Assembly: GCA_964195615.1 (NCBI GenBank)
Contig: CAXMSB010000159.1
Coordinates: 1,747-65,746 of the forward strand
Source of the DNA: an uncultured Granulosicoccus sp.
GTDB taxonomy: Bacteria; Planctomycetota; Planctomycetia; Pirellulales; Lacipirellulaceae
Reading direction: 5' to 3'
DNA length: 64,000 nucleotides
The notes under the pieces: model-generated
Told to the model about the DNA's origin: nothing
Seen by the model: only the letters and a program-made list of their open reading frames with translations
The model's database searches: none
Program-made: the position numbers and the translations under genes
In this document: piece by piece, positions 1 through 64,000 of the stretch
Layout: every line of letters starts with the position of its first letter
How positions within the stretch are numbered: position 1 is the first letter of the stretch

Positions 1-1
1 A

Positions 2-949
2 GACACGGATATTGAAATCGCGGAATTCATCCATGACACGGATTTTCTCGATGGCATCCGCAAGCACACGCCAGAGCTGTACGAAGAACTGAAGGGCATC
101 GCGAAGGGTGCCGAGGTCGACTTCAACACGCTCTACGCCTTTCAAATGTTTGATGAGTTCGCCCTCTACTCGTCAAATAAGTATCGGCTTGCTCATCGCA
201 GCGGCCTGGGTGTGCATTCGCGGAAAGACATGCCGAACATCCTCGGCCAAAACAACGATTTGCCACGGTACTACGAAGGCACACATACGGTCTTGCGGAT
301 TAAGTATCCGGGCGGACACGAAGCGATTGTTTTTACTTGGGCTGGTTGTGTCGGACAGAACGGCGTCAATAACAGAAACCTCGGCGTCGTGATGAACATT
401 GTTCCGACCGCGAAAGGGACGGACCACGGTGTGCCGATGCCCTACATCATTCGCGGAGTTTTGGAAAGAAACAGTACCGATGAGGCGGTAAAATTCCTCA
501 AGAGTCTCGGTGGCTCGGCCGCCCCGATGAACTTCATTATCGGCGACGCGACCAAAGTCGTGACGGTGGAAAACACGGCTGACGGAGCCAAGGTCTTCGA
601 GAACTTCCATGGCGAAAACTGGGTGGCCCATACGAATCACCATCTTGACATCGATGTCTCGAGTCTCCCCGAAGGTGCCGTGTCCAAGTCCCTGCCGCGA
701 TATCAGTTTCTTGAAAAGGAACTCAAAGGGAAATCCAAGCTTGTTGATGCGGCACGAGTTAAAGAGATTTTCCGCACGCGGCCGGTCCTGAAAAACCTGG
801 TCACCGACCCCGGCTTCCCGACCATGGAAAGCATCGTCATTGAGCTGATCGAAGGGAACCCGCGCGTCCACATCGCTCCTGGTCCACCAGACTCGAACAA
901 ATACTCGACGTTTGATTTCAAGACGGGATATGTGAAGACAGAGGAGTAG
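2..949 (+). CDS. C45-family (AAT/Ntn hydrolase) peptidase, 5' end beyond window; predicted nucleophile is Arg instead of Cys
   Basis: Frame open from base 2. ELYEELKGIAKGAEV...QMFDEF, H-R-S-GLGV, GQNND, GVNNRNLGV, AHTNH and SLPRY follow the C45 pattern. Confidence 0.8.
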   Translation, partial: DTDIEIAEFIHDTDFLDGIRKHTPELYEELKGIAKGAEVDFNTLYAFQMFDEFALYSSNKYRLAHRSGLGVHSRKDMPNILGQNNDLPRYYEGTHTVLRIKYPGGHEAIVFTWAGCVGQNGVNNRNLGVVMNIVPTAKGTDHGVPMPYIIRGVLERNSTDEAVKFLKSLGGSAAPMNFIIGDATKVVTVENTADGAKVFENFHGENWVAHTNHHLDIDVSSLPEGAVSKSLPRYQFLEKELKGKSKLVDAARVKEIFRTRPVLKNLVTDPGFPTMESIVIELIEGNPRVHIAPGPPDSNKYSTFDFKTGYVKTEE

Positions 950-1027
950 TCCTTTGGCCGAGTCTCCTCGCACCTTCATTACTCGCGGGGGTGGATAAAA
1001 AGGGCCTAAATCGCGCGAGCGATCCGT

Positions 1028-1049
1028 AAGTCAGTCAACTGACTTTTTG
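1028..1049 (+). terminator. Rho-independent terminator after C45 gene
   Basis: AAGTCAG-TCAA-CTGACTT stem-loop running into a T tract. Confidence 0.6.
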
Positions 1050-1631
1050 TATTCCTTTTTTGCGATTGGAGAGTCCGATGAAGACAAAATTGTTGTAGCG
1101 ATCGATGTGCTCGACATGGCATCGGGCACTTCCGCTCTGGAGGCCGACGATCCGGGGGCGTACACCACCGACAAGTCACGTTATAACCGTTACAAGGCCA
1201 GCCTCGGCACCAGGCCAAAGACACCGATGACGTTGGATTCAACCTACGAATATGTGGCAATCTTGCCTCAGCATCGGCCGAACGGCGAAGCCTTCGAGTA
1301 CACATCCGTGAACACATTCGTCTGCGCCTGGCTGGTGGAACACGTGACCGGCCAGCCACTGGCCGAGGTGATCAGCCAGCGGATTTGGCAGAAGATGGGG
1401 GCCGAAAGCGACGCCATGATCATGATCTCGCCCCTCGGTGCACCTCACAACAGCTCGATTAACAGTACCCTCCGTGACCTTGGGCGTTACGGCCTGCTCT
1501 TCACGCCGAGTTGGAAGACCGTCGCCAAGGAGCAGGTGATCTCCGATGCGTACTTGAACAAGATCCAAAAAGGCGGACGGCCAGAGATCTTTGACACCCT
1601 CGGTCGGGTTACAATAACCGCCAAGAGCTAG
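1047..1631 (+). pseudogene. Internal fragment of a class C beta-lactamase/NylB-like serine hydrolase
   Basis: DVLDMASG, FEYTSVNTFV (Y-x-S), TLRDLGRYG. No SxxK N-terminus, and the C-terminus stops at the porin 3' end. Confidence 0.75.
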
Positions 1632-2995
1632 AACTCGCCTAGCAATCGAATCGTGAAGACGGATTGAAAGTCTTCATTGGGCGTCAGAGAAGGGTCGAAC
1701 CAGAATTGCACGCTGGGCGAAATCTGAATCAGCGGCGTAAGCTGCGTACGCCAGAATGTCTCGGCTACGTACTCATCACGTAAGAAAGGGTTCGTCGGGT
1801 CGGACCAACCAACCCCAACGCCCAACCAGTCCTCGGGAAACCCAAACGGGTTCTTCCAGACGATGCCCCCCGCCGCCGACTGCCTGACCGCAGGTTGCCG
1901 CTTGTCGGCCCTGTTGTACTTTGCAAACACGGCCCAGTCGTCACCCAGTGACTGTTCTGCGTTAACGCCCACAAAACGGGAATAGGTCGTAGACTCGGTC
2001 GCATCAATAGTGTGCAAGGCAACCTGATACTTGCCTCTGCCGAGGCAACCAATCTCTGGTTCGAACGCCACGTACGCACTCGACATGTAGTCGCCATGGA
2101 AGAACGAGTCGAAATCGAGGAAGTCGCCTTTTCCATTGGCGTCGGCAATAGCTCCACCAAGAAAGACGTTTTCATGGACTTCCGCAATAAGAGTCATGCC
2201 AACGCCCGCAGCAGGCACGGTTCGCGACGCCTCGTTGGAAAGCGGCGACGCGAGGAAAGCCCTGTTATCGTTTGCGTAAGGCAGTGCGTTGAACTGCGAA
2301 GTCGGCTCAATTTGTCCAATGCGGAAGTCAATGAGTCCGTCAACTAGCAGCTGTCGCCAGGCGACGGAACGAAAAAGGTCGGCGTTGCTGATGCTGTCGC
2401 TTGTGAACGAGCTGATGCCGAGTGATTGGGCGAAGTCGACGCCGCTAGTGCCATACTGACCGAGGTTAAGGTAGTGGAAGACAATTCCTCCCTGATTGGG
2501 CCCAGTTTGCCAAGTTGGCTTCCAGCCGATGAGAACATTGGTGTTGCCATTTCCTGTCTGGTCGCTGGGCGATCCCTGTGAGCCAAACTGACCGGCTGAC
2601 GCGTAGTAGACCAGGTAAGTGATGCCTGTTTCTCTGGCCAGGTCGATATTCCAGTCGGCGTAATCGACGATAGTCTGCTCGGGCACAATGTTGAAGAGGT
2701 GACCGAACGTACCAGCCGCAATTCTCTCCCTTTTAAGCTGCGTCTCCTCAAGTAGGTCAGCTGGGTCATAGTCGGGGCCTAACGCTTGACTCCAAGCATT
2801 GTTAACGTTTCCCAAGGCCAGTACGACCAAGAAGGCAAGGGCGATACGGATATACTTGGTCGCTTTCCACACCACTACGATCCCCAAACGGTATTCCCAG
2901 AATGCGTAGATAGACACAAGGGAGCTATCGGCATGTAGCCCGTAGACCGACCTGCTTGACTGACCTAACCGGCAGCACCCACAAAATCGGCTCAT
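1628..2995 (-). CDS. Carbohydrate-selective porin (OprB family); true start probably downstream of 2995
   Basis: Signal-like hydrophobic stretch, DFRIGQIEP, amphipathic beta strands, YVAETFWRTQLTP...ISPSVQ, C-terminal Phe. Confidence 0.8.
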   Translation of the reverse strand: MSRFCGCCRLGQSSRSVYGLHADSSLVSIYAFWEYRLGIVVVWKATKYIRIALAFLVVLALGNVNNAWSQALGPDYDPADLLEETQLKRERIAAGTFGHLFNIVPEQTIVDYADWNIDLARETGITYLVYYASAGQFGSQGSPSDQTGNGNTNVLIGWKPTWQTGPNQGGIVFHYLNLGQYGTSGVDFAQSLGISSFTSDSISNADLFRSVAWRQLLVDGLIDFRIGQIEPTSQFNALPYANDNRAFLASPLSNEASRTVPAAGVGMTLIAEVHENVFLGGAIADANGKGDFLDFDSFFHGDYMSSAYVAFEPEIGCLGRGKYQVALHTIDATESTTYSRFVGVNAEQSLGDDWAVFAKYNRADKRQPAVRQSAAGGIVWKNPFGFPEDWLGVGVGWSDPTNPFLRDEYVAETFWRTQLTPLIQISPSVQFWFDPSLTPNEDFQSVFTIRLLGEF

Positions 2996-3080
2996 TTTCC
3001 GAGTGGCTCTTGGGCGGCCCCCGCAAGGGGCAAGAGAGGCCGGCGGTGCCCGATCGGCCTCAAGAAACCATCACTGGCCA

Positions 3081-3132
3081 GCAGAACCATTCTGCTCGTA
3101 CAAGTACGAGTGGACTTGGTCCGCGACTTTGG
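3081..3132 (+). repeat. 52-bp direct repeat, copy 1
   Basis: 47/52 identical to 4154-4205; internal hairpins GCAGAA/TTCTGC and CTCGTAC/GTACGAG. Confidence 0.9.
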
Positions 3133-3189
3133 TAAGCCGCCTGCAGAATTGTGCCAGCTTGTCGTCGAGGTGGTTGGCCACGGTTCAAA

Positions 3190-3792
3190 CTAACTCCATT
3201 TACGCCGACAGTAACCCATACCCCACAGGCCGAGGGTGACGAGTAGGGCCGTTGTAGGTTCGGGAATATGCTCGGCGGAGTAAGAGATGGTCAGGGCGAC
3301 CGTGCCCGAGGGTGGCAGGTTGAAAGGACTGTCGATTGTTATCGTGATACTGTCGTCCGTATGGCCAACGCTAAAGGGGTAATTTCCTGGATTCGAAGAA
3401 ATGACGGCACCCGAAATAACTCCAGCAACGGGGCTGCCGCCTGCGTCCAGCCAGTCGAGATCGCTGAAGACCGCAGTGCCCGAAACATTCATGGCCCCCA
3501 CACCGACCAAATCTTGGACTGAGAGATCGATCGTCTCGGCTACTGGGTCAACGTCGATCGATATCTGCGCGAGCCCCAGATTTTCGTTCACTTCGTGGCC
3601 CGGATGGATCACCGTGAAAGAGTCGGAATAAGAAATCGGCAGAGTGCCTCCGCCAATTGGGTTAAGAACAGAGAAATTGACATCGACCTGAACGCTATCC
3701 CCGAGAAGGCTTGCGGTGGCCTCGGAAGCGTAGAAAAGTGTGAGCAATGTACCGAGCGCCAACCTGCGAAACAACTTCTGCTTGGAAATCAT
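3190..3792 (-). CDS. PEP-CTERM sorting-domain secreted protein
   Basis: Signal peptide; C-terminal IPEPTTALLVTLGLWGMGYCRRK. Confidence 0.9.
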   Translation of the reverse strand: MISKQKLFRRLALGTLLTLFYASEATASLLGDSVQVDVNFSVLNPIGGGTLPISYSDSFTVIHPGHEVNENLGLAQISIDVDPVAETIDLSVQDLVGVGAMNVSGTAVFSDLDWLDAGGSPVAGVISGAVISSNPGNYPFSVGHTDDSITITIDSPFNLPPSGTVALTISYSAEHIPEPTTALLVTLGLWGMGYCRRKWS

Positions 3793-3865
3793 AAATTCAA
3801 CTCCTGGGTGTCAATCGAAATGTATTTTCTTAATTGAAGACTGCTCAAAGAAATAGCTACAACAA

Positions 3866-3938
3866 AACGACCTCTCAATCGTTCCTACGGTCGACCGACG
3901 TGCGTCTCGGCCCTGGTAGAAGAAATTGAGAGGTCGTT
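3866..3938 (-). promoter_or_regulatory. Long leader hairpin (terminator/attenuator-like) upstream of PEP-CTERM gene
   Basis: 14-bp perfect stem 3866-3879/3925-3938 with inner stems; followed by TTTTGTT on the minus strand. Confidence 0.45.
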
Positions 3939-4153
3939 ATTCGATTAGCGTTTCTACTGAGTGTTTTGCTTATCTGCTGGAAATTAGCGGCTGAGGCTTG
4001 AGCATAGTTGCCCTGTGCTATTTGTCAATGTTATTTTGCGACAATAGGGCAATTTCCCCCAAGTCGCGGCAATATCGGCCAACGCACTTCACCAGACCAC
4101 GGCGGAGCTCACGCCCGCTGTTAGAAACTGCATCCTGCCAAGTGCAGACGCCG

Positions 4154-4205
4154 GCAGAACCATTCTGCTCGATCGGGTACGAGTGGACTTGGTCAGCGAC
4201 TTTGG
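4154..4205 (+). repeat. 52-bp direct repeat, copy 2
   Basis: Matches 3081-3132. Confidence 0.9.
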
Positions 4206-4308
4206 CAGAGGCGAATCGGAGCTCGAGAGTTGCTGAATAAGTGAAGCACTCGATAACTGAGAACAAAGAGCTCCCGCCCGGCTCTGCAGAATACCTTGGA
4301 TCGACGAC

Positions 4309-4381
4309 TGTAGGAGGCGTCTCCGATGGCGATCTTATCCAGCAATCCAGCCGGCTATCGCCCTCGGAGAGGCCTCCTACA
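4309..4381. repeat. REP doublet (REPIN), family A
   Basis: TGTAGGAGGCGTCTCCGATGGCGAT ... ATCGCCCTCGGAGAGGCCTCCTACA; same unit at 8291, 13563, 26581. Confidence 0.9.
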
Positions 4382-4460
4382 ACAGGTTCTCTACTGAGCC
4401 CTCCCGCCCCCTTCACTTGGCCAAGCAGGAGGACTGCAAGAGTCGATTCTTGGCCCTGCT

Positions 4461-4544
4461 GTCATTCCGAGGTCTGCCGAGGAATCTCCCTCGCGGTGCG
4501 GGTTAACAGGGCCAAGGAGATCCTTCGGCAGACCTCAGGATGAC
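4461..4544. repeat. 28-bp imperfect inverted repeat (GTCATTCC...GGATGAC type)
   Basis: GTCATTCCGAGGTCTGCCGAGGAATCTC / GAGATCCTTCGGCAGACCTCAGGATGAC, then a T tract. Confidence 0.8.
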
Positions 4545-5022
4545 ACTTTTTGACTTTGCAGCTCTCCTGTTTGGCAAAGCCAAATACTTGCAACTCAGTT
4601 TGGCTTGTGTACAATCGTGGCTAATGGATATAACGCTTGATGCTGCCGGCAACAGTCCGATTCGAACAAAGAAACCACTGATGTTCCGTGCTTATGCATG
4701 GAGTGCCAGTGGTTATTTCGTTTAGCATTCTCCAATCAGCTTATCGACTGCGACAGAGCTCCCATGCATCATGGCAATCCACGCCCTCCTGGGTGTGGTC
4801 AGAGTTCAATAGGTTTCGCCACCTGAAGGAAATTCGAACCGACGATTGACCAACAACACACGTAGCGACAACCGACAGGTTCTTGCCTTCTGAGGAGGCA
4901 AGACATTTCGTGCCCCTCTGGGGCTTATTCTGAAAGCTACCGGCTCTGCCGGTGGTTCCTTGACTGTTCATCGACGAATGATGACAGTAACCAATGCGAA
5001 TTCGCAGAATTGAGAGTGCTTT

Positions 5023-5619
5023 ATGTATCGAAGTATGATGATTTCGGGTCTTGTGTACGGTTTCATTGCCGGTTCGGTCGCCTACGGCGGATCAGTGAGT
5101 TGGAACTTCCAGGGCATTCCATTCGACGCCATTTTTTCGGGCACTAGTTTTACAACATCGGACTCGGTATCCGGATCGATGACGATTCTAGACCCCCAAG
5201 CATCGGGAAGCTGCACTGGTCTTGGGGCCGGTCCTACTGATTGCAACGTGACTGCAATTTCAATGACTGCGGCTTCCTCAACGACACCGGTATCTTTCTC
5301 GGGTTTGGCGCACGCAAACAGTTCAGCTTCGTGGACCTTCACTTTCGATGCAAGCAATAACATAACAGCTTATGCTTTGGAGTTTGTCGGAGACGTAGCC
5401 GGCGGGGCGGCGGCCGATATTATTGCCGTTCAATCGAGTCAGGTACTAAATGCGTTTCAGATCGACGCAATTCTTGATCTTAGCCACGAAGGGGTGGTTG
5501 GTTCGAACAATCCAGGGACATGGACGATCGTTCCCGAACCGGGCGGTACATCGTTGGCGCTGTGTGCCTTAGGAATGATGAGCGCTGTTCGCGGTCGCAT
5601 GAGAAGACGTTCGAGATAG
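5023..5619 (+). CDS. PEP-CTERM sorting-domain secreted protein
   Basis: Signal peptide; VPEPGGTSLALCALGMMSAVRGRMRRR. Confidence 0.9.
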   Translation: MYRSMMISGLVYGFIAGSVAYGGSVSWNFQGIPFDAIFSGTSFTTSDSVSGSMTILDPQASGSCTGLGAGPTDCNVTAISMTAASSTTPVSFSGLAHANSSASWTFTFDASNNITAYALEFVGDVAGGAAADIIAVQSSQVLNAFQIDAILDLSHEGVVGSNNPGTWTIVPEPGGTSLALCALGMMSAVRGRMRRRSR

Positions 5620-5641
5620 ATGCCGGCTTTGGGGGTCAGTC

Positions 5642-5714
5642 TGTAGGGTGCGTGGAGTGATCACGCAGCGCACCTCTTTCCCTGGTGCGTTGCGCTGTGC
5701 TTCACGCACGCTAC
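5642..5714. repeat. Degenerate GTAG-type REP doublet
   Basis: TGTAGGGTGCGTG...GCAGCGCACC / GGTGCGTTGCG...CACGCACGCTAC between convergent genes. Confidence 0.7.
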
Positions 5715-5727
5715 GAATTGCAGACGC

Positions 5728-7704
5728 CTACATCCGCTCGACGACTTCGATCCCCAGCAAGTCCAACCCCCGGGCGATCGTGCGGGCGGTCAGGTCGCAC
5801 AGCAACAAGCGACTGGTGCGCAACTCGTCGCTTTCGGCTTTTAGCACCGGGCAGTGCTCGAAGAATTCAGAATAGCGGCTGGCCAACTCGAAGAGGTACG
5901 TGGTGAGGTGGTTGGGGCGATAGTCCTCGACTACGCGGGCGAGCGTTTCGCTCAGTTGTAGAATTGCCAGGGCCAAGGCGCGTTCGGCCGGGTGGTCGAG
6001 AATGAGCGGCTCTCGGCCGTCGCGCAGTGACTCGGCCTCGACGCCCCCGCGAGCAAAAATGCTGCGCACGCGGGCGTAGCTGTATTGCATGTAGGCGGCC
6101 GTGTTGCCGGTCATGGCTAGCATTTTGTCGTAGCTGAAAACGTAGTCGCTGGTGCGATTGTGGGCCAGGTCGGCATATTTTATCGCGCCGATGCCGATTC
6201 GTTGGGCGACCGTGTGCCGATCTTCTCTGTCCAACAGCGGTTCGGGTCGAGCGTCGTCGTTGTCGGAAACGATTCGGAAGGCCCGCTCGACCGCTTCGTC
6301 GAGCAACCCCGTCAGGCCGACCGCCGAGCCGGTGCGGGTTTTGTAAGGCCGACCGTCTTCGCCGAGCACGGTGCCGAAGCGGACGTGTCGGAGTTCCACT
6401 TCTGTCGTGCCCGCCAGCCGCACGGTGGCGAACATTTGCTCGAAATGCAGCGACTGACGGTGGTCGACCACGTAGATGATTGCGTCGGGCGACCACTCGC
6501 GCATCCGATACTCGACCGTGGCCAGATCGGTGGTGGCGTAGAGAAACGCTCCGTCTCTCTTCTGCACGATCAGTGGCGCGTCGTAGCCATCGAGAAACAC
6601 GCACATCGCCCCGTCACTCTCGCGCACCAAACCTTTTTCTGTTAGGTCGGCGACCACACCGGCCAGGCGTCCCTCATAAAAACTTTCGCCGAGGGTGTGG
6701 TCGAACGAGACGCCCAGGCGGTCGTAGGTGGCGTCGATCTCGGCGAGGCAGGGCGGCAGGAATCTCTCCCAGAGTGCTCGGTTGGTGGAATCGCCCGCGT
6801 GCAGGGCGGCCGTTTCGGCCAGCACGGCGCGGCCGATCTCGGCGTGCTCGGCGGCCAGCTTCGAGAGATGCGAGTCGTCGTCGACCACGAGCACTTGCCT
6901 GCGCAAGACGTCGAGCTTCTTCCGCACGTCGGCCAACTGGTTCTCAGCTTGCCGCAGACGTTTGTCGACTTGCTTCTGCTCCTTGGGATCCTCGAGGATC
7001 GTCGCGTCGTGCATCTGTTCCAGATTCACGGCATGGCCGACGATTTGTTGCTCAAACGCGGGAATCTTGTTGTTGATCGCGTCGTGATACTCGACCAATT
7101 GATTAACCAGCTTGTAGAGCCGGCTTAGCTCGGCGACCGGCTCAGCGGCGAGCGCCGGCTCGTCGACGAAATGCTTATAGCCGTAGATGATCATGCCGAA
7201 CTGGGTGCCCCAATCGCCGATGTGATTGTCGCTAATCACCTTGTGGCCCAGAAACCGCAGCACGCGGCACAGCGCGTCGCCGATCACGGTCGAGCGAATG
7301 TGCCCCACGTGCATCGGCTTGGCCACGTTGGGCGACGAAAAGTCGAGCACGTAGGTCCGCGGCTGGGCGGCAGGCGCGATGGCCAGTTGCGTCTGGTCGA
7401 CGGCCACGTTTTGCAGTTGCTCGACGAGCCAGTCGCGTTTCAGACGGAGATTGACGAACCCGGGGCCGGCGATCTCGGGCGGCTCGCACATGTCGGCTAC
7501 GTCGAGGGCGGCGACCAACTGTTGGGCGATCTTCCGCGGCGCCTGGCCCAGTTGTTTGCCCAGCGGCATGGCGCAGTTGGCCTGGTAGTCGCCGAATTTT
7601 GCATCTTGGCTCGGCAATACCATTTCCGCGAACCGACCCGCCTCGGCATCCAACGACTCCAGGGCCGTCTTGAATCTATCGCGAAGTTCGACGAGCGTGT
7701 TCAT
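5728..7704 (-). CDS. argS: Arginine--tRNA ligase
   Basis: FGDYQAN, DFSSPNVAKPMHVGHIRST, HIGDWGTQFG, KYADL, GNTAAYMQY; C-terminal ERM. Confidence 0.98.
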   Translation of the reverse strand: MNTLVELRDRFKTALESLDAEAGRFAEMVLPSQDAKFGDYQANCAMPLGKQLGQAPRKIAQQLVAALDVADMCEPPEIAGPGFVNLRLKRDWLVEQLQNVAVDQTQLAIAPAAQPRTYVLDFSSPNVAKPMHVGHIRSTVIGDALCRVLRFLGHKVISDNHIGDWGTQFGMIIYGYKHFVDEPALAAEPVAELSRLYKLVNQLVEYHDAINNKIPAFEQQIVGHAVNLEQMHDATILEDPKEQKQVDKRLRQAENQLADVRKKLDVLRRQVLVVDDDSHLSKLAAEHAEIGRAVLAETAALHAGDSTNRALWERFLPPCLAEIDATYDRLGVSFDHTLGESFYEGRLAGVVADLTEKGLVRESDGAMCVFLDGYDAPLIVQKRDGAFLYATTDLATVEYRMREWSPDAIIYVVDHRQSLHFEQMFATVRLAGTTEVELRHVRFGTVLGEDGRPYKTRTGSAVGLTGLLDEAVERAFRIVSDNDDARPEPLLDREDRHTVAQRIGIGAIKYADLAHNRTSDYVFSYDKMLAMTGNTAAYMQYSYARVRSIFARGGVEAESLRDGREPLILDHPAERALALAILQLSETLARVVEDYRPNHLTTYLFELASRYSEFFEHCPVLKAESDELRTSRLLLCDLTARTIARGLDLLGIEVVERM

Positions 7705-7735
7705 CAGTGCGGTGGGGTCTTCCTAAGGCGGGTGG

Positions 7736-8170
7736 TCATTCCCGGTCGCCCTCGGCTGCTTCCTCGGCAGCCGTGTCGGATTTCTCCTGCCAGGGCAGGT
7801 GGACCTGGGGGGCTTCGCTCCAGAATTGCTCCAGGGCGTAGTAGTCGCGAGTTTCGCTGTCGAACAGATGGATCACCACGTTGCCGTAGTCCAGCAGAAT
7901 CCAACGGCTTTCGTTGTAGCCTTCGATCCCCATCCGCTGGTCGCCCAGCTCGTCTTCCAGACAGTGGTCGATCTCTTCGCTGATGGCGTGCAGTTGCCGA
8001 CGGCTGGTGCCGGTGACGATCACAAAGTAGTCGAACACCGGGGTAATCTCGCGCATGTCGAGCACCACGATGTTCTCGCCCCGATTGTCCTCGGCCGTGC
8101 GCGCCGCGGCCAGGGCCAACTTCAGACTGCGCTCGGCAGCCGGTTCAGCGGTGGAAGTCGATTCGGAAAT
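7736..8170 (-). CDS. rsfS: Ribosome silencing factor (start uncertain)
   Basis: IVVLDMREITPVFDYFVIVTGTSRRQ, WILLDYGNVVIHLF...RDYYALE. The ORF-track start at 8359 lies inside a REP. Confidence 0.92.
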   Translation of the reverse strand: MSESTSTAEPAAERSLKLALAAARTAEDNRGENIVVLDMREITPVFDYFVIVTGTSRRQLHAISEEIDHCLEDELGDQRMGIEGYNESRWILLDYGNVVIHLFDSETRDYYALEQFWSEAPQVHLPWQEKSDTAAEEAAEGDRE

Positions 8171-8290
8171 GGCTTTTCTCTTCTGTCGGAAGGCAAGGTG
8201 GGCGAAAGCCCGACATTCTACCCGACACCTGCCGTCATCGGCTAGTGCCTGTGGCACACGGCAACTTTCGGTTTCCGGCTTGCTTTGCTC

Positions 8291-8360
8291 TGTGGGAGGC
8301 GTCTCCGACGGCGACCTGAGGCAAAACGGAAGACGGTCGCCGTCGGAGACGCCTCCCACA
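8291..8360. repeat. REP doublet, family A
   Basis: 25-bp arms TGTGGGAGGCGTCTCCGACGGCGAC / GTCGCCGTCGGAGACGCCTCCCACA. Confidence 0.92.
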
Positions 8361-8371
8361 TGCGTGCCACA

Positions 8372-9277
8372 CTACTCTTTGGTCATCAGAAAAGCGAAAA
8401 TATCGTGTAGCTGTTTGACGGTGAGCATCTCCGACATGTTGTTGGGCATCAGCGAGGTGTCGAGCGCCAGTGTTTCTTCCAGATCGCGTTTGTCGAGGGA
8501 ATGGAATCGCCCGTCCTGCTCGCGGATTTGTACGCTGAAGTTTGTTTCGTTGATCCGCAAGCCGGTAATCGTCTTTCCAGCTTCGGTCAGCACCATCACT
8601 TGTTCGTACTGTGGATCGATGTCTTGCGAGGGGTTGACGATCGATTCCATGATGTATTGGGCCGAGCGACGGCTGGCGATGCGATCGAGCGAAGGGCCGA
8701 TTCCTCCGCCGCGACGGTCCAAGGCATGGCATTTGTTGCAGGTGAATTGCGATTTGGCGTCGAAGAACAGTTTTTCGCCCGCGACCGGCTCGCCTTCGGC
8801 ATACGGTATCCAGGTGTCGTCGCCCACCGAACGGGCCAGGCTACGGACGTAGGCGATGATCTTGCCGATCTGTTCCGGCTTAAGTGATTCGCCCAGTTTC
8901 TTCATTGTTGTGCCGGGCACTCCTCTCTCGATGATGCCGGAGACCGCCTTGTCGGTGCCGTCGCCGTGTAGCCAGCGGTCGTCGGTCAGGTCGGGTCCCT
9001 TGCCGCCGCGGGCCGCCCCGCCGTGGCAGCCGCTGCACAACCCGCGGAACATCGATTTTCCTTCGTCGAGCGCGTCCTGATTCTCCATGTACCGAGCCGA
9101 GAGGCTTCTACCTTCCAGCGGTGCCGCAGCCTCGGCTTCTTCCGCGCCGGCGTTCTGCTGCGCCAAGCCACTGTTGGCAGAGCAGTAAACGGCAAACACT
9201 CCAATAACGGCCCAAATCAATGCTAGTCGATGGTGCTTCATCAAGGTTGTCTTCACAATCGTGTTAAACAGATTCAT
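8372..9277 (-). CDS. Diheme c-type cytochrome, likely electron acceptor of the PQQ dehydrogenase
   Basis: CSGCH and CNKCH, GPDLT/GPSLD, SLMP; signal peptide; ATGA overlap with upstream gene. Confidence 0.88.
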   Translation of the reverse strand: MNLFNTIVKTTLMKHHRLALIWAVIGVFAVYCSANSGLAQQNAGAEEAEAAAPLEGRSLSARYMENQDALDEGKSMFRGLCSGCHGGAARGGKGPDLTDDRWLHGDGTDKAVSGIIERGVPGTTMKKLGESLKPEQIGKIIAYVRSLARSVGDDTWIPYAEGEPVAGEKLFFDAKSQFTCNKCHALDRRGGGIGPSLDRIASRRSAQYIMESIVNPSQDIDPQYEQVMVLTEAGKTITGLRINETNFSVQIREQDGRFHSLDKRDLEETLALDTSLMPNNMSEMLTVKQLHDIFAFLMTKE

Positions 9278-11622
9278 TCACTGACGGGGATGTGCCACTT
9301 GGCCAGCGCCTGTTGCAGTTGGCCCGACTCGCGCAGTTCGCCGAAGGCGCGGTCGAGAGCATCTTTGAGATCAGTTTCATGGCGACGCACCGCGGCGCAA
9401 ATGCCGAAGCGGTCGACGGCTGTTTTCGGTTGCACGAAGCGAATTCTGTCGGGCCATTTTTCCGCGGCGAGCCAATGAGCCCGACTGGAAACGACATAGC
9501 CAACCGGCGCCTCGCGCTTCGCCACGGCGGAGAGGATCGCTTCCAGGTTGGGATACCGATTGGTCTTGCGCCCCGCTAAACCTCGCACGGCAACGCCCGG
9601 CTCGGCGGCGATGGGCAAGGTTTCCAGATCGGTCGCGTCGCCGTCGGCGGGGACCGCGTACACGTAGTTGGCAAAGTAATACGGTTCGCTGTAGGCGACG
9701 CGATCCGCGAAGCGATCGTCGGGCATCACGCCGAGAATCACGTCGCAATATCGTTTCGTGGCCAGCTTCGACGGATAGGAGTCGTGCGACGAATAGGCCC
9801 AGTAAACCTTCAGCGATACGCCCAGCCGCTCCGCCAGGAGTTGGGCGATTTCGTAGTCGACCCCAGCCGGCGCTGGATGCGTTGTGGAAAATGGCAGATT
9901 GTTCTGATCGAGCCCGACGACCAAAGTCCCCCGCGAGCGAATCTTCGCCAGCCCGTCGTAACTCGCACGCGAACGCTGCCGCCCGCTCATCTCCGGCTCA
10001 AGTCCCCGATCAACCTTTCGAATCCGCGCCGTCCCACCGCTTGCCGGTTTCGCCCCCGCCGCCATCGGGAAAGGCACGAAATAGGGCACGTGATACTCAC
10101 GCAGCGCCTCGGCAACGTCGCCTGCTCGGATGATTTCCTCCAGAGCGTCGTCGATGTGCTTCTTGAGCTCAACGTCGCCGCGGCGCATGGCAACGGCGAT
10201 ATTCCAACGATCCTCGGGAACGTACCCCGCCACGATTGCCGCCTTGACCTCCGGCGATTGGTGCAACAACCAACCACTGTTCGACCACAGATAGGCGTAA
10301 TCGATCCCGCCTTTTTCCAGCGAGTTTAGCAGGGCTAACTGTGTGCCGAAGAGTCGCCGCAGATAGCCCCGTTGCCGCAGGCTGTAATCGGCAATCGTGC
10401 CCGCCTGCGTGCCCAGTCGTCGCGATTTTTCTCCCTTCAAGTCGGCCAACGAGGTAACCGGCTCCGCATCTTGGCGAGCGACGAGAAAGTACCCCGTGCC
10501 GTAGTAGGGGCGCGAGTAGAGCACCTTGCCGGCAAGCTGCTCTTCGTCGTCCATCGCGTCGGGGTCGATCGCCGCGCCGAAGGCCAGATCGCTTTCCCGA
10601 TCGAGCAATTGCCCGGTGGCTGTTTCGCTGTGGACGTCGATCCACTCGATCCGCAAGTCGACGCCAAGCTGCTTGGCGACGGCTTGGGCGATGACGACGT
10701 CGAAGCCGGGCCGCTCGGCGTCGGCGCTGGAATAGGGCAGATTGGCTGGGTCCATGCTGACGATCAGCGTACCGCCCGCTTCGATCCGCTTCCACGTATC
10801 GTTCTCGACCACGGCCGACTGTGCGGCAACTTCGACGAGCGGCGGACGATGCACGAGTCCATGCTTGGCGAACAACGGCGAGAACTTGGCATGACGCAAA
10901 CCGCCGTCGACGGCTCGCGAGATTTCCTCCCGCAGCGAACGGTCGTCCGCACGCACCGCGATGCCGATGCTCCAGCGGTGCTTGGAAACAAACTCGTCGA
11001 CCAGCCGCAACTTCAACTGGGGATGCTCCTGGAGATACCAAGCGGTGAAATCAACGTCGATGAGCGCCCCGTCCAGCTTGCTCTGCTCGAAATCGCGTAG
11101 CAACGCTTCCCGCGAAGGAAAGCCGACGATCTCGTGGTCCTGGCGCAAAAGGGACACGGTCCCCGAGACGATGCCCACCCGTTTGCCGCGTAGCTCGGTG
11201 AGCGAGCGGATGCCTCGTTGGTCGCCGCGCACCACGAGGCCGAATTTTCCGGAAGCGTAGGGCGACGTCCAGTCAACCTGCGACGACTGTACCGACTCGT
11301 GTGGCAAGCCAATCACGGCATCGCACTTGCCCGCCTGCAGGTTGTTCAGCCGGCAGGTGTCGCTCGCACAGGTGTGAAACTCGCACCGCCGGCCAAGCTT
11401 TTCGGCCAGCAGCCTCGCCACGGCGATGTCGACCCCTTCCAGCTTGCCCTCGGCCGAGCGCCCAGCGCGCGGCATCGCATTGGTGCAGACACAGAACCGC
11501 AGCACGTCGCTCTGTAGATTGTCATCGGCCCGCGCGACGAGACCGCCCGAAAGCAGCCAGGCGCACAACAGTACAACCAATCGAAAACGTATTTCAGCTA
11601 ATCGCATCAAGATGCCATTCAC
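9274..11622 (-). CDS. Periplasmic protein with three tandem SBP family-3 (XoxJ/MxaJ-like) domains
   Basis: Three repeats of N-(A/L)-(M/L)-P...G(V/F)D..(V/I)A..(L/V)A..LG and W(T)/YS.PY motifs; signal peptide. Confidence 0.85.
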   Translation of the reverse strand: MNGILMRLAEIRFRLVVLLCAWLLSGGLVARADDNLQSDVLRFCVCTNAMPRAGRSAEGKLEGVDIAVARLLAEKLGRRCEFHTCASDTCRLNNLQAGKCDAVIGLPHESVQSSQVDWTSPYASGKFGLVVRGDQRGIRSLTELRGKRVGIVSGTVSLLRQDHEIVGFPSREALLRDFEQSKLDGALIDVDFTAWYLQEHPQLKLRLVDEFVSKHRWSIGIAVRADDRSLREEISRAVDGGLRHAKFSPLFAKHGLVHRPPLVEVAAQSAVVENDTWKRIEAGGTLIVSMDPANLPYSSADAERPGFDVVIAQAVAKQLGVDLRIEWIDVHSETATGQLLDRESDLAFGAAIDPDAMDDEEQLAGKVLYSRPYYGTGYFLVARQDAEPVTSLADLKGEKSRRLGTQAGTIADYSLRQRGYLRRLFGTQLALLNSLEKGGIDYAYLWSNSGWLLHQSPEVKAAIVAGYVPEDRWNIAVAMRRGDVELKKHIDDALEEIIRAGDVAEALREYHVPYFVPFPMAAGAKPASGGTARIRKVDRGLEPEMSGRQRSRASYDGLAKIRSRGTLVVGLDQNNLPFSTTHPAPAGVDYEIAQLLAERLGVSLKVYWAYSSHDSYPSKLATKRYCDVILGVMPDDRFADRVAYSEPYYFANYVYAVPADGDATDLETLPIAAEPGVAVRGLAGRKTNRYPNLEAILSAVAKREAPVGYVVSSRAHWLAAEKWPDRIRFVQPKTAVDRFGICAAVRRHETDLKDALDRAFGELRESGQLQQALAKWHIPVSE

Positions 11623-11642
11623 TTTCAGACAGGGACACGCCG

Positions 11643-13412
11643 TTATTCAGGCAACGCAAACACAAACAGCGTATTCCCCTTGCGAGCGTCTCGCATCCAG
11701 GGAGCACCATCGCCCATGAAGCCGGCGGTCCAGCCGCCCCAGCCCGAGCAAACGGCAACGTACTGCCGACCGTCGAGTTCGTAGGTAATCGGCGAGGCGT
11801 GATGCCCGCTGCCGCATTGGTAGTACCAGAGGGCTTCGCCCGACTCGGCGTCGTAAGCGGTAAAGAAACCCTCGGCGTCGCCGGTGAACACCAGTCCGCC
11901 GCCCGTGGCCAACACGCCGGCCACCATCGGCGAACGAGTCTCGACTTCCCACTTGATGTCGCCCGTTCGCACGTCAATCGCCTTGAACGCCCCGGAGGCT
12001 TCGTTTTCGATCATCGTCAGCGAGCTTCCCCAATATGGCTGGCCCTTGATGAAAAACGCCTTGCCGGAGGTAAACTTCGCACAGTTGTTGATCACCGGCA
12101 CGTAGGCACACTGGGTGCCGGGGTGGTAGGCCATAGGGTTCCATTCCTTGCCGCCCGCCGCGCCGGGACAGACCCGCACGCCTTCGTCGTTGGGCATTGC
12201 CGCTTCGCTCACGAAGGGACGCCCCGTCTCGGGATCCAAGCCGTCGACCCCCTTCGAGCGATCGGTCCAGGTCACCTCGCAGAACGGTTTGCCGTAGAGA
12301 AATTTGCCGTTCTCGCGGTCGAGACAGTAAAAATATCCATTGCGATGCGCCTGCACGATCGCCTTCACTTTCTTGCCCTTCACTTCGGTTTCGACCAGCA
12401 CGGGAGTGTTCACGCCGTCGTAGTCCCACACGTCGTGCGGACTGTTTTGAAAGTGCCATTTGTAGGTGCCATCGTCGGGGTTGAGTGCGATGATGCCGCA
12501 GGTGTAGAGATTGTCGCCGGGGCGGACCTCGCCGTTGAAGTCGGGCGACGGGTTGCCGATGCCCCAGTACAGGGTGTTGAGATCAGGATCGTAGGTGCCG
12601 GTGACCCAAGCGGAGCCGCCGCCGGTGAGCCACGACGCGCCGCCCCAGCTCTTGAGCGCTTCCTTGGCATGGGCGGAATCATCGTCGGCGCTAGGCACGG
12701 TATAAAATCGCCACTCGCGTTTGCCAGTCTCGACGTTGTAGGCGTCGATGAAACCGCGAATGCCGTACTCCGCGCCGCTGATGCCGATGATCAGCTTGTC
12801 CTTAATCACCAGCGGAGCAAGCGTCGCGCTGTAGGCCAGCTTGTAGATGTCGCCGACTTCCTTGCCGTCGTCGCCTTCGACGGTGATCGCTTCGTCCCAC
12901 AGCTCTTGGCCCGTGTGACGATCAATGCAAATCAGATGGGCGTCGAGCGTGGTCATGTACAGCCGATCGCCCCAGGCGGCAAAGCCCCGATTCACGGCGT
13001 CGCAACAAAGGGCCAGGTTGTCGGGAAGCGACTTCTGATAGTGCCACAACTGCGAACCAGTGCGGCAATCGATCGCGTAGGCATGGTTCCAGGGCGTAGT
13101 GATGTACATCACGCCGTCGATCACCAACGGAGTACACTCGAACCCGTCGAGCACGCCCGTCTGAAACGACCAAACGGGGATCAGCTTCGACACGTTTTCC
13201 TTGTTGATCTTGTTGAGCGACGAATAACGATTGCTGTCGTAGGTGCGACCGTACATCAGCCAACTGGTGTTGTTCTCTTGGGCGTCGAGCAGTTCCTGCT
13301 GCTCCACGGGCCCCACGGGTTCGGCCGCCTCGACCTTCCCGCCGCCCAGCAGCGGCAGCGAACCGATGACCATGCACAACGACAACCAACCGGTAATGCG
13401 AATAGCAGACAT
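11643..13412 (-). CDS. Type I PQQ-dependent alcohol dehydrogenase with lanthanide-type active site (XoxF/ExaF/PedH-like)
   Basis: WLMYG, LCCDAVNRG, GAEYG, WGIGNP, WDYDG, GGKEWNP; SD AAGGAG before ATG 13412; no heme domain. Confidence 0.93.
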   Translation of the reverse strand: MSAIRITGWLSLCMVIGSLPLLGGGKVEAAEPVGPVEQQELLDAQENNTSWLMYGRTYDSNRYSSLNKINKENVSKLIPVWSFQTGVLDGFECTPLVIDGVMYITTPWNHAYAIDCRTGSQLWHYQKSLPDNLALCCDAVNRGFAAWGDRLYMTTLDAHLICIDRHTGQELWDEAITVEGDDGKEVGDIYKLAYSATLAPLVIKDKLIIGISGAEYGIRGFIDAYNVETGKREWRFYTVPSADDDSAHAKEALKSWGGASWLTGGGSAWVTGTYDPDLNTLYWGIGNPSPDFNGEVRPGDNLYTCGIIALNPDDGTYKWHFQNSPHDVWDYDGVNTPVLVETEVKGKKVKAIVQAHRNGYFYCLDRENGKFLYGKPFCEVTWTDRSKGVDGLDPETGRPFVSEAAMPNDEGVRVCPGAAGGKEWNPMAYHPGTQCAYVPVINNCAKFTSGKAFFIKGQPYWGSSLTMIENEASGAFKAIDVRTGDIKWEVETRSPMVAGVLATGGGLVFTGDAEGFFTAYDAESGEALWYYQCGSGHHASPITYELDGRQYVAVCSGWGGWTAGFMGDGAPWMRDARKGNTLFVFALPE

Positions 13413-13562
13413 GCGAAGTATCTCCTTAAGGACGAGCATCAAAAAAAAGGTGATCGCGACATCACGGACAAGACCCGCGAGTATGGCGAGTTCGCCGGAC
13501 GAAATCAAGTATCATTTCCTGCGTGGCCGGAGGACTGTGGCGTGTCTCACACCGCGAAATCT

Positions 13563-13587
13563 TGTGGGAGGCGTCTCCGACGGCGAT
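13563..13587 (+). repeat. Solo REP, family A
   Basis: TGTGGGAGGCGTCTCCGACGGCGAT. Confidence 0.85.
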
Positions 13588-13715
13588 CTTGTCCCACGAA
13601 AGAAGACGAAAGGAAGGTTCCTAGAACCCTTCACATCACAGAGACAAACTTCAAGACAAGAGACCGCTATTCTAGCGTCAGTAGGTGCCGAACGGTAGTA
13701 GTTGCTCGCCAGGCA

Positions 13716-15059
13716 CTAGCTGACGGCAGCGTCTACCCTCGTCTGCCTGGAGGGATGAGGAACTCTCTGGTGAAGAGTTCGCAAGGGCGTTTGCACTTCC
13801 AAAGCGCGGTGGATCAGATTCCGCACGAGGCCGGCGAAGACTGGATCTTCATTGACCCAAGGCGCACAGGCAACCGACCCAGCGTTGAAAACCCAGCCAC
13901 CTCCTGGTGTCTCGCGAAAGACCATGTACGCCGGCCCCTCGCGATTCTTGCCGATCGCCAGAACCTCGACGTCGGCGCTCTCTTTGGTGATCTTGTCGGT
14001 TTCGTAGCCACTTGCCCCGAACAGTTGGGGCGTGCCCGTGGATGAAGTGATCTGCTTTTCGTCGAACGTGTCACCATCCTTCACGCCGATCCCGTCGAAC
14101 ACCCAGTGCCTGGCATTGGCCACTTGATAGCCGGCATAGGTCCGGTATCCCCAAGCGTTGTACGAAGCGCCCAGCAATCGCGAGACGGGCGCCCGGTCTG
14201 TCTTGAAATTGCGGACCACGACTGCCCCTTCCACAAACTCCACCATTCGGTAAATGTTGTTACCCGAAATGAAAGCCGCCTTGCCGCCGCCGGCCAGATA
14301 GGAAGTTAATCGGCCCTGCATCTCTTCCGACCAATACTCGCTATGCACGTTGAAAAACAGCAGCTTGGCTTGCGTGGGCCAAGGGTCGTAGGCCAGGTCG
14401 TGATCGGAAAAGAGTCCGTACTCGACGCCCTCACGCTCCAGGAATCGCAGCAGGGCCCATTCCGCTCGGGCCAGATGTGAGAACGACTCGATCGGCGAGG
14501 CTTCCAGATCGCGCAGGTCCTCGTCCAACATAGAGTTCGGCCGGGCCAGCGGTAGCGGCACCGCGGGCACATAGCGGCGATCTCCCAACGTGAATCGCAG
14601 ATTCATAACCCTCATCAGGGTCTTCAAAGCTCGCAGCGGAAACGGCGTGCCGCGATCGTGGTAGTTCGAGAGCCCACCGAAGTGATTGTACGCTTGCCAG
14701 GTGTTCGTGGAACAGACGACCGCGACGTCGACTTGCCGGGCCGGCTTGATGATGATCGGCAGTCGAAACGTCACGTTGGCGTCTTCCCGGTGTGCAAGTT
14801 CCAGCAGATAGAGCCCGCTCTTCAGCGAGGAGGTGTCGATCGAGAGCTGAGGCTGCCAATTGAAACCCTTCCAGAAATGGTATTTTCCTGATTGGATGCA
14901 GGCCGGCAGTTGCTCCTGCCAACCGGTCTCGACGCTGCGCTCGCCGAGACGCAACAGCTTGGCCTGCGCGGGCCGGGTGGAATGGACGCAAATCTTCGCC
15001 GCCTCGCCCCTCGCTACCGAAGGATCGCTCAGGTAGGCCACCAGCGACGGCAGCCGCAC
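13716..15059 (-). CDS. N,N-dimethylformamidase large-subunit-like protein (DUF6605 type); 5' end possibly truncated
   Basis: STNTWQAYNHFGG, HSEYWS, GGKAAFISGNNIY, GASGYETD, GGWVFNAGS. Confidence 0.8.
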   Translation of the reverse strand: MRLPSLVAYLSDPSVARGEAAKICVHSTRPAQAKLLRLGERSVETGWQEQLPACIQSGKYHFWKGFNWQPQLSIDTSSLKSGLYLLELAHREDANVTFRLPIIIKPARQVDVAVVCSTNTWQAYNHFGGLSNYHDRGTPFPLRALKTLMRVMNLRFTLGDRRYVPAVPLPLARPNSMLDEDLRDLEASPIESFSHLARAEWALLRFLEREGVEYGLFSDHDLAYDPWPTQAKLLFFNVHSEYWSEEMQGRLTSYLAGGGKAAFISGNNIYRMVEFVEGAVVVRNFKTDRAPVSRLLGASYNAWGYRTYAGYQVANARHWVFDGIGVKDGDTFDEKQITSSTGTPQLFGASGYETDKITKESADVEVLAIGKNREGPAYMVFRETPGGGWVFNAGSVACAPWVNEDPVFAGLVRNLIHRALEVQTPLRTLHQRVPHPSRQTRVDAAVS

Positions 15060-15066
15060 CCGCGTC

Positions 15067-15516
15067 GGCCGCCTTGCTCGCGGCGTAAACAGCTTCGCCT
15101 TCCAATTTCAAGGGAACGGCCACCGTGGAGAAGTTCACAATTCTCCCGGCCTCCTGACGCCGCATGAGTTTTGCCGCTTCGCGACAACACAGAAACGTGC
15201 CGGAAAAATTCGTGTCGAATACCCGTCGCACCGTCTTGTGTGGGGTGAGCATGCAGTGATTCATCGAAGCGATGCCCGCATTGTTCACCAAGACATCGAG
15301 TTGCCCATATTCCTTTCGCACCTTTCGAAACAACGTCTGCACCGCGTCCTCGTCGGCCACGTCGACACAGAAATGTTGATATTCGGGATGATCGAGTCCC
15401 GACTCACTTCGACTACAGCCCACCACGCGAAAACCGGCATCGAGATAGTGTTCGGCAAGGCCGCGTCCAATGCCCTTGCGAGCACCCGTAATCAACATGA
15501 CTTGATCACTGCTCAC
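15067..15516 (-). pseudogene. FabG-like SDR truncated just after YxxxK
   Basis: TGARKGIG, NNAG, YAASK, then homology is lost and the frame runs over the next gene out of register. Confidence 0.85.
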
Positions 15517-15835
15517 AGGGCTGCTCCGTCAGCAATTCCTGCACGTAGTCGACCAATGTAGCAATGGTCAGAAACGGGCTATTCTGCCGCGACATGGCTT
15601 TCTCGTCAGCCAAGGTGAGTGCCACGCCATACTCGTCGTCGAGCTGCTCTTCCACGCCCACGATTAGCGAGACCAAACCGAGTGAGTCCATTTGGCTCTT
15701 GGCGCCAAAGAGTTGTGTCTCTTCGGATTTTTCGATCTGGTATTTCGCATCGTCCTCGGCGTTGATTTCATCGATAGCACGAAACACGCAGTCTCGAACC
15801 GCGGCTCGTTCGGCGATGGTATTCTGAGAGGGCAT
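15506..15835 (-). CDS. Acyl carrier protein
   Basis: LFGAKSQMDSLGLVSLIV (DSL phosphopantetheine site); acidic; overlaps the SDR start. Confidence 0.85.
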   Translation of the reverse strand: MPSQNTIAERAAVRDCVFRAIDEINAEDDAKYQIEKSEETQLFGAKSQMDSLGLVSLIVGVEEQLDDEYGVALTLADEKAMSRQNSPFLTIATLVDYVQELLTEQPCEQ

Positions 15836-16103
15836 GGGGGGCACTTCTCGCTGCGAAGGGAGGAAGAGAGGCTCGTTGGGCGGGACCTCACGCTTGGTCA
15901 CCACGAGTCGAAGCAAAATACACGGGGAAAGGAATTTGAACAGAACTCTATCGGAACCCCAGATTTCATGTCAACGTGGATACGCTAGAAAGGCGCCCCC
16001 GCGGATGCTAGCGGACGCTCGGGGCCGCTTCTCGGTGGGATTCTAACTTGGTATAGTGGTGAATTGCCCCCGATGCCCGCCTCAACGCTGTGAGTTACCA
16101 CCC

Positions 16104-17735
16104 ATGGACGAATCGATCACCAAACCCACCGTGCTGATCGTGCGAGATGGCTGGGGCCATAATCCGCATGCCCAGTGGAACCACGCCAACGCCGTTCATC
16201 TGGCCAACACGCCGGTGAACGACCGCCTGCTGGCGACCTACCCGCACGCGCAGATTCACACCTCGGGCGAAGACGTCGGCCTGCCCGCGGGCGTCATGGG
16301 CAACAGTGAAGTCGGCCACCAGAACATCGGGGCGGGACGGATCGTCGACCAGGAAGTGATGCGCATCACCCGGGCGATTCGAGAGGGAGAATTCTTTGAA
16401 AACCCACAACTTCAAGGCGCGGTAAAACACGTCGCCGACACGGGCGGTTCGTTGCACTTGCTGGGTCTGTTGTCCGATGGCCGCGTGCATAGCTCCCTGG
16501 ATCACGCCTTCGCTCTGGTCGATCTGTGCGAGAAAATGGGCCTCGAAGCAGGACGGTTGTTCGTGCATGCCATCATGGACGGTCGCGACACGTCGCCCAA
16601 CGGCGGCATCGCTTATATCGCGCAGTTGGAAGAGGCGTTGAAGAAGTCGGGCATCGGCCGCGTGGCGACCGTCGTCGGGCGTTACTATGCCATGGACCGT
16701 GATCTGCGTTGGGATCGCGTCGAGCAGGCGTACAATCTGTTGACCAAGGGCTCGGACAATCTGTTTACTTCTGCGCAGGCTGCGATTCAAGATTACTACG
16801 ACAACCCGACCGAGCCGAGCCGCAAGGGCGATGAGTTCATCATGCCCGCCACGATCTCGCCGATCGGACAACTCGAGCCTGATCAGCTAATCAAGCCGGG
16901 CGACGCCGTGGTATTTTTCAATTACCGGGGCGACCGAACTCGTGAACTGACCAAGGCGTTTTCTTTCTCGGATAGCCAGTGGGCGAAGATCGACGGCGGC
17001 GGGTTCGACCGCGGCCGACGAATCGAAAATCTCTACTTCGCCACGATGACCGGCTACGAGCAGGGGTTGCCGGTCGAAGTCGTGTTCGAGAAGCAAGCCA
17101 AAATGCCCGACATTTTGGGGGAGTGCATCAGCAGTCGGGGCCTCTCGCAGTTTCGCTGTGCCGAGACGGAAAAGTATCCGCACGTCACGTTTTTCTTCAA
17201 CGACTATCGTGACGATCCGTTTCCTGAAGAGGACCGTGTCATGGCGCCCTCGCCGCGCGACGTCTCCACGTACGACAAAAAGCCCGAGATGTCGGCCTAC
17301 GGCATCACAGAAGCGGTGCTCGAAACAATTGCCGCTGACAAGCACGATCTCTACATCATCAATTTCGCCAACGGCGACATGGTCGGCCACACCGGCAATC
17401 TCGAAGCCGCGATTCGCGCCGTCGAGGTGGTCGACGAGTGCGTCGGCAAGATCGTCGATGCCGTGCTGGAGAAGGGCGGCGCGCTGGTCGTCACCGCCGA
17501 CCACGGCAACTGCGAACAGATGATCGATCCCGCCACGGGCCAGGCCCACACGGCCCACACGACCTACGACGTGGATCTGATCGTCGTCGACGACCGAGCC
17601 AAGGGCGGCCGCCTGCACGAAGGGGGTCGACTAGCCGACATCGCGCCCACGTTGCTAGCCCTGATGGGACTGCCCAAGCCGCGAGAGATGACGGGCCGCT
17701 CGTTAGTCGACGCCGGCGAGCCAATCGCACGCTAA
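16104..17735 (+). CDS. gpmI: 2,3-BPG-independent phosphoglycerate mutase
   Basis: RDGWG, MGNSEVGH, DGRVHS, GRYYAMDRD, AETEKYPHVTFF, DMVGHTG, TADHGNCE. Confidence 0.97.
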   Translation: MDESITKPTVLIVRDGWGHNPHAQWNHANAVHLANTPVNDRLLATYPHAQIHTSGEDVGLPAGVMGNSEVGHQNIGAGRIVDQEVMRITRAIREGEFFENPQLQGAVKHVADTGGSLHLLGLLSDGRVHSSLDHAFALVDLCEKMGLEAGRLFVHAIMDGRDTSPNGGIAYIAQLEEALKKSGIGRVATVVGRYYAMDRDLRWDRVEQAYNLLTKGSDNLFTSAQAAIQDYYDNPTEPSRKGDEFIMPATISPIGQLEPDQLIKPGDAVVFFNYRGDRTRELTKAFSFSDSQWAKIDGGGFDRGRRIENLYFATMTGYEQGLPVEVVFEKQAKMPDILGECISSRGLSQFRCAETEKYPHVTFFFNDYRDDPFPEEDRVMAPSPRDVSTYDKKPEMSAYGITEAVLETIAADKHDLYIINFANGDMVGHTGNLEAAIRAVEVVDECVGKIVDAVLEKGGALVVTADHGNCEQMIDPATGQAHTAHTTYDVDLIVVDDRAKGGRLHEGGRLADIAPTLLALMGLPKPREMTGRSLVDAGEPIAR

Positions 17736-17743
17736 TCGTCCCA

Positions 17744-17881
<138 letters not shown>

Positions 17882-17894
17882 TGGGGCTGAGGCT

Positions 17895-18416
17895 TCACTG
17901 CCGTAGGTGGTTCCACAGCAAAATGCCAACCAGCGATTTGGCGTCTTCGATTTCGCCCCGCTCGACCATGGCGACCGCTTCGCTCCAGGGTACGAGTAGG
18001 TTCTCGATCTGTTCGCCCGCCTCGCGGGCCGGCGGGCCCGGCGTGAGACCCTCGGCGACGAACAGGTGCATTCGCTCGTTGAAGATTCCCGGCGACATGA
18101 AAAACGGAGGCAGCTCGCACCAGCGGGTTGCCGTGTAGCCGGTTTCTTCCTGCAGTTCGCGGATGGCGGTTTGTTGGGGCGGTTCGTTTGGTTCGAGCGT
18201 GCCGGCGGGCAATTCGACGAGTGTTTTACCAACGGCGATCCGGTAGTTGCGAATCAGGCAGACCTCGTCCCCCTCCGTCAGCGGTAGAATAGTGACGGCC
18301 CCCGGGTGGACGACCACCTGCCGTCGGACTTCGACTTGCTGGTCGCCGGCAGCAAGCACATGTTCCTCCACGCGGAACCTGGATGTCGTCAACAAAACCT
18401 GGGGCGGCTGGGACAT
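17895..18416 (-). CDS. NUDIX hydrolase (ADP-ribose pyrophosphatase-like)
   Basis: HPGAV, ELPAGTLEPNEPPQQTAIRELQEETGY Nudix box, SPG, DAKS. Confidence 0.93.
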   Translation of the reverse strand: MSQPPQVLLTTSRFRVEEHVLAAGDQQVEVRRQVVVHPGAVTILPLTEGDEVCLIRNYRIAVGKTLVELPAGTLEPNEPPQQTAIRELQEETGYTATRWCELPPFFMSPGIFNERMHLFVAEGLTPGPPAREAGEQIENLLVPWSEAVAMVERGEIEDAKSLVGILLWNHLRQ

Positions 18417-18638
18417 GGGAGCTTCTCCGAAAACAGTGTGCTTGCTCGGTAAGTATTCGCTTGTGGGAGGATGTTCTGGGCTAGACGGTCACAAAATGGG
18501 TAATTTCCTGCGGCTCGCTGTTTCATGCCAGCAGTCTAGGCCAGCGGCGGGCAAGGTTTGCCGTCTTTGCTCGCCGTTGTTAGGATATTCTTATCGGGGA
18601 TAATAAATCTAGGGGCCCCCTCGGGCGATCTTTTCGGC

Positions 18639-19718
18639 ATGACAAGAAACTCATCCGAGATCTGGAGTTTGTGCATCGGCCGTTGGCGAGGCATTGAAGT
18701 GCGCCTGCACATCTTGCTGCCCGTGCTGGCGCTGGTGGGCCTGCTGTTGGCGACGCACACGAGCATCGCCACTCCCCGGTTGATTGCCTGGGCATTGGTG
18801 GTGTTGGTGGCGAGTGTGACCTGCCATGAAGTGGTGCGGGTGATTACGGCAGCGCGCGTGGGCGGCCATGCCGACGCGATCGTCCTCGGCCCGGTCGGCG
18901 GTTGGACCAGGTTGCATCTGCCGATCGATCCTCCCGCGCACATCGCGACCGCCCTGGCTGGCCCGACGACTTTTTTCGTGTTGATGGTGGTGGCTGGCTG
19001 CGGGTTGGCGTTGGCGGGCGACCAGCAAGTGTTGCAGCTGATGAACCTGTACAATCCCCAGATCGATCGGCTCTCGATGACGGGAGTCGACACGCTGGGC
19101 ACGACTGACTCGATCGTAAGGATCATCGGCCAACTGGTGGTCTGGATCAACTGTTGCCTGTTCTTGGTGAGCCTGATGCCCATCGATCCGTGCGCCGGCG
19201 CCCAGTTGATGCGGAGCGTACTCTGGCCGATTGTGGGTCGCTCGACGGCGACCTCGCTGACTTCGCTCGCCGCGTTGGGAGCCGCCGTGTTCGCGGTGAT
19301 GCTGGCGTTGGTGCTGCCGCACGATGTGCCTGGCGGCCACTTGCCGACTTGGTTCCCCCTGGCCCTGGCCGCGTTGTTCTTGCTCTACGGCGGCAGTCGC
19401 ACGTCGCACGAGCGCCGCTACGACGTCGGGCTGGCCATCGACGAGTTCAACTCGGACGACGAAGATTGGATCTCCGGCGATTGGGTCGAAGAAGATGATC
19501 GCGAAGCCGTGTTGGTCGAACACCTGCAGGACAAACAGCAGGAAGCGATCGATCGCAAACGGCGCGAACGCGAAGCCAGCGAAGACGCCCGCGTCGACGC
19601 CATCCTGGCTCGAATGCAAGACGTTGGCTTCGAGCAACTCTCCGACGAGGACCGGGCCGTCCTAAAGCGGGCCAGCCGCCGCTATCGCCGCCGCCGCACC
19701 GGCGAGCACGAGTCGTAG
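18639..19718 (+). CDS. Site-2 protease (M50)-like membrane protein with degenerate zinc motifs and C-terminal DUF6576-like tail
   Basis: VRLHI, HEVVR, LGPVGG, AGP, SLMPIDPCAG, VDAILARM...EQLS. Confidence 0.8.
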   Translation: MTRNSSEIWSLCIGRWRGIEVRLHILLPVLALVGLLLATHTSIATPRLIAWALVVLVASVTCHEVVRVITAARVGGHADAIVLGPVGGWTRLHLPIDPPAHIATALAGPTTFFVLMVVAGCGLALAGDQQVLQLMNLYNPQIDRLSMTGVDTLGTTDSIVRIIGQLVVWINCCLFLVSLMPIDPCAGAQLMRSVLWPIVGRSTATSLTSLAALGAAVFAVMLALVLPHDVPGGHLPTWFPLALAALFLLYGGSRTSHERRYDVGLAIDEFNSDDEDWISGDWVEEDDREAVLVEHLQDKQQEAIDRKRREREASEDARVDAILARMQDVGFEQLSDEDRAVLKRASRRYRRRRTGEHES

Positions 19719-19749
19719 CGAAACTTCAGCGCTGGATGGCCGCGTTGGG

Positions 19750-19823
19750 GTGCCACTGTCTGGCTTGCCCAGCAGTGGAACCCTGAACCCGCTTCGCACT
19801 GCTGGCAAGCCAGACAGTGGCAC
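19750..19823. repeat. REP-like doublet, family B
   Basis: Same arms as 17783-17858. Confidence 0.9.
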
Positions 19824-19843
19824 ACACTACAACTCCACATTGC

Positions 19844-21244
19844 TTACAGCTGCACGACTTCGCTCTGCGATGCCAGGCGCAATGCGGCCAAATACGGCAC
19901 CGGCTCGCTGCCCAGCGCGTTGAGCACCGTGCCGCCGGCGGTGAAGACGTGGGTGACCCAGGTGGGCTCTCCATACTTTTCCAGCGACTTGCCGCCTTCG
20001 CCGCCGCCGACGTAGACCTCCACGCCCGCGTCGGTCATCCGCTTCAACTGGTTTGTGAACCGCTTGGTGCCCGCTTCGAAACGGGGGTCTTCGAACATGC
20101 CGAACACGCCGTTGTGAAACGCTACGGCGCCGTCGGCTTGCTTGGCGAGAAACTCGCCGACCCGCTGTTCAAAAAGCTCGCTCGACTTGGGGCCGATGTC
20201 GAACTGCTGTTGGTTCGGCTGGAGCTGCTCGACGACCGAGCCGTCTTCGATCACCGAATCGATCGGCACGACAAATTCGATGCCTTTCTCGCGACCGTCG
20301 GCAACCATCGCTTTGGCCTGGGCGATTCGCTCGGGCGGAATGTAGTACGGCTTGTCGGCATGGTCGGGATCTTCGGCCAGGCCGAGACAGCAGGGCGTTC
20401 CGTCGAGCTCGCCGATCGCCTTCTTGAGGGCCATCGCCAACGATCCGGCGGCCAACACCTGACGAATCGTGCCGCGGCCGATCATCGCTTCCAGGTCGTC
20501 GAGCTTGTCGATCTTCAGCCCGCTGAAGACCACCAACTGCGTCGCCAGGCAGCGGCGCATCGGGCCGTCGAATTCGCTGGCTTCGTAGAGGCCCATGGCG
20601 ACGCGATCCATCGCCGCCGGAACGACGGTGCTCGAAGCATCGAGGCTGCCGGCCGACAGGGCCTCGTGGACGTAGACGCTGGCGATCTTCTCGGCGAACT
20701 CGTTGGCAAACTTGGCGAGCTTCTCGACCAACGGCGGCAGGTCGTCGGCCGACGCTTTCCACAGCACGCGTTCGATGTCGTAGCGGCGCGTGTTGTCGAG
20801 CACCAGGACGCTGCCGGGCGCTGCGGCGGCGATCTGTTCGCGCACGGCATCGGCGATGGTCATGCTCGACTCGTCAAGCCAATCGGAGAGCAAGGGTACC
20901 TCGCACTGCAAGAGTTCGCCGAGTCGGCTGGCTACCTTGTCGAGCGTGCCTTCCGGCTTGCGGCCGATGTGGCCGAAGACGATTTGCTTCCAGCCGCGCT
21001 CTTGGCCGAATTTTAGTGTTTCGACCATCGAGCGGAGTCGGATGTCGCCTTGGCCGATGCTGGCTCCCGGCTTGGCGTCGACGTCGCCCCGCACGGCGAC
21101 GGGTGTTCCCGACGGCACGTCGGCCAACGAATCGAGACAGGGCGCCGCGGCCAGATAGTCGACGAGTTCCAGCTCGGGAGCGGCCTGTCGCCCGGCGACA
21201 AGTGCTTGGCACCACTGGAGCATTTGATCGGTGGAAACGGTCAT
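19844..21244 (-). CDS. pgk: Phosphoglycerate kinase (divergent)
   Basis: VRGDVD, HIGR, LDNTR, GLKIDKL, DIGPKS, NGVFGMFE, GGGEG, TAGG. Confidence 0.85.
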   Translation of the reverse strand: MTVSTDQMLQWCQALVAGRQAAPELELVDYLAAAPCLDSLADVPSGTPVAVRGDVDAKPGASIGQGDIRLRSMVETLKFGQERGWKQIVFGHIGRKPEGTLDKVASRLGELLQCEVPLLSDWLDESSMTIADAVREQIAAAAPGSVLVLDNTRRYDIERVLWKASADDLPPLVEKLAKFANEFAEKIASVYVHEALSAGSLDASSTVVPAAMDRVAMGLYEASEFDGPMRRCLATQLVVFSGLKIDKLDDLEAMIGRGTIRQVLAAGSLAMALKKAIGELDGTPCCLGLAEDPDHADKPYYIPPERIAQAKAMVADGREKGIEFVVPIDSVIEDGSVVEQLQPNQQQFDIGPKSSELFEQRVGEFLAKQADGAVAFHNGVFGMFEDPRFEAGTKRFTNQLKRMTDAGVEVYVGGGEGGKSLEKYGEPTWVTHVFTAGGTVLNALGSEPVPYLAALRLASQSEVVQL

Positions 21245-21283
21245 GGGTTATTCCTCGGTTGGAGATTTTTCATTTGAATTGGG

Positions 21284-21405
21284 GGAATAGAACGCGGATT
21301 TGGCGGATCGTCGCCGATTTTTTCTATGGCTGTATGACACGTGAAGTCTTTTCCGTTCCTATCCGTGAAAATCAGCCTGATCGGCGTTTATCTGCGTTCT
21401 ATTCC
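21284..21405. repeat. Inverted-repeat (MITE/REP-like) element upstream of pgk
   Basis: GGAATAGAACGCGGA / TCTGCGTTCTATTCC, 14/15 complementary; overlaps the redoxin gene stop. Confidence 0.55.
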
Positions 21406-22857
21406 TGAAGTGCGCTGAAGGTTTGCGTTGCTTTCGAGTGATACGTCTTTGATCGTGGCGGCTTCTAGTTCTTGCTCGTATTCTTGGACGAGCCCGTCAT
21501 GCTTGGCGTGCGCCTCGGCGGCGAGGTCTCCGCCTTCGAGCAGTTTGTGTACCGCCTCGACCAACGGCTCGCCCCGCACGTGCATACCGGGTTGGTACAT
21601 TTGCAGTCGACCGTCGCGGCCGATGATGATCGTGTGAGGATAAGCCGAGATGCCGAGCTTCGTATAGCTAGTTTCCTGGAGGTCGCGCAAGAGTGGGATC
21701 GAACCGCCCCAGCTCTCGAATAGACGAGCAATCGTCTCGTTCGAATCGGCCGCCAGGTTCGCGTTGACCGCGTAGAAGAGGAAATCCTCGGAGTCTTTGA
21801 GCTCTTGATACACTTGGCTGAGCAGGGGCGTGTGTTGACGGCAAGGCGGGCAGGTCTTCGACCAGAACTCCATGAGAACCAATTTACCGGCGAGCGTGGC
21901 GGGCGTGACCTCTTCTCCCTCGAGCGTCGTGAACGAAAACGGGGCAACCGGCTGTCCCAGGATCGCTGGCGGCGCCGGCGGCGGTGGGAAGACAAGCTTT
22001 CGCACGCGGCGCGCCCCTTCCGGCATTACATGGGTGAACGCGGCATCGTCGATCTCGGCGCCAAGAGCCGGATCCAAATAATCGATCCAGACCGAGTAGT
22101 GGCTAAACTCGTCGCGAGGATCAAGGGAAGAAAGTTGGGCTTCGGTCGGCAACTTCATCCGCCGCAGGGCGTGGGTCTCGACGTCGATCCACAGCACCCG
22201 CCGGCCCTCGGTGCTATCCAAGGCCACCCGATGGCAGTCGTGGCCGTGCAGCTTCTCTTGACCCAGCAGGTGGGGATTGCCATCGTCGGGAAACGGCGAC
22301 GCGGCGTCGCCCGAGGCGAGCAGCATCGGCAGTTGCGGATAGATGTTTTCCACCGAAACCCTCAGCACGGTGTCGCGCATGTGGGGTTCCGGGATAAAAT
22401 TCTCCGGCGTGAGGGTCTCCGGCGCGTCGACCTCGTGTACTTGCTCGGGCAACTCGCCGGCCCGAGAGCGAACCACTTCGCCGTTGGAAACCACGTCGAT
22501 ACTCAGATTCCGACGCGAGGGGGGAACCATTCGCTGGTGGTGGAAGCGAATCTTGTTCGGTCGCTCCAAAGCCAGCGAGAGATCAAAGAGGATGTCTTGA
22601 CGCTTCACGCCCTCCGCCCGCCGGACGACTTCCAGGACGTAGTTGGCATGATCGGAGTAGCGATCGGTCTGGCGATAAGCGGCGACCATCTGCTGGAGCA
22701 CTTCGGAGGCCGTTTGCCCCGTGGCGGTCCGCTCCAGGGGCGGCGGGGTTGCCGGCCCGCCCTGGCTGCAGCCAAGACTCCCCAGGGCAAGCACGCCGAG
22801 CAGTCCCAGGGCCCGGCCTGGCCAGCGCGATGAGGAAGATGTTCGGCAGAAGGCCAT
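21388..22857 (-). CDS. Lipoprotein with LolA-like domain and TlpA redoxin domain
   Basis: LGSLGC lipobox-like; LERPNKIR; EFWSKTCPPC; ISAYPHTIIIGRDG. Confidence 0.8.
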   Translation of the reverse strand: MAFCRTSSSSRWPGRALGLLGVLALGSLGCSQGGPATPPPLERTATGQTASEVLQQMVAAYRQTDRYSDHANYVLEVVRRAEGVKRQDILFDLSLALERPNKIRFHHQRMVPPSRRNLSIDVVSNGEVVRSRAGELPEQVHEVDAPETLTPENFIPEPHMRDTVLRVSVENIYPQLPMLLASGDAASPFPDDGNPHLLGQEKLHGHDCHRVALDSTEGRRVLWIDVETHALRRMKLPTEAQLSSLDPRDEFSHYSVWIDYLDPALGAEIDDAAFTHVMPEGARRVRKLVFPPPPAPPAILGQPVAPFSFTTLEGEEVTPATLAGKLVLMEFWSKTCPPCRQHTPLLSQVYQELKDSEDFLFYAVNANLAADSNETIARLFESWGGSIPLLRDLQETSYTKLGISAYPHTIIIGRDGRLQMYQPGMHVRGEPLVEAVHKLLEGGDLAAEAHAKHDGLVQEYEQELEAATIKDVSLESNANLQRTSGIERR

Positions 22858-23041
22858 GGCGGAAACCTGCAGGGCGGATTACGGGGGGGCTCGATTTGGC
22901 ACGACCGCAGAGGCCCTTGACCAACTCGGCCTTCAGTGCGCCAATGAACTCTTCAAAATACCACATGCTCCATTGCACAGCAAAGGGTGCATCCGTTCTG
23001 TGCTTTCTCTAACAGAGGGGCCGTTGCTGGACCCCAAAAAC

Positions 23042-24223
23042 ATGGTCGCCACAATTCAATTCGGCAACGAAGTCGCGCACGTACGTCCGGCCTCGCATGA
23101 ATCTGTCTCCCCGGAGCAGCTAGCGGAGCACCTGCGGGCGGCGCTCGAACAGCCTCTTGGCTATCCATCGCTGAGCGAGGCCACCGTGCCGGGTGACGAA
23201 GTGGTCGTCGCTCTCGAGCATGGCTTGCCGTTGGTGCCTCAGATACTGACGGGCACCAGTGCGGCGCTCCGCGATGCGGGCATCGAGCCGTCGCAAACGA
23301 CCTTTTTGTTTTCCCGAGAGCCAACACAATCGGGCGACGAACTCGACCAATGGGCCCCCGAGAGCGGCGTTCGGCTGGAGCGCCACAATCCGGCCGAGGC
23401 CGACGACTGCGCGTATGTCGGAGTCACCCAATCGGGCCAGGCCTTGCGCATGAACCGCCAGCTGAGCAACGCGGACATCGTGCTGCCCGTCGGGCTCACG
23501 TCGGTCGCGCTCGATGCGCAGCAGTGCGACACGTACTGCGGGTTGTTTCCCCATTACTGCGATCAGGAAACGATCGCCCGCTACCACGACTGCAAGAAAG
23601 CCGACACCGTCAAGCAGCGTCAGCATCGGCGTCGTGAGATCGACGAGTCGGGTTGGCTTCTGGGCGTGGGGCTGACGGTGCAAGTGGTTCCGGGATCGGG
23701 CGGGACGGTGGCTGCCGTGTTGGCCGGCGAGCCGACTGCCGTGGCCCAGGCGGCAACAGAAAAGTATCGCGAGGTGTGGAGTCGAGAGGTCGCAACGCGC
23801 GGCGATCTGGTAATCGCCACAATTACCGGTTCGACGGGCGAACAGTCGTGGGACGATCTGGCACGGGCCTTGGCGGCAGCCGAGAGTGTGCTGGAGAAGG
23901 GCGGTGCGATTGCGATTTGCTCGGAACTTGCCGAAGCGCCGGGACCTTCGCTCGGTCGACTCGCCGGAAGCAGTAATTTCGCCGAACTCGAACGAACGCT
24001 GCGCAGCGACAAATTTGCCGACACCCGCACGGCGCTGCACTTCTGTCGGGCGTTGGAGCGGGGCCCGGTTTATTTGCACAGCCAGCTCGATGCCGACCTT
24101 GTGGAGAATCTGGGTCTGGCCCCGATCGGCTCCGACGCGGAGCTGTCGCGGCTGGCCGAGTCGTACCAACGCCCCGTCGTGTTGGAAGACGCCCATCGGC
24201 TGTTGCCCAGGTTGAGTGAATAG
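23042..24223 (+). CDS. Lactate racemase (LarA)/DUF2088-domain protein
   Basis: ALEQPLGYPSL, VPGDEVVVAL, ERHNP, NRQLSNADIVLPVG. Confidence 0.75.
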   Translation: MVATIQFGNEVAHVRPASHESVSPEQLAEHLRAALEQPLGYPSLSEATVPGDEVVVALEHGLPLVPQILTGTSAALRDAGIEPSQTTFLFSREPTQSGDELDQWAPESGVRLERHNPAEADDCAYVGVTQSGQALRMNRQLSNADIVLPVGLTSVALDAQQCDTYCGLFPHYCDQETIARYHDCKKADTVKQRQHRRREIDESGWLLGVGLTVQVVPGSGGTVAAVLAGEPTAVAQAATEKYREVWSREVATRGDLVIATITGSTGEQSWDDLARALAAAESVLEKGGAIAICSELAEAPGPSLGRLAGSSNFAELERTLRSDKFADTRTALHFCRALERGPVYLHSQLDADLVENLGLAPIGSDAELSRLAESYQRPVVLEDAHRLLPRLSE

Positions 24224-24246
24224 TTCCTCCAGTGAACGGCCCTGCG

Positions 24247-25230
24247 ATGACCGCCCCCGACGACTATTCATTTCTTGACCAATATGATGCCTTGCTCAAT
24301 CGGTGCGGCTACGTGGCCCTCGAAAATTGGTCGGTCGTTGCCCTAACCGGCACCGATCGCCAGAATTTTCTGCACAACATGTGTACCAACGAGATCAGCA
24401 AGCTCGCGGCAGGCGAAGGATGCGAAGCGTTTTTCACGGACGTAAAAGGAAGGATCGTGGCTCACGCGTGGGTATTGCTGCGGGAAGATCGCATCACGCT
24501 GCTGGCCGTTCCCGAGCAAGCCGAGCTGATCGTCAGCCACTTGGATCGCTACATCATTCGCGAAGACGTGCAGCTTGCCGACCGGTCGCAAGCCGAGGTG
24601 TGGACGGTGGTCGCGGGGGCGCAAGCGGGCGCGGTGCTCAGCGATCATTGCGAACAGTTGACCAAGCCGTGGCAGAACGCGGCGTACCAATTGGGTGGCG
24701 TGAAGTGTCTGCTGGTGCGATTTGATCTGCCGGGGCGAATCGCATTTTTGTTGGGCACTTCCCGCGACCAAGCCGCCGCGCTTCATCAGCAGTTGGAGGC
24801 GGCGGGCACGATCGCCTGCGGCCAGCGGGCTTGGGATGCCCTGCGAGTCGAAACGGGCTGGCCGCTATTCGGCATCGACTTCGATCACTCGCACCTACCC
24901 CAAGAAGTGGCACGCAACGCCCAGGCGATTAGTTTCACGAAGGGCTGTTATCTCGGGCAGGAAACCGTGGCACGGATCGACGCCCTGGGGCACGTCAACC
25001 GACAGTTGACTACGCTCCGCTTTGCCGAAGGCGCGGCACCCGAGCCGGGCACCACGCTCACGCAGCAAGATCAACAGGTCGGCGTAGCCACCACCGTCGG
25101 ACAATCGCCCCGCGCCGGCGCCTCGCTGGCACTGGCCATGGTGCGACGCGGCTCGAACGAAGTCGGCACGACGCTCGATTCAGAAGTCGGCCCCGTCGAA
25201 GTCATCGCCACGCCAGCGTTCGCTCCGTGA
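24247..25230 (+). CDS. ygfZ: YgfZ/GcvT folate-binding protein
   Basis: TGTDRQNFLHNMCTN; KGCYLGQETVARI. Confidence 0.92.
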   Translation: MTAPDDYSFLDQYDALLNRCGYVALENWSVVALTGTDRQNFLHNMCTNEISKLAAGEGCEAFFTDVKGRIVAHAWVLLREDRITLLAVPEQAELIVSHLDRYIIREDVQLADRSQAEVWTVVAGAQAGAVLSDHCEQLTKPWQNAAYQLGGVKCLLVRFDLPGRIAFLLGTSRDQAAALHQQLEAAGTIACGQRAWDALRVETGWPLFGIDFDHSHLPQEVARNAQAISFTKGCYLGQETVARIDALGHVNRQLTTLRFAEGAAPEPGTTLTQQDQQVGVATTVGQSPRAGASLALAMVRRGSNEVGTTLDSEVGPVEVIATPAFAP

Positions 25231-25315
25231 CCTCACGGACATCTTGTGCCATGCACTGCCCCAGGCACAGGGACAAAACTAGGGCTTTGTCATTGCTAGG
25301 AACTAGGACGAGAGG

Positions 25316-26449
25316 CTAGGTGCGCAGCGAATGGCTCATGGCCACGGCGATGGGCAGGAAGATGAGAATCGGCAGCCAGGCGGCGAGCGTCGGGCGGAGC
25401 AGATTCAACCCCCCCAGCGATTGACAGGCCAACGTCGCCAGAGAGAACGCCACCGCCACCAGCAGACAGATGCCAAACGACAGGAACAGGTTGCGATTGC
25501 GGCGAGAAAACATCAGCGGCAGCCCCAGCATCAACAGCGTGCCATCCATCAGCGGCTGCATCAGCCGCGAGTGGACGGCCACGCGGACGTCGGCCCCCAG
25601 TTCGGTGCTGGGACTTCCCAATTCGGCGATCAGCTCGCCCGTCGAGGCATAGTTTCGCCAGGCAGAGCCGCTGGCCAGAAGTTGAAAGCGAACTTGCGAC
25701 ACGACGAACGCCTGTCCCGGCTCGAGCCAACTGGCGTCCCGGGGCGTGATGACAACCGGCTCGCCTTCAAGCGTGAGCGAAGCAAGGCGATCGATCTTGC
25801 GCGGCACCGTCACACCGTCGAGCAGGTAGCCGCTCGGATGCTCGCTCGTCGCCGCCAGGCAGTAGGCGTTTGCCGCGACGAGTTGCGTACCATAGCGAGT
25901 GAGTGTCGAGGGCAGGACGAAGGTCGGTTTGATAATCCGCTGTTCGGCAGCCACCGTCTTCTCGCCGCCGATGAGAATATCAGTGCGGCCATCGTAACGG
26001 GCCTCCAGGTCCCGCGACTGATTGCCGCCTAGGTTCTTCGTGTCGCGCATGAGCTCAGCACGGACGCTGGGAATGACAAACTCACGATTGGCAACGCCGA
26101 GCAAGCTGACCACGACCGCCGAAATCAACAACGGCTTAATGACGCGAAACTTGGAGATTCCGGCCGCCAACATCGCGGTGAGCTCTTGGTGCCGTTCGAG
26201 CCAAGTCACCGTAAACATGGCCGCGATCATCGCCAGCATGCCGCTGGTGCGGTCGAAGAAACCGAGCGAACGATAGCCGTAGTACTGGACAATGGTGCCC
26301 AACAGATTGCCATGCTCGGCCGCGTGGGCGGAGAAATGGTCCAGGTGGCCAAAGACGTCGATCACCACATAAAGCCCGGTGAGGCTCAGAAAGCAAATCA
26401 CGAAGATCTGCACAAACTGCCTCAGCAGGTAGCGATCGAGAATCATCAT
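25316..26449 (-). CDS. lptG: LptF/LptG family LPS export permease
   Basis: ILDRYLLRQF, ELTAMLAAGIS, six-TM layout, LAAWLP. Confidence 0.85.
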   Translation of the reverse strand: MMILDRYLLRQFVQIFVICFLSLTGLYVVIDVFGHLDHFSAHAAEHGNLLGTIVQYYGYRSLGFFDRTSGMLAMIAAMFTVTWLERHQELTAMLAAGISKFRVIKPLLISAVVVSLLGVANREFVIPSVRAELMRDTKNLGGNQSRDLEARYDGRTDILIGGEKTVAAEQRIIKPTFVLPSTLTRYGTQLVAANAYCLAATSEHPSGYLLDGVTVPRKIDRLASLTLEGEPVVITPRDASWLEPGQAFVVSQVRFQLLASGSAWRNYASTGELIAELGSPSTELGADVRVAVHSRLMQPLMDGTLLMLGLPLMFSRRNRNLFLSFGICLLVAVAFSLATLACQSLGGLNLLRPTLAAWLPILIFLPIAVAMSHSLRT

Positions 26450-26580
26450 CGGGCACTTTTACCGGCGGGGGAGGCTCGGCGAAGGGAAGCGGCGCGTAGC
26501 AGGATGCGGGGAGAGTACCGCACGGCAATTGCTAGCGTCAAGAGAGACGGCTCGCGATCCAGATTCACGGTGCAGTGCTC

Positions 26581-26649
26581 TGTGGGAGGCGTCTCCGACG
26601 GCGACAGTCCCAATCCAAGCTCATATCGCCGTCGGAGACGCCTCCTACA
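26581..26649. repeat. REP doublet, family A, at left island boundary
   Basis: TGTGGGAGGCGTCTCCGACGGCGA / TCGCCGTCGGAGACGCCTCCTACA. Confidence 0.92.
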
Positions 26650-26923
26650 TGGCACTACCCTTCCTTCCTAGATTGAAAATGAAAGACCCTGGCGTCCGCA
26701 AGGTTCTCAGAGAGACGATTGGTAGCGGTGCTGGCAGACGATATCCAAGCCGACCTTCTTGTCTCCCCTTGGAGGGGACGTACTGGGTCTCCCCTGATTT
26801 TCTTTCTTCCTGTATTTCCATGCGTCCAAACTTGTAACGGTATCCCCCTCATTCCAACGACTTGTCGTTGGCTCAGGAACCCTTGACGCTCTAGATATTC
26901 GACAAGGAATTCGTTAACCCCAA

Positions 26924-26952
26924 GTCGCCGGGCAACCCCCGGCGGCTTTTTT
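26924..26952 (+). terminator. Rho-independent terminator
   Basis: GTCGCCGGG-CAACC-CCCGGCGGC-TTTTTT. Confidence 0.7.
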
Positions 26953-26968
26953 CGTGTGCCCTATGGGC

Positions 26969-27243
26969 ATTGCCGCTGGCCGTGTTGCCGATGAGTGTGT
27001 TGTTGTCATTGTCGGAGTCGAGGAAGAAGCCGATGTGGTTATTGCCACTGGCTGTATTGCCCTTGAGCGTGTTGCCGTTGCCGCCCAAGAGGAAGCTAAA
27101 TCCGTCGAAGTTGTTGTCGCTGGCCGTGTTGCCGGTGAGCGTGTTGCCGTCGCTGCCGAAGACGAAGGTGAACCCATCGCCACCATTGTTACCGCTGGCC
27201 GTGTTGCGGATAAGCGTATTGGTGTCGCTGGCGGCGACCCCAA
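26969..27243 (-). pseudogene. Fragment of right-handed parallel beta-helix (NosD-like) repeat protein
   Basis: Four ~23-aa repeats: NTLIRNTASGN, NTLTGNTASDN, NTLKGNTASGN, NTLIGNTASGN; no start. Confidence 0.85.
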
Positions 27244-27810
27244 TGCGAGCGCCGTCACACTTACTTCAGGAGTTGCCGACTACTCAGCGGCTGTGTTTTC
27301 CGGATTTGATATCTACATGAACAGCTACAGCGAGATATCGTGGCACCTCGGTGAGTGGAAGGGGATACTGGCCCATGAAATCGGTCATGCCATTGGCCTC
27401 ACTGATGTGGGTCAATACGTGGAGCCCGACGACCCAACTCTCAGTCAATTCTACGACGACAACTACGACGATACGAGCAGCGCTACAGCACTGGCCACGC
27501 TCAGCAATTCGTTCGCGGACGTCATCGACCCGTTCGACCCAGACAACTCGCCCGCCCTGATGCTCCACAATGTCTGCGAGTTGACAACTCCCGGTGATCC
27601 TGATTCGTGCTTTGGCGATCCGGGCAGCGACACGCCAGGTGTCGATATCTTCATGGGCTTCGGTGGATCCAGTAGCAGTCCCCAAAACGACGACTTTGCC
27701 GGACGACAGCTTTTGTATCCGTATGTAGTTCCCGAGCCGACGTCGTTAGCCATGCTTCTCCTTGGGTTGGCAAGTTTGGTCCAAACGCGGCGGCGAAAGA
27801 GAACGACTCC
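27244..27810 (+). pseudogene. C-terminal fragment of a metzincin-like PEP-CTERM protein
   Basis: HEIGHAIGLTD (27374-); VPEPTSLAMLLLGL...RRRKR (27728-); N-terminus absent and no stop after the sorting signal. Confidence 0.8.
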
Positions 27811-27839
27811 TCGGTTGGGCAAAACTCGAAGTGCCGATG

Positions 27840-28305
27840 GGACGAATTATCAGCTGGAAAACGTCTGGCCGTCGCCCTCAGACAGGGTAAGAGCGGAGGC
27901 CGTCGACTTCTGGCTAGCTGAGTCAGCGCTGCCAGATCGATGCGTTGCCCAACAGCGAGCTCACCAATTGCTGATTGTCGCCAGAGATGAAAGCGGCAAG
28001 GTGGCCGGAGTCAGCACGGCGGTGCCAACATTCGTCCCACAACTCGGATTCGAATGCTTTTACTATCGCACCTTTATTGGTCAGGCGCACCGAGCACAAG
28101 GTCTGCGGAGCAGGCAACTATTCTGGCGAATCATGCGGGAATCGTACCACGTACTCAATACACGTTTTCGTCAGGGCTGCGACTCACACGTACTGGGCTG
28201 CTATGGCGAAATTGAGAGTTCCTCAATCATGCGATCGCAGAACAAATTGGTTTGGCAACACAACGGAATGAACGCCGTCTACATGGGTCGCACGCAAGAC
28301 GGAAG
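27840..28305 (+). pseudogene. Fragment of an unrelated cytoplasmic hypothetical protein, fused in frame
   Basis: Globular-looking segment QLENVW...AVDFW...VAGVSTA...YYRTFI after the PEP-CTERM tail. Confidence 0.5.
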
Positions 28306-28438
28306 GCACACCGTCCGGGCCCGCTGGTGTGCTGATGGCCGTATTGAATGCGACAAGCTCCCTGGCACCCGCGAATGGCGAATCCCGGGATCCGAATATC
28401 GCCGACTACGCGACGGTGGCAAAGCAAGACCTGCCTGA
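28306..28438 (+). pseudogene. C-terminal remnant of an excisionase-like HTH protein
   Basis: TVRARWCADGRIECDKLPGTREWRIPGSEYRRLRDGG resembles TVRxWCxxGRI...WRI..E..RL HTH tails. Confidence 0.55.
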
Positions 28439-28579
28439 TAGACTGGCAAGTGATCGATTAACGTAAGTGCATCGTCATGACATTCCCCTGACACCGAACA
28501 AGGGACAAATAAGGGACACGCGAAGCAGCAAGCTTCAGGCCAAGCAAGGGTAAGAATGTAATACCCCTGCTTTCTTCAG

Positions 28580-28599
28580 TAGCCGAGGCGGGACTCGAA
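28580..28599 (-). other. tRNA 3'-end remnant (T-arm plus acceptor strand, Leu-like), probable att core
   Basis: Minus strand TTCGAGT-CCCGC-CTCGGCT-A; similarity ends after TTCGA. Confidence 0.6.
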
Positions 28600-28928
28600 A
28601 CGATTGACCTACTCGCTGGGTAGACAACAACTTCGGTCGATGCCAGTTTGCAGGCGCTGCAGAATCCCATGCAGTTGGTACTGATTCGCCTCCGATCGCA
28701 GCCGATCTGGCCAAGGTGATCGAGGCGTGGCCGACACTCCCCGAGGCAACACGAGCGGCCATCTTGCGGCTGATCCACACCTGAGAGACTAGCGCCCGGC
28801 ACCCGTCTGCACGAGTCAGTGGGAGGGCCACCAGATCAACACTTAGGGTCACCCCTGGACTGTCCGCTGAGTCTATGAATACAGGCGCGAAACGCGGCTT
28901 GGGACCCATACACGCGAGAGAGGGGCAT

Positions 28929-29173
28929 TTTTGGATCGCCCCCCACCCCTTCGCGCATCGGTTCCATGGCGTATAGTCTCCCTCTTCCTCGCCACCGGTT
29001 TCCTGCTGGCGTGACGTGTGCGTGACGAAAGCGCCGGCATGGGACCCTAATCCGCTCAGAATCTCAACCGCCCCCTCGGGCCTCTCGGCGCAGGGAAGTT
29101 AGTTGACGGCCACAGCGCGCCGCAGGAAACGTAAGTTCCGTTAAGTGCGGCGGGTGTGCACGCCGCCGCAGGA
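28929..29173 (+). repeat. Left arm of ~245-bp inverted repeat
   Basis: Aligns over its length with the reverse complement of 32605-32850, with scattered mismatches. Confidence 0.95.
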
Positions 29174-29204
29174 AATGGACATTCTCAAATCCCCGTCGGT
29201 CGAT

Positions 29205-29460
29205 GAATCCTTATAGGATCACCAGTACACCGGCTTTGTGCGTCTGGCCAGAACGGAAGCCATTGCCGAGGCCTGGAGTTTTGGCTAGACGGAATCACAA
29301 AGCCGCCGCGATAATCGATTCGAAATGGTAGCCAGCTGGGCGTTACGGATAGATGAATCCAGCTGCTAGACGGCTTTGCACAGACCTCCGAACGCCTGGC
29401 TTGCTTCGCCCCCAACGGATCACTCAGATGTAGCTCTCGAAGCTCGCTATAAGGACTCCG
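29205..29460 (+). ncRNA. Putative IS110 bridge RNA
   Basis: Stems 29231-40/29296-305, 29242-54/29278-90, 29329-39/29359-68, 29209-16/29447-54; 9-nt matches to the junction at 29377-85 and 29423-31. Confidence 0.72.
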
Positions 29461-29518
29461 CCGGACGAAGCACGGCCTACCAACTGACTAGAATCTCATC
29501 AAACAAAGGAATCCAATC

Positions 29519-30793
29519 ATGAGCGATCAACCTCATCAACCGGCCCTGTTCATCGGCATCGACTGGGCAGACCAAAAACACGACTGCTATGTTATTGACC
29601 GTGACGGCCAAGGATCTCACCGAGTCATCTCACACTCTCCGGAAAGCATCAATGCCTGGGTGAATGAAATGCTCAAGCTTGCCAAGGGAAAACCGATTGC
29701 AATTATGCTGGAGCAGTCACGCGGGCCACTGGTGTACACACTGATGTTCCGAGAAAACGTGCTGCTCTACCCGGTCAATCCAAAGCAATTAGCCCGCTAC
29801 CGCGAAAGTTATCCTGGTGGAGGTAAAGATGATCCCACTGATGCCAAGTATCTGGCGAGAATGCTTCGTGAACGCATCACGACACTGACGGCCTGGCAAC
29901 CCGATGACAAAAACACACGTCTGCTAGCTCACTTGTCCGAGCAAAGGCGCAAACTAGTCGGAAGTCAGGTCAAACTTCGACAACAGCTCACCGCCCAATT
30001 AAAGCTGTATTATCCAGTGGTTTTGGAACTCTTTGGCAAGGAATGGCAACTGCCATTGCTGCTGGGGATATTGAGTCGTTGGACCGATCCTCGCCAGCTT
30101 CGTCGTGCTGATCGACGGCTAATTCGTCGCGTCTTGAGCGAACATTCGATACGCAACGACGAACGCCAAGATCAGATCATCGCTCACATTCGTTCGGCCA
30201 GGTTACTGAGCGATGATGAAGCACTCCTTGTGCCGTCGGCAATGAGCGTCAAGCTCTTAGGCAGTCAAATTCGACAATCACGCCAGATGATTAAGGAATT
30301 CGATGCCAAAATTGCTGAACAGATGAAGCAGCATCCCGATGGGCACCTCTTTACAAGCCTACGTGGTGCTGGCGCGGCACTCGCCCCACGATTACTCTGC
30401 GCGTTTGGTTCGCAGCGAGACCGCTGGAAAGATGCCGATAGCTTGGCAGCGTTCAGTGGGATCGCACCGGTCACCAAGAAGAGCGGCAAGCTCTGTCAGG
30501 TGCATCGGCGGTTCGCGTGTCCCAAGTATCTACGCCAAACATTTCATGAGTTTGCCGACAGTGCTCGAATGTATTGTCCGTGGAGCAAGGCCCGCTATCG
30601 CCTGCTGCGGGATCGAGGCATGAAACATCATGCTGCCCTCCGGAAACTTGCCCGCAGCTGGATCCGCATCCTCTTCCGCGTGTGGAAACTCGAACACCCT
30701 TCGATTGCGACCGCTACATCGAACAACTGCAACAACGGTGTCCAGAAATCAAACCGTACTTGGAATTGCAAAAATGACGAAAACAACAACTAA
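29519..30793 (+). CDS. IS110 transposase/recombinase with 1-nt deletion near the C-terminus
   Basis: IGIDWADQKH, MLEQSRG, KDDPTDA, FSGIAPVTKKSGK. The plausible true tail TRTPFDCDRYIEQL (stop 30777) is in another frame after TGGAAA at 30683-30688. Confidence 0.93.
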   Translation: MSDQPHQPALFIGIDWADQKHDCYVIDRDGQGSHRVISHSPESINAWVNEMLKLAKGKPIAIMLEQSRGPLVYTLMFRENVLLYPVNPKQLARYRESYPGGGKDDPTDAKYLARMLRERITTLTAWQPDDKNTRLLAHLSEQRRKLVGSQVKLRQQLTAQLKLYYPVVLELFGKEWQLPLLLGILSRWTDPRQLRRADRRLIRRVLSEHSIRNDERQDQIIAHIRSARLLSDDEALLVPSAMSVKLLGSQIRQSRQMIKEFDAKIAEQMKQHPDGHLFTSLRGAGAALAPRLLCAFGSQRDRWKDADSLAAFSGIAPVTKKSGKLCQVHRRFACPKYLRQTFHEFADSARMYCPWSKARYRLLRDRGMKHHAALRKLARSWIRILFRVWKLEHPSIATATSNNCNNGVQKSNRTWNCKNDENNN

Positions 30794-31017
30794 CCACTTG
30801 CGGAAAGCTCAGATGTCTGTGCAGTTTTGGAGCTTCCTTCTTGCCCTGCGGGGTGCCAACCGAGGGGTTTGCTCAACTTCCGTTTCCTGCGGCGGTCAGA
30901 TTCACCTCCGCCTCTTAATGCATGTCTCCAAGTCGCACAAGTGTGAGCCGTCGACACAATTTGCGTCCTTTGTGGACAGCGTTAGCATGTATCATGAAGG
31001 TGATATACACATTCCCC

Positions 31018-31533
31018 TTAAGTGGGCGGTTCCGACGATTTCGAGGGTCTGGCAAAGCGCCCAATCAACTCAGCACACCACAGGCCTACGAATACTAGGT
31101 AGACGGTGAGTGGCGTCCATATATCGAGCGGCGGATTCGGGGGTAGATTGGCCTGAAGCGTCCCATGCCAACTGTAGGCTAGTAACAACATCGTGGCCGC
31201 GCCGCACCATGTTATCCTCTGTGCCAACATCTGCCGTGTGGTCGCAACTCGTTCTGGCGCCAGCCAATACTCCTTGTGGGGCAAATTGATTAGTGTCGTC
31301 GGTACACGACTCATGAAGAGCGGTGGCACGGCAAGAAACATTAGCACAACCACCCAGGAACCAGCCATCACGCCGACGAATTTCTCCTTCGGCATCCAAC
31401 TGTCCGGCTGGCCCTGAGCATTGAAATGGCTCGCCGCAGGGTCCAGCAACTGCGGATAGTAATAGAAAGTTTCACCGCCGACGACAACGGTCGCCCCAAC
31501 AATCACTAGCCACGGCAACCAACAACGAAACAT
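31018..31533 (-). CDS. DUF1648-type membrane protein
   Basis: ASHFNAQGQPDSW, INLPHKEYWL, three TM segments. Confidence 0.8.
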   Translation of the reverse strand: MFRCWLPWLVIVGATVVVGGETFYYYPQLLDPAASHFNAQGQPDSWMPKEKFVGVMAGSWVVVLMFLAVPPLFMSRVPTTLINLPHKEYWLAPERVATTRQMLAQRITWCGAATMLLLAYSWHGTLQANLPPNPPLDIWTPLTVYLVFVGLWCAELIGRFARPSKSSEPPT

Positions 31534-32604
31534 TGCGACGCCTCACTTCGATAACAACTAGGTTAATCCTCCGCCGGTCTATTCGCCCAGCGGTGCGATA
31601 TCTTGCCAAAATTATCGTGCGGCCCATGCACACCCGCCGTTAGACACGGACGTTGTTGAATTGCTTTCGGCGTGAAACGCCGATGGGGACTTAGAAACTA
31701 GCGTCGGACGATGAAGCCGAAGCGTCAAAGCAATTCGCCAAAACTGCTTCGGTCATTTTGTCCGATGCAGGTTCGGGAATTCGATGTCTGCCCCAGACGG
31801 GACAGTCTGGATCATCGAACCAACTGCCGCTAACACCAGTCGGGCGATTTCACCGACCGCATTTGAGAATAGCCGGCTTCGACGCTTGGAAGGGGGCAAC
31901 CCACCCGTGCATCCAATCGTTAACCTCCAGGGTGCGGCGGTGTGCACAACCGCTGAGCTTAGCGAACGTTCGTTAACCTGCTCACGTGACCGTGTACTAG
32001 CCCGCTAGCAAAATCCCTCGTACCAATAATCTCTGCTGGTTGGTACGCCGTCGCTAGTTTGGTAGTCACCGTTTCTGGCTTCCCAAGTACCAGTTATTAT
32101 AATGCTAGAGTGCCATTCAACTGTTTAACCTCGAAAAGCCGGATTACTCCACGTGAATAAAATCAATAAGTAATGGACCGAGACTGCCGCATCGCGAGAG
32201 TTTGGCATCCCTTCGACGACTTTAAGACATGCCTCGACACGAGGCGACATCGAGACTGCTACGACGGCCTGCGGACTACCATTGCTATATGGTCCATCGA
32301 TTCAGAAATATAAACGGAAATATCGGCCTAACAACAAGATCAGCGGTGTCATCCGCCGTCGCCGTACAGCCGTAAGAAGCAAAGGGTTCATTCACGCAGT
32401 GCCAGATTCATCTATGCCCCAGGGTTCGGCGTTATGTGGATTGAGAGCGTTCTGGGGGCCAGCCATAAAAGGCAATCGCAAAGATACGCAAATCACCTGT
32501 GCTACATGCAAAGGGAGGGCAACGAGCAAGACTGTCTCTTAACCGGTCCTGAGGTCGCTTGCTCGAAACACAGATTGCACACTTCGGTCTTCTTGGCTGC
32601 CGTA

Positions 32605-32850
32605 TCCTGCGGCGGAGTGCACACCCGCTGCACTTAACGGAACCTACGTTTCCTGCGGCGCGCTGTGGCCGTCAACTAACTTCCCTGCGCCAAGAGGCCC
32701 CGAGGGGGCGGTTAAGTTTCTGAGCGGATTCGGGTCCCATGCCGGTGGTTTCGTCACGCACATGTCACGCCGGCTGGAAACCGGTGGCGAGGGGATGGGA
32801 GACTATACGCCATGGAACCGAGGCGCGAAGGGGTACCCCCGGATCCAAAA
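32605..32850 (-). repeat. Right arm of ~245-bp inverted repeat
   Basis: Reverse complement of 28929-29173. Confidence 0.95.
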
Positions 32851-33052
32851 TTCCCCCAGCGCACTTACATGATACCCCTATCCACACGGACAGTTGCAAC
32901 ATGCTTCAACACTCCACGGAAGACGCTCACAGTGACCGCAGCACGTGACTACAGCACACCAAACACCCGATTGTAGCCTCGGCTGCGAACGGACTGGGGT
33001 GGGTGGGTCCCGACACGATGCACTGACGGCGCACGGAGTGGGCCAGCACTCG

Positions 33053-34284
33053 CTAGCCGATCGCCATTGCCACCTCCATCCCCTTGGCAAAGTCACGCTC
33101 GGCGTACACTTGGGTCACGCCCAGCTTACTATGGCCGAGTATCACTCCCGCCGCCTCCAGGCCAAATTCTCGACGGATTTCGGTGGCCGCGGCGTGGCGT
33201 AGCTGGTTGGGTGACCAGTGGTGCTCTGACTGCCACTCGCGAAGTTCCTGCTTCTCGGCTTCGGTGAACTTAGAAAGCAGTTTGTAGCCCAACTTCGGGT
33301 GAGGAAAGGCCTTGTCACACCCGCGATTGATGGCACGGCGATAGCTGCAAGTCGTGTAGCACTCACCCGCTTCTCGCTTGGGATTGCTTTTGCGTCTTCG
33401 TGAGGGGCTCGGTGGAGTTCTTCTGGTGGATCGTGAGCCGGCATAACGCTTGGCCACGCTATCGATGGGTCGGAAGCAGTACATCGAGACATCGCGGGCC
33501 AGATACCGCAAGAGTATCTCCTGCCCCCTCGGCCCGATGGGGATGATTCGGTCACGCCCGTGGTGCTCGGTCTTGTGGGACTCAGGCCGGTATTCCCAAA
33601 CCTCACCGCTGCGGTCGATATCACACGGTCGCATGATACAGACCTCCCCAGGCCGCATCCCCGTCAGACGCTGTAGGCGGGTCATATCGGCCACTATGCT
33701 AAGCATGTGTACTAGGTAGCCGTGGCTACAGCGGCCACTGGGGGGCTCTCAGGGGCCTCTGTGCGGCCCTTCCGCAGGCCATCCACCGTAGATAGCGCCT
33801 GATGGACGCTCGCGGGAACCAATTCCTTGGAAACTCCCCAGCGAAAGACTCGCCGGACCCGGCTGATGGCGCAGTTGATCCCGGACCTACTCCGCCCCGT
33901 GGAAATCAGCCTTTGTCGGACTGCCTCAAGTGCCAGCGGTCCGAACTCCCGGGCGGGGCTATTGCCGTACAGTTCCCGGATTGGGCGCAGGGAGGATTTG
34001 ATTACGGCCACTTCGCTGGTCTGCTCGCCGTTCTTGCGATAGTAGCCCTTGGCGAATTTCCAGTAGCGCAAGAGCAACTCCGCTACGGTGAGGTCACTGT
34101 CCTGCCCACTAGCCAGTCCTCGGCCATTGGCTAGCCACTCTTCTATCAGACGGTCGTACTCACGCTTGCTGGTCTTGGTCCCGTGCCGCCCCAGATAGAT
34201 GTCGCGGCCATTGAGGGTGACAACCGCTTGCCCGCTGGCCCTGTGTTTGCGGTACTTGGGAACAGAATTCGATAGTCTTGGCAT
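33053..34284 (-). pseudogene. Tyrosine integrase split by a frameshift (ORFs 33712-34284 and 33053-33706)
   Basis: N-terminal PKYRKHRASGQAVVTLNGRDIYLG; GMRPGE, HKT, NQLRH, LGHS, TQVY. Confidence 0.92.
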
Positions 34285-34310
34285 CGTGCAGTCTCCTATG
34301 GTTCGGACGC

Positions 34311-34332
34311 CAAAACGGTATATACCGTTTTG
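34311..34332. promoter_or_regulatory. Perfect 22-bp palindrome upstream of integrase (candidate operator)
   Basis: CAAAACGGTATATACCGTTTTG, 27-48 nt before the start codon. Confidence 0.55.
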
Positions 34333-34429
34333 CGCCTCTTAAACAACAGGCTGCACTGCCGACCATCGACAGGTATTTCACTCTGGAAATCAGCGGGTTT
34401 CGTAACTTTCAGTTACCCGCATTCCATTA

Positions 34430-34895
34430 TACAGTTCCCTTGCTGGAGATGAAAGAGGATGCCACGGACCGGCTGGCGGGCGCGTTCGGAAAGCTCATCG
34501 CACTGCGGTTCGGCAAGACAATCCGCGAGCTTGAGCCCGATGCGGTGGTGCCGATCCCCATGCACGTCTGGCGAAGACTGTCGCGTCGGGCGAATCCGCC
34601 CGTTTCGCTGGCGGCGACGATCGGTCGACAGTTGGGTCTGCCAGTCGAGACGAATTTGCTCAGTTGGCAGCGCGACACCTCGGCCCAATTGGGCCTCTCG
34701 CAGCAGGGCCGTTTCCGCAACATGCGGGACGTAATGCGCGTTCGGCCCGGCTATCGGTTGGACGCACCACGACTGCTGCTGGTCGACGACATTCTCACCA
34801 CGGGCGCCACTTGCAGCGAAGCGGCCCGCGTGCTGAAACGGAGCGGCGCCGCGGAGGTCTCCGTGGTGGTCGTGGGCCGAACGCCTATTGTTTGA
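34430..34895 (+). pseudogene. comF: ComF-family protein lacking its N-terminus
   Basis: VVPIPMH, QLGLS..GRFRNM, LLVDDILTTGATCSE; upstream part of the ORF is non-homologous island sequence. Confidence 0.8.
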
Positions 34896-35010
34896 CCCCG
34901 ACGGGTAGTCATAACCGTTAAATTCCTGCTACAAAACAACCTCCGATGGGCTATCATTGAGGGTCCCCGCCAGATCCCCTAACCCAGCCGGCAACTCCCA
35001 GTAGTCCGCC

Positions 35011-35949
35011 ATGGATATTCCTGAATTCTCCGCCGCTTCCAAGCGCCGACCGCTCGACCCGTTTCGTCGTGCCGTGATTCGCGGCTTGGGGGTGTTGCTG
35101 CCGCCGCTGTTGACGATCGTCATTTTTGTTTGGATCGGCAACACCGTGGCCAACTACGTGTTGGGGCCGATGGAAGCTGGCTCCCGTCGCGTTCTGGTTG
35201 CCCACTACCAGGATCGGATTCTGCCAGAGAATAGTATTCCCGAGGAGCAGTTAACCGACGGTAGGGCGCAGCTCGACGGCGTGCTCTATCAGCAAACCGC
35301 CGACGGACGCTTCGTACCCGCGGAAGACTACGAATATGTCGAGCAGGCACTGGAACCGCTGTCCGTGCCAGAGAAAGCCAACGAGATCTACGGCGACTTC
35401 GTCGACCAGAAATTTCTCCAGCCGCATGTGGTGATCCCGCTGTTTCTGTGTGTCTTTCTGCTGGTGTTGTATCTGCTGGGAAGATTCCTGGCGGCTGGCG
35501 TGGGCCGATTCTTCTGGATGCAGTTTGAACGAATCATCAATCGGCTGCCGCTGATTCGTAACGTCTACTCGTCAGTCAAGCAGGTGACCGATTTCCTGTT
35601 CAGCGAACGGGAGATCGAGTACACGCGCGTCGTGGCGATCGAGTATCCCCGCAAGGGAATCTGGACGATCGCCATGGTCACGGGCGAGAGCCTGCTCGAC
35701 ATCCGCTGTGCGGCCAACGAACCGGTGCTGTCGCTGTTGGTGCCGACCTCGCCGATGCCTTTTACCGGGTTTACGGTCACGGTGAGGAAAAGTGCAACGA
35801 TCGACCTGGACATCACGATCGACCCGGCGTTCCAGTTCATCGTCAGTTGCGGCGTGGTGGTGCCATCGCCGCAGATTTCGCAGGCTCTGGCGGATCGCGA
35901 ACAGTCGCAACAGTCCGCTTCCTCGCTCTCCGCGCCGGTTGGCGAGTAG
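35011..35949 (+). CDS. DUF502 membrane protein
   Basis: GLGVLLPPLLT, RLPLIRNVYSSVKQV, VAIEYPRKG, VPTSPMPFTG. Confidence 0.9.
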   Translation: MDIPEFSAASKRRPLDPFRRAVIRGLGVLLPPLLTIVIFVWIGNTVANYVLGPMEAGSRRVLVAHYQDRILPENSIPEEQLTDGRAQLDGVLYQQTADGRFVPAEDYEYVEQALEPLSVPEKANEIYGDFVDQKFLQPHVVIPLFLCVFLLVLYLLGRFLAAGVGRFFWMQFERIINRLPLIRNVYSSVKQVTDFLFSEREIEYTRVVAIEYPRKGIWTIAMVTGESLLDIRCAANEPVLSLLVPTSPMPFTGFTVTVRKSATIDLDITIDPAFQFIVSCGVVVPSPQISQALADREQSQQSASSLSAPVGE

Positions 35950-36034
35950 CGATTGCTGGCAAGCGATTGACGCTCTACGATAGAGGCTTCCTCCGTCGTT
36001 TCCGCTTGGCACCTTGGGTTGAGATTGACCACTC

Positions 36035-36958
36035 GTGACAGCTCCCCGCGTTCGCATCGGCACTCGTGCAAGCCAATTGGCCCAATGGCAGGCCAACTGG
36101 GTGGCTGACGAGCTGCGCAAGTTGGGCGCCTCGGTCGAATTGGTCGAGATCGCCACCAGCGGCGACGTCCAGCAGGTCGGGCCGATTGCTGGCATCGGGC
36201 TGCAGGGTGTCTTTACCAAGGAGATCCAAGCGGCACTGCTCAACCAGCAGGTCGACGTCGCCGTGCATAGCCTCAAAGATCTTCCCACTGAAACGGTGGG
36301 CGGCCTGATGCTCGCGGCCGTGCCCCGGCGTGAAAGCTCTGCCGACGCTCTGGTTTCCAACACGGCACAAGCGCTCGCCGAGTTATCCCCAGGTGCCCGC
36401 GTGGGAACCGGCAGCCACCGCCGTCAGGCACAACTGAGACACTTGCGGCCTGATCTGCAGGTGGTTGGCATTCGTGGGAACGTTGACACTCGCCTACGCA
36501 AACTCGACGAGGAGCAGTACGACGCGATCATCCTTGCCGCAGCCGGCTTGCGGCGTCTCGGTTGGGAAGGTCGCATCCGAGAACTGCTCGAGCCGCCGCG
36601 GATGTTGCCCTCGCCAGGGCAGGGGGCTTTGGGGCTGGAATGTCGCGCGGCTGACTCCGCCTCGGGAGTGCTTCTTGCTGAACTGGACCATCTACCCTCG
36701 CATCAGGCCGTGACTGCGGAACGCTCGATGCTGGCGCTGCTACATGCCGGTTGTTCGGCGCCAGTGGGCGCTTGGGGACGGATCGAAGGGGCCGAGCTCG
36801 TGCTGGACGGGTTGGTTGCCAATCTGGAGGGGACGCAGGTGTTGCGAGCCTCGGCTCGTGGCGAAACCGCAAGCGGAGATCAGCTTGGTCAGAGGGTCGC
36901 GGAGGACTTGCTTGAGCAGGGGGCCGCGGCGATCGTGGAAGCGGCACGAGATGCTTAA
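36035..36958 (+). CDS. hemC: Hydroxymethylbilane synthase
   Basis: IGTRASQLA, GVFTKE, AVHSLKDLP, GTGSHRR, RGNVDTRL, GCSAPVG. Confidence 0.97.
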   Translation: MTAPRVRIGTRASQLAQWQANWVADELRKLGASVELVEIATSGDVQQVGPIAGIGLQGVFTKEIQAALLNQQVDVAVHSLKDLPTETVGGLMLAAVPRRESSADALVSNTAQALAELSPGARVGTGSHRRQAQLRHLRPDLQVVGIRGNVDTRLRKLDEEQYDAIILAAAGLRRLGWEGRIRELLEPPRMLPSPGQGALGLECRAADSASGVLLAELDHLPSHQAVTAERSMLALLHAGCSAPVGAWGRIEGAELVLDGLVANLEGTQVLRASARGETASGDQLGQRVAEDLLEQGAAAIVEAARDA

Positions 36959-37185
36959 CTCGTCGTGCTAGCGGCAACCTCTGCCGATCTTCGACCCTCG
37001 GAAGCGGCAGGCTCTGCCGGATCGTCGCGCCAGCATCATTGGGGCGCGATTCTCGCTGGCTCCGTAACACTCTACCCGGCTAGTACTTATGCCCAGGCGC
37101 AAGAATTACCACCTAGTTGGCACGGCGCGTGCGTAGACGTTCGTCGATGGCAGGGGGGCGCACCTGCAATCCCCAATGGGCGATC

Positions 37186-37941
37186 ATGCCATACGGAATG
37201 TACCTCTCGGCCGAAGGCGCCAAGGCTCAGGCACAGCGTCTGGAGTTTATCGCCAACAATCTGGCCAACGTCGACACGCCCGGCTTCAAACGCGACGTGC
37301 CAACCTTTCAGGCCCGATTTGCCGAGGCGATTCAGCGTGGCGAAGACTATCCGGGCAGCAAGTCACAGAACGACATCGGTGGCGGCGTGAAGCTGATGGG
37401 AGTCGAGACCGACTTTTCCCACGCCACGCTCCGCAGCACCAGCGTCGGCACCGATCTGGCGATCAACGGAGACGGATTTTTTTCGGTCCGCGGCGAGGGC
37501 GGAGAGGATTTCCTCACTCGCGCGGGGAACTTCATGGTCGACGCCACAGGCCGCATGGTCACGCAGACCGGCAAGTTCTCGGTGCTGGACGACGGAGGTG
37601 GCGAGATCAAGCTCGACCCCGAACTTCCCTGGGAAATTATGTCGGGCGGCGTCATCGAACAGGCCGGCCAGAGAATCGCCATCGGACTGGAACGGCCCCA
37701 ATCGCTCGGCGATTTGGTCAAGGTCGGCAGCAACATGTTCCGCTCCTTGGGCCCCGTCGAGACGGTTGCCGAGGGCGATCGCAACATTCGCCAAGGTTAC
37801 CTCGAAATGTCGGGCGTGAGCTCGACTCGCGAGATGATGTCGATGATCGAAACATCACGGGCTTTCGAAGCGAACACCAAGTTGATTCAGCATCAGGATG
37901 GGATGTTGAGCCAATTGTTGAGTCGGGTGTTGGCTTCGTAA
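37186..37941 (+). CDS. flgF: Flagellar basal-body rod protein FlgF
   Basis: ANNLANVDTPGFK, DLAING.GFF, TRAGNF; precedes flgG. Confidence 0.88.
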   Translation: MPYGMYLSAEGAKAQAQRLEFIANNLANVDTPGFKRDVPTFQARFAEAIQRGEDYPGSKSQNDIGGGVKLMGVETDFSHATLRSTSVGTDLAINGDGFFSVRGEGGEDFLTRAGNFMVDATGRMVTQTGKFSVLDDGGGEIKLDPELPWEIMSGGVIEQAGQRIAIGLERPQSLGDLVKVGSNMFRSLGPVETVAEGDRNIRQGYLEMSGVSSTREMMSMIETSRAFEANTKLIQHQDGMLSQLLSRVLAS

Positions 37942-38014
37942 GTGCGCCGGGGTCGGGGACGACCAGGCTCGCTGAGTTATTTAATGTTGGAAAACTGATT
38001 AGGGACTGAAAATC

Positions 38015-38818
38015 ATGAGCGTTCAAACCCTCTATACTGCCGCCACGGGCATGGAAGCCCTCGAGACCAAGCTCGACGTGATCGCCAATAACATGGCGAA
38101 TATCAACACGACCGGGTTCAAGAAAGATCGGGCGAATTTCGAGGACCTCATCTATCGGGTCAATCGGCTGCCTGGCTCGACCGACGCCGACGGGAATCTC
38201 ACCTCGACCGGTATCGAAGTCGGTTTGGGTACCCGGGTCACCAGCACGCAGACCAATCACACCCAAGGCGCGATGCAGGCCACCGGCAACCCGATGGATT
38301 TCGCCATCCAGGGTCGTGGATTTTTCAAGGTAACCGATCCCGCTGGAGATTTTCTGTACACCCGGGCCGGCAATTTTGGCGTCAACGCCACGGGACAACT
38401 GGTGTTGGGTTCGGCCCACACCGGTTGGGTGGTCGACCCGGCGGTGACCATTCCCGACAACGCGGTCGACGTGGTGGTCACCTCCGATGGTCAGGTACAG
38501 TACCGCACAACTGACACTCCCACGCTGCAAACCGCTGGGCAACTCAGCCTGGCAACCTTTATCAACCCCGACGGCCTGCTGAAAGTGGGTGACAATCTCT
38601 ACAAGGAAACCGACGCTTCGGGAACGGCCACGGATCTCAATCCTGGATCGCCCGGCGTTGGCGTGGTTGCACAGGGCGCGCTGGAGTCGTCGAACGTCGA
38701 GCCGGTGCAGGAATTGATCGACCTGATCACCACGCAGCGGGCGTTCGAGCTCAACTCGCAAGTGGTGCAGGCCGGCGACCAGATCATGCAAATCGCCGCC
38801 AATCTCCGACGAGGCTAA
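38015..38818 (+). CDS. flgG: Flagellar distal rod protein FlgG
   Basis: ANNMANINTTGFKK, FEDLIY, LESSNV, QRAFELNS. Confidence 0.95.
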   Translation: MSVQTLYTAATGMEALETKLDVIANNMANINTTGFKKDRANFEDLIYRVNRLPGSTDADGNLTSTGIEVGLGTRVTSTQTNHTQGAMQATGNPMDFAIQGRGFFKVTDPAGDFLYTRAGNFGVNATGQLVLGSAHTGWVVDPAVTIPDNAVDVVVTSDGQVQYRTTDTPTLQTAGQLSLATFINPDGLLKVGDNLYKETDASGTATDLNPGSPGVGVVAQGALESSNVEPVQELIDLITTQRAFELNSQVVQAGDQIMQIAANLRRG

Positions 38819-38828
38819 GACCCACGAC

Positions 38829-39887
38829 ATGAAATCACTCACCATAAGACTATTGGTTATTTTCGTCGCCGTGCTGGCCGCTGGTGCTCCGTCGGCGTTT
38901 GGGGCGAACGTGTCGCTCCGTGCCAGGTCGAACCACCAAGGCACGATGGTCCGACTGGGCGACATTGCCGACATCTCGGCCGCGTCGACCACCGAACTCA
39001 ACGACCTGAGCACCACGGTGCTGTTGCCGGCGCCAGCGCCCGGGACGCACCACTTTCTGCGGCGATCGCAGATTCGCGATTTGCTCGTAGCTCGGGGTGT
39101 TGATCTGGGTGCTATTTACATGAGTGGGGCTGATGTCGTTGAGCTTAGCGTCGCGAAACCGCAAGCGGTGGTTGGAGCTGTTGGAGGGTCTTCGGGTGCT
39201 CAACCGACTAGGGAAGAGATTGATTTCTCGCTGCAGGCTTTGATCCAGCGACATTTGAACCAGCAGACGGGACACACTCGTTGGCGAATAGAAACACCGC
39301 TCGATTCCTCCGCCTATCTGCGCCTGGCGAAACTCGGTTATGACCTTACCGTCTCCGGCGGGCGCAAGCCGTGGACCGGCAGGCAGTACTTCAAGGTCGT
39401 TGGCAGCCAGACTGACCAGGACGTGACCGTCGTGACGACCGTCACCAAGATTCAACCGGTGGTCACGGTGCTTCGCACCATTCAACGGGGCGACTTGATT
39501 CGTACCTCCGACGTTGAAATCAGGCAGCATGAAGGCCACCTATCCAAAGCGGCAGTTTCCAGCTTAGCGGAAGCCGTCGGCATGGAAGCCCAACGCTCCA
39601 TCAAGGCGGATACGATCGTCTTGGAAAACCACTTGAGAGCCCCGCTGCTGGTCGAACGGGGCGAGACCGTGACCATCTTTGCCCATACCGCGGGAATCAC
39701 CGTGCGAACATTCGCCGTGGCCCGCCAGGACGGCGCCCATGGAGAACTGGTACAGGTGGAAAGGCTCAATAGCAAAGAGCGATTCGTGGCCCGTGTTTCG
39801 GGGCGACGCCAATTGGAAGTGCTGGCGACGGGCGCCACGACCGGCGACTTCGCCACGCTGCCGCGCCACGAGCCGCTACGACGCTAG
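38829..39887 (+). CDS. flgA: P-ring chaperone FlgA
   Basis: VRLGDIA, SAF-like region, LVERGETV, ARQDG; position in cluster. Confidence 0.85.
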   Translation: MKSLTIRLLVIFVAVLAAGAPSAFGANVSLRARSNHQGTMVRLGDIADISAASTTELNDLSTTVLLPAPAPGTHHFLRRSQIRDLLVARGVDLGAIYMSGADVVELSVAKPQAVVGAVGGSSGAQPTREEIDFSLQALIQRHLNQQTGHTRWRIETPLDSSAYLRLAKLGYDLTVSGGRKPWTGRQYFKVVGSQTDQDVTVVTTVTKIQPVVTVLRTIQRGDLIRTSDVEIRQHEGHLSKAAVSSLAEAVGMEAQRSIKADTIVLENHLRAPLLVERGETVTIFAHTAGITVRTFAVARQDGAHGELVQVERLNSKERFVARVSGRRQLEVLATGATTGDFATLPRHEPLRR

Positions 39888-39933
39888 ACCCACACATTTA
39901 TCTTTCACAGTCCAATAGCAACGAGAACTTCCG

Positions 39934-40617
39934 ATGAAGCGGGAAATCATTCAACACGCCTGTTACGCCCTGACGGCCGTCGCCCTGGCGGCCGGCTCGG
40001 TCGAGGCACAAGACGGCAGCTTGTTTCTTAAGTCGGCCCAATCGCCACAGGGGCTCACGCTGCAAAACAGCTCGTTCATCCATCTCGATTTGCCGCCGGA
40101 GGCCCGTCCTCGCGAGTTGCAGGAACAGGATATCATCACGGTACTGGTCGACTTCCGCTCGCGTTTCTTGAGCGAAGGCGATGCCGAAAGCCGCAAGACG
40201 GCTAGCATCGCAGCGGTGCTAGCCGACTGGCTAAGACTCGACGGCGGCGCCATCAAGCCCGCCCCGCAATCCGACGGAGACCCGACAATTACCGGCTCGC
40301 TGAACAGTCAATTTCGGGCCGAGGCAGACGCGACGAGCCGCGATTCGTTGACCTTCCGCATTGCCGCGAAGATCGTCGACATTCGGCCCAACGGAAACCT
40401 GGTAATCGAAGCCCATCAAGTGATTCGCAACAACGAGGAGCGTTGGCGAATTTCGCTCACGGGTGTCGTGCGTCGCGAAGCGATTCAAGCGGATCGTACG
40501 GTGAGCAGCGACTCCATCGCCGAGCTGCAAATTGACAAGGATGAACTGGGCCAGGTCCGCGACGGGTACGCCCGCGGCTGGCTCGGGCGTTGGTACGACC
40601 ATTACAAACCGTTTTAA
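39934..40617 (+). CDS. flgH: L-ring protein FlgH
   Basis: DIITVLV, VDIRPNGNLVIE, LTGVVR...DRTV.S..IA. Confidence 0.9.
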   Translation: MKREIIQHACYALTAVALAAGSVEAQDGSLFLKSAQSPQGLTLQNSSFIHLDLPPEARPRELQEQDIITVLVDFRSRFLSEGDAESRKTASIAAVLADWLRLDGGAIKPAPQSDGDPTITGSLNSQFRAEADATSRDSLTFRIAAKIVDIRPNGNLVIEAHQVIRNNEERWRISLTGVVRREAIQADRTVSSDSIAELQIDKDELGQVRDGYARGWLGRWYDHYKPF

Positions 40618-40777
40618 TGATGACTGCGCGCCCAATGGCCCCAATGTTAGCGTTTGCTAGCGAAATCCAGGCTTCCGTTGGGCGCCTTCGGCTCATTGGA
40701 AACGCAGAGGTCAATAGGGTCGAGAGTCGAAGGTCGAGAGTCTAGAGCCAGATTGTTAGCTGTTGGAAATGGATACC

Positions 40778-41887
40778 ATGAGAAAGAATCAAGAAGTTCT
40801 CCGAATTCTGCTGGTGGTGGTTACCTGCTGGGCGATGGTCGTCGGCGATGCGCCGAGCGCCTCGGCCCGGACGCTGCTGCGGAACATTTGTCGTGTGAAG
40901 GGGCAGGAAGAAAACAAGCTGCGAGGCCTGGGTCTGGTGGTCGGGTTGAACGGCACGGGCGAAGCGAACGACGCCCAAACGATGCGTGCCCTGTCGCGTG
41001 CCATGGAGGTCATGGGCAGCCCGATTCCTCAGACCGGACTGCCGGGGCAGGGGGGCGTCTCCGAACGGTTCAAGATTCAAGGAAGTCTCGCGGAACTGAA
41101 GAAGATCAAGAATGTCGCCCTCGTCTGGGTCACCGCCACCGTTCCGGCAACAGGTGCTCGCCGCGGCGATAAACTCGACTGCAGCGTGAGCGCGATCAAT
41201 GGCAAAAGCCTGGACGGCGGCCAACTGACCTTCGCTGCTCTGAAGGGTCCGAATATTCAGGACGAAAGCGTCTATGCTCTCGCCGAAGGCGCGATTCATC
41301 TGGAAAACCCCGAGCATCCGACGGCCGGCAGAATTCACAACGGCTGTCAGATGGAAGCGGACGTCTACACGCCGTTTATTGATGACGGACTCATTACTCT
41401 GGTCTTAGAGAAAAACCACGCCAATTTCCAGACCTCCAGCGACATCGCCGGCATTATCCGCCAAACCTATTTCCAGCACCATCCCAATGATATCCAGGCC
41501 ATAAATGCCTCGAATATCGCAATGAAGGTGCCTGACATTTATGTGGACGACCCGGTGGACTTCATCTCCATCTTGCTCGACACGCAGGTCTACGCGCCCG
41601 AGCCTGAGGCCCGGGTGGTAATCAACGAACGGACCGGCAGCATCGTCATCAGTGGCGACGTACAGATCGGCGACGTCGTGGTTTCTCACAAGAACATTGT
41701 CGTCGACGCCGCAGCTCAGGTCCCCCCTTTCGCGGCTTTGGATCCCCAGGATGAGGGCGATTCACCCAAGCTGACCGCTTTGGTCGACGCCTTGAACGCT
41801 TTGAAGGTGCCCAACGCGGACGCCATCGACATCATCAAGAACATCGAACGCAGTGGTAAGCTGCACGGCCGACTGATTATCGAGTAA
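40778..41887 (+). CDS. flgI: P-ring protein FlgI
   Basis: GLGLVVGLNGTG, VSAING.SLDGG, ARVVINERTGSIV. Confidence 0.93.
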   Translation: MRKNQEVLRILLVVVTCWAMVVGDAPSASARTLLRNICRVKGQEENKLRGLGLVVGLNGTGEANDAQTMRALSRAMEVMGSPIPQTGLPGQGGVSERFKIQGSLAELKKIKNVALVWVTATVPATGARRGDKLDCSVSAINGKSLDGGQLTFAALKGPNIQDESVYALAEGAIHLENPEHPTAGRIHNGCQMEADVYTPFIDDGLITLVLEKNHANFQTSSDIAGIIRQTYFQHHPNDIQAINASNIAMKVPDIYVDDPVDFISILLDTQVYAPEPEARVVINERTGSIVISGDVQIGDVVVSHKNIVVDAAAQVPPFAALDPQDEGDSPKLTALVDALNALKVPNADAIDIIKNIERSGKLHGRLIIE

Positions 41888-41930
41888 CCCCTTTCTCGCC
41901 GTCGACTGTGACGGAGAAATTGCCACCGCC

Positions 41931-42359
41931 ATGAAAATCAACTCCCTTCAACTCCCGACGGTCGCGCCGATTGACCAGGCGACGAGCAGCGCCATACGAG
42001 GCCTGCAGCAGTCCGAAGGGGTCCTGAAGACGGGCAGTGCCAAACAGCGTCTGCAAGAGGCCGAAGAGGTCCAGAAGACGTTTCGCCAGTTCGTGGGCGA
42101 GGCCTTCTTCGGCCAAATGCTCAAGGCGATGCGCAGTACGCAGGGCAAGCCAGCCTACTTCCATGGCGGACAAGCCGAGGAAGTGTTCCGCGGGCAATTG
42201 GATCAGGAACTGTCTGAAGTGATGACCGAAGCCAGTGCGGACACGATCGCCGATCCAATGTTCCGTCAGCAGTTTCCTCGGCAGGCGGCCCTGCTCGAGG
42301 AGAATTCGAAGCGGGAGCAATCGTCGCTCTCCGATCTTAGTCGTTTGCAGCGACGTTAA
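41931..42359 (+). CDS. flgJ: Single-domain rod-binding FlgJ
   Basis: FFGQMLKAMRST...GGQAEEVFRGQLDQE. Confidence 0.85.
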   Translation: MKINSLQLPTVAPIDQATSSAIRGLQQSEGVLKTGSAKQRLQEAEEVQKTFRQFVGEAFFGQMLKAMRSTQGKPAYFHGGQAEEVFRGQLDQELSEVMTEASADTIADPMFRQQFPRQAALLEENSKREQSSLSDLSRLQRR

Positions 42360-42387
42360 TCTCACCCCTTGATCGAGACACACATCG

Positions 42388-42873
42388 ATGGACATCCATT
42401 GGGAAACCGAGCTTGCTGAACTGTTGAGCCGATTGTCGAACGCGCAGCAGCAGTTGCTAGCATTGCTTACCAAGAAAGGCGACCTGCTCACGAGCAGGGA
42501 TCACCAGGGACTGGCGGCTCTGATGCCGGAGGAAGAATCGCTCTGCGGCGAACTGCAAGCATGCTACCAGCGTCGGCAAGAATTACTTACCGACGCGGAA
42601 GCCGCCGGTTTGCCCTCTGATAGCATCCAGTCGCTGGCCGGCGCGTTGCCCTCGGAGACGGCAAAACCCTTTGAAAAACCACTTCAAGAGTCGGCGGAGC
42701 GCTCACGCTTGCTACGCCATCACAGCATCACTCAGTGGGTCGTGGTGCAACGAACTTTGCTGCATCTGTCCCATATGTTGGAGATTATTGCTACCGGAGG
42801 CCAATCTAAGCCGACATATGGGAATGGAGATGCATCGAACAGTAGTGGTGCGCTCATGGATCGAGCAGCTTAG
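42388..42873 (+). CDS. flgN: FlgN-family export chaperone
   Basis: Helical ~160 aa between flgJ and flgK. Confidence 0.7.
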   Translation: MDIHWETELAELLSRLSNAQQQLLALLTKKGDLLTSRDHQGLAALMPEEESLCGELQACYQRRQELLTDAEAAGLPSDSIQSLAGALPSETAKPFEKPLQESAERSRLLRHHSITQWVVVQRTLLHLSHMLEIIATGGQSKPTYGNGDASNSSGALMDRAA

Positions 42874-42924
42874 GGAGACGATATTTCGCGTCCCTGAGCC
42901 CTGACCTCTGACCTCTTTTCACAC

Positions 42925-44631
42925 ATGTCGCTATTCGGCTCCATTCAGTTGGCGGGCAATACGCTGCAGGCCATGCAAATTGGCTTGCATGTGGTGGGCA
43001 ATAATATTGCCAATGCCAATACGCCCGGCTTCATCCGCGAGAAAGCTATCTTCGCGGCGGCTCCGGTCCAGAAAATTGGCAATCTGACGCTGGGGCTCGG
43101 CGTCGAAGTTGCTGGGATTGTGCAAAGCGTCGACAAGTTCGTCGAAGGACGACTGCGCGACGCCGGCAGTGATCGGGCTAGCGCCGAAATACAAGAAAAG
43201 GTCTACCGCGATCTGGAATTAAGCTTGGGAGAGCTGAGCGACGTTGACATCAGCACCGCGCTAACAAAGTTCTTCGGCAGCATCGATCTGGTGACCCAGA
43301 CGCCCGAAGACATCGCCATCCGCAATCTGGCGATCGCCGACGGTGTGACGCTCGCTCAGCGAATCAACACCATCGACCGTCGCGTGCGGGCGATTCACCA
43401 GGATTTCAGCAGTCGGGTCAAGAACATTGCCAGCGAGGTCAACACACTCACCGAACAGATTCGCAAACTCAATCTGCAGATTGTTACCACCGAAGGGGGC
43501 GGCGCATCGGGCAGCGACGCCGGCGCACTGCGCAGCCAGCGCAACTCAGCCCTGAAGCAATTGGCCGAGATCACGAACGTCACGGCCACCGAACAACCGA
43601 CGGGCACGATCAACGTATCGGTCAACGGCGAGTTGCTTGTGTTCGAGGGCACGCGGCGGGAAGTCTCCGTCGCGTTGGTCAACGAGAATGGGTTGACGCG
43701 CACCGAAATCCGCTATGTCGACAATGACAGTCCCTTGATTGTTTCCGGCGGCGAATTGCATGGCATCTACGAATCGCGCGACTCGATCGTCACTGGATTC
43801 CTGGGAGGCCTCGACAAGTTCGCCTCGACTTTGGCTTTTGAATTCAACAAGATTTATTCCCAAGGCGAAGGAAAGGTGGGGTTCACTTCGCTCACGAGCG
43901 TTGAACGAGTCGGCGATCCCAACGCGGTATTGAACGCCGCGGGTCTCGATTTCACGCCCGTGAGCGGGCATTTTACGTTCAACGTACGAAACAAGGACTC
44001 CGGTCTATCTGACAGCCACGACATTTTCGTCGACCTCAACGGCTTGGATGGCGACACGACGCTGACTTCGCTGGCCAGTACGCTCGACGCGATCGACGGC
44101 GTCTCGGCACAGGTTACCTTCAACAACGAATTGGAGATCACCGCCGATTCGGCCGACGTGGAATTTAGCTTTGCCGGCGATACGAGCGGATTTTTGGCGG
44201 CGATAGGAATCAACACGTTCTTCACCGGCTCTTCCGCCAGAAACCTGGGCGTGAACCAAGTGTTGAGGACCGACGTAACCGCAGGCACCAAGTTCGCTGC
44301 CAGTGCTTCGGGAATCGGCGACAAAGCAGACAATGCCTTGCGTTTGATCAACCTCCACGATACGTCAATCGAAAGTCTGGACGGCGGTTCGATCACCGAA
44401 GTCTACGATCAGTTGGTCAACGACACGACGCAAGGCGCCACGGTCTCGGCCGCGGTGGCCGATGGTTTGCGCGTCTTCGAGGGTACCTTGGACGCCAGCG
44501 CTCAAGCGATCAGCGGAGTGAACCTCGACGAAGAGGCGATCGACATGATCATGCTCCAGCGAACCTATCAAGCCTCCGCCCGATACATTTCAACCCTGGC
44601 AGAATTGATGGATTTGTTAGTTAATCTGTAA
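42925..44631 (+). CDS. flgK: Hook-associated protein FlgK
   Basis: VVGNNIANANTPGF.RE, SGVNLDEE, YQASAR. Confidence 0.95.
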   Translation: MSLFGSIQLAGNTLQAMQIGLHVVGNNIANANTPGFIREKAIFAAAPVQKIGNLTLGLGVEVAGIVQSVDKFVEGRLRDAGSDRASAEIQEKVYRDLELSLGELSDVDISTALTKFFGSIDLVTQTPEDIAIRNLAIADGVTLAQRINTIDRRVRAIHQDFSSRVKNIASEVNTLTEQIRKLNLQIVTTEGGGASGSDAGALRSQRNSALKQLAEITNVTATEQPTGTINVSVNGELLVFEGTRREVSVALVNENGLTRTEIRYVDNDSPLIVSGGELHGIYESRDSIVTGFLGGLDKFASTLAFEFNKIYSQGEGKVGFTSLTSVERVGDPNAVLNAAGLDFTPVSGHFTFNVRNKDSGLSDSHDIFVDLNGLDGDTTLTSLASTLDAIDGVSAQVTFNNELEITADSADVEFSFAGDTSGFLAAIGINTFFTGSSARNLGVNQVLRTDVTAGTKFAASASGIGDKADNALRLINLHDTSIESLDGGSITEVYDQLVNDTTQGATVSAAVADGLRVFEGTLDASAQAISGVNLDEEAIDMIMLQRTYQASARYISTLAELMDLLVNL

Positions 44632-44719
44632 TCCGGGTCCTGCCCTTTACGAGTGCCCTCTGAAAAGTTTCCGACCCTGACCTCTGACCTCTGACCTCTG
44701 TCCCCAAAGACCCACCGTC

Positions 44720-47713
44720 ATGGCCGGACTCGTTCCCATCCCGACCTCGCGAATCCCAGGCCTGCTAGCCCGAGAGCGTCTGACGCAACAGATGCAAGCG
44801 GACCAGATTTCCCTGTTTCGCCTGCAGGATCAAGTGAGCACGGGGCGGCGCATCATCTTGCCCAGCGACGACGCTCCTTCCGCCCTGCGCAGCATCGCCT
44901 TGCAACGGCTGTTGGAGCGGAAGACTCAGTTGGATAGCAACATCTCCACAGGCCAATCGTTCTTGGAAAACACCTGGTCCACCTTGGGGTCGGTCGCCAC
45001 GCAGATGATCGACATCAAGGCCGCCACGCTAGGGGTTGTGGGCAACGTCACTACCGAGGAAGAACGAAACACCGCGATCATCGACATCAACAAGACGTTG
45101 GACAGCCTCGTTGGCATAGCCAATAAGCAGTTTCGTGGCCGCTATCTCTTCGCGGGTTCGCAGACGAGCCAGATACCGTTTTCCATGGAAAATGGCAGCG
45201 TCGTCTACCACGGCGACGACGGCTCGGTGCAAAGCTATTCAGACATCGGCGTGTTGTTTTCTTCCAACGCCTCGGGCCTCTCGGTGTTCGGCGGCGTCTC
45301 CGACGCGGTGTTCGGCTCCATCGACCTGAATCCGCCAATCAACGAGAACACTTTGCTAAGCAGCTTGCGTGGCGGTGCTGGCATTAAGACGAACGGTGCA
45401 TTCACGATTTCCGACGGGTCGAGCAGTTCGATCATCGACGTGAGCGGCGCTGTCACCGTGGGCGACGTGAAGCGGCTTGTCGAAGAAAACGTCCCCGGCA
45501 ACCGCGAGCTTACGGTTGGCATCACCGGACAGGGAATCAATCTGCAGTTCGATCCCAGCCTCGCCGCCAACGCGGGAGCCAACCTGATCGTTCAGGAAAT
45601 GGGCACCGGCACCACTGCACGTGAATTGGGCATTTTCACGACCGCCGGTGTTGGCACCGGGCTGCTGACGGGCCAAGATCTCGACCCGATCATCCGCGGC
45701 ACGACCCAGCTCGACGATCTGCTGGGAACCAAAGCCCGTGCAGAGCTGACCAACGGCGGCGACAACAACGATATTCAGTTGGAGGCCGCGGTAAACGGGA
45801 CGGCAGCGGACGGCGTGACGGTGCAGTTCGTGGACGACAGTCTGCTTCTGGCCTCTTCCGGTCTCACAGCCGGCAACGAAGTGGCCACTTATAACGCCAA
45901 TGCCCAGGCGTCCTCCGCGGCGCTCACGTTTTCCGGCTCGAACAACGATTTGGTGATCACGGCCACGACGCCCAGCTCAGCCTTCAACGATGTGAGGATC
46001 GACGTCCAGCCGACTGCCGTCGGAGGAGTTCCGACTGCAAGCTACGATTCAGTGAACAAAGTACTAACAATCAACCTTGAGTCGGATGGATCTTCGGACG
46101 CCAGTCAGGTGAAAACGGCCATCGATGGCTTGGCCGAGTTCAACGCTGCCTTGGACACCTCCGTGGAAACCGGCAACACGGGCCTGGGGACGATCGGAAC
46201 GCTTACCCAAGCCGGTTTCGGCAACACCGGCAACAGCGGGGGAGATGCCAAGACGCTCTACGTTTTCATCGATCCCGGCGCCACCACGGCCAACGACGTC
46301 GTCACCGCCATCGGGGCCGAAGGCACGTTTACCGCGAAACTCGATCCCGACGACACCACGTCTACCGCCCTTGCGGGGACGGGGCTCGTGGACCTCGCCG
46401 CCACGGCGACGACCTCGGGCGGCAGCGGCTCGACTCTGGACCAAACCTCCGGCATCCGGGTGGTCAACGGGGGCCAGACGTACGACATCACGTTCGAGAA
46501 TGCCGAGAATGTCAACGACTTGCTCAACATTCTCAACGCGTCCGACGCCGGACTGCAAGCCGAGATCAACGCCTCGGGCTCGGGCATCAACATCCGCTCC
46601 CGCTTGAGCGGCCAAGACTTTCAGATCGGTGAAAACGGCGGCACAACAGCCACCCAACTCGGTGTGCGCTCCTACAACAACAGCACCTCGCTCAGCGAGT
46701 TCAACTACGGTGCCGGCGTGCCGACCGGCGACGGCTTTGATCTGCCAACCATCGCGGGCACGGATTTCACGATCACCACCAGTGATGGCATCAATGTTGA
46801 CGTCGACCTAAGTCCTGCCACGTCGCTCGCAGACGTTGTCACCATCATCAATACGGCTACCGCCCTGGCCGCCCCGAACGTGTCTGCCTCGTTGCCAAAT
46901 CCTCCGGGCAATGTTCTGGAACTGGTCGAAAACCCAGCACCGGGGCCAGACCAGATGACCGTTACCCAGGCGACCGGTAGCGCCGCCGGGCGATACCTTG
47001 GCTTGATTCCAGATGGTCTAGATAGCGGCATCGCAGTGGCCAACACACTCACCGGAGACGACGGAAAATACACCGACTTCACAATTACCGACGCCAACGG
47101 ACAAGACTACGGAATCGACCTGAGCGGGGCCCAAACGGTTGGCGACGTCATCGCTGCGATTAACGCAATCTCGGGGAACGCGGTCACCGCACAACTGGCC
47201 GCGGTGGGCAACGGCATCGAATTGGTGGACACCACGGGCACCAATGGGCAGCTAACGGTGAGCGAAACCTTATCCGCTCAGACTGCCGAGGCCCTGGGGC
47301 TGATACCTTCCGGCAGCGACACGGCCAGCGTCGCGGGCACGGGCGCCACGCTGACCGGCACCGACCGCAATTTCCTGGAAACCGACAGCGTGTTCACCAC
47401 GCTCATTCGGCTGCGCGACGCCCTGGAAGCCAACGACGTCACCGCGGTTTCGCGTGCCGCGGCCAAGATCGGCGACGACATCAATCGCGTCACCTTCGCC
47501 CGAGCCGAAGTCGGTGCCCGGGAACAAGGGCTCGTCATCTCTCAGCAGAACCTGCAGGACGAGGATATCCAGCTCCGTTCGGCGCTCTCCGACGAAATCG
47601 ACGTCGATCTGATCGAGGCGATCTCGAACCTCACCTCCCGACAGGTCGCCCTGGAGGCATCGCTCCGAGTCACGGCAAGTCTAATGCAGCTCTCACTGCT
47701 CAACTTCATTTAG
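44720..47713 (+). CDS. flgL: Extended hook-associated protein FlgL (997 aa)
   Basis: STGRRI..PSDD, GRYLFAGSQT; C-terminal flagellin-like helix with a large beta-rich insert. Confidence 0.9.
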   Translation: MAGLVPIPTSRIPGLLARERLTQQMQADQISLFRLQDQVSTGRRIILPSDDAPSALRSIALQRLLERKTQLDSNISTGQSFLENTWSTLGSVATQMIDIKAATLGVVGNVTTEEERNTAIIDINKTLDSLVGIANKQFRGRYLFAGSQTSQIPFSMENGSVVYHGDDGSVQSYSDIGVLFSSNASGLSVFGGVSDAVFGSIDLNPPINENTLLSSLRGGAGIKTNGAFTISDGSSSSIIDVSGAVTVGDVKRLVEENVPGNRELTVGITGQGINLQFDPSLAANAGANLIVQEMGTGTTARELGIFTTAGVGTGLLTGQDLDPIIRGTTQLDDLLGTKARAELTNGGDNNDIQLEAAVNGTAADGVTVQFVDDSLLLASSGLTAGNEVATYNANAQASSAALTFSGSNNDLVITATTPSSAFNDVRIDVQPTAVGGVPTASYDSVNKVLTINLESDGSSDASQVKTAIDGLAEFNAALDTSVETGNTGLGTIGTLTQAGFGNTGNSGGDAKTLYVFIDPGATTANDVVTAIGAEGTFTAKLDPDDTTSTALAGTGLVDLAATATTSGGSGSTLDQTSGIRVVNGGQTYDITFENAENVNDLLNILNASDAGLQAEINASGSGINIRSRLSGQDFQIGENGGTTATQLGVRSYNNSTSLSEFNYGAGVPTGDGFDLPTIAGTDFTITTSDGINVDVDLSPATSLADVVTIINTATALAAPNVSASLPNPPGNVLELVENPAPGPDQMTVTQATGSAAGRYLGLIPDGLDSGIAVANTLTGDDGKYTDFTITDANGQDYGIDLSGAQTVGDVIAAINAISGNAVTAQLAAVGNGIELVDTTGTNGQLTVSETLSAQTAEALGLIPSGSDTASVAGTGATLTGTDRNFLETDSVFTTLIRLRDALEANDVTAVSRAAAKIGDDINRVTFARAEVGAREQGLVISQQNLQDEDIQLRSALSDEIDVDLIEAISNLTSRQVALEASLRVTASLMQLSLLNFI

Positions 47714-47870
47714 CCATTTTTTCTAACCCTCCTAATCCTCCAGCGCCGATAGGTACTTCTGGATACGTTGCTAGCGTCTGCTGGCTGGGTGTCCGTAGGC
47801 GATGGGGGACGGAGTTCCGACGGCGTCGGCAGACGCCCGTGGCGAGTCAAGGAAGGCAGTAGGTAGTCCA

Positions 47871-48311
47871 ATGGATGTTTACACAACCCGGTTCGGGACG
47901 CTTTCAGTCCCTCCGCAAGACGAACTACTCTTTGACCAAGGCCTGGTGGGTCTGGAAGACTGCCGCCGATGGGTCGTTTTGACCGATTCGGACAACCCCA
48001 CCCTCGGTTGGCTGCAAAGCGTCGAGCATGGCCACGTGGCGCTAGGGATTGTGAGCCCGCGTTGTTTTGTGCCCGACTATAAACTGCGTGTCGACCGCGA
48101 TAGTTTGGCGACGTTGCAGTTGGACTCGGCGCGAGACGCGGAGGTCGCGGTCGTTGCCAGCCGACAGCCGAGCGGTCTGACGCTGAATCTGCGAGCGCCG
48201 CTGGTGATCAACGTAGAAAGAAGGCTGGGATGTCAAGTGATTGCCAAGGACGCCCACCCGGTGCAATTCCCCTTGGCCACATCACCGGTACAACTGCGAC
48301 GCAGTGCCTAG
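47871..48311 (+). CDS. fliW: Flagellar assembly factor FliW
   Basis: TTRFG, GLVGLE, WLQSV, TLNLRAPLVIN. Confidence 0.93.
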   Translation: MDVYTTRFGTLSVPPQDELLFDQGLVGLEDCRRWVVLTDSDNPTLGWLQSVEHGHVALGIVSPRCFVPDYKLRVDRDSLATLQLDSARDAEVAVVASRQPSGLTLNLRAPLVINVERRLGCQVIAKDAHPVQFPLATSPVQLRRSA

Positions 48312-48425
48312 CGGCGGCGGTGAACGAAGTCACCGTCCGACTACTATAATCGAAACATTCCCGACATAACAATTCTTTACACCCCGTCGACGCCATCCGA
48401 GCGGCGACGTGAACAGGAGCGGCTG

Positions 48426-48665
48426 ATGTTAGTTCTCTCGAGACAACGCGACGAGAGCATTATCATAGGCGACAATGTCGTCATCACGATCGTCGACATC
48501 CGGGGCGATAAGGTCAAACTCGGTATCGAAGCGCCCAGAGAGATCTCGGTGCATCGCCGGGAGGTCTACGAGGCCATCCAGCGCGAAAACCGACAGGCCG
48601 CCTTGCTGAAGCCCGAGGATGCGCGACTTCTGGACCCCAACGCGGGCAGCCCCAGCACGGAATAG
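48426..48665 (+). CDS. csrA: Carbon storage regulator
   Basis: [16 protein letters not shown]...[15 protein letters not shown]. Confidence 0.97.
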
Positions 48666-48705
48666 GCCACTCTTCGGCTGCCCCGAGCGAACTCGTAGAG
48701 ACTCT

Positions 48706-48749
48706 ATCCTCTGGCAGGGAATAATTCTCATCCTCTGGCAGGGAATAAT
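48706..48749 (+). repeat. Tandem 20-bp direct repeat
   Basis: ATCCTCTGGCAGGGAATAAT at 48706 and 48730. Confidence 0.92.
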
Positions 48750-49157
48750 CCTCGTCAGCTTGTCACTAGCGACTGTAACGCTTGTAACGGTTGCATGTTT
48801 GCTTTTATCTCGAAGAGTCAAAAACGGCGAAAAAAACTTTTCTCGGCTTAAGGTACCTATTTTACCAGGTCGATACCTGCCCTAGATGTTTCGCTAGCGG
48901 AAACAATTCCCGCTGGCACCGCGCACTGCACGCTAACTGTCCTAGAGTTGGATACTCGGATTTTCTGAGCAACCAGCCACGGGGCGGGGCAGAACATATG
49001 CCGAGGACTGTCGGCAACATTTTTTTTAGCGGTGAAGTGACAAGTGAGGCGAGTGCCCTCGACGCCGTGCGACGACAAGCGATAGGCCGGAGTCAGCTGA
49101 CTCCCCAGTATCCGGTCTTCCTATGAAAACTGGTTTTTTTAAACAGGGGTGTTTGCA

Positions 49158-51320
49158 ATGACACGAATCAACACAAATGTCAGCTCGCTGGTTGCCCAAA
49201 ACACGTTGGGTCGGTCGAATGCGAGCTTGAACGAAGCCCTCACGCGGTTGAGCACCGGTTTGCGGATCAACACTGGTAAGGACGACCCGGCCGGTTTGAT
49301 CGCTAGCGAAAACCTGCGTAGCGACATCACCAGCATCAAACGGGCCATCGGCAACACCGACCGGGCCAATCAGGTCATCGCCACGGCCGACAGCTCTCTG
49401 GGCCAGGTGAGCTCGCTGCTCAACGATATTCGCGGACTGGTCACCGAGTCGGCCAACACGGGTGCTCTTTCTAGCGATCAAATTGCTGCTAATCAGTTGC
49501 AGTTGGATTCGTCGCTTGAGGCGTTGAACCGAATCGCTCAAACCACGACCTTCCAAGGTCGACGTCTGCTGGACGGTAGCTTGGACTTCCTGACCACGGC
49601 AGGCACGAACTTCACGAACCTTTCGAATTTACAGATCGACCAAGCCAACCTTGGCACTGCGGGTCAGGTAGCCGTCGACATCGACGTCTCCACCGCTGCC
49701 ACGCAGGCGACGATTGATATTGCCTCTATTCCGGCTGGAATTGCGGGCGTTACCGCGTCGGATGGTACGATCGACTTCCAGACGGCTGCGGTAACCATAG
49801 CACAGGCCAGCGGTACTATCGCAATTGGTGCTGCTGGTGCGGGTGGGTTCGATCTAGCTGCCGATGCCAGCGGTGCTGCCGATGGAGCGGCTGGCAACGC
49901 GGTTCAGGTCGACGTGATCGATGGCGGCGGCGGTTTCACCCTTGCGGCTGTCTATAATTCTGGCACGAACACGATTGAAGTGACCGGTGATATCTCAGGT
50001 GGTTTTACGGTCACCGATATTGCGGCTATCATCAATACTGATCTTGGTACCGATTTCACAACTTCAAGTGTCACCACTGGTGGTACGGCTGCCATTGTGG
50101 AGGCAAACGTAGGTACTCTCACCGGTGGTGTCGATGCGGTCGCCCAAGTGGACGCTGCGATCACGATTAGTGCTGCCTCTGCCGGTGCCTCGTTTAACCG
50201 GACGATTACCTTTATTAGCACCGCTGATTTGGGTGCTGGTGTAGCTACGGCAACCGATAACGGTACGACCTTGGCGATTAGTGTGGACGATGACACTGCC
50301 GTCGATCTGTCCGCGGTGGTAACTGCAATCGAGGGTGCGATTGGCACGACCAGTTTCACGACCTCATTGGTCAGCACCACGGGTGACAGCCAGTTCAACA
50401 CTACGGTAGACACCGATCCGACGTTGACCAACGTCGGTGCCACAACTGCCGGTGTGACCGCCGGCGGCGGTTTGACCGATGCGGTTGTTATCGAGTTGTC
50501 TGGTGCGGATGGTTCGGAAGTGTTGAGCTTCGGTGTTGGTACTTCCATTGCCGAGTTGGTCACAGGTATCAATCTGGTCAGCGACGCCACCGGCGTTACC
50601 GCTGCGGTAAACGGCACCACGGCGACCACGCTCGACCTGACCTCGGCTGATTATGGCGACAATGCTTTTGTCGACCTCAAGGTTATCAGCGAAGGCACGG
50701 GAACACCGACCTTTACGAATGATGTCGGTCAAGGTGAGCGAAACACGGGCACCGACATTGTCGCTTCGATCAACGGCGTGTCTGGGAGTGGCAGCGGCAA
50801 CGAATTGACGATCAACACCGCGACGCTCGATCTGACCACCGCGCTCACGGCAGGCTTCACGGGCACCGCCAGCTTCACGATCACTGGTGGTGGCGCGCTG
50901 TTCCAACTGGGACCAGATGTCGTGTCGAACCAACAAGCCCGTCTGGGTATCGGCAGCGTGAACACCGCCCGACTGGGTAGTCAGAGCGGCAAGTTGTTCC
51001 AGCTTGGTACCGGTGGTTCCAACGAGCTGACGAGTAGCTCGCTGGACGTAGCAGCTAAAATCGTTGAAGAGGCGATCGATCAGGTCACTTCGCTTCGCGG
51101 TCGATTGGGTGCGTTCCAACGAACGACTCTAGAAACCAATAAGCAAGCCTTGAACGACACGTTAGTCAACCTGAGCGAAGCGGAAAGTTCAATCCGCGAC
51201 GCTGATTTCGCCGCCGAAACGGCGAACTTGACGCGGGCCCAGATTCTGGTGCAGTCGGGTACCACGGTGCTTCAGATTGCCAACTCGAATCCGCAGAACG
51301 TCTTGGCACTGCTGAGATAG
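49158..51320 (+). CDS. fliC: Flagellin
   Basis: RINTNV, RLSTGLRIN...DDPAGL, SSIRDADFA.E, ANSNPQNVLALLR. Confidence 0.98.
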   Translation: MTRINTNVSSLVAQNTLGRSNASLNEALTRLSTGLRINTGKDDPAGLIASENLRSDITSIKRAIGNTDRANQVIATADSSLGQVSSLLNDIRGLVTESANTGALSSDQIAANQLQLDSSLEALNRIAQTTTFQGRRLLDGSLDFLTTAGTNFTNLSNLQIDQANLGTAGQVAVDIDVSTAATQATIDIASIPAGIAGVTASDGTIDFQTAAVTIAQASGTIAIGAAGAGGFDLAADASGAADGAAGNAVQVDVIDGGGGFTLAAVYNSGTNTIEVTGDISGGFTVTDIAAIINTDLGTDFTTSSVTTGGTAAIVEANVGTLTGGVDAVAQVDAAITISAASAGASFNRTITFISTADLGAGVATATDNGTTLAISVDDDTAVDLSAVVTAIEGAIGTTSFTTSLVSTTGDSQFNTTVDTDPTLTNVGATTAGVTAGGGLTDAVVIELSGADGSEVLSFGVGTSIAELVTGINLVSDATGVTAAVNGTTATTLDLTSADYGDNAFVDLKVISEGTGTPTFTNDVGQGERNTGTDIVASINGVSGSGSGNELTINTATLDLTTALTAGFTGTASFTITGGGALFQLGPDVVSNQQARLGIGSVNTARLGSQSGKLFQLGTGGSNELTSSSLDVAAKIVEEAIDQVTSLRGRLGAFQRTTLETNKQALNDTLVNLSEAESSIRDADFAAETANLTRAQILVQSGTTVLQIANSNPQNVLALLR

Positions 51321-51379
51321 CGGAAGAGAGTCTAGAGTCGAGAGCCAGATTGGCGATTGGCTCCTGAAGAGAACTTCAA

Positions 51380-51419
51380 GCCGGTTCGGTCCTTCGATAG
51401 GGCCGGACCGGCTTTTTTT
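51380..51419 (+). terminator. Rho-independent terminator after fliC
   Basis: GCCGGTTCGGTCCT/AGGGCCGGACCGGC followed by seven T. Confidence 0.85.
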
Positions 51420-51591
51420 GTTGCGCCTTGGCTTCTTCCGTGACCGATACATTCGATAGGGTTGCGTGCCGTGGTGCTAGCGTTCTGCGCGTTTAGCGCA
51501 ACCTATATTTTAGTTCTCACTTCTCCTTCCCTCGTTGAGCGCGGGAACCCGGCGCTTGCTGACCACTGATAGCTGACAGCTTAATCCATCT

Positions 51592-54500
51592 ATGGGCAGA
51601 ATCACTTCCAATATCGGACTGGTTACGGGAATTCCGATCGCGGATACCGTCGATCAATTGATGCAGATCTCCGGGATTCCTCGGGACCGGCTGGCGACTC
51701 GTACCCAAGGCCTGCAGTCTCAACAGCTGGCTATCTCATCGCTGTCGTCGCGGCTGCTGGCCATCAAGTTCAGTCTCAACAGCCTCAACGTCAGCAGCGT
51801 CTACAACGGCCGTGAAGTCACCTCCAGCGACACCGACGTCCTGACCGCCTCGCTAGCATCCGGCGCCAGCCCGCCGGTCGGCAACTTCGACGTGCGAACC
51901 GTGCGAACGGCATCCGCCCAACAACTGCTTAGCCAGCGATTCGAGGACCTGGAAAGCGGATTTGGCTCGGGCACGTTGTCTTTCGGATTCGGCGGCCTGG
52001 TCGACCGAGGCATCTCGCTCGACGAACTGAACGACGGCGCCGGCGTGACGCGGGGGCAGATTCAAATCACGGATCGGAGCGGCGCTTCAGCGGTGATCGA
52101 TCTCAGCGTCATTCGCTCGGTCGACGATGTCGTCCAAGCAATCAACAACGACACCACGGTCAACGTCACCGCCGTCGCCGACGGCGATGCCTTCAAGCTC
52201 ATCGACAACACGGGCGCTAGCGCCGCCAACCTCTCGGTGTCAGAGGTTGGCACCGGAACCACTGCGGCTGACCTGGGGCTGGACGGGATCAATGTCGCCG
52301 CGTCCGACGCGACGGGATCCGACGTGTTTCAACTTCATACCGGAACCAAGTTGTCATTATTGAATGACGGCAACGGTGTGCAGATCACCGGTGATCTGGT
52401 CGACGTCGACGATCTAACGATCACGCTAATCGACGGGACCGTTGATGGGGCCGACCTTTCGGGAGCCAAGACGCTCGACGACGTCATCAACGCGATCAAC
52501 AACGACGCAGGGCTTACCGGCAAGATTACTGCCGCGATCTCGGCCGATGGCAATCGCTTGGTGCTGACCGATTTAACCAGTGGCGGCGGCACCTTTAGCG
52601 TCGCCAACGGCCTGACCGGCACCACAGCCGATGACTTGGGCCTGACCGTCGCGGCAGCCGGCGCGACGATTACCGGCAATCGCCTGGTTTCTGGGCTGAG
52701 TGACACGCTGCTCTCCAGTCTCAACGGAGGCCAAGGCGTCGGCGCCTTGAGCCAGGTGGCGATCACCGACCGCAACGCCGGCAACGACACTGTTGATCTG
52801 GCAACGGCCGAAACGCTGGGCGACGTGATCGATTTGATCAACGCCTCGACGGCCGATGTGACCGCGGCAATCAACACCTCGCGCGGTGGGATCACGATCA
52901 CCGACACCTCCGGCGGAAGCGGCAGCCTCATCGTCGCCAATGGCGACGGGACCAACTCGGCCGACGCGTTGTCAATTGCGGTGAATGCCGCCCAGGCTTC
53001 GGTCGACAGCGGTACACTGAATCGCCAGTCGATCAGCGAAGCGACCCTGCTCTCGTCGCTCAACGGCGGGGCAGGAGCTACCGTGGGCGACATTTCGATC
53101 ACTGACACCAACGGCAAGACCATCGCGATTGACGTCAATCCGCTTGGCAATGAGGCAAAAACGGTCGGCGACGTGATCGATAAAATCAACGCCGCCGCCA
53201 CGGGTGTCAATCCGCTTGGCGTCGAGGCAAGGATCAATGACACGGGCGACGGCATCTTGATTGTCGATACGGTCAGCGGCGTCTCGACACTCGGCGTCAG
53301 CGACATCAGCGGCACGATTGCCGAGAGTTTGAATCTCACCCGCGCCAGCGCCACAGTCGACATCAACGGCACGCCAACGGTGGTGGTCGACGGCACAGAT
53401 CGATTCTCGGTCGACCTCTCCGATCTCGACTCCTCGCCCACCTCGATCAGCCTGGCATCGCTCAACGGCGGCGCCAGCATCGCGGCGGGCGACTTTACGA
53501 TCACCGACTCCGACGGCGGAATTACGGCTATCGACTTCAACGGCACCGACGCAGGGATCGCCACGATTGGACAATTGATCGATACGATCAACGCCCGCGC
53601 GGCGGCCAGCGGAGCGAACGTCACCGCCAGCATCAACAGCGCCAGCACGGGCATCTTGCTTACCGACAATGCCAATGGGTCGGAGAAGCTAACCGTTACG
53701 GATATCAACTCCTCCACGGCCGCCGACTTGAAGATCGAAGGCGAGACGACCGGGGGAACGATTGACGGTTCCGGTCTGTTTTCTGCGCAAAGCGTGAATC
53801 AGGGCGTGCTGGACAAGTTGACAGACCGCATCAACGATCTCGACGCAGGGGTGACGGCCGGCACGATTTTTGACGGCTTCGGATACCGATTGTCGCTCAC
53901 GGTTGATCAAACCGGCTCGGGCAACGAGCTGCTGCTCGACCCGGGCACGTCGGTGCTGGCGTTTGAGCAAATCACCTCCGCTCAGGACGCCTTGGTCGTG
54001 TTCGGCGAGCAGCCGACGCCTGGCTCGGGGGTGCTGATCAGTTCCAGAACGAACGAATTCGACGAGCTGGTCAGCGGGGTCAACCTGACCGCCATCGCGG
54101 CCAGCGCCACGCCAGTGACCGTTGCCGTCAATAGCGACGACTCGCCGGTTATCGACGCGGCCGAGGACTTCGTCGATGCGTACAATGCCTTGCGAGAAGA
54201 ACTCGATGAGCTGACAGCGTTCGACGAGGAAAGTCTGACAACTGGCTTGCTCTTCGGCAGCAACGAGGCGTTACGAGTCGAGACTGAGCTGTCACGACTA
54301 GTAACAGATCGCTTTCGAGGGCTGGGCAGCTTTGAGACGCTTGCCGAAATTGGGATCACCGTCGACGGCAAGGGCAAGCTGCAACTTGACAAGACCGAGC
54401 TGCAAGAGGCCTTTGCCGAGAATCCCTCCGCACTGCAAACGTTCTTCAGTGACGACAGCAACGGCGTCGTCGCGAAGTTCAACGAGGCCATCGATCGATT

Positions 54501-54720
54501 GGCTGACGTCGACAATAGTTTGCTTACCAACCGTAGCGACGCGTTGCAGGCAACGATTGAATCGAACGAACAGCGGATCGAACAACTCAATGAATCGTTG
54601 GATCGACAGCGCGAGCGACTGCTGCTGCAGTTTTTTCAGCTAGAACAGGTCATCGCCGGCTTGCAGCAGAATCTGTCAGCCCTGCAAGGCCTGCAGCCGC
54701 TGGCGCCGTTGTCGACCTAG
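51592..54720 (+). CDS. fliD: Extended filament cap FliD (1042 aa)
   Basis: GLVTGI...VDQLM, AQDA, FVDAYN, LAEIGIT, LLLQF..LE..IA.LQ. Confidence 0.93.
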   Translation: MGRITSNIGLVTGIPIADTVDQLMQISGIPRDRLATRTQGLQSQQLAISSLSSRLLAIKFSLNSLNVSSVYNGREVTSSDTDVLTASLASGASPPVGNFDVRTVRTASAQQLLSQRFEDLESGFGSGTLSFGFGGLVDRGISLDELNDGAGVTRGQIQITDRSGASAVIDLSVIRSVDDVVQAINNDTTVNVTAVADGDAFKLIDNTGASAANLSVSEVGTGTTAADLGLDGINVAASDATGSDVFQLHTGTKLSLLNDGNGVQITGDLVDVDDLTITLIDGTVDGADLSGAKTLDDVINAINNDAGLTGKITAAISADGNRLVLTDLTSGGGTFSVANGLTGTTADDLGLTVAAAGATITGNRLVSGLSDTLLSSLNGGQGVGALSQVAITDRNAGNDTVDLATAETLGDVIDLINASTADVTAAINTSRGGITITDTSGGSGSLIVANGDGTNSADALSIAVNAAQASVDSGTLNRQSISEATLLSSLNGGAGATVGDISITDTNGKTIAIDVNPLGNEAKTVGDVIDKINAAATGVNPLGVEARINDTGDGILIVDTVSGVSTLGVSDISGTIAESLNLTRASATVDINGTPTVVVDGTDRFSVDLSDLDSSPTSISLASLNGGASIAAGDFTITDSDGGITAIDFNGTDAGIATIGQLIDTINARAAASGANVTASINSASTGILLTDNANGSEKLTVTDINSSTAADLKIEGETTGGTIDGSGLFSAQSVNQGVLDKLTDRINDLDAGVTAGTIFDGFGYRLSLTVDQTGSGNELLLDPGTSVLAFEQITSAQDALVVFGEQPTPGSGVLISSRTNEFDELVSGVNLTAIAASATPVTVAVNSDDSPVIDAAEDFVDAYNALREELDELTAFDEESLTTGLLFGSNEALRVETELSRLVTDRFRGLGSFETLAEIGITVDGKGKLQLDKTELQEAFAENPSALQTFFSDDSNGVVAKFNEAIDRLADVDNSLLTNRSDALQATIESNEQRIEQLNESLDRQRERLLLQFFQLEQVIAGLQQNLSALQGLQPLAPLST

Positions 54721-54775
54721 AGAAGATTACTTACTTGTGCTGTTTCTCCCCACGTCTGTCATGCGAGCATCTATC

Positions 54776-55237
54776 ATGTCAAAACCTTCTGATTCACATT
54801 ATCTCGAGGGCAAGATTCTCACCGCGTCTCAACCCCGGCTGCATTTGATGTTGCTGGAAGGCGCTCTACGATTTGGCCAACAGGCGAAGCAGAAGTGGAG
54901 CGACGAAGAAATGTCGGCCGAGGTCGGAGAGTTGCTCAATCGCATGATGGACGTCGTGGAAGAGATGACGCTGAGCACCGCCGTCCCTGATAGCGAAATC
55001 GCCAAGCAGTTGGTCGAGCAATACGCGTTTCTCTATCGCGAGCTGGGCCAAAGCCGCGTCCATGGCGATCGCACGAAACTCGACGAATGCCTGGAGCTTC
55101 TGGAGTTTCATCGCGAGACCTGGAAACTCGCCTGTGAAAACGTGGCCGCCGACACGGCGACGCCCAGCAAGGCTCCGGTGCTTCCCCCCCATCATCTCTC
55201 ACCCAGCACCACAGACAGCTTTTCCTTGGAAGCGTAG
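54776..55237 (+). CDS. fliS: Flagellin chaperone FliS
   Basis: Y...ILTASQPRLHLMLLEGALRF; RETWK. Confidence 0.88.
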   Translation: MSKPSDSHYLEGKILTASQPRLHLMLLEGALRFGQQAKQKWSDEEMSAEVGELLNRMMDVVEEMTLSTAVPDSEIAKQLVEQYAFLYRELGQSRVHGDRTKLDECLELLEFHRETWKLACENVAADTATPSKAPVLPPHHLSPSTTDSFSLEA

Positions 55238-55251
55238 GAATCGCCTCCGCT

Positions 55252-55335
55252 AGCCGCATTGCCACGCGAAGCAAGGCGCGCCGTCTATCGCTGTTGCCCC
55301 CCCGCGCCTTGTGTTGCGTTGCAACACGGCTGGCA
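55252..55335. repeat. Partial family-B-like inverted repeat
   Basis: AGCCGCATTGCCACGC ... GCGTTGCAACACGGCT, like the outer arms at 17744/17866. Confidence 0.6.
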
Positions 55336-55418
55336 AGCGATTGACGCGCCGCTTGCGGTGCGCCTATCATCGGGCTTGCGGAATCAACCGTTTTCCACCC
55401 GTAGCGAGAGATTTCTTC

Positions 55419-56288
55419 GTGACTTCCACTAAGACCAAGCAGCTTATCCGCGTGGGACATAGCCCCGACCCCGACGATGCCTTCATGTTCCACGCCCTGG
55501 CCAACGACCATCTCGACACGGGCGACTACCAGTTCACCCATGAGCTGGTCGACATCGAGACGCTCAACCAGCGCGCGTTCAGTGGCGAGCTTGAGCTGAC
55601 GGCCGTCAGCATCCACGCCTACGCGTTCCTGAAAGACAAGTACCTGCTGTGCAACAGCGGGGCCAGCATGGGCGAGGGCTATGGGCCGATGGTCGTGGCT
55701 CGGGAAAAGTGCGGCGTCGAGGATCTGGCCGGCAAGGTGATCGCAGTGCCCGGCAAACTCACGAGCGCCTTCTTGGCCTTGCGAATGTGTCTGGGGAAGG
55801 ATTTCGAGCACGTCCTGGTGCCGTTCGACGAGATCATTCCATCGGTCGGTCGGGGCGAGTACGAAGGACAAAAGGTCGACGTCGGACTGATTATTCACGA
55901 AGGCCAACTCACCTACGCCGACAGCACACTGGAGTTGGTGCTCGACCTGGGCGTCTGGTGGCACGAGCTCACCGGCCTGCCGTTGCCGCTGGGCGCCAAC
56001 GCGATTCGCAAGGACCTGGGCACAGAAACGATCCAAGAGGTCGAGCGGCTGCTCTACGCCAGTATCAAGTATGGGCTCGAACATCGCGACGAGGCCCTGG
56101 CCTACGCGCTGCAGTATGGTCGAGACCTCGACCACAGCAAGGCCGACCGATTTGTCGGGATGTACGTGAACGATCGGACCCTCGACTTCGGCCCCGAGGG
56201 GCGCGAGGCGGTGGCTCGCTTCCTGGCCATGGGCCACGAGCAGGGGATCTTGCCTGAATTGGTGGTGCCCGAGTTTGTCAGTGCGTAA
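55419..56288 (+). CDS. mqnD: 1,4-dihydroxy-6-naphthoate synthase (futalosine pathway)
   Basis: GHSPDPDDAFMF, IETLN, GLIIHEG, LPLPLG, GMYVN. Confidence 0.92.
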   Translation: MTSTKTKQLIRVGHSPDPDDAFMFHALANDHLDTGDYQFTHELVDIETLNQRAFSGELELTAVSIHAYAFLKDKYLLCNSGASMGEGYGPMVVAREKCGVEDLAGKVIAVPGKLTSAFLALRMCLGKDFEHVLVPFDEIIPSVGRGEYEGQKVDVGLIIHEGQLTYADSTLELVLDLGVWWHELTGLPLPLGANAIRKDLGTETIQEVERLLYASIKYGLEHRDEALAYALQYGRDLDHSKADRFVGMYVNDRTLDFGPEGREAVARFLAMGHEQGILPELVVPEFVSA

Positions 56289-56332
56289 CGAAGCTGGCTC
56301 GGAACTGCACGTCAACTGCATTTGGACCTCAC

Positions 56333-57586
56333 ATGCCCGCCGACTGGAAAGATCAGCTTGATGCAATCATCGGCGACGTCCGCGCCGAAGTCGTCGGCTT
56401 GCGTCGACACCTGCACGCCCATCCCGAGCCGAGCGGCGCGGAGCTCCAGACGAGTCTTCATCTCTATCAACTGCTGGGCAAGATGGAACTCGACGTTCGC
56501 ATGGGCCCCGACGGCTGCGGAGTAGTGGCCGACAGCGAAACTCCCGGTGCGACCGATCTAGAGCGGCCGCCTGCCAGCCGCGTAGCCCTGCGGGGCGATA
56601 TCGACGCGCTGCGTATTCAAGACGGGAAACAAGTTGACTATCGCAGCACGAATGACGGCATCATGCACGCCTGCGGGCACGATGCTCACATGGCGATTGT
56701 CTATGGCGCGGCCCGGTCCCTCAAGATTCTCGAAGACCGGGAGCAAACACCGTGGCCGGTGGCTTGGCGGGTGATCTTTCAGCCTTCCGAGGAAACCGCG
56801 ACCGGCGCCGCGCGGATGATTGAGGCCGGCGTGCTCGAGCAGGTGACCAAGGTCTTTGCCCTGCACGTCGACCCGACGCGGCGGACCGGCGAAATCGGCA
56901 TGCGCTCCGGCGCTTTGACCGCGCACTGCGATTCCATCCAACTAACAGTTCGGGGCCAGGGAGGCCACGCTGCCCGGCCACACGAGTCGAAGGATCCGAT
57001 CGCCGCCTCGGCCCAGCTTATCAGCGCGCTCTATCAGTTCGTGCCGCGGACGACCGACACGCACGACGCGGTGGTGTTCACGATCGGCCAGATTCAGGGT
57101 GGGGAGAATGCCAACGTGATCCCCAGCGCTGTCGATCTGTGGGGCTCGCTGCGCACGCTCGATGCGACGGTCCGCTCGCAAACCGTCGAGAAGATCAGCC
57201 AGGTCGCGCGCGGCGTGGGCGAGATCACCGACACGGAAATCGACGTCGAGCTGCATACCAGCATTCCCTCGGTACACAACGACGCGGCATTGACGCGGCT
57301 CGTCTGGCACGAGGCCGAGGAGGTCGTGGGTAAGGATCACGTGCAACTGATCGCCCGCCCGAGCATGGGGAGCGAGGACTTTGCCTGTTATTTGCAGGAC
57401 ATTCCTGGCGTGATGTTTCGGCTGGGCTGTGCCAGCGACCTGGCCTCGGCCCGAGCGCTGCACACGCCCGATTTCGACATCGACGAGCGCTCGCTGGAAC
57501 TCGGGGTGCGTATTTTGGCTCGCTCGGCGATAATGGCTTGCCACCCAGATCTGTCGAACGACCGCGAGTCCGCCGGGAGTGAATGA
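56333..57586 (+). CDS. M20D-family amidohydrolase
   Basis: HPE, LRGDIDAL, MHACGHDAH, FQPSEE, GGHAARPH, SEDF, LH.P.F. Confidence 0.93.
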   Translation: MPADWKDQLDAIIGDVRAEVVGLRRHLHAHPEPSGAELQTSLHLYQLLGKMELDVRMGPDGCGVVADSETPGATDLERPPASRVALRGDIDALRIQDGKQVDYRSTNDGIMHACGHDAHMAIVYGAARSLKILEDREQTPWPVAWRVIFQPSEETATGAARMIEAGVLEQVTKVFALHVDPTRRTGEIGMRSGALTAHCDSIQLTVRGQGGHAARPHESKDPIAASAQLISALYQFVPRTTDTHDAVVFTIGQIQGGENANVIPSAVDLWGSLRTLDATVRSQTVEKISQVARGVGEITDTEIDVELHTSIPSVHNDAALTRLVWHEAEEVVGKDHVQLIARPSMGSEDFACYLQDIPGVMFRLGCASDLASARALHTPDFDIDERSLELGVRILARSAIMACHPDLSNDRESAGSE

Positions 57587-58727
57587 CATGGCCGTCATCG
57601 ATTTTCATTCGAACAAGAGCCCCTCACTTGGCATCGAGATCGAGCTCGGCCTGGTCGACGAGCATACGATGGCCCTGTCGAGCTCGTTCGCCGCGTTGAA
57701 AGATCAGCTTCCCAACGACGACGACGTCAATTTCAAGCCGGAACTGATGCAATGCGTGATGGAGATCAACACCGAGGTCTGCGCGACGGTCGATGAAGCC
57801 GAAGAGGACTTGCGGCGGAAGATCGCCGAGGTCGAGACGGCCACCGACGCATTGGGGCTGCGATTGTGGTGGGGCGCCACGCATCCCTTCTCCACGTGGC
57901 GAGAGCAGCAGGTCACGCCCAACGAGCGTTACCTTCAGTTGGTCGAGCTACTGCAGGAGTTGGCCCGCCGGCTGGTCACGTTTGGGTTGCACGTACACGT
58001 CGGCGTCGACTCGGGCGACAAAGCGGTGATGATCTGCGACCGCATCCTGAGGCATCTGCCGACGTTTCTTGCCTTGTCGGTCAGCAGCCCCTTTTGGGAG
58101 GCCCGCAAGACGGGCCTGCAGTCGCATCGCTCGAAGGTGATGGAAGGTCTGCCGACCGCCGGGCTGCCGACGCTGATGCGCAACTGGAGCGAATACGTCT
58201 GGTTGGTGAACCACATGGTCGACACCGGTTTTATCAACACGATACGCGAGATATGGTGGGACGTGCGTCCGCACCACAAGTTCGGCACCGTCGAAGTGCG
58301 AATCTGCGACATGCCCGGCAATCTGGAAGACACGCTGGCGATCGCCGCCCTGATTCAGTGCGTTGTGAAGGGCCTCTCCGATGAGATCGATCACGGGGCC
58401 TATCAGCACGACTGCCACCCGATGATGGTGCAGCAGAACAAGTGGCGCGCTGCCCGCTTCGGCACCGCCGCCCAATTGGTCGATTCCTACACACACCGGG
58501 CTCAACCGGTCGCCCAAGCGGTTGAAAATCTCACCGAGGAGCTCGCCTCGGTGGCCGCCGAGTTGGGTTGTGAAAGGCACATTGAGCAATGCCGACAAAT
58601 CGCCTCGTCACCCAGTTGGGCCGATCGGCAGTTGTCGATCCTGGCGGAAACCAACAGCCCCGAGGAAATCGTCCGCCAGTTGACCAATATCTCACGCATC
58701 ACGCCGGCAGCCCAGCAGGCATCTTGA
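57579..58727 (+). CDS. ybdK: YbdK/GCS2 carboxylate-amine ligase
   Basis: LGIEIEL, EL..C.MEINT, FGLHVHVG, SSPFW, WWDVRP, TVEVRICD. Confidence 0.9.
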   Translation: MNDMAVIDFHSNKSPSLGIEIELGLVDEHTMALSSSFAALKDQLPNDDDVNFKPELMQCVMEINTEVCATVDEAEEDLRRKIAEVETATDALGLRLWWGATHPFSTWREQQVTPNERYLQLVELLQELARRLVTFGLHVHVGVDSGDKAVMICDRILRHLPTFLALSVSSPFWEARKTGLQSHRSKVMEGLPTAGLPTLMRNWSEYVWLVNHMVDTGFINTIREIWWDVRPHHKFGTVEVRICDMPGNLEDTLAIAALIQCVVKGLSDEIDHGAYQHDCHPMMVQQNKWRAARFGTAAQLVDSYTHRAQPVAQAVENLTEELASVAAELGCERHIEQCRQIASSPSWADRQLSILAETNSPEEIVRQLTNISRITPAAQQAS

Positions 58728-58738
58728 GACTATTGGCG

Positions 58739-59305
58739 CTAGGCGTTGGGCTGATTGGCCCCGCGGAGTCGGGAGCGAAGTCGGCTGAGCATCGGGCCGA
58801 CGCTGTTGGTGGGCATGCCGACGGTGCGGCTGATTTCCTGGTAGGTCTTTCCTTCGAGATGAAACATCCGCACGACCTGCGCTTCGTTACCGTCGAGTTG
58901 CCCGAGCAATCGCTCGACCTCGTCGCGATCAGCAATCCGCTGTTCCGGGCCTGACTCGCCCTCCAAGGCGTTGGCTGCGGCAACTCCCAACGGGGTCGCC
59001 GATCGGCTTTCCAGAAGTTTGCGCACAACCACGCGCCGAGAAATCACGGTTAGATACGTGGCCAAACTACTCTGGCCCCGGAAGCGACGGAGCACGGCGA
59101 GATCGTCGGAGACGACGGCCAACATCACCTCGGCGGCCAGATCTTCCCGATCGGCTGGCGAGAGCAGTATCGAGCGACTCTGAGCCGTATGGTTGATCAC
59201 GTGCATCACCAGGCCCATGTAGCGGTCGACGAAGTCCTCCCAGGCACGCGGCTTCTTGGCGAGGCAGCGTTCGAGCAAGCTGCGGTCGATTTCGGATAAT
59301 GCCAC
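58739..59305 (-). CDS. ECF-type RNA polymerase sigma factor
   Basis: AWEDFVDRY, DREDL, FRGQSSLATYL, region-4 HTH YQEIS..V...LSR. Confidence 0.9.
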   Translation of the reverse strand: MALSEIDRSLLERCLAKKPRAWEDFVDRYMGLVMHVINHTAQSRSILLSPADREDLAAEVMLAVVSDDLAVLRRFRGQSSLATYLTVISRRVVVRKLLESRSATPLGVAAANALEGESGPEQRIADRDEVERLLGQLDGNEAQVVRMFHLEGKTYQEISRTVGMPTNSVGPMLSRLRSRLRGANQPNA

Positions 59306-59580
59306 GAGTGCTGCCCTAGAGGGAATGTCGCAAGACGAGGATACCGGCCACCCCACGAGGGCGACATAAGGAACCTACCAAGCGGCGCCCGCTCCTGCTG
59401 CAAAGCTAGGGAGCGATTCCGGACGTCTAGGTAGGCTACTGCCACCCGGGCGAACCGGTGATTCCAGTGCCGGCTGGTATACCTTTAATTCTAAATAGCC
59501 GCTCCGGCGGGAGCAAGGCGAACGTGTTGGACCCTGTAGACAGAGACTTTCACCGGTACACCTTGCCCGACCCACACCGC

Positions 59581-59612
59581 TTGACAGGGCCCCAGCGGGA
59601 GGCGTATATAAT
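59581..59612 (+). promoter_or_regulatory. Sigma70-like promoter upstream of ferredoxin
   Basis: TTGACA-N18-TATATA (TATAAT 2 nt further). Confidence 0.55.
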
Positions 59613-59806
59613 GGGCCGGCTGGTAGCGGTTAGAAGGCGAAAGTCTTTTCCAGGTAAATACTTGTCCTCTGTCAGCCGATACAGGTATCATTCAAAAATT
59701 GCGAGGCGTCAGCGGACCGCTCAACCGGCCGCGGCCCCTCCCCCTCCCGTGTGCTCGGCACACGTTGGTTTCGCCGTCGTAGATGTCGTAGAAGGAGACT
59801 TAGAGG

Positions 59807-60085
59807 ATGACTCACGTTGTATGTGAACCTTGCTTTGGCTGCAAATACACCGATTGTGTGGTGGTTTGTCCGGTAGAGTGCTTCTACGAGGGCGAGCAGA
59901 TATTGTACATCCATGCCGATGAATGCATTGACTGCGAAGCATGCGTGCCGGAGTGCCCCGTCGAGGCGATCTTCCACGAAGACAACGTCCCCGAGGAATG
60001 GGCCGACTTCACGGCACTCAATGCCGAAATGGCCCCGCAGTGCCCGGTGATCACCGAAAAGAAAGAACCGCTGTGCGACACTTGA
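59807..60085 (+). CDS. 7Fe (FdxA-type) ferredoxin
   Basis: [18 protein letters not shown]; [12 protein letters not shown]. Confidence 0.96.
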
Positions 60086-60128
60086 GCGGTTGCTCGAACG
60101 TGTGCGGCTCAGCGTAAAAGAACATTCG

Positions 60129-60160
60129 CCGCCGTCCGTGTCTTTCGGACGGCGGTTTTT
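60129..60160. terminator. Terminator between convergent ferredoxin and HNH genes
   Basis: CCGCCGTCCG/CGGACGGCGG followed by TTTTTT. Confidence 0.85.
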
Positions 60161-60182
60161 TCGTTGTGCGACTCGCTTCTTG

Positions 60183-60815
60183 CTACTTCAGATCGACCGA
60201 CCAGTAGGCCGAGTCGAGGAATGTTTTCCAACTGGCGTACTTGGGATTGCCCAGCTTGATTGAGAGCAGCGGGCTTCGCTTGGGCCGCGTAGGCTTCTTG
60301 ATCAGCCTCATGCGCGCCTCTTTGGGAGTGCGGCCCCCCTTGCGGACGTTGCATTTTACGCACGCGCAAACCAGGTTTTCCCAACTCGTGCCGCCGCCCC
60401 GACAGGTGGGCAACACGTGGTCGAGGCTCAGTTCGGAAGTCGAGAAACGCTTGCCGCAGTACTGGCACAGATTGGCGTCACGGGCGAATATGTTGCGACG
60501 ATTCAAGCGTACCCGCTGCTTCGGCAAGCGATCGTAGTGCAACAGACGCAGCACGCGCGGCACGCACACCTCGAAGTTGACGCTGCGGATCCAATCTTCG
60601 TCGGGCCCCTTGAACCCGGCTTTCAGTTCGCTAACTTCCCGCCAGGAGTGAAAGTCGTAGTTGGCGTATTGGCCGTCCTCGATGTGAATCACTTCGGCGA
60701 TGCAATTCAGCAGCAAGCCGAAAGCTCGCCGGACGCCGACCACGTGAACCGCCATGTACTGGCGATTGAGAACTAAGACACTGGCATTGAGCCCACTGAC
60801 TGCGGCGGTCGACAT
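60183..60815 (-). CDS. HNH endonuclease
   Basis: VLVLN, NIFARD..CQYCG, LDHVLP..GG..SWENLV.AC..CN..KG. Confidence 0.93.
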   Translation of the reverse strand: MSTAAVSGLNASVLVLNRQYMAVHVVGVRRAFGLLLNCIAEVIHIEDGQYANYDFHSWREVSELKAGFKGPDEDWIRSVNFEVCVPRVLRLLHYDRLPKQRVRLNRRNIFARDANLCQYCGKRFSTSELSLDHVLPTCRGGGTSWENLVCACVKCNVRKGGRTPKEARMRLIKKPTRPKRSPLLSIKLGNPKYASWKTFLDSAYWSVDLK

Positions 60816-61489
60816 TACAACAAACCCTTCCCGTCCTATCCTATCACGGCATTCCTGCACGCTAGGTTGTAGCTCGCTCTCCTGCGATCAACGATTCGCC
60901 GCTGCCTGGTCAGTCGACTCAAGAGACGTGATCGCTTTACAAAGCGACCACGAACCTCGTCGACCTGGAAGGCAGACGTTGCCAGGCGGGTTGTGGCAAC
61001 ACCAGGCAATGCGGCGAGACCAACTGCCAGCTAAGCTCGCATACAACTCACCCAACCCAAAATGAAAAGGAGGTCGCATGGCGAATCTGTCGCTTAGTGA
61101 CACCTTCATTCTAGACAGCCTTGTCGAACAAAACCAGCAGACATTTCGTCCATTTTCATCGGCGTTTGGCTTTTCCCTCGCATCAGAACCCCAATTACCG
61201 CCGATACTTCGGTTTCTGTCGGGCCTGGTCCAAGGCTGCCTTGCCAGCTGGAGATACCGACAACGGTCGGCACAATGCGTTCTACCTGGCTCACGATCTG
61301 GGCACGCAATTTGCCCTCATCTTGAAACCGAATTCCAACCTGGAAAATATTCTTTTCTCAAAAGTGGACGAAAAAACCTGGAAAGATTGTCTTGCCCCTG
61401 GTCAATGATCCTCGCTAGGATAAATGAGGGTGCAGTTCTTATGTCTTTTTGGACTGCACGGGGCCTTTGTCTTTTGGGGAGTCGGTGTG

Positions 61490-61795
61490 ATGATTCATTA
61501 CACGTGCGATAGCTGCAGACGGACCATCGATCCGGAAGTTGAGCTCCGCTACGTTGTCCGTCTAGAAGTCTACGCTTCGCTCGAGCCGATCGAGGATGAA
61601 CTGCACGATGATCGCGATCATCTGCAGGAAATCCAAGAAATCCTCGAGCGGCTCGACGACGCCCAGGACGAGCAAGTCTGCGACGACGTGTATCACCACC
61701 AACGCTTCGATCTGTGCAGCGAGTGCCGTAAGAGGTATGTCAATAATCCTCTCGCTCGTCCGACGGCCCACCATCTCGATTTCAGCCAGAACTGA
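61490..61795 (+). CDS. Small CxxC...CxxC hypothetical protein
   Basis: YTCDSC ... FDLCSEC; acidic linker. Confidence 0.75.
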   Translation: MIHYTCDSCRRTIDPEVELRYVVRLEVYASLEPIEDELHDDRDHLQEIQEILERLDDAQDEQVCDDVYHHQRFDLCSECRKRYVNNPLARPTAHHLDFSQN

Positions 61796-61823
61796 TCTTT
61801 CCGCACTGTCAGGCTCTCGATTC

Positions 61824-62372
61824 ATGACCCGTCGTGTGCGACGCAACTCTTGGCCGCGGGCGATGGTCATTCTGGCGGTGCTATTGCTGGTTGCCATCCG
61901 CGGATGGAATGAGCGAGATTCTTTCGAGTCGCCCGATTCGCAGCAGACGCGTCGGGACGACGGCACGCTTGAGGCGGGCGAGTACCGAGTGTTGCGAGTG
62001 ATCGACGGCGACACGCTATTGCTGGAGCACGCCCGCACCCGGGTACGGCTACAGGGCATCGACACTCCCGAAACCGTCAAGGAAGACACAGCCGTCGAAG
62101 ACTGGGGGCCCGAGTCGACGCAGTACACCAAACGGTTTGTCCAAGATGCCGAAGGGCGCGTACGGATCGAAGTCGACGGCGAAGCCGTGGACCGCTACGG
62201 ACGTCAGTTGGTGTTCGTTTGGCTCAACGACCGGATGTTGAACGAGGAACTGGTGCGGCAAGGCCTAGCCCGGGCGAAGCTGGCCTACGACTACAGCGAA
62301 GCGAAGAAACAACGGCTGCGGGCAGCCGAAGACGAAGCACAGAGCAACAAGGTCGGCATTTGGAGTAAGTAG
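61824..62372 (+). CDS. Thermonuclease (SNase) family protein
   Basis: RVIDGDT, VRLQGIDTPE, DRYGR, NEELVRQGLA. Confidence 0.93.
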   Translation: MTRRVRRNSWPRAMVILAVLLLVAIRGWNERDSFESPDSQQTRRDDGTLEAGEYRVLRVIDGDTLLLEHARTRVRLQGIDTPETVKEDTAVEDWGPESTQYTKRFVQDAEGRVRIEVDGEAVDRYGRQLVFVWLNDRMLNEELVRQGLARAKLAYDYSEAKKQRLRAAEDEAQSNKVGIWSK

Positions 62373-62424
62373 TAAGCCGCGAGGCGCTAGCCGAGCGCTC
62401 GGCTAGCGCCTCGCGGCTTACTAC
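62369..62424. repeat. Perfect 56-bp palindrome between convergent genes
   Basis: GTAGTAAGCCGCGAGGCGCTAGCCGAGC followed by its exact reverse complement. Confidence 0.95.
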
Positions 62425-62439
62425 CTTCTGGTACTGGCG

Positions 62440-63570
62440 CTAGCGGACTAGAATCCCGCCGGGCGGTAGGCCTTGGGCGACCGGTTGTTGCGGTGGCGAC
62501 TGCCCCAGGGGCACGGCCGGATAGGTGGCCAGCGGGGTTGGGCCCGGATGCACGGGTGGCGGCGTTGCGAAAGCTGTAGCGCCGCGGACTGTCTCGGGCG
62601 TCAGCCCCACAAACGACGGCGAGGCCCCCGTCGACCAATCGTTGCTCCCCGCGCTGCTGATCGCTGGAAACGCTCCCGGCGGGGCCGTCCCCAGGTCGAT
62701 CTGCGGATAGCCGCTCAATGCGGGCAGGCTCCACAGAGCCGGATTGTTCGCCACTTGGTTCAAAGCGACCGTCCCCACGTCGATCGACAGCGACATCTGC
62801 GCCGCTGGCATCCGAATTTCCACTTCTTGCGGCAGCGACACACCCTGACCTGGGTAAAACCGATGAGAGCGAGCCACGGAGCTGGCCAGCAGCGTGCCCG
62901 AAGTGTCGTACACATGCTGCTCCAGCACCCAGGCCCGTCGGGCGTCGATCACGGTGCTCTTGGTCATCGTGCCGCTGCGGGTCTGTATCACCGAACGAAT
63001 TTCCACGGTACCGTCGCCATGGGGCAAGGGACCTTCGTGGCGGTCGTTCGGCGAGAACTGCATCATTCCCAGCGCATCGGAAAGCCAATGCGGCTCCACC
63101 GGCATCAACTGCTGCGCGGCGCTGCCGACGAATTGATCGTGTCGAGAGAAGTAGAGAGCCGGCGGATCGTTCCGTCGCACCCAAAACCAAAACAGCTCTT
63201 CGTTGCTGCCCAAGTCAACCTCGGGTCCAGTCAGCGCGGTCGACGCCTGCAAACGCAAGCGACCGGGCCGCTGGGCGGCGATGTTGCCACGCAGAAGCGG
63301 AATGGCTGGCATCCCCGGCACGGTGATCGACGCGTTGTTACTCTGGTAGCTGACGATCCGCGACGAATTCTGATTCACCGCGGCAATCACCTGCTCCAGC
63401 GACGAACCGGGCAGTAACACCTCAGGCGCGGGTGGGCCCAGCGATGTGGCAAACGGATTGCGGAACGATCGCGAACAGGTTGCCCCCGAGCCGCAAAACA
63501 AGAGCAGCACCAGCAGCAGGCCTTGGAGAGGCCCGCTCAACGCGGCGGCGGATCGAGACGTACTCGGCAT
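62440..63570 (-). CDS. Exported hypothetical protein (possibly LolA-like fold)
   Basis: Signal-like segment, RLRLQA...EVDLGSNEELFWFW, Pro-rich tail. Confidence 0.6.
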   Translation of the reverse strand: MPSTSRSAAALSGPLQGLLLVLLLFCGSGATCSRSFRNPFATSLGPPAPEVLLPGSSLEQVIAAVNQNSSRIVSYQSNNASITVPGMPAIPLLRGNIAAQRPGRLRLQASTALTGPEVDLGSNEELFWFWVRRNDPPALYFSRHDQFVGSAAQQLMPVEPHWLSDALGMMQFSPNDRHEGPLPHGDGTVEIRSVIQTRSGTMTKSTVIDARRAWVLEQHVYDTSGTLLASSVARSHRFYPGQGVSLPQEVEIRMPAAQMSLSIDVGTVALNQVANNPALWSLPALSGYPQIDLGTAPPGAFPAISSAGSNDWSTGASPSFVGLTPETVRGATAFATPPPVHPGPTPLATYPAVPLGQSPPQQPVAQGLPPGGILVR

Positions 63571-63577
63571 GCGTGTT

Positions 63578-64000
63578 TCAGTCCGTGGCAGGAATATCGG
63601 GCGGCGAATCGGTTTCTCCGTCGCCGTAGAGTAGATCGATCATCCGCTGCTGAAGCTGCTCAGCCTGTGCGGCGTCGGGCTCGGCCACGAGCAACTTGAA
63701 CTGTTCGTCGCGGCGCGGACAGAACACAGTCAGCACCTCGCGCCCGTCCTCATTCTGCTGGGCATGTTCGCGGCGCACCGCACGTCGCCGCAGCAGCAAG
63801 AGCCCCAACAGATATCGGAACGGCTCGTCCTCCGGTCGACCGTCCAGCGCGACGAACAGATTGAGCATCACGTCGGTCGGCGCCAGCTTGGGCTTGGAAC
63901 CATCCTTAACCGGCACGCGCGACCTCCACCAGCCCACGCTCTCCTCGGGACCGCCTTCCCACGCCTCGACACTGTAGTCGCGGCGCACGAGCTCAGCGCC
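63578..64000 (-). CDS. Hypothetical protein, 5' end beyond window
   Basis: Open frame to window edge; GWWRS, RYLLGLLLLRRR. Confidence 0.6.
   Translation of the reverse strand, partial: GAELVRRDYSVEAWEGGPEESVGWWRSRVPVKDGSKPKLAPTDVMLNLFVALDGRPEDEPFRYLLGLLLLRRRAVRREHAQQNEDGREVLTVFCPRRDEQFKLLVAEPDAAQAEQLQQRMIDLLYGDGETDSPPDIPATD

What the first reader, a model, noticed from the sequence alone, without database searches (positions are those of the whole stretch)
29205..30823. IS110 ncRNA with two exact 9-nt guide matches to its own right junction (bridge-RNA-like, possibly non-canonical layout)
Seen: the right junction reads CTCAGAT-GT-CTGTGCA (30808-30823). The structured 5' non-coding region contains CTCAGATGT (29423-31), identical to the element end plus core, and TGCACAGAC (29377-85), the exact reverse complement of core plus flanking DNA. 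The two overlap exactly on the GT core, with a small hairpin between them. Known: IS110 bridge RNAs (IS621) use loop guides that pair with target and donor halves. Inference: this is a bridge RNA. The perfect guides cover one donor half and one target half, whereas IS621 pairs LT+RT and LD+RD within each loop. Weaker partners (CCCAACGG at 29411, TAATCGAT at 29312) would imply nested loops. This could be a variant or excision-biased architecture.
Basis: partly seen in the sequence, partly recalled or inferred. Interest (0 to 1): 0.87.

Follow-up and report, generated by a model that had tools for sequence, protein, structure and literature searches.

The report
Ordinary IS110 element with bridge RNA

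Summary
The two 9-mers are real. Each occurs exactly twice in the window, once at the right junction and once in the 5' non-coding region.

The element ends are not at "GT". Seventeen related elements and five uninterrupted empty sites place them at a CT dinucleotide (29210-11 and 30817-18).

With these ends the two missing guides appear as exact 9-mers:
- GATGAATCC (29352-60) equals the left flank plus the first core base.
- CTATAAGGA (29447-55) is the reverse complement of flank TC + core CT + element start TATAG.

The order is LTG, RTG, LDG, RDG, in two stem/guide/hairpin/guide loops, as in IS621.

Across 17 distinct guide sets the donor guides are invariant and match invariant ends. LTG and RTG vary and match each element's own flanks: 102/120 and 60/70 positions, against 61 and 25 when pairings are permuted (0 of 20,000 permutations reach the observed values). 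The stems show compensatory changes.

Verdict: this is a new member of a known kind. The "non-canonical / excision-biased" idea is not supported. This copy also has a 1-nt frameshift near the 3' end of the recombinase gene.

The parts
29202..29209 (+). Left target half (LT), GATGAATC, host DNA
   Evidence: Identical to bridge-RNA LTG 29352-59. Contiguous with the right flank in empty sites.
29210..29211 (+). CT core, left copy
   Evidence: Homology among 29 related loci starts at CT|TATAG. CT is the only sequence shared by both junctions.
29212..29518 (+). Left end (LE), 307 nt, non-coding; carries the bridge RNA gene. The first 5 nt, TATAG, are the right donor half (RD) and a -10-like box.
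   Evidence: nhmmer profile hit over the full length. Invariant CTTATAG in all homologues.
29231..29305 (+). 5' stem-loop of the bridge RNA (two stacked helices)
   Evidence: 20 pairs, 12 of them with compensatory changes, 91-99% of cells paired; inverted repeat I7.
29334..29401 (+). Target-binding loop (TBL): stem 29334-49 / 29387-401 with a bulged A, LTG, distal hairpin 29361-75, RTG
   Evidence: Helix 3 has 14 pairs, 7 with compensatory changes, 96% paired; helix 4 is 97% paired.
29352..29360 (+). Left target guide (LTG), GATGAATCC = LT + C of the core
   Evidence: Exact copy of 29202-10. This block varies among homologues and matches each one's own left flank: 102/120 vs 61.4±4.7 permuted, 0/20000.
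29377..29385 (+). Right target guide TGCAC (29377-81) + core complement AG (29382-83) + TBL handshake guide AC (29384-85)
   Evidence: Reverse complement of 30815-23. The 5-nt RTG covaries with the right flank: 60/70 vs 24.7±4.9 permuted, 0/20000. The AG core complement is unchanged in all 17 guide sets; the handshake dinucleotide is AC in 16 of 17 (AG in L005).
29403..29471 (+). Donor-binding loop (DBL): stem GCTTCGCC 29403-10 / GG-A-CGAAGC 29463-71, CGGA 29416-19 / TCCG 29457-60, LDG, distal hairpin 29432-44, RDG
   Evidence: The 6-bp basal stem pairs in full in 16/17 sequences (5/6 in L040), with compensatory changes such as GCTTCA/TGAGGC and GCTTTG/CAAAGC. CGGA/TCCG is invariant.
29423..29431 (+). 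Left donor guide (LDG), CTCAGATGT = last 9 nt of the element
   Evidence: Exact copy of 30808-16. CACTCAGATG is invariant in 17 guide sets, as is the RE end CTCAGATG.
29447..29455 (+). Right donor guide CTATA (29447-51) + core complement AG (29452-53) + DBL handshake guide GA (29454-55)
   Evidence: Reverse complement of 29208-16, TC-CT-TATAG. CTATAAG is invariant. The handshake dinucleotide varies (GA/GT/CA) and partly tracks LT positions 6-7.
29519..30793 (+). IS110-family DEDD/Ser recombinase gene, 424 aa as read. A 1-nt deletion between 30685 and 30686 shifts the last ~30 codons; the conserved tail is readable in another frame up to the stop at 30775-77.
   Evidence: Pfam. Alignment to IS621 8wt6 places D15, E65, D105, D108 and S322 at the catalytic positions. 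Frameshift seen against 7 homologues.
30794..30816 (+). Right end (RE), 23 nt after the stop as read; contains the -35-like TTGCGG (30798-803) and the left donor half CTCAGATGT (30808-16)
   Evidence: TTG is conserved at a fixed distance from the core in 14 homologues, with TTGACA in L036 and TTGACG in L015.
30817..30818 (+). CT core, right copy
   Evidence: Homology among related loci ends at ...CAGATGTCT.
30819..30823 (+). Right target half (RT), GTGCA, host DNA
   Evidence: Complementary to RTG 29377-81. Contiguous with LT in empty sites.

Best explanation
Positions 29210-30818 are one copy (1,605 bp plus a 2-bp CT core at each junction) of an IS110-group insertion sequence of a Lacipirellulaceae/Pirellulales planctomycete. 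Its long left end encodes an IS621-type bridge RNA made of a 5' stem-loop, a target-binding loop and a donor-binding loop. Each loop is built stem / left guide / hairpin / right guide. LTG (29352-60) has the sequence of the top strand of the left flank, so it pairs with the bottom strand. RTG (29377-83) is complementary to the top strand of core + right flank. LDG (29423-31) and RDG (29447-53) do the same for the RE-LE circle junction CTCAGATGT-CT-TATAG. The two bases 3' of RTG (AC) and of RDG (GA) are handshake guides. They pair with positions 6-7 of the other DNA after top-strand exchange, which is why both are contiguous with the guide when read on the integrated junctions. The element sits in a dispersed intergenic repeat. 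Shown here: the ends, the core, the four guides, guide-flank covariation, the RNA stems, and the recombinase domains with aligned catalytic residues. Inferred from IS621: transcription from a promoter rebuilt at the circle junction (TTGCGG in the RE, TATAGG / TAGGAT in the LE), RNP formation, and serine/DEDD-catalysed exchange at CT. This particular copy may be impaired by a frameshift that displaces the conserved C-terminal ~30 residues.
For: Domains PF01548 and PF02371 are present. The only PDB relative is the IS621 transposase, with D/E/D/D/S aligned. Conservation among 29 loci begins at CT|TATAG and ends at CAGATG(T)|CT. All four junction 9-mers recur once each in the LE, in the order LTG-RTG-LDG-RDG and with the IS621 strand polarity (definitions from PMC11208158). 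In 17 distinct guide sets LTG matches its own left flank at 102/120 positions against 61.4±4.7 when permuted, and RTG matches at 60/70 against 24.7±4.9; 0 of 20,000 permutations reach either value. The 9 Stieleria loci share one guide set; their left flanks match its LTG at 7-8 of 8 positions and the 8 with a readable right end match its RTG at 4-5 of 5. The 5 Lacipirellulaceae loci also share one guide set and all match its RTG at 4-5 of 5, but their readable left flanks match the LTG only at 5-7 of 8. For structure, 91% of cells are paired against 36-43% for slid partners, and 21 pairs carry compensatory changes. The 6-bp DBL basal stem pairs in full in 16/17 sequences and 5/6 in the other. 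The motifs ACGGA / TCCG flank both loops, giving pseudo-symmetry with a bulged A. Empty sites read GATGAA(T/G/A)C-CT-GT(G/T)CAG uninterrupted in contigs C181 and C4 of the same genome and in two sister genomes. The LE is 307 nt and the RE 23 nt, the long-LE/short-RE pattern of the IS110 group (PMC11208160).
Against: Rfam 15 has no matching family, so the RNA assignment rests on my own alignment. Only one full copy is present in this MAG. LTG does not pair with T9 of the core in most members, and LDG does not cover the core, which are small departures from IS621. Some loci (L008 and L005 left flank; L007 and L049 right flank) match their guides poorly. The recombinase frame is broken near its 3' end.
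Confidence: 0.95

Rival explanations
1. One reading: GT core, element from ~29201 to 30814, guides arranged as one donor half plus one target half per unit with nested loops (CCCAACGG, TAATCGAT as partners), biased towards excision.
For: The two exact 9-mers overlap on GT at 30815-16, and a GT also lies at 29199-200.
Against: Homologues lose similarity 11 nt to the right of the proposed left end and 2 nt to the right of the proposed right end. Empty sites contain GATGAATCC, which this model places inside the element. With a CT core all four canonical guides are exact 9-mers. AACGGATCA is invariant whatever the flank, and L005 and L006 have a nearly identical TAATC(A/G)AT linker but unrelated left flanks. 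The donor-half plus target-half reading of the right junction is the normal excision substrate of IS621.
Confidence: 0.02
2. The repeated 9-mers are subterminal protein-binding repeats of the element, and the conserved 5' region is a structured mRNA leader regulating recombinase translation. No RNA guide function is involved.
For: LDG and RDG are invariant, so on their own they cannot distinguish DNA repeats from RNA guides. Older literature proposed regulatory roles for IS110 non-coding ends (cited in PMC11208160).
Against: The LTG and RTG blocks match host DNA outside the element and change with the insertion site in 17 guide sets, which no element-internal protein site would do. The strand polarity (left guides in sense, right guides antisense) and the handshake extension match the IS621 RNA-DNA pairing scheme exactly.
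Confidence: 0.02
3. A decayed, immobile relic: the bridge RNA architecture is intact but the copy is dead because of the frameshift, so nothing here functions today.
For: A 1-nt deletion at 30685/86 displaces the tail TRTPFDCDRYIEQLQQRCPEIKPYLELQK, which is kept in frame in 7 of the 8 homologues compared (L039 has its own broken frame). There is a single copy in the MAG.
Against: Everything else is intact: all catalytic residues, four exact guides and perfect junctions. A single-base indel in a MAG assembly can be an assembly error. This rival concerns present activity, not what the element is.
Confidence: 0.3

Closest known systems
IS621 (E. coli) and its 177-nt bridge RNA; IS110 group of the IS110 family (Durrant 2024 PMC11208160; Hiraizumi 2024 PMC11208158; Hiraizumi 2026 PMC13626964)
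   Same: DEDD RuvC-like plus Ser Tnp recombinase. Long LE and short RE. CT core at both junctions, with no terminal inverted repeats. Bridge RNA in the LE, laid out as 5' stem-loop, TBL (stem-LTG-hairpin-RTG) and DBL (stem-LDG-hairpin-RDG). Left guides read the bottom strand and right guides the top strand. 2-nt handshake guides lie 3' of RTG and RDG. A -35 box in the RE and a -10 box in the LE flank the core. Insertion is into a dispersed intergenic repeat.
   Different: The recombinase is very distant: phmmer E = 1e-5 against the IS621 chain, and 424 aa vs 328 in that PDB chain. The RNA is longer (~250 nt), with a ~75-nt two-helix 5' stem-loop. RTG and RDG pair contiguously (5+2+2), whereas the IS621 RDG pairs discontiguously. 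LTG usually covers LT plus C8 but not T9, and LDG covers 9-10 nt of LD but not the core. The host is a planctomycete.
IS1111 group / seekRNA elements (e.g. IS1111, IS4321/IS5075, ISPpu9-type)
   Same: Same recombinase family and the same RNA-guided logic with target and donor guides.
   Different: Those elements carry the RNA in a long RE downstream of the recombinase and have 7-17-bp subterminal inverted repeats (PMC11208160). Here the RNA is upstream, in a 307-nt LE, and the RE is 23 nt.

Membership tests
IS110 family, IS110 group (bridge recombinase elements) | Recombinase with an N-terminal DEDD RuvC-like domain (PF01548) and a C-terminal Tnp domain (PF02371) with a conserved Ser | tested here: met
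   PF01548 2.2e-30 and PF02371 1.1e-12. D15, E65, D105, D108 and S322 align to the IS621 catalytic positions. A 3' frameshift affects only the last ~30 codons.
IS110 family, IS110 group (bridge recombinase elements) | Long LE, short RE, no terminal inverted repeats, 2-bp core repeated at both junctions (CT preferred) | tested here: met
   LE 307 nt, RE 23 nt. CT at 29210-11 and 30817-18. Ends fixed by 29 homologous loci and by empty sites.
IS621-type bridge RNA | Two internal loops, each built stem / left guide / stem-loop / right guide, downstream of a 5' stem-loop | tested here: met
   Consensus fold and pair counts: 91% of cells paired, 21 compensatory pairs, controls 36-43%. The 6-bp DBL basal stem pairs in full in 16/17 sequences, 5/6 in L040.
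IS621-type bridge RNA | LTG (sense) and RTG (antisense) match the target flanks and covary with them | tested here: met
   Exact 9-mer (LTG) and 5+2 nt (RTG) in the window. 102/120 and 60/70 over 15 and 14 guide sets, 0/20000 permutations.
IS621-type bridge RNA | LDG (sense) and RDG (antisense) match the RE-core-LE donor junction | tested here: met
   CTCAGATGT and CTATA-AG are exact. Both are invariant, together with the invariant ends, in all homologues.
IS621-type bridge RNA | Handshake guides: the 2 nt 3' of RTG and RDG pair with positions 6-7 of the non-cognate DNA | tested here: met
   TBL-HSG AC against LD6-7 GT in the window, and in 12 of the 14 guide sets whose right end could be read (L005 has HSG AG; L015 has LD6-7 GC). 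DBL-HSG GA against LT6-7 TC in the window. HSG position 1 pairs with LT7 in most sets, including G-to-C with C-to-G switches in L036 and L040. Definition.
IS621-type bridge RNA | Sigma70-like promoter rebuilt across the core in the circular form | tested here: inconclusive
   TTG(C/A)NN is conserved in the RE, 15 nt from the invariant TATAG or 17 nt from TAGNNT. This is a sequence resemblance only, and planctomycete promoters are poorly defined.
IS621-type bridge RNA | RNA is expressed, binds the recombinase and directs recombination; a circular intermediate exists | not testable with these tools
   Ends map to CT. Empty sites retain GATGAATCC. All four guides are present.
IS1111 group | Bridge/seek RNA in a long RE; long subterminal inverted repeats | tested here: not met
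   The RE is 23 nt and the RNA lies in the LE.

The most novel reading that the evidence does not exclude
This Pirellulales subfamily might be a functionally distinct bridge-RNA variant. It has fully contiguous 5+2+2 right guides, left guides that leave T9 or the whole core unpaired, a one-base register shift of LTG between close relatives (L012 type vs L016/L019 type), and a large two-helix 5' stem-loop. If these features change the core or handshake rules, it would be an orthogonal, naturally diversified system with 17 guide sets in hand.
Probability: 0.12. Interest if true: 0.4.

Novelty: new member of a known kind. Interest (0 to 1): 0.22.

Why it matters
The result mainly cleans up an over-reading: the apparent non-canonical guide layout came from placing the core 2 bp (right end) and 11 bp (left end) away from the true CT. 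What remains is a well-resolved natural series of bridge-RNA elements from Planctomycetota. It has 17 distinct target-guide sets, invariant donor guides, covarying handshake bases and identifiable empty sites. The series independently reproduces the IS621 pairing rules in a recombinase only remotely similar to IS621. That is useful as an annotation template, since Rfam has no model that finds it, and as a possible source of orthologues. It does not change what is known about the mechanism.

Tried and rejected
- The Rfam scan of 28800-31200 at E<=1 gave only chance snoRNA-like hits.
- A search of the MAG for further copies found one full copy and one 80-nt relic.
- RNAalifold on the full alignment paired the RNA's CTTATAG with the RDG and stole part of the DBL stem for the TBL. 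I treated the first as a by-product of RDG complementarity to the LE DNA and replaced the second with the covarying GCTTCG/CGAAGC stem. MAFFT misaligned the 3' strand of that stem, so it was re-scored per sequence.
- I considered an alternative TT-core register for L007-type elements and rejected it, because the RTG does not then fit.
- The large inverted repeat 28945-29178 / 32600-32834 was checked as a possible part of the target. Its arms diverge before the insertion site.
Full report
**Observation.**
- CTCAGATGT lies at 29423-31 and 30808-16.
- TGCACAGAC lies at 29377-85 and is the reverse complement of 30815-23.
- Each occurs only twice in 64 kb.
- ORF 29519-30793 carries both IS110 domains: PF01548 at 2.2e-30 and PF02371 at 1.1e-12.
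- Its only relative among solved structures is the IS621 transposase (8wt6). In that alignment D15, E65, D105, D108 and S322 sit at the catalytic D/E/D/D/S positions.

**Where the element ends.** The MAG (402 contigs, 4.2 Mb) holds one full copy, so I collected relatives.
- I obtained 13 matches from related genomes and 80 loci from GTDB species genomes. The latter include Bythopirellula polymerisocia Pla144, Lacipirellulaceae and Pirellulales MAGs, Stieleria magnilauensis TBK1r (10 copies) and Rhodopirellula sp. SM50.
It begins at C-CTTATAGG (window 29210) and runs to ...CTCAGATGTCT (30818).
- An nhmmer profile of the 5' region finds full-length matches in 29 non-duplicate loci. Every one whose left flank is held begins at CT|TATAG, and every one whose right end is held ends at CTCAGATG(T/C)|CT.
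- CT is the only sequence common to both junctions. The core is therefore CT (29210-11 and 30817-18), the LE starts at 29212 and the RE ends at 30816.

**Empty sites confirm the ends.**
- I joined the two flanks at CT and searched. Contigs C181 and C4 of the same genome carry GGTCGATGAATCCTGTTCAG and GGTCGATGAAACCTGTGCAG uninterrupted.
- In a sister genome (G020) a 112-nt stretch, 82% identical, runs straight across the joint as ...AATGAAGCCTGTGCAGTTTCGGAGC... Two further sites, in G024 and G020, do the same.
- The target belongs to a dispersed intergenic repeat. The 15-mer with up to 3 mismatches occurs 79 times, against 26 for the reversed control.

**The four guides.** With CT as core, the two "missing" guides are exact 9-mers.
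- GATGAATCC at 29352-60 equals 29202-10, that is LT plus C8.
- CTATAAGGA at 29447-55 is the reverse complement of 29208-16, TC-CT-TATAG.
- The order along the RNA is LTG, RTG, LDG, RDG. Left guides are in the sense of the top strand and right guides are antisense. This is the IS621 scheme: LTG and LDG pair with the bottom strand, RTG and RDG with the top strand (PMC11208158).
- That paper also defines handshake guides: the two bases 3' of RTG and RDG, which pair with positions 6-7 of the other DNA after top-strand exchange.
The "GT core" is donor positions 6-7.
- CTATAAGGA splits the same way, as RDG CTATA + AG + handshake GA, with GA pairing to LT positions 6-7 (TC).
- Reading LDG plus RTG/HSG on the right junction is how the IS621 excision complex binds its right-hand substrate (PMC13626964). 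This is a property of every integrated copy, not a special architecture.

**Covariation of guides with flanks.**
- The 29 loci give 17 distinct guide sets.
- CACTCAGATG (LDG) and CTATAAG (RDG) are invariant, as are the element ends they match.
- The block after ACGGAT (LTG) and the 5 nt before AGAC (RTG) are the most variable parts of the RNA, and they follow each element's own flanks.
- Right-flank examples: CCGCA with TGCGG (L005), CTGCG with CGCAG (L015), ACGGG with CCCGT (L039), TCGGG with CCCGA (L036), CTGGG with CCCAG (L035), GAGGT with ACCTC (L019 group), CGCT(A/G/T) with TAGCG (Stieleria).
- Left-flank examples: TTTACGAC (L006), TTTTGACC (L039), GGGGCGAC (L044), CCCTCCC (Stieleria).
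- Summed over one representative per guide set, LTG matches 102/120 positions (permuted 61.4±4.7, maximum 85). RTG matches 60/70 (permuted 24.7±4.9, maximum 46). None of 20,000 permutations reaches either value.
- A few loci fit poorly: the left flanks of L008 and L005 and the right flanks of L007 and L049. Natural IS110 insertions are known to tolerate such mismatches.

**RNA structure.** I aligned the 17 sequences (A1) and counted pairs on a structure taken from RNAalifold, with the donor-loop stem set by hand.
- 91.1% of cells are paired, against 36-43% when partners are slid.
- 21 pairs carry changes on both sides, and 0 of 500 shuffles reach the covariation score.
- The elements are:
  - a two-helix 5' stem-loop (29231-29305);
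  - the TBL stem (29334-49 with 29387-401, including GTT-A-CGGA / TCCGAAC with a bulged A);
  - a 5-bp distal hairpin (29361-75);
  - the DBL stem GCTTCG/CGAAGC, which pairs in full in 16 of 17 sequences (5/6 in L040), with switches such as GCTTCA/TGAGGC and GCTTTG/CAAAGC;
  - CGGA/TCCG;
  - a distal hairpin (29432-44).
- Both loops are framed by the same ACGGA...TCCG motifs. This echoes the pseudo-symmetric TBL and DBL, with flipped-out A residues, described for IS621.
- CCCAACGG is part of the invariant DBL linker.
- TAATCGAT lies in the linker after the 5' stem-loop and is nearly identical in L005 and L006 (TAATCAAT / TAATCGAT), whose left flanks are unrelated.

**Promoter (inferred).** In the reconstructed joint, a TTG is conserved in the RE at a fixed distance from the core. 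It reads TTGCGG at 30798-803 in the window, TTGACG in L015 and TTGACA in L036. It lies 15 nt from the invariant TATAG, or 17 nt from TAGNNT. This resembles the split sigma70-like promoter of IS621. A start near 29224 would fall just before the 5' stem-loop. No expression data could be obtained.

**State of this copy.** Seven of the eight homologues compared end ...RVW(Q/K)TR.PFDC.RYI..L..R.P.I.PY... in frame (the eighth, L039, has a broken frame of its own). The window lacks one base between 30685 and 30686. As a result the ORF as read ends in an unrelated 30-residue tail, and the conserved tail sits in another frame up to 30777. This is either a real inactivating lesion or an assembly error, and I could not check reads.

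**Comparison and verdict.**
- Every sequence-level defining feature of an IS110-group element with an IS621-type bridge RNA was tested and met. The junction promoter remains a sequence resemblance only, and expression and activity could not be tested.
- Differences from IS621 are of degree. The recombinase is remote. The RNA is longer because of a larger 5' stem-loop. The right guides are contiguous 5+2+2. The left guides leave T9 or the whole core unpaired. Close relatives show a one-base LTG register shift.
- Durrant et al. predicted bridge RNAs in 85.7% of IS110-group elements, so a canonical one in a planctomycete IS is expected.
- The finding is a correct detection of a bridge RNA with an incorrect junction model. 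The proposed non-canonical, excision-biased layout is not supported.

Noticed in passing
window 30685-30777: A 1-nt deletion relative to the homologues compared, between 30685 and 30686 (GTGTGG-AAAC vs GTGTGGCAAAC), shifts the recombinase frame. The conserved C-terminal tail TRTPFDCDRYIEQLQQRCPEIKPYLELQK is readable in another frame, ending at 30777.
   Followed up: partly
L002 758-838 (own genome, contig C269): A solo 80-nt relic, 84% identical to the first 80 nt of the LE. It starts exactly at CT|TATAG and breaks off inside the 5' stem-loop. On the opposite strand its end, CTATAAG, joined to flank GAGACGCCC, forms the AAGGAG Shine-Dalgarno sequence 6 nt upstream of the ATG of the neighbouring gene.
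   Followed up: partly
window 29118-29209 and 30819-30900; own-genome contigs C181, C4, C158, C160, C241, C244, C340; L106, L107, L111: The insertion site lies in a dispersed intergenic repeat family (consensus around GCTTCGGTCGATGAATCC...GCAGWTTCGGAA, followed by ...CCGTTTCCTGCGGCGG). The family is present in many copies in this genome and in sister genomes. Palindromic units GCGGCGGGTGTGCACGCCGCCGC recur nearby and on other contigs.
   Followed up: partly
window 28945-29178 and 32600-32834: Inverted-repeat arms about 234 nt long and 90-92% complementary enclose the IS plus 1.8 kb that includes a 171-aa membrane-protein ORF (31018-31533, minus strand). The arms diverge before the IS target, so they are not part of the IS. 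Their nature is unexplained.
   Followed up: partly
L012/L008 vs L007/L016/L019 (LTG block of alignment A1, columns 148-158): Close relatives differ in LTG register. In one set the guide ends ...C|AGC (LT7 + C8, with T9 unpaired). In the other it ends ...CT|AGC (LT6 + full CT). The four readable insertion sites of the Lacipirellulaceae MAG fit either register.
   Followed up: no
L025-L030, L033, L038, L085 (Stieleria magnilauensis TBK1r): Nine sampled loci with identical bridge RNAs (one of them, L038, lacks a readable right end) all sit in the same repeat, ...GGAA(A/G)CCCTCCC-CT-CGCT(N)CGCTCG(A/C)CCC. This is a natural multi-site data set for mismatch tolerance at RT position 5.
   Followed up: no
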